Positions 1 through 17,404 of a DNA stretch of 17,404 nt are shown here, piece after piece. The first letter of the stretch is position 1; the number at the start of each line of letters is the position of its first letter. This DNA is from Candidatus Asgardarchaeum abyssi (GTDB lineage Archaea > Asgardarchaeota > Asgardarchaeia > Asgardarchaeales > Asgardarchaeaceae), in contig JBECUL010000044.1 of assembly GCA_040225955.1 (NCBI GenBank), forward strand, positions 1 to 17,404. The letters are read 5' to 3'. A model generated the notes under the pieces. That model was not told the origin of the DNA. It ran no database searches and worked only from the letters and a program-made list of their open reading frames with translations. The translations under genes were made by a program, and so were the position numbers.

Positions 1-111
1 CGTATTTTCCCAGATCTCGTCAACTGCCCACTGCAGCACTCGCTGATACTCTCTAAGTAGCTCTTCAACGTCCCACCCGTGTGTCATCTTGTAGGCTAGG
101 ACGATTTTCAT
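1..111 (-). CDS. tnpB: TnpB (IS607 OrfB, RNA-guided nuclease family), N-terminal 37 codons, truncated by the window
   Basis: Not in the ORF track. ATG at 111-109 overlaps the tnpA TGA (110-108) and reads [37 protein letters not shown], open to the edge. Position and sequence fit archaeal TnpB N-termini; the RuvC domain is not visible. Confidence 0.75.
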
Positions 112-734
112 ACCTCAATCTCCTCGATGAGCTTCTTTACTCCTTCTCTGAGCTTTTTGTATTTATGGGAATGCATGCCGTAGAGCTTTCCTGCGAAGTG
201 ACTTACGATAGTTATTAGGTCTTCAATTAGCTCCTCTCTCAGTGTCTTATCTTTCTCGTTGATTACGATTATTTCTGCACCATGCTGCTTAAAGAAGAAC
301 TCTAGGGTATTGAATCCGAATCTGGTGAGTCTATCTGGGTGGGTAACGATAACTTTGCCGACTTCACCTTTCGCAATAAGTTCAAGAAGCTTGCGGTAAT
401 TTTTCCGATTCTCATTGAGTCCTGATCCGGTATCCTTGAGGATTTTAATTTGCCAACCTCGTTCTTTTGCGTATTCCTTGATTGCTTCGATTTGTCTCTC
501 CAAATCGTCCTTCTGGGTATTGCTGTAGACTCTTGCGTAGCCTATAACCTGGCCATTTTTGGTAATTTCGCCGAGAATCCGCTTTTTTTCGCTTCCTGGT
601 ATTCTTCTTCTGCCTCCCGGTGTTCTAACGACTCGGATTTTCCCTTCTCTATCCCACCGTTGAATTGTTTTTGGGTGGGCTCCGAGTATTTCACTTGCCT
701 GCTTGAGCGTATAAAGTTTTTCTTTTACGACCAT
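108..734 (-). CDS. tnpA: IS607-family transposase TnpA (MerR-type HTH plus serine recombinase), probably catalytically inactive
   Basis: [38 protein letters not shown]; resolvase motifs GYARV(Y)[40 protein letters not shown]. Start placed at ATG 734 (MVVKEK) rather than 752 because a TATA-like box lies at 760-765. Confidence 0.93.
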
Positions 735-757
735 ATGCTCATATTTATCCATAAAAA

Positions 758-773
758 CATTTAAAGATTTTCA
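758..773 (-). promoter_or_regulatory. Putative BRE/TATA promoter of tnpA
   Basis: Minus strand reads GAAAATC-TTTAAATG, with TTTAAA 26-31 nt upstream of ATG 734, the spacing expected for a leaderless or near-leaderless archaeal transcript. Confidence 0.45.
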
Positions 774-846
774 TCAAAAAGAACAGTTTCTTTAGGCGAT
801 GGAAAACATAATTCTATTCTTCTTTTTATAATTAATTTTGGGCTAA

Positions 847-892
847 TATAATAGCAAAAAACTAATATATATTGAATATTATAATAGCAAAA
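847..892 (+). repeat. 13-bp direct repeat TATAATAGCAAAA x2 (847-859, 880-892)
   Basis: Two exact copies with a 33-bp period just upstream of the ATPase; CTAATATA also occurs at 843-850 and 862-869. Confidence 0.7.
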
Positions 893-904
893 TGGTGCAA
901 AAAT

Positions 905-2275
905 TTGACATCTAATAGTGAACTTTTAATTTCATATTTAAAAAGAGTAAATTACTGGTGGGAAACAGGTAAGATTTCAGATGAGGATAAAGGAAAACCT
1001 CGAGACGAATATATCGAACAAATATTTAAGTATCTAAAGGTAAATCGTATAATCTGTTTAACTGGGATTCGCAGGTCTGGAAAAACGACATTACTTTATC
1101 AAATTATAGATCGCCTTATTAACAATGGAGTAGACCCTCTTAAAATTGTTTATCTAAAGATGGATGATATCATTGGTATTTTAACAAATTTAAGAGAGTT
1201 AGAAGACATATATATGGAGCTGTTTGGGATAGATATAAAGACCAATCAAATATATTTTCTCATTGATGAAATACATGTAATGAAAGATTGGCAGCGCCAA
1301 ATAAAGTACTTCATAGATTTTAAGTATAAATCTAAGTTCATAGTTAGTGGATCATCAAGGACTCTTCTCTTCAGAGAAGCCTCAGAGAGTTTAGTTGGAC
1401 GTATAATATTCATTAATGTTTTTCCTTTATCATTTAAGGAGTTCATTGCTTTTTATGGCATAAAATTATCAGTTCCAAAAATTAATCTGAGAAGATTAGA
1501 ATTCGAAAAAATCAGAAGAATCTATCTTCAGTTGATTGACAAAAAACCAATTATTCAAAATAAACTCAACGAATATATCGAAGTCGGTGGTTTTCCAGAA
1601 TGGTTTAAAATAAGGAATAAAATACTCTGGTACCGTCTTTTGTCAGATGATTATTTCACACTGACGATTGCAAAAGATATTTTACTAATATTTAATCCGA
1701 GAGACCCAATTCTACTAAATAGATTGGCTAGGGAGATCGCTAAACTAACAACTGAAAGGTTTTCTTATTTGGGGCTAGCAAATAAGTTTGATACGAGTAA
1801 GGATACCATTAGGCAATATATCTATTATTTATCATCCTCAATGTTAATTTTTATTGCTGAAAAGTACACCAAAAAGGGCTTATCACAAGAAAGATCTCCT
1901 AAAAAGATATACTTTTGGGAAGAGGGTCTTAGACGAGCGATAACTCTGGATCAGTCTATTGGCAAAAGTGTAGAAAATATAGTTGTATGGCATTTGATCA
2001 AACTTGGCGCATCAATAGATCCTACCTTTATCCCGTTTTATTGGAAAAATAAGTATGAAGTTGATTTCATATTTGCAGTAGATGATGTTCTAGTTCCTAT
2101 AGAAGTGAAATATAGGGGACATGTTACTATACCTAAAGGCTTTATTGAATTGAGTAGAAAAAAAATTCTTTTCGATAAAGCAATTGTTGTGACAAAGGAC
2201 ACGCTTGATTGTAAAAGATACGAAACCTTCGAAGTATTTTTTATACCACTCTGGTTGTTTTTATTAATATTATGA
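905..2275 (+). CDS. AAA+ ATPase, AAA_14 plus DUF4143 (COG1373-like)
   Basis: N-terminal NYWW; Walker A GIRRSGKT; Walker B FLIDEIH; VSGSS; ESLVGR; PLSFKEF; GGFPE; SPKKIY; C-terminal YEVDFI..PIEVK. In-frame TTG at 905, preceded by GGTG at 894-897, preferred over 872. Confidence 0.92.
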   Translation: MTSNSELLISYLKRVNYWWETGKISDEDKGKPRDEYIEQIFKYLKVNRIICLTGIRRSGKTTLLYQIIDRLINNGVDPLKIVYLKMDDIIGILTNLRELEDIYMELFGIDIKTNQIYFLIDEIHVMKDWQRQIKYFIDFKYKSKFIVSGSSRTLLFREASESLVGRIIFINVFPLSFKEFIAFYGIKLSVPKINLRRLEFEKIRRIYLQLIDKKPIIQNKLNEYIEVGGFPEWFKIRNKILWYRLLSDDYFTLTIAKDILLIFNPRDPILLNRLAREIAKLTTERFSYLGLANKFDTSKDTIRQYIYYLSSSMLIFIAEKYTKKGLSQERSPKKIYFWEEGLRRAITLDQSIGKSVENIVVWHLIKLGASIDPTFIPFYWKNKYEVDFIFAVDDVLVPIEVKYRGHVTIPKGFIELSRKKILFDKAIVVTKDTLDCKRYETFEVFFIPLWLFLLIL

Positions 2276-2333
2276 CACATTTACTAACATACTTTTCATC
2301 GAAAGAAATAATAGCTTATCTATAGAAACCAGT

Positions 2334-3683
2334 ATGAGAACAATGTATGATGTAATTATAATTGGAGTTAGTGAAATTTGGACAAAATCGGAAAAAGTTA
2401 GAAAGCTTCTAATTAGACGGTTAGTGAATAATATAAAAAGAAGAATATCTGATGCAAGAATCGAAATAAGACGAGGTCGTTTAATTGTTAGACCTTATAA
2501 AGAAGAATATATCGACGCCTTAAGAAAAACATTTGGTGTAAAATATTGTGCTCCTGCATGGGTTATACCAACAGACTATGAGAAAATAAAAAATAAGCTT
2601 TTTGAACTTGTTAAAGATAAGAGTGGGAAGTTTAAAATAACTGTTAATCGTGTTTGGAAGGAATTTTCGCTTACCTCAATTGAATTGGGCAGAAAACTAG
2701 CTAATGAAATTAAATTGAATTTCGAAACTCTTAATCCAGAATTAAAAAGTCCAGATTTTGAAATTTTCATAGAGCTACATAAAGATGTCACTTTTATATT
2801 CGATAAGAAAATAAATGCATATGATGGTTATCCAGTGGGTAGTGAAGGAAAGGCATTAGCGTTATTTTCTGGGGGTATAGACTCTCCTGTTGCTGCTTGG
2901 TTTGCTGCAAAGAGAGGTATTGCTGTTGACCTTCTTTTCCTAAACTTAGCTGGGCCGGTGCATGAGGCTCTTGTCTATAAGGTTTATGAAAAATTAAGAG
3001 AGTGGATACCAACTGCAAAACTTTATGTCATTGAAGCTATCAATCTGATAGAGAAAATAGTGATGAATGTACGTTCTGGATATAGACAAATAGTCTACAA
3101 GGTCTTTCTCTATAAAATTGCTGAGAAGGTAGCTGAAAAGCTTAATATTAAAGTTCTAATTACTGGTGAGTCACTAGGACAAGTATCAACACAAACATTA
3201 GATAGCTTGGTACTGTTAGAAGAGTTTGCTAAAATCCCTATTCTAAGGCCACTTATCGCTCTAAATAAAGATGAAATTAAGGAATATGCAAGAGAAATAG
3301 GAACACTGGACTTTTCAGAAAGGGTCCCTGAGGTATGTATGTTAGAAAAGCATTCAACAGCATCTCCACGAAAGGAAATTTTACTTGAGGAATTAGAAAA
3401 AGTGCATATTGATATAGATGAGCTTGTCAATTCTTTAAGAGAAGCGAAAGTGCAACACGAAGAGGACATATCATACCTAATCCCACGAAATATTCCTAAG
3501 GACAAGCTTCATATAGTTGATCTCGAAAAATCATTCATAGAAGACGATATATGTGGTAAAAAAGTCCTTTTCCTCTGTCCATCTGGTATTACGGCATATT
3601 ACTTCGCCAAGAAATATCGCGAAAAGGGAATAGAAGCCTATTTCCTTGATTATAAAACTGCCAAAAGATTAGGATATATTTAA
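2334..3683 (+). CDS. thiI: tRNA 4-thiouridine synthase ThiI (THUMP, PP-loop, short rhodanese-like C-terminus)
   Basis: SEIWTKS N-terminal motif, THUMP region, GYPVGSEGKALALFSGGIDSPVA PP-loop, TGESLGQVSTQT, ILRPLI..NKDEI..AREIGT, PEVC, and C-terminal VLFLCPSG. Confidence 0.93.
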   Translation: MRTMYDVIIIGVSEIWTKSEKVRKLLIRRLVNNIKRRISDARIEIRRGRLIVRPYKEEYIDALRKTFGVKYCAPAWVIPTDYEKIKNKLFELVKDKSGKFKITVNRVWKEFSLTSIELGRKLANEIKLNFETLNPELKSPDFEIFIELHKDVTFIFDKKINAYDGYPVGSEGKALALFSGGIDSPVAAWFAAKRGIAVDLLFLNLAGPVHEALVYKVYEKLREWIPTAKLYVIEAINLIEKIVMNVRSGYRQIVYKVFLYKIAEKVAEKLNIKVLITGESLGQVSTQTLDSLVLLEEFAKIPILRPLIALNKDEIKEYAREIGTLDFSERVPEVCMLEKHSTASPRKEILLEELEKVHIDIDELVNSLREAKVQHEEDISYLIPRNIPKDKLHIVDLEKSFIEDDICGKKVLFLCPSGITAYYFAKKYREKGIEAYFLDYKTAKRLGYI

Positions 3684-3807
3684 TATGCCAAGTTATGAAC
3701 ATCTAATGAATGAAAATTGATGAAAAAAACATATAAATAACACAAACTGCATATACGTATTTAACATATAAGTGGTAATAGAATAGCTTGAATTAGGAGT
3801 TAGCATC

Positions 3808-4445
3808 ATGAAAAAGGGCTTAATAGTTGGTGTGATTCTCCTAATTTTGGCTGGATTTGCCGTCTTTTACTTTTTCATGATGCCTAAAGAGCTCATTGTG
3901 CAAATAGAAAACCCACTTGATGATGGAGCTGTTTACGTATTAACAGAGTATGGGCCATCAGCAGGATATACATGGGGCAATGGATCAGGAGTACTAGTAG
4001 GGCATTCAAAAGGTGGGACACATAATGTTACAAGCCGAGCTCTTTATCGCTTTAACATAGCTGAATGGCAGGGTGGAGATATAACTTTACATTTGTATTG
4101 TATTTCAATTACTGGAAGTCCGGGGAAAATTGAGATATACGTCATTTCTGATTTTGGAAGACTCCTGAGAATCAAACTGGTTCACCTCATGACGTCTCTG
4201 AAGTTTGAAATAAGTACCAAACAGGTCAGAAAGTAGCCGAGTTAACACCAGAGTCGGAATCATGGTTCGAAGTGGTAATCTCTGCCGATGTGATATCCTC
4301 TTACATTTCTGATGATGGCTTTATAGCGTTTATGGTAAAGCTGCAAGATGAAAGCATTGAACCAGGTAATTTCTATGGACTATTGACATCAGAATATGCC
4401 TCAGAGAGCAACATGGATCCTCCATATCTCTCGTGGAAAGAATAA
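3808..4445 (+). pseudogene. Disrupted membrane-anchored or secreted DNRLRE/CBM96-like domain protein (frameshift near 4163, TGA at 4206-4208)
   Basis: N-terminal signal/anchor MKKGLIVGVILLILAGFAVFYFF, then SRALYRFNI..ITLHLYC. A shifted frame from 4164 continues PENQTGSPHDVSEV*NKYQTGQKVAELTPESESWFEVVIS..GFIAFMVKLQDE..LTSEYASESNMDPPYLSWKE to TAA 4443-4445, followed by a T-tract. Domain identity is by resemblance only. Confidence 0.75.
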
Positions 4446-4468
4446 TCTTTTTCTTTCTTTTATTTTTT
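4446..4468 (+). terminator. Oligo-T archaeal-type terminator
   Basis: T-rich pyrimidine tract immediately after TAA 4445, between convergent genes. Confidence 0.5.
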
Positions 4469-4515
4469 GCAAGTACCCACTAATCTATATTTATTATGCT
4501 ATAATTTTATTTTTA

Positions 4516-5670
4516 TTAAAGAAATAAATCACAATCTGGGCAGATTTGTCTCAAAAGTTGAGTATCATTTATAACCTTAGAAAGCATAGCGAAATGCTCT
4601 TTAAGCTTTTCTCTAATTCTTCTAATTTTAAACGAAGTTAAGAATGAATTGTCAAAAAGCACTATATTTTCTTTTATTGAAGTCTGTTGAGATTTTAGTT
4701 CATAAATTGTTTTCCTCCATAACACTTTACTGAGATAATGGACTCCACAACACGAATCTGCGGTATGATATCTAAAAAATCCTTCACGACAAGTAGAAAA
4801 ATTAATATTATGAGTCCTTAGTATGTCATGAATTTCCTTAAAAATGGCTCTTCTAATATCAACTTTAGCTCTTTTCTGAATAGTCTCTGGTATGTCTTCC
4901 CAAATATTTGAATCTAAAAGCTTATTTGGTTTCTCACCACGTAGCCTTAAGATTTCTGTAAAAGGTAATATTTCATGATCATACCGATATCTGAGAAACT
5001 CGGAAATAACTTGCTTTATACCAATTCTCTTGGCAATGTTTGCAAATTTTTCTACATATTTTACGCTTGTATTAACATATGGAACTAGTGGTTGAAATCT
5101 AAAAATTACTGGTATTTCTTTTTCCGCAAGGGCTTTTGCAACACTTAATCTCTCACTTGGAGGTGGTGCTAAAGGTTCAATAATTCTTGCTTCATCATCA
5201 TCCAATAGAACTATTGTTATTTGAACGATTATTAATCCCCTCTTATTTAATTCGTTAATTAGAGAAATCCAAGGTTCATCGACTAGCAAGGTTCCCTTTG
5301 TATTAAGGATTATTGGAACTTCATATTTCTTTGCGATTTTAAGTATTTCTAAGGAGAGCCTGTATTTCTTCTCAATTGGTTGAAAAGGATCCGATAGCGT
5401 TGAAAGTCTGAATGCTGGCAACACTCCATTTAGTGTTCTTCTTAATATTGACACAAGTCTCTTGAAGAGTGATGGATAATTCTTCCTTACAACTATTACG
5501 TCTTTTTCTGTTGGAGCCCTAGCGTAGCAATAGCGACATTGAAACATGCAATTTTTATATGGCTCAAGTCTAAAGATAGAATTGCATAAAGTACTCATAA
5601 CTGGGGATGCCCTAATTATCACATCCTCGCAGAATTCTCTCCATTTTATTGTTTTTTCGGTGATTCTCAT
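4516..5670 (-). CDS. Radical SAM protein, spore-photoproduct-lyase (SplB)-like family
   Basis: RLEPYKNCMFQCRYCYAR (CxxxCxYC), STLSDPFQPIEKKY, ILNTKG, IEPLAPPPSERL, RFQPLVP, and C-terminal TCRE..SCCG. Confidence 0.9.
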   Translation of the reverse strand: MRITEKTIKWREFCEDVIIRASPVMSTLCNSIFRLEPYKNCMFQCRYCYARAPTEKDVIVVRKNYPSLFKRLVSILRRTLNGVLPAFRLSTLSDPFQPIEKKYRLSLEILKIAKKYEVPIILNTKGTLLVDEPWISLINELNKRGLIIVQITIVLLDDDEARIIEPLAPPPSERLSVAKALAEKEIPVIFRFQPLVPYVNTSVKYVEKFANIAKRIGIKQVISEFLRYRYDHEILPFTEILRLRGEKPNKLLDSNIWEDIPETIQKRAKVDIRRAIFKEIHDILRTHNINFSTCREGFFRYHTADSCCGVHYLSKVLWRKTIYELKSQQTSIKENIVLFDNSFLTSFKIRRIREKLKEHFAMLSKVINDTQLLRQICPDCDLFL

Positions 5671-5857
5671 ATGACCACAGCTATGTCTTCTTTATATAAG
5701 TTAAATAACATTCATCAGCATATATATCAAAATTGTTTTTCATTAAATTTACTGATAGAAAATTTAATTTAGAGAAGAAACGATATCATTTCTAGAACTT
5801 TCTATACTTTTTTCAAAGTTGAAGTGAAATATTATATATCTCAGGGTGATAAGCGAT

Positions 5858-6577
5858 ATGGATGATGCAGATTATGTCTTCATGGGGTTAATTAGTGCAG
5901 CACTCGCAGGATTATACTTTTTCCAAGAGTCAATTTTATGGTTGAGTGACCAATTCTTCTACTGGATGATTGATTTTGCATCCACATATGGTTATCTTGG
6001 GGCTTTTATAATTAGTATTTTTGGAAATTTTACAATAATTTTTCCAGTTCCATACAGCTTGGCAATATTTCTTCTTGGAGCAAGTCATCAAGTTGATCCT
6101 CTCATTCTCGGTCTAATATCTGGTCTTGGAGCTCAAATTGGAGAAATGTCTGCATATCTACTAGGGAGAGGTGTTAGCATAGCAGAGCTTGAAGAAAAAT
6201 ACGGAGATAAGTTTAAAAAGGTAAACAAAATGGTCGAAAATTATGGGTTTTGGACTATCATGATTTTTGCTGCAACACCATTACCAGACGATTTAGTGCT
6301 CATTCCAGCTGGGATAATAGGATATGATCTAAAAAAGACTATTATTGCTTGCTTAATAGGAAAGGTAATATTAACCACATTTTTAGCGTATGCGGGATAT
6401 TACAGCATGGAAATTGTTGCTCAATTCTTTAGTGAAAGCGGATCTCTTGGAATGTTCATAAGCCTCATAGGAATCATAGTAATATCCTATTTGCTCATAA
6501 AGGTTGATTGGATTAAAGTAATGGAAAGATTGGAACAAATGAGGCAGAATATTATCGGAAAAGTAGTAAAAAGCTAA
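5858..6577 (+). CDS. DedA/VTT (SNARE-associated) family membrane protein
   Basis: YGYLGAFIIS..IFPVPY, GLGAQIGEMSAYLLGRG, YGFWTIMIFAATPLPDDLVLIPAGIIGY, LIGK. GGTGAT at 5845-5850 favours ATG 5858 as start. Confidence 0.9.
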   Translation: MDDADYVFMGLISAALAGLYFFQESILWLSDQFFYWMIDFASTYGYLGAFIISIFGNFTIIFPVPYSLAIFLLGASHQVDPLILGLISGLGAQIGEMSAYLLGRGVSIAELEEKYGDKFKKVNKMVENYGFWTIMIFAATPLPDDLVLIPAGIIGYDLKKTIIACLIGKVILTTFLAYAGYYSMEIVAQFFSESGSLGMFISLIGIIVISYLLIKVDWIKVMERLEQMRQNIIGKVVKS

Positions 6578-6714
6578 TCTAATTTTATTATTTTTTAGAA
6601 TCTATGCCATAAACATGTAAAACTCATAGAAATGTTCATATATTTTATCTTCTCATCATTATATAATGTTGTACTAATTATAAGATTTCTTTTAACGGCA
6701 TTGTGGGGTTGCTT

Positions 6715-9700
6715 ATGAAAGTAAAAGTAGCTTTATTATCAGCTATATTTTTAATACTTCTAATAGCACCGCTAGCAACAAATTCTTGGCTTTTTACAAG
6801 CGTAAAAACTCCTTCAGATAGCTTATTTCAAAGCTCAGTCGAGAAAGAGGAGGATCATGCAACACCGAGTATTCATACGAATCAAGACGAATTTGAAAAC
6901 TTAACAGCAATTAAAATAAAGTATCCATATTCATATGCTTTCAGCTATACAACTTTGGGGAACTTCAAAGATGGTGCTGAACTAGAAGTCGCTGGAATTA
7001 AATCAGAGTATGGCTATGTTTGCTTTTTCGACATCGCAACAAAAACGATTTTTGCTATTAATAATGATACTAAAGGTGATCGATTTATAAATGGAATCGC
7101 TATAGCAACTGCAAATCTCGATTCAGACGATTACGATGAAGTATTTTATATGAATGTCTCAGGTTATATTTTTCTAATAGATAATAATGCCACCACACTT
7201 AAAATGTTAAGATTGCAGTTATCTGATAAAATTGGAGAGGTTTACCGATTAATAATTACTGACTTAAACCTTGACAATTATGATGATATAGTAGTGTATG
7301 GAAGGACATATAGTGAGGATTTTGTAGCAGCTATTAATGGGGATTCTCAAAGCTTTCTTTTCAATTTTACGATGTCTCAGTATGCTATTCGTGGAGTTAC
7401 TGTAGGTAACTTTGATAATAGCCCAGGATTAGAAATTGCTATCGCTTATAATAACAATACAGTTGCTATATATACGCCTTCACTATCATTAATTCGAAGA
7501 GCAAACGTTTTAGAATCAATATATTCTCTTTATACGATTAGCAATTCCTCATGGCATTATGATGCGTTAATTTTATTATGCTTAGATGTTGCAGGCAGTA
7601 TTAAAATATATAATGCCACTACGCTTACAAATATGGGCTATCAAGCAAATATAGGTTCTTGTACACCAGAAATTGCTGTAACTGGCGATTTTGATGCAGA
7701 TTCATCCACAGAAATTGCAATTACTACATGGACTACTGGAGAGGCGGGCCTTGTAATTTTTGATCTGAACACAAATAACATTACAAAAGCAATGATACTC
7801 TTTAATGTACCTATAATTGCTATAAATTCGGGGAAAATCACAGCCGATGATACTGACGACTTAGTAGTTTCATCATCGGAAGAATCATATGTATTTAAGG
7901 GTGTACGTAGTCAAAAAGCAAATATAGCTTTCCTGAGAAAGATTGATGAGCCAACGTATATCCATAAAGTTTCTATAGCTCAGTATGATACAGGTCTAAT
8001 GGATGTATTTATTCATACAACTAAATACTTGTATATTTATAGATCAGATTCAAAACCACCACGTGTTTATGATGTGAGAACATATCCTATTAGACCGACA
8101 GTCGAGGATAGTTTCTTTTATGTATCTGCGTTAGTGATGGATGAAAGTGAATTTAGTGATCCCTTGTTGACCTACAACTTTACATCACTCGATGGCACGC
8201 TTATATACACAAATATGAAGAAAACCATGGCACCAGAGTCACATGCAAGCAACACCTATTTAGCATACTTCTTCGATTTATCTCCGGGGGTTTATACGTT
8301 CAAAATCAAAGTTGTTGATGGTTATGATAACATAGCAGTTTTTGACAATAATGGGTCGATGTATAGTGTTACGATTTATAGCAAGCGAATATTCAAACAC
8401 AAGCTTCAAAATGATTTTATTCGATCAGCACATCCAATCGATGTTGGAGAAATAGATGGACAATCTTTCTCTGAGGTGGCTGTAGCATTAAATGAGAATA
8501 TAACAATTGTCTGGGGTAATAATTCCATATCAGCACCCATTACATATGCGAATGCTGATTACGCACAAGTCTACTTAGAAGACATAGATGGTGTCCCTGG
8601 TGATGATATAATTCTCTATTGTTACAATACATCAATTTCAGCATATCAGATTAAAGTTTTTTCTGGTTCCACATTTAGTCTGATTCTTAAACGTACATAT
8701 TTATCTGAAATAAGTAAATTCGCATTTGGCGACATTGATAGCGATGGCATAAATGAGATTATTTTAGTTGAGAATATCAACTCAACAACGAATAGACTTA
8801 TTGCAATTGATATACTAACAAATACCACTATTATCGAGTATTATGTCCCGCAAGTCTTTTGCCTTGGTGTCTATAATGTAACCTTAGATTCATATATGGA
8901 TATTGCAATCCTTACTGTTGGTCAAAATAGTCTGAGCTTCAATTTGACAGTGTTTGCTGGTGAAAATAATCTTAAGCAACTTTATTCATACAACTCATCG
9001 GTGAATTATGCGATTTATGAAGCTTATTTGTTTATGGATACTTTTGTCACTTCCAACTATTCTCAATTTGTTATAGCGATCGGAGCAGGTACTGGCCTAG
9101 TGTATATTATTAATGCAACGAATGGAGTTTATATTTCAGGAAGTACTCTTACTTATCTGACTGGTTTAGCAGTTGTTGACTGTAATTATGATGGTCTCAA
9201 AGAATTATCATTTTTGCTATATGATAATACATTGATGGTGGTTGATATTGCTCGAAATATGACTTTACTAACTAAAAAAACGTTACTGCCAAGCACCCCT
9301 CTTGCAGTTTTTTGGACAAACTTTGATGAAGACTCCTATGAAGACCTAGTATACGTTTTGCCAGATTCTATTGCTATTTATTCCTTAATTAATGACCGTT
9401 ATGAAATTGTACCTTTCCCATTTAGAGTGATAGTTGCCTCAGCAGTTGGTGACTTCTTTGAACTGCCAAGTAATGATATATGCATTTTATCAGAAGACAG
9501 TGTACTTGAAAAATACATTAATATTAATATGTTTTACAGAGCTAACGTTAGCGTAACTATTAGCAGTTCTACAGTTGTTCAGGGTGGATCTATTGATGTT
9601 AAAGTCTATGTAGAAAATGTTTTTAACGATCCAATAACTGAAAGTGATATAACAGCATTTCTGATTTTTAATGATACCATTTTGCAGTCTTCTAGCTTTA

Positions 9701-11601
9701 CATCCCATAAAAATGGAAGCTACACACTCACTCTGAGTGCTGTTAATATACCAATTGGGAACTATACTCTTGTTACAATAGTAAATGACGCATATTATGG
9801 CATATACTTAAATAGCTATAATATAACGGTAAAAGGAGAAATCGAAGCAGTAATATCTGTACCTGAGACTGTAATAAGAGGGGGACCACTGCTCATAAAT
9901 GTAACCTTAATAGATCAGTATGGATTTCCAGTAATTAACGCTAATGTTACTGCGTCTATAGAAGGCGAAATTCACCATCCAGTAGAGGTTGTTAGAAACA
10001 TGTATTTATTCTTAATAAACACAGAGAACTTAACAGTAGGTAGTCGTGATATCATAATAATGGCTAATCACAGTTTTGCGATAATGCAGTTGCAGATTCC
10101 ATCGAGTATTAATATTATAGGAATTCCTCACATTGAAATAAAGGGTAGAGGAATTACAGAATCTCCAGTTATTCAAGGAGAATCGTTTTCCGTTAGATTA
10201 ACATTGTATGATAACTATCAGACACCTGTTGCTGGAGGAAGAATTACCGCATATTTCTTCGGCAGACCATACACGTTTACAGACCTAGGAAATGGTACTT
10301 ACATTGTAACAATATCTACTCAAGATATCCCTGGAGGAAACCACTCATTATTAATCGAAGTTACTCATGATTTCCTAGAAAAGAGCTTCTTCTCAGCTAA
10401 TGTGACTATAATTGGTGTGCCAAATATTAATTTGCAAATCTCACCTGCAATCATTGTGCAACAGTCGATAATGAATGTAACAATAACTGCTACCGATATT
10501 TTTGGTTATCCAATATCTGGTGCTAATGTTGTAGTCTCTTTTGCTGGTAGGAACTTTGTTGCTGAGAACATTCATGATAATGTCTATATTGCTATGATTA
10601 ATGTAGGGAATATTCATCATGGCGAATATGAAATATCGGTGAGATTTACTGCTGCTTATCATCAAGAAATAGAAGTTTCAGAATATATTTTTGTATATCC
10701 TCAAATTCCAAAACTTGATCTATCACCTAGGGCATTAATGATGCTTCTCGGAATATCAATAGGTGCATCATTTGTTGGTTTAATAATTTACTACAATATT
10801 TCATCAAGGCTTGTTAGAAGCTTCTCGGTGGACGAGCAAGGAAAACTTATTATGAGCTTTAAACCACTTGACACGTTATACTATTTCTTTACAGCATTGC
10901 TTTTCATAACAATAATCGTTGCTGCTAATTTATATCGCATGCATCTCTATGAGGCATCTGTAGCAGCTCTTGGATTAGCATTGGTGGAGATACTTTTAGT
11001 TCATGGAATTTGGCTCTATAGGGATACAGCGTATACATTAATAAATGAGAAATTGCCGATCATTAGAATGCTTATAGGGCTTTGGCACCTAATTCTAGCA
11101 CCGATAATAATTTTTGGAATCTTCATATGGGGTATCAACATTGAATGGTTCTCATTCTATCTATTGAAGGATGTCATAAATATAGGCGGATTGATACTGC
11201 CGTCACTGTATGTTAGCTTAATGGGCACATATGTGACATCAATTATCGTCTTAACAATAAATATCTATCTCAATTCAAGAAGTCTTAAGAATCGCTTTAG
11301 CGAAATGAGAGATAGTGGAACACCAGAAAAAGTGATTAACGAAGAGAAAGTAATACAGCTTGATAAAATGTCTGGCTCTATAAGAATAAAGTTCTTTGTA
11401 TTCCTAGCAATATTGGGTGCCAGCATAGTCACAACAGCAACGCCACTATTACAATACTATCAACTAGGTGTTGTTGTGGTATTGCCTCTCATATTTATAG
11501 TTGTTGTACCATATATAATTTCGAAAGTTCTAAAAGCCCTTGGATTCGCAAGACGAGTAATAAAGAAAATTACAGTAGTATCACAGTCGCAATCTCAATG
11601 A
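6715..11601 (+). CDS. Giant cell-surface protein: signal peptide, FG-GAP-like propeller, Ig-like domain, second FG-GAP-like propeller, 4 Ig-like repeats, ~7-TM membrane domain
   Basis: Signal MKVKVALLSAIFLILLIAPLA; many D/N-x-D-x-D-like loops (NLDSDDYDEV, DLNLDNYDDIV, GDFDADSSTEI, GDIDSDGINEI, DCNYDGLKEL, NFDEDSYEDL); four ~95-aa repeats; seven hydrophobic segments at 10732-11520; dense N-x-S/T sequons in the ectodomain. Confidence 0.88.
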   Translation: MKVKVALLSAIFLILLIAPLATNSWLFTSVKTPSDSLFQSSVEKEEDHATPSIHTNQDEFENLTAIKIKYPYSYAFSYTTLGNFKDGAELEVAGIKSEYGYVCFFDIATKTIFAINNDTKGDRFINGIAIATANLDSDDYDEVFYMNVSGYIFLIDNNATTLKMLRLQLSDKIGEVYRLIITDLNLDNYDDIVVYGRTYSEDFVAAINGDSQSFLFNFTMSQYAIRGVTVGNFDNSPGLEIAIAYNNNTVAIYTPSLSLIRRANVLESIYSLYTISNSSWHYDALILLCLDVAGSIKIYNATTLTNMGYQANIGSCTPEIAVTGDFDADSSTEIAITTWTTGEAGLVIFDLNTNNITKAMILFNVPIIAINSGKITADDTDDLVVSSSEESYVFKGVRSQKANIAFLRKIDEPTYIHKVSIAQYDTGLMDVFIHTTKYLYIYRSDSKPPRVYDVRTYPIRPTVEDSFFYVSALVMDESEFSDPLLTYNFTSLDGTLIYTNMKKTMAPESHASNTYLAYFFDLSPGVYTFKIKVVDGYDNIAVFDNNGSMYSVTIYSKRIFKHKLQNDFIRSAHPIDVGEIDGQSFSEVAVALNENITIVWGNNSISAPITYANADYAQVYLEDIDGVPGDDIILYCYNTSISAYQIKVFSGSTFSLILKRTYLSEISKFAFGDIDSDGINEIILVENINSTTNRLIAIDILTNTTIIEYYVPQVFCLGVYNVTLDSYMDIAILTVGQNSLSFNLTVFAGENNLKQLYSYNSSVNYAIYEAYLFMDTFVTSNYSQFVIAIGAGTGLVYIINATNGVYISGSTLTYLTGLAVVDCNYDGLKELSFLLYDNTLMVVDIARNMTLLTKKTLLPSTPLAVFWTNFDEDSYEDLVYVLPDSIAIYSLINDRYEIVPFPFRVIVASAVGDFFELPSNDICILSEDSVLEKYININMFYRANVSVTISSSTVVQGGSIDVKVYVENVFNDPITESDITAFLIFNDTILQSSSFTSHKNGSYTLTLSAVNIPIGNYTLVTIVNDAYYGIYLNSYNITVKGEIEAVISVPETVIRGGPLLINVTLIDQYGFPVINANVTASIEGEIHHPVEVVRNMYLFLINTENLTVGSRDIIIMANHSFAIMQLQIPSSINIIGIPHIEIKGRGITESPVIQGESFSVRLTLYDNYQTPVAGGRITAYFFGRPYTFTDLGNGTYIVTISTQDIPGGNHSLLIEVTHDFLEKSFFSANVTIIGVPNINLQISPAIIVQQSIMNVTITATDIFGYPISGANVVVSFAGRNFVAENIHDNVYIAMINVGNIHHGEYEISVRFTAAYHQEIEVSEYIFVYPQIPKLDLSPRALMMLLGISIGASFVGLIIYYNISSRLVRSFSVDEQGKLIMSFKPLDTLYYFFTALLFITIIVAANLYRMHLYEASVAALGLALVEILLVHGIWLYRDTAYTLINEKLPIIRMLIGLWHLILAPIIIFGIFIWGINIEWFSFYLLKDVINIGGLILPSLYVSLMGTYVTSIIVLTINIYLNSRSLKNRFSEMRDSGTPEKVINEEKVIQLDKMSGSIRIKFFVFLAILGASIVTTATPLLQYYQLGVVVVLPLIFIVVVPYIISKVLKALGFARRVIKKITVVSQSQSQ
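9541..10698 (+). repeat. Four tandem Ig-like protein repeats (9541-9837, 9838-10122, 10123-10416, 10417-10698)
   Basis: Shared pattern V-x-Q/R-G..V/L..D/N-x-Y/F-x-x-P-I/V..A-N-V..N-G-x-Y..I..G-x-Y/H..I-x-I/V-x-G. Clear at protein level, diverged at DNA level. Confidence 0.8.
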
Positions 11602-11616
11602 TCTTTTTTATTTTTG
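11601..11616 (+). terminator. Oligo-T terminator after the giant gene
   Basis: TCTTTTTTATTTTT directly after the TGA stop. Confidence 0.5.
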
Positions 11617-11698
11617 CAATTTTTGATTAATCTGTTCCAATGACAACCTTATTATATATCTACAATCTCTATTGTACATTAGGCCGAGGAGGATTATT

Positions 11699-13087
11699 AT
11701 GATTGATCTGTCAAGAATAGTTAAATATCTCAACAAATTAAATGTCGACTTTGGAGACGTTAGATTTGAAAATAGACTTTTTTCAGAGATAAGAGTCGTT
11801 AATGGAAACATCAGAAGCATCTCTAAGAGTTTTCAAAGTGGAATTAGTATCAGGGCTTTGAAAAAAGGTGCTTGGGGTTATTCTTCAACAACTAATCTTT
11901 CATGGGAAAATATAAAATCGAAAGCAGAGGAAGCCTATAGACTTGCAAAGGTAGCTTCTGAGAAACAAAAACGTACAACCAAAATTGAACTTGATATAAA
12001 ACCAATTGTTAAACACTTGAAACCAAATATAAAGAAAAACCCGGCTGACATTTCAATGGAGGATAAATTGAGTCTCCTCTTTGACCTTGATGACATTCAA
12101 AGAAAGTTCGATTCAAGAATTGTTAATAGCAATACGGTATACCGAGAATCTGTAGTAGAAAACAAGTTTGCTAACACTATTGGAAGTGACCTAGAATGGA
12201 CCGAAGTGAGAGTGTCTCTTATGATCGCATCATTTGCCCGTGAGGAAGGTAAACTCCAATATTCCTATGATATGGAATCAGGAACAAAAGGATATGAGCT
12301 TATAGAGTCTATTGATCTCTCTGAATTTGGCTCAAAAGTACCAAAAGAGGCTATAGATTTATTATCTGCCGACAAACCACCATCTGGTGTTCTTACTGTT
12401 ATTGCAGATCCAAGTATAGCTGGGCTTCTTGCGCATGAAGTTATGGGGCATGCATCAGAGGCTGATGAGATTGTTAAACGAAGAAGTTTCCTAACAGATA
12501 TGGTCGGCAAGCAAGTTGCTAGCGAATTAATTACTATGATGGATGATGGAACAGTAGAAGGAGCCTACGGAAGCATACCTTTCGATAGTGAAGGAACACC
12601 TTCTGAAAGAACAGTTATAATTGAGAATGGTATATACAAGGGATATATGCATAGTCTTGAAACAGCAGCAATACTTGGAGCTAAGCCTACTGGAAATGGT
12701 CGTGCTCAAGATTTTAACCGAAGAGTTTGGGTTCGCATGAGAAATACCTTTTTCGAGGCTGGTGATTGGAACTTAGATGAGATGATCGAAGATACAAAAA
12801 GTGGATTGCTGGCTTTAAAAGCTGTTAGTGGTATGGAAGACCCTACTGGTGGAGGATTTGAAGCGAGAGCGCTGATGGGATATATAATCGAAAATGGTGA
12901 GAAGAAGAATCTTGTTAGGGCTTTAACGCTTACTGGCAAGGCTCTGGAAATATTAAAAACAGTGGACGCTGTAAGTAAAGACTTCAAACTGGATGGAGGA
13001 TTCTGTGGCAAGGGGGAAGAGGATTGGGTTCCTGTAACCACAGGAGGTGCTTATATTAGAGCGAGAATTATTGTAGGAGGCGGATAG
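11699..13087 (+). CDS. tldD: TldD family metalloprotease subunit
   Basis: GISIRAL..GAWGYSST, LAHEVMGHASEAD (HExxGH), FDSEGTP, PTGNGRAQ..VRMRNTFFEAG, GFCGKG..VPVTTGG. GAGGAGG at 11686-11692 supports ATG 11699. Confidence 0.93.
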   Translation: MIDLSRIVKYLNKLNVDFGDVRFENRLFSEIRVVNGNIRSISKSFQSGISIRALKKGAWGYSSTTNLSWENIKSKAEEAYRLAKVASEKQKRTTKIELDIKPIVKHLKPNIKKNPADISMEDKLSLLFDLDDIQRKFDSRIVNSNTVYRESVVENKFANTIGSDLEWTEVRVSLMIASFAREEGKLQYSYDMESGTKGYELIESIDLSEFGSKVPKEAIDLLSADKPPSGVLTVIADPSIAGLLAHEVMGHASEADEIVKRRSFLTDMVGKQVASELITMMDDGTVEGAYGSIPFDSEGTPSERTVIIENGIYKGYMHSLETAAILGAKPTGNGRAQDFNRRVWVRMRNTFFEAGDWNLDEMIEDTKSGLLALKAVSGMEDPTGGGFEARALMGYIIENGEKKNLVRALTLTGKALEILKTVDAVSKDFKLDGGFCGKGEEDWVPVTTGGAYIRARIIVGGG

Positions 13088-13088
13088 C

Positions 13089-14447
13089 ATGAGTGACATA
13101 TGGAAAATTGAAAGTATAAATGATAAGGCTTTGAAAATCGGATTAAAGGAAGGGGTTTCTCAAATTGAAGTATTTTCCATTAATGGACATATGCGAAATG
13201 TGTATGTTGAAAACAGTGAGATTCATTTGGCAACCGATAATTCATGGATGGGTCTGGGAGTAAAGGCTATTATTGGAAAAAGAGTAGGCTTTATCTCCGG
13301 GATAATATCAAAAGATGAGGATATAGAACGGATAGTAAAAGAAAGTATTTCACTTGCGAAAATTAGTCCTGAGGATAAGGATTTCAAAAGTTTACCTTCA
13401 CCAGCAAAAGTGCAAGGAATAAAAGATATTGGATATGATGAGAATATTGTTAGTACTTCCATGGATTATTTTATAGAATTTGCAAAAAATGTTGTAAGCG
13501 CTGCTGAACATGATGATGTAAAAGTTATGAATGGTCTTGTAAGAGTAAATAACTATACACTTTGCATATCAAATTCTCTGGGGATTAACCTAAGTAGAAG
13601 AGGGACATTCATATTTGTACATTTCCTAGCTAAAAAAGAGATAGCTGAGGGTGTTGAGAAGGTGTATTCTGCGATACTTAAAAATTTGGATCCTTCTAAA
13701 ATTGGAGAAGAACTGCACAGAAAAACCGTTATATCGGCTAAAGCAAAAGCGTTCAAAGGAGCCGAAAAAGTAACAACAATAATCAAACCATTAGAGTTAG
13801 AAGCACTAATAAACAGCACTGTTAGCTCAGCTGCTAGCGGTGAAAACATAAATAAGAAGAGAAGCGTCTGGCTTAATAAAATAGGTGAAAATGTAGCTTC
13901 GGAAATGTTAACAATTATTGATAATCCTTTCCTACCAGAAGGCCCTAGAAGCAGTCTATTTGATGATGAGGGGGTTCCAACAAAGAAAAAAGCGATAATT
14001 GAAAAAGGAGTTTTGAAATCGTATCTTTTCGACTCATATAACGCATATATAGCAAATGTCGAACCTACAGGAAATGGCTTTAGAATTGATACAAGAACCA
14101 TAGAAACGGCACATCAGAATCCAACATATTGTAGACCTTCTAACTTGGAAATATTACCAACCAGTAAAACTTTGGATGATCTAATAAGTGAAATAAAATT
14201 TGGTGTCCTTATTGAGAAATTTGCAGCTCCAATGGCTGACCCATATACTGGTAATTTCGGACTTGAGGTTAGAAGTGCTATTCTAATAGAGAATGGAGAA
14301 CTTACACAACCAATTAGGCACGCTCTACTAACGGGTAACTTTTATGAGGGTTTAAAGAACATATCAGGAATAGCAAATGATTCTCGTCTTATAGAGAACG
14401 TCAAGACTCCATCCATTCGCTTTGAAGGTTTTCAACTAGTAGGATAA
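13089..14447 (+). CDS. pmbA: PmbA/TldE family subunit
   Basis: Starts 1 nt after the tldD stop; GENVASEMLTIIDNP, FDDEGVPT, IIEKGVLKSYL, PTGNG, PSNLEI, TGNF, IENGEL; lacks HExxxH as expected for TldE. Confidence 0.9.
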   Translation: MSDIWKIESINDKALKIGLKEGVSQIEVFSINGHMRNVYVENSEIHLATDNSWMGLGVKAIIGKRVGFISGIISKDEDIERIVKESISLAKISPEDKDFKSLPSPAKVQGIKDIGYDENIVSTSMDYFIEFAKNVVSAAEHDDVKVMNGLVRVNNYTLCISNSLGINLSRRGTFIFVHFLAKKEIAEGVEKVYSAILKNLDPSKIGEELHRKTVISAKAKAFKGAEKVTTIIKPLELEALINSTVSSAASGENINKKRSVWLNKIGENVASEMLTIIDNPFLPEGPRSSLFDDEGVPTKKKAIIEKGVLKSYLFDSYNAYIANVEPTGNGFRIDTRTIETAHQNPTYCRPSNLEILPTSKTLDDLISEIKFGVLIEKFAAPMADPYTGNFGLEVRSAILIENGELTQPIRHALLTGNFYEGLKNISGIANDSRLIENVKTPSIRFEGFQLVG

Positions 14448-14478
14448 AAATTCTTTGCAGATTTTCTTAATATTAACG

Positions 14479-14883
14479 CTATGGTAATCTATTAAATCCA
14501 ACTTTATTAAAATGAGAATCAAAAGCAAATACATTTTTTATATTAAATAGTTCCATTATTGCAAAGCTTGTGCAATCAGTAAAACTTAATTTCAAGTCCT
14601 TAAACTTCTTAGCGTATTGCATAGCTTTTCTAAATATCGATTCGTCAACCCAGATTACTCTTATACTCTCGCTTTTTAACACCTTATCGAGAAAAGACAA
14701 TGCTGTAATAGCGTTTTTTCTGATTCGAAGTAAAGTATACGTCTCATCCAAAATATAATCACTTGTAATAAGAGTTCCGTATTTATTTTGCCTTAGTTCA
14801 TTTAAAAGTAGCCTTGCATGTTTGTGATTGATATCCGATGTAACCTCAAGCGCATAAAAAGCACTAGTATCTATGAAAATCAT
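14479..14883 (-). CDS. vapC: VapC PIN-domain toxin
   Basis: MIFIDTSAFYAL, TSDYILDETYT, LSFTDCTSFAIM, FAFDSHF: all four acidic PIN residues present. Start at ATG 14883 follows GGTGAG at the end of the antitoxin gene (ATG 14895 is an alternative). Confidence 0.92.
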   Translation of the reverse strand: MIFIDTSAFYALEVTSDINHKHARLLLNELRQNKYGTLITSDYILDETYTLLRIRKNAITALSFLDKVLKSESIRVIWVDESIFRKAMQYAKKFKDLKLSFTDCTSFAIMELFNIKNVFAFDSHFNKVGFNRLP

Positions 14884-14884
14884 T

Positions 14885-15115
14885 TCACTCACCATAAAGT
14901 ACTCTATCATGTTCCTCAGAGGTTTTTTCAATTTTCTTCTTATCATCTACTAAGGGGGGTTCAGTAAAAATAGGATCATTAGGATTGACCTCTTCTTCAA
15001 TAAGCTTCCTAATGGCTTCTCTGACTAATTCCTTTATACTTTTTTTTCTTTTCTTGGATAGTTGCTTTAGTAATTGATATTCTATTTCATTTAATGAAGT
15101 TTGAACAATTTTCAA
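14885..15115 (-). CDS. vapB: CopG/ribbon-helix-helix VapB-type antitoxin
   Basis: KIVQTSLNEIEYQLLKQLSKKRKKSIKELVREAIRKLI (RHH pattern), then DPIF and SEEHDRVLYGE tail; directly upstream of vapC. TTG 15115 with upstream GGTG preferred; ATG 15136 is an alternative. Confidence 0.85.
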   Translation of the reverse strand: MKIVQTSLNEIEYQLLKQLSKKRKKSIKELVREAIRKLIEEEVNPNDPIFTEPPLVDDKKKIEKTSEEHDRVLYGE

Positions 15116-15239
15116 ATCAATACACCATTTTTTCATTTTTCATCTTTAATGATTAATATTACATGTTTATTTTCTTTAATTTCCTTAAAATATTTTTTAT
15201 CCTTTTTCCTAATAATATAAGAATGAAGGTAAATAAACG

Positions 15240-15722
15240 ATGATGACGATAAAAGATGCGTTTAAACAGATATGCATCCATAGCTCGAGTATAGAGTTCT
15301 TTCCATCAGAAAATAACATAAAACATGTGAGAGCCGAATTTGCTTATTTTAGTATCGACGTAATTGAATATTTTATGAGTAACAAAGAAATGACCGTTAA
15401 TGCATTAAAATTTACCGAGCAGTATTTTAAGAAAGAACTAAAAGTAACCCTTAGAAAAGGGAAAGATATCAAGGGAGAGTATCTTCCCATTGAAAAGTTA
15501 AGAGAATCCGTGCTAATTGAAACCGATAATGAACATGTAAAAAGTAGCTTCTACGATGATTACTCTCTTCTTTATGTAGTTGTTAAAATAAAAAACTTGG
15601 ATAGAATTTCTGTACTGTGTCGCGACAATAAGGTGGCAGTGGAAATAATTTGTGAGAAGTTACCTGAGAACATCATAAATTCATTTGAAGCAACTAGAGT
15701 TATATGTCAAAAGCTAATTTAA
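15240..15722 (+). CDS. Hypothetical soluble alpha/beta protein
   Basis: 160-aa ORF filling the intergenic gap with host-like composition; no motif recognised. Confidence 0.7.
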   Translation: MMTIKDAFKQICIHSSSIEFFPSENNIKHVRAEFAYFSIDVIEYFMSNKEMTVNALKFTEQYFKKELKVTLRKGKDIKGEYLPIEKLRESVLIETDNEHVKSSFYDDYSLLYVVVKIKNLDRISVLCRDNKVAVEIICEKLPENIINSFEATRVICQKLI

Positions 15723-15796
15723 TATCATATAATAATCGTATTTTTCTTTAAAAAACCTTAAAAGAGTATTATGAGATAATATATTTTGGTGATTGC

Positions 15797-16471
15797 ATGA
15801 GAGATGAAGTGATACGATATAAAGTATTTCCAATGCTTACTTGGCTCATTATAGTAATGACTTTAAGCGCATATACAGTATCAAAAGCTCTCGCTGGTGC
15901 TTTTGGCATTAAGGCTCAAAGTGTGGCAGAAGAGATTCTTCTAAACCCGTTTGGTTTAATTGCTATAACGATATTGTATTTCGTTTTCTTCGCTATTGCT
16001 TATTTTACAGCCAAGATTAAAATTGTTAACTTAATAACATCAACGATGTTTTCACTTATAATGGGTGCTGGTTTATTCGGAACAGTATTTTTTGTGGCAG
16101 ATTTTATAAGTGCCCAAATAGTTCCAGAAGCTCTTATATTGACATCAGGTGTATTTGTACTGGCAGTAATTTACCAATGGGTAATGAAGAAAGATTTATC
16201 ACACTGGACCTGGTGGCTGTTTTTCTTATTACTTGTAGCAATAGGATTAACAGTTGCAGAAATCTTTGTTCAAGCGAGTTGGTTCAGAATAGCTGTTGAT
16301 TTAGGAGTTGTGGTTCTTTTTGTGTTTATAGTCATGTATGATACGTATCTGATTAGAGAGCGGATTCCTGATGAAAAATGGATACTTGGGGTCTTAAACT
16401 TTTTCTTAGACTTTGCAAATATACTAATTAGAATAATAGCGATACTGATCGAAATATACAGCCAGAGCTAA
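15797..16471 (+). CDS. Bax inhibitor-1/YccA (TMBIM) family membrane protein
   Basis: About seven TM segments; EALILTSGVF, KKDLS, LFVFIVMYDT..I, LNFFLDFANILIRI. GGTGAT RBS at 15788-15793. Confidence 0.88.
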   Translation: MRDEVIRYKVFPMLTWLIIVMTLSAYTVSKALAGAFGIKAQSVAEEILLNPFGLIAITILYFVFFAIAYFTAKIKIVNLITSTMFSLIMGAGLFGTVFFVADFISAQIVPEALILTSGVFVLAVIYQWVMKKDLSHWTWWLFFLLLVAIGLTVAEIFVQASWFRIAVDLGVVVLFVFIVMYDTYLIRERIPDEKWILGVLNFFLDFANILIRIIAILIEIYSQS

Positions 16472-16483
16472 AGTTAATGCATT

Positions 16484-16522
16484 GCTATTCTTCTATTTCT
16501 ATTTTCTCTTCTATTTTCTATA
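16484..16522 (+). terminator. Pyrimidine-rich low-complexity tract (CTATT(T)CT units), probable terminator
   Basis: Repeated ctatt/ttct units between convergent genes. Confidence 0.35.
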
Positions 16523-16565
16523 TTATATCATTATTAACTTAGTATATTATTCATCAGTAGTGCAA

Positions 16566-17043
16566 TTACTCTGCTTTAAATATTTTATCAAAGGTTTTCT
16601 TATCAGTATAAAATCCTAAATCAATTAAACGCTTATATAAAAAGCTAGGTGGCTCTCTCAAAATTCTTTTTTCGTACAGTTTCTTAAGGATCGAGAGGAC
16701 TCCAATAACTTCTAAACCTAGATCTCTAGCTAATTTCCGAGCTTTTTTATCGTCGAGTACTATAACTTTATTCTTCATAAAGGCTAAGAATATAGCCGAG
16801 GATTCACCAAGCCCGAGTCTAGGAAACCTCTTTCTAATATCTTCAATACTAATCTTACCTCACTAATAAGCCTAGTGAGCTCCACGTACACCTTATCCTT
16901 TTTCTTCTCTATTTCTTCAAGAACTCCACGAGGGACCTCTATTTTGTTAAATATATTGATTGCTTTTTCTAAAACACCCAGTTTAGCAATATTATAAGTG
17001 GTGATGAATTAAGTACTATTCTTAAAGACTCTTCTGTATGCAT
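16566..17043 (-). pseudogene. DUF3368-family PIN-like toxin, two frameshifts (near 16992 and 16858)
   Basis: Reconstructed in three frames: MHTEESLRIVLNSSPLI / IAKLGVLEKAINIFNKIEVPRGVLEEIEKKKDKVYVELTRLISE / GKISIEDIRKRFPRLGLGESSAIFLAFMKNKVIVLDDKKARKLARDLGLEVIGVLSIL. The ORF track shows only the last 70 aa. Confidence 0.88.
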
Positions 17044-17263
17044 CTAACTCCTCTCCAGCTTCTTCCTCATCAAGAACACTATATTTGATACCAAGTTTAT
17101 GCATAAGCATCCAAAGATCATCAATTCTTAAATCTAGAAGCTCAGCTGCCTTGCCCATAGAGATTTTACCGCTAAGGAGAAGACCTAAAACTAAGAATAA
17201 CCTCTCTTTGTCATGATAAGGCACACGCTCACGCTCAATAATCTGTTTAAGCTCTGCTGACAT
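17009..17263 (-). CDS. UPF0175-family antitoxin-like HTH protein
   Basis: GKISMGKAAELLDL..L.KLGI signature; overlaps the DUF3368 gene start; GGTG upstream. Confidence 0.87.
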   Translation of the reverse strand: MSAELKQIIERERVPYHDKERLFLVLGLLLSGKISMGKAAELLDLRIDDLWMLMHKLGIKYSVLDEEEAGEELDAYRRVFKNST

Positions 17264-17404
17264 AAGATTACACCAACCACAATTATAAAACCTTAAATAA
17301 TAATCTTATATATCTTATCTTCTAACCGAGCACTTGTAAAAAATATGCCTCAAAAAATCAAATTTCAGCCCCTTTTGAAAAATAAAGCTCCGTATCCACT
17401 TATC

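Follow-up and report, generated by a model that had tools for sequence, protein, structure and literature searches.

The window considered here is the whole stretch of 17,404 nucleotides from Candidatus Asgardarchaeum abyssi, and one of its genes encodes a giant surface protein in which a long secreted ectodomain is joined to a seven-helix membrane module that lacks known relatives. The reading that we favour, with a probability of about 55%, is that the protein is a secreted and presumably heavily N-glycosylated adhesin or contact receptor of the Odin/Baldr clade of Asgard archaea whose orphan module docks a cytoplasmic partner. Ligands would be bound by a head of two calcium-type beta-propellers, carried on a stalk of about four Ig-like domains, while the seven-helix module would root the protein in the membrane with its N-terminus outside and its C-terminus inside (N-out/C-in). 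The cytoplasmic face of the module would then serve as the docking surface for the partner and, most conditionally of all, couple binding outside the cell to the inside. Models of eukaryote origin hinge on the way in which Asgard archaea, which live in close physical association with partners, made contact with these and sensed them. A family of giant surface proteins with a constant seven-helix module and a variable, putatively adhesive head is a testable candidate for the cell-contact machinery of these archaea.

Gene and ectodomain

A single intact long open reading frame spans positions 6703 to 11601 of the forward strand. When it is read from a GTG codon at 6703 the product has 1,632 amino acids (P0001), and residue numbers used here follow this reading. 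The ATG codon at 6715 is the likely start because a 97%-identical database protein (P0003, 1,628 amino acids) begins there, and the ESM Atlas record likewise begins at the methionine encoded by this ATG. Features of the gene and its flanks are as follows.

6668-6684, + strand: TATA-like AT-rich boxes found by inspection of the sequence, about 30-45 nucleotides upstream of the ATG; putative archaeal promoter
6715-11601, + strand: gene for the 1,628-amino-acid surface protein (open reading frame list and translation; the alternative GTG start at 6703 gives 1,632 amino acids)
6715-6792, + strand: Sec-type signal peptide, two lysines followed by a 17-residue hydrophobic core (hydropathy peak of 2.55 at residues 7-25); the cleavage site is a predicted one
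6910-8085, + strand: beta-propeller 1, residues ~70-461 (all-beta in the AlphaFold2 model, pLDDT 80-94; tandem propellers in Foldseek; weak FG-GAP/FG-GAP_3 matches)
8086-8382, + strand: Ig-like or beta-sandwich insert, residues ~462-560 (strands in the AlphaFold2 model; weak Y_Y_Y match at 516-542)
8437-9414, + strand: beta-propeller 2, residues ~579-904 (AlphaFold2 model; motif search)
9538-10707, + strand: stalk of about four Ig-like domains of the Big_1/invasin type, residues 946-1335 (Invasin_D3, E 8.7e-6; weak Big_1 and Ig_J matches)
10708-11598, + strand: orphan seven-helix membrane module, residues 1336-1632 (hydropathy, alignments, AlphaFold2 pLDDT 83.6, conservation map, positive-inside count)
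11011-11025, + strand: WLYRD motif where TM3 ends on the cytoplasmic side (W1437, Y1439 and D1441 conserved in at least 90% of 48 sequences)
11317-11328, + strand: GTPE motif, placed at the tip of the helical hairpin that extensions of TM5 and TM6 form in the cytoplasm (AlphaFold2 helices; conservation)
11377-11391, + strand: SIRIK motif where TM6 begins on the cytoplasmic side (conservation of at least 90% for I1560, R1561 and K1563)
11602-11626, + strand: oligo-T tracts found by inspection directly 3' of the stop codon; putative archaeal terminator

The VTT/DedA gene upstream is also trailed by an oligo-T run. Boxes in front of the surface-protein gene, together with oligo-T after both the preceding gene and its own stop codon, suggest that it is probably a separate transcription unit. 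More than half of the 31-letter words sampled from the gene occur in 8 metagenome runs, from sediment or vents, that belong to separate studies, and no RNA run is listed among the public runs searched with these words.

The first-pass annotation, which was made from the letters of the sequence, described the ectodomain as being of the FG-GAP/Ig type, and structure prediction bears this out with two propellers and Ig-like domains. The AlphaFold2 model of residues 40-950 is all-beta (pLDDT 73.6) and contains two propeller-sized blocks with a small beta domain between them. When this model is used as a query, Foldseek retrieves tandem-propeller proteins such as DDB1 and SF3B130 (E ~1e-16), which confirms the modelled propellers but points to no specific relationship with integrins. 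Pfam matches in P0001 to Invasin_D3 (E 8.7e-6), FG-GAP (E 0.0057), Big_1 and Y_Y_Y are all below the cut-off, with the FG-GAP propeller models PF01839 and PF13517 scoring 17.0 bits (cut-off 22.1) and 12.5 bits (cut-off 26.9), respectively. Matches in homologues are significant (FG-GAP_3, 6e-12; Big_1, 3e-19; Invasin_D3, 3e-17). Between residues 55 and 950 there are 6 calcium-loop-like motifs of the form [DN]x[DN]x[DN]xxx[DE], compared with 0.35 expected from shuffled sequences. Those of propeller 1 lie at residues 138, 187 and 329, while in propeller 2 the loops at residues 677 and 826 are canonical ones of the DxDxDGxxE type and an additional loop lies at 873. N-x-S/T sequons number 35 in the ectodomain (15.6 +/- 3.6 in shuffles) and one in the membrane module; such a pattern is that of an archaeal N-glycosylated surface protein, which suggests that the ectodomain may be glycosylated.

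Topology and conservation of the seven-helix module

The module consists of an invariant linker proline (Pro1336), TM1 to TM7 and a basic amphipathic tail. Seven hydrophobic segments following the ectodomain had been noted in the first-pass annotation, and they are recovered both as hydropathy peaks and as helices. Kyte-Doolittle hydropathy averaged over 19 residues peaks at residues 1343-1366, 1388-1413, 1415-1439, 1451-1483, 1497-1519, 1558-1584 and 1581-1616, and the same scan finds one N-terminal hydrophobic segment, which is the signal peptide. An AlphaFold2 model of residues 1325-1632 based on an alignment of 48 sequences (pLDDT 83.6, pTM 0.79) has seven long helices that coincide with these peaks, followed by a helix in the C-terminal tail. 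The model places one beta-hairpin in inside loop 1 and one in outside loop 4, and helices 5 and 6, which are ~37 residues each (177-213 and 218-254 in domain numbering), extend as a hairpin into the cytoplasm. Confidence is lower for TM6-TM7 (pLDDT 63-68). Prediction of a homodimer from two copies of the module scored 0.04 and 0.23, where the mark is 0.42, and the tool returned no verdict.

Among 48 family members, lysine and arginine residues average 20.2 in the predicted inside loops versus 2.4 in the outside loops, and the inside count exceeds the outside count in every one of the 48. Given that the N-terminal ectodomain is secreted, the N-out/C-in arrangement of the seven helices, which had been proposed from the positive-inside rule, is well supported. 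It had also been noted that no catalytic domain lies in the cytoplasm, and Pfam indeed finds neither an output domain nor any other cytoplasmic domain in P0001.

Judged by mean column identity, which is 43% for the module versus 18% for whole proteins, the seven-helix module is the best-conserved and slowest-evolving part of the protein, and within it conservation peaks across TM3-TM7. Many of the conserved polar residues sit at the cytoplasmic membrane boundary. In addition to those in the WLYRD and SIRIK motifs, they include Arg1455 and a Trp-His pair at the start of TM4 and Tyr1522 at the end of TM5. E1548, located a few residues downstream of GTPE, is invariant (M..GTPE.V...E). Other conserved positions are prolines in TM4, TM5 and TM7, the linker Pro1336, and an IEWF motif in outside loop 4. 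Loop 1 and the C-terminal tail are poorly conserved in sequence, and the tail stays basic.

Family, distribution and gene neighbourhood

Searches with the module alone show that it recurs behind different outer ectodomains, almost only in Asgard archaea. Using phmmer, 110 clusters (at 50% identity) were found, 38 of them at E<1e-30, with E values down to 1e-131 over module residues 5-301. Nearly all of these matches are C-terminal, in proteins 1,300-2,460 amino acids long. P0001 carries it behind a large secreted ectodomain that ends in Ig-like repeats, as in the rest of the family, and its ~290-residue module can be aligned from end to end and has the WLYRD, IEWF, GTPE and SIRIK motifs as well as the prolines of TM7. 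The protein encoded in this window is an Odin/Baldr-clade member of the module family.

Seventy-two of 301 genomes sampled from the phylum carry the module, in one to four copies each and in open frames of up to 2,992 amino acids. It occurs in 50 of the 76 genomes of one taxonomic family, and several other families have none among the genomes searched. A pattern scan of 185,579 species genomes with a 12-row module alignment as the query yielded 41 loci, all 41 of which are Asgard. Most are from Thorarchaeota, with others from Baldrarchaeota, Promethearchaeota and Njordarchaeota, and the module at the Baldrarchaeota locus is 69% identical to that described here. Named cluster members come additionally from Thorarchaeota and Lokiarchaeota, and the closest named proteins are from Odinarchaeota/Asgardarchaeia MAGs. 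All named carriers are Asgard (Odin/Baldr, Thor, Njord, Loki/Promethearchaeota) with the exception of P0013 from a Latescibacterota MAG. The P0013 gene fills its 4.4-kb contig, and a contig of gene size makes mis-binning the probable explanation of this bacterial occurrence. No stand-alone module is known; searches for such forms and for modules with short ectodomains gave only fragments, and the two short matches that were checked both start at the end of a contig.

The Ig stalk and the module are common to the whole family, and only a near clade of 9-11 proteins has the two propellers found here. Ig units are multiplied in other members, and the stalk of P0001 aligns with the repeated Ig units of the Thor-type homologues. 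Distal domains of homologues vary and include FG-GAP, BNR, CarboxypepD_reg, Wzt_C and MG4. In a more distant Lokiarchaeota branch, TM7 is followed immediately by a double zinc ribbon, as would suit a C-terminus in the cytoplasm, and this hints at a role in interaction.

Neighbouring genes differ between clades. The VTT/DedA gene is directly upstream in this window and a TldD/PmbA pair is downstream; in Baldr-like loci the module gene is preceded by an ADP-forming CoA-ligase-type gene and followed by one for an AsnC regulator, and the locus of another clade has tRNA_SAD and acyltransferase neighbours. Thor loci include a convergent operon for a 546-amino-acid zinc-ribbon membrane protein and a CheY-like receiver, and a search with that Thor-type membrane protein as the query gave no match in this genome. 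All-against-all clustering of open reading frames from 47 loci found no operon partner conserved across clades. The sole cross-clade neighbour in these loci is the CoA-ligase-type gene, which is upstream in Thor and Baldr and absent here.

Possible roles of the module and comparison with known systems

A single helix is enough to anchor a surface protein, yet the module is the slowest-evolving part of this one and displays polar motifs at its cytoplasmic face, suggesting that it is more than an anchor. The conserved polar residues at the helix ends could serve folding or lipid contacts instead of docking. As the main alternative, the protein may belong to a purely structural coat, such as a glycocalyx or a substitute for an S-layer, in which the seven helices provide a stable root and perhaps a means of lateral packing. 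Such a coat would account for the lack of an output domain in P0001 and of a conserved partner gene, for the presence of one to four copies per genome, for the variable distal domains, and for the enrichment of sequons in the ectodomain, which is as in archaeal envelope glycoproteins. A passive anchor, however, needs neither invariant cytoplasmic polar motifs nor a conserved helical hairpin, the module evolves more slowly than the ectodomain, and the Loki branch carries its zinc ribbon in the cytoplasm, so that we regard a purely structural role as rather unlikely.

The docking reading can be extended to one in which the module is an Asgard-specific outside-in transducer. Binding of a ligand or a partner cell by the variable ectodomain would shift the helical bundle and thereby change what is bound by the face made up of WLYRD, the GTPE hairpin and SIRIK, with Asgard small GTPases or cytoskeletal proteins as candidate partners. 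We hold this extension to be speculative and unlikely as it stands. Were it true, the closest archaeal relatives of eukaryotes would have, in this module, an independent counterpart of adhesion GPCRs and integrins that is not homologous to them; if the module is only an anchor, it would still represent a new domain family, with neither a Pfam entry nor a recognisable fold, although of modest interest. The first-pass annotation had suggested a contact-sensing receptor or an adhesion-gated transporter. The receptor layout and the orphan module of that proposal stand, whereas the signalling step is one that we only infer.

It is quite improbable that the module acts jointly with the ectodomain as a channel, a transporter or a membrane enzyme, for example on lipid or glycan carriers. 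A polytopic bundle with conserved prolines, a TM4 histidine (H1462) that is at least 80% conserved, the IEWF motif in extracellular loop 4 and the VTT/DedA gene immediately upstream in this window would all suit such an activity. Few intramembrane polar residues are conserved family-wide, though, and the TM3 glutamate and histidine of P0001 are not conserved in the wider family. Moreover, no fold or sequence match to any family of this kind was found, hhalign detected no internal 3+3 repeat between TM2-4 and TM5-7 (probability <2%), and the VTT neighbour is missing from the loci of the other clades compared.

The module is an orphan for which Pfam, PDB-sequence and fold searches gave no convincing match, in keeping with the earlier suggestion that it might represent an undescribed family. 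No Pfam model matches it at E<=1, and Pfam searches with 48 module sequences gave scattered weak matches only, DUF2178 in 5 (best E 0.003) and HlyIII in 2. A profile search of PDB sequences with the module returned nothing better than E 0.2, with the beta-1 adrenergic receptor at E 3.3 only. The best Foldseek match to the module model has an E value of 0.55 with TM-scores of at most 0.25; searches of the ESM Atlas gave TM-scores of at most 0.36 by shape and no usable match by features. The family is not described in the papers searched on Asgard FG-GAP, integrin, seven-transmembrane or surface proteins. PMC9258230 cites Liu et al. 2021 for 'integrin repeat-containing' Asgard proteins, and the terms 'integrin', 'transmembrane' and 'surface protein' have 0 occurrences in the preprint text of Liu et al. 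2021.

That the module is a highly diverged GPCR, microbial rhodopsin, 7TMR-DISM or PAQR is hardly credible, given the Foldseek and PDB profile results, superpositions on GPCR and other 7TM structures with rmsd values of 13-16 A that are within the stated helical-bundle background of VIA-align (~13 A for the rhodopsin rows), the lack of a lysine in TM7 (1588-1607), and the lack of GPCR profiles (7tm_1/2/3 or related), Bac_rhodopsin or 7TMR-DISM (PF07695) among the 25 families listed of the 30 matched by the 48 members at E<=1. PAQR proteins have the N-in/C-out topology, opposite to that of the module. A PAQR/HlyIII assignment was rejected on this ground, and also in view of HlyIII being touched by 2 of 48 sequences at E ~1e-3 and of the conserved His triad being missing; assignment to 7TMR-DISM was rejected in addition for the lack of a cytoplasmic domain in P0001. 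An ABC/FtsX-type permease was discarded as well, FtsX (PF02687) not being among the listed matches and no ATPase gene being adjacent in the window; in loci L002 and L003, FtsX is encoded by a gene of its own, three positions upstream. Neither a different topology, nor an ABC/FtsX match among those listed, nor an unconserved module, which the first-pass annotation had named as speaking against its proposal, was found, module identity being 43%.

Adhesion GPCRs (class B2, e.g. latrophilins and GPR56) are the closest in layout. In both, a very large ectodomain, adhesive and glycosylated in the receptors and presumably so here, precedes seven N-out/C-in helices; helices 5 and 6 are joined by a long loop, and charged motifs are conserved where helices 3 and 6 meet the cytoplasm. 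Unlike in those receptors, no GAIN/GPS match at E<=1 precedes TM1 in P0001, where the region is Big_1/invasin-like, no 7tm_2 match is listed, and superpositions of the predicted bundle have the rmsd values and Foldseek TM-scores given above. As far as we know, a heterotrimeric G protein partner has not been described in archaea. The resemblance is one of layout, with no ancestry detectable in these comparisons, and kinship with GPCRs is not supported.

Integrin alpha and related FG-GAP proteins (PF01839/PF13517) share with the Asgard protein a propeller head with DxDxDG-type calcium loops and an Ig-like leg. The Asgard protein, however, has two propellers instead of one, with Pfam matches below the cut-offs and a best PDB sequence match to integrin alpha-6 at an E value of only 0.074, and lacks a beta subunit and a talin-type tail motif. 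Integrin alpha, which has a single C-terminal TM helix with a GFFKR-type tail and pairs with a beta subunit, was rejected as a model since seven helices are present here and no neighbouring gene resembles a beta subunit. Bacterial invasin and intimin have similar tandem Ig domains of the Big_1/Invasin_D3 type in their membrane-proximal stalks, and an attaching-and-effacing protein gave a weak profile match (E 0.057). The anchor of these adhesins is an N-terminal beta-barrel in the outer membrane, whereas that of the Asgard protein is a C-terminal alpha-helical module in an archaeal membrane. Bacterial 7TMR-DISM proteins (PF07695/PF07696) likewise combine a prokaryotic extracellular sensor domain with seven helices, but carry kinase, cyclase or phosphatase outputs in the cytoplasm that the Asgard protein lacks. 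Archaeal S-layer and 'huge' surface glycoproteins also have a signal peptide, sequon-rich and beta-rich ectodomains and lineage-specific variability; their C-terminus is usually a single helix or a PGF-CTERM/archaeosortase signal, whereas the Asgard protein ends in a conserved polytopic module.

Genes adjoining the giant gene

The gene for the giant surface protein, which ends in an orphan seven-helix membrane module, has a neighbor on each side in the same orientation.

5846-6577, + strand: VTT/DedA-family membrane protein gene, immediately 5' of the giant gene
11672-13087 and 13089-14447, + strand: TldD/PmbA metalloprotease pair, directly 3' of the giant gene

DedA proteins are linked to the recycling of polyprenyl-phosphate carriers, a role that would suit a gene adjoining one that encodes a sequon-rich glycoprotein. 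The pairing of the VTT/DedA gene with the giant gene is absent from the other family loci examined. The TldD/PmbA pair has a G+C content (0.36-0.40) above that of the rest of the window, and GC skew is strongly positive over the pair relative to the rest of the window.

Remaining genes of the window

108-752, - strand: serine recombinase (resolvase with a MerR-type HTH)
872-2275, + strand: AAA_14/DUF4143 ATPase
14479-14946, - strand: PIN-domain protein
14885-15136, - strand: 83-aa ribbon-helix-helix ORF
15797-16471, + strand: Bax1-I/TMBIM-family membrane protein (E 2e-22)
17009-17263, - strand: UPF0175 small ORF

Located at the edge of the contig, the serine recombinase gene and the ATPase gene that adjoins it may be left over from a mobile element. 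The 83-aa ORF precedes and overlaps the PIN-domain gene, and the two are probably a VapBC-type toxin-antitoxin pair. The UPF0175 ORF may be a further antitoxin-like gene.

Family loci in other Asgard archaea

Downstream of the giant gene, and convergent with it, Thorarchaeota carry a conserved gene for a protein of ~546 aa, which is adjoined by a gene for a single-domain CheY-like receiver.

L038:6992-8632, - strand: ~546-aa protein, with relatives in 26 Thorarchaeota loci
L012:8689-9123, - strand: CheY-like receiver

The ~546-aa protein has several TM helices as well as a signal peptide, and its tail is acidic. Its cytoplasmic CxxC...CxxC zinc ribbon is reminiscent of the one fused to the seven-helix module in Lokiarchaeota.

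In the genome search, some family copies (G099:C191, G020:C5 and G020:C27) carried one in-frame TGA or TAG within the module match, and these copies could reflect pseudogenes, sequencing errors or recoding. At the Baldr-like locus L002, a gene for an Arf/Gtr1-RagA-like small GTPase (L002:18067-18984, - strand) lies ~5 kb downstream of the gene for the homologue P0012.
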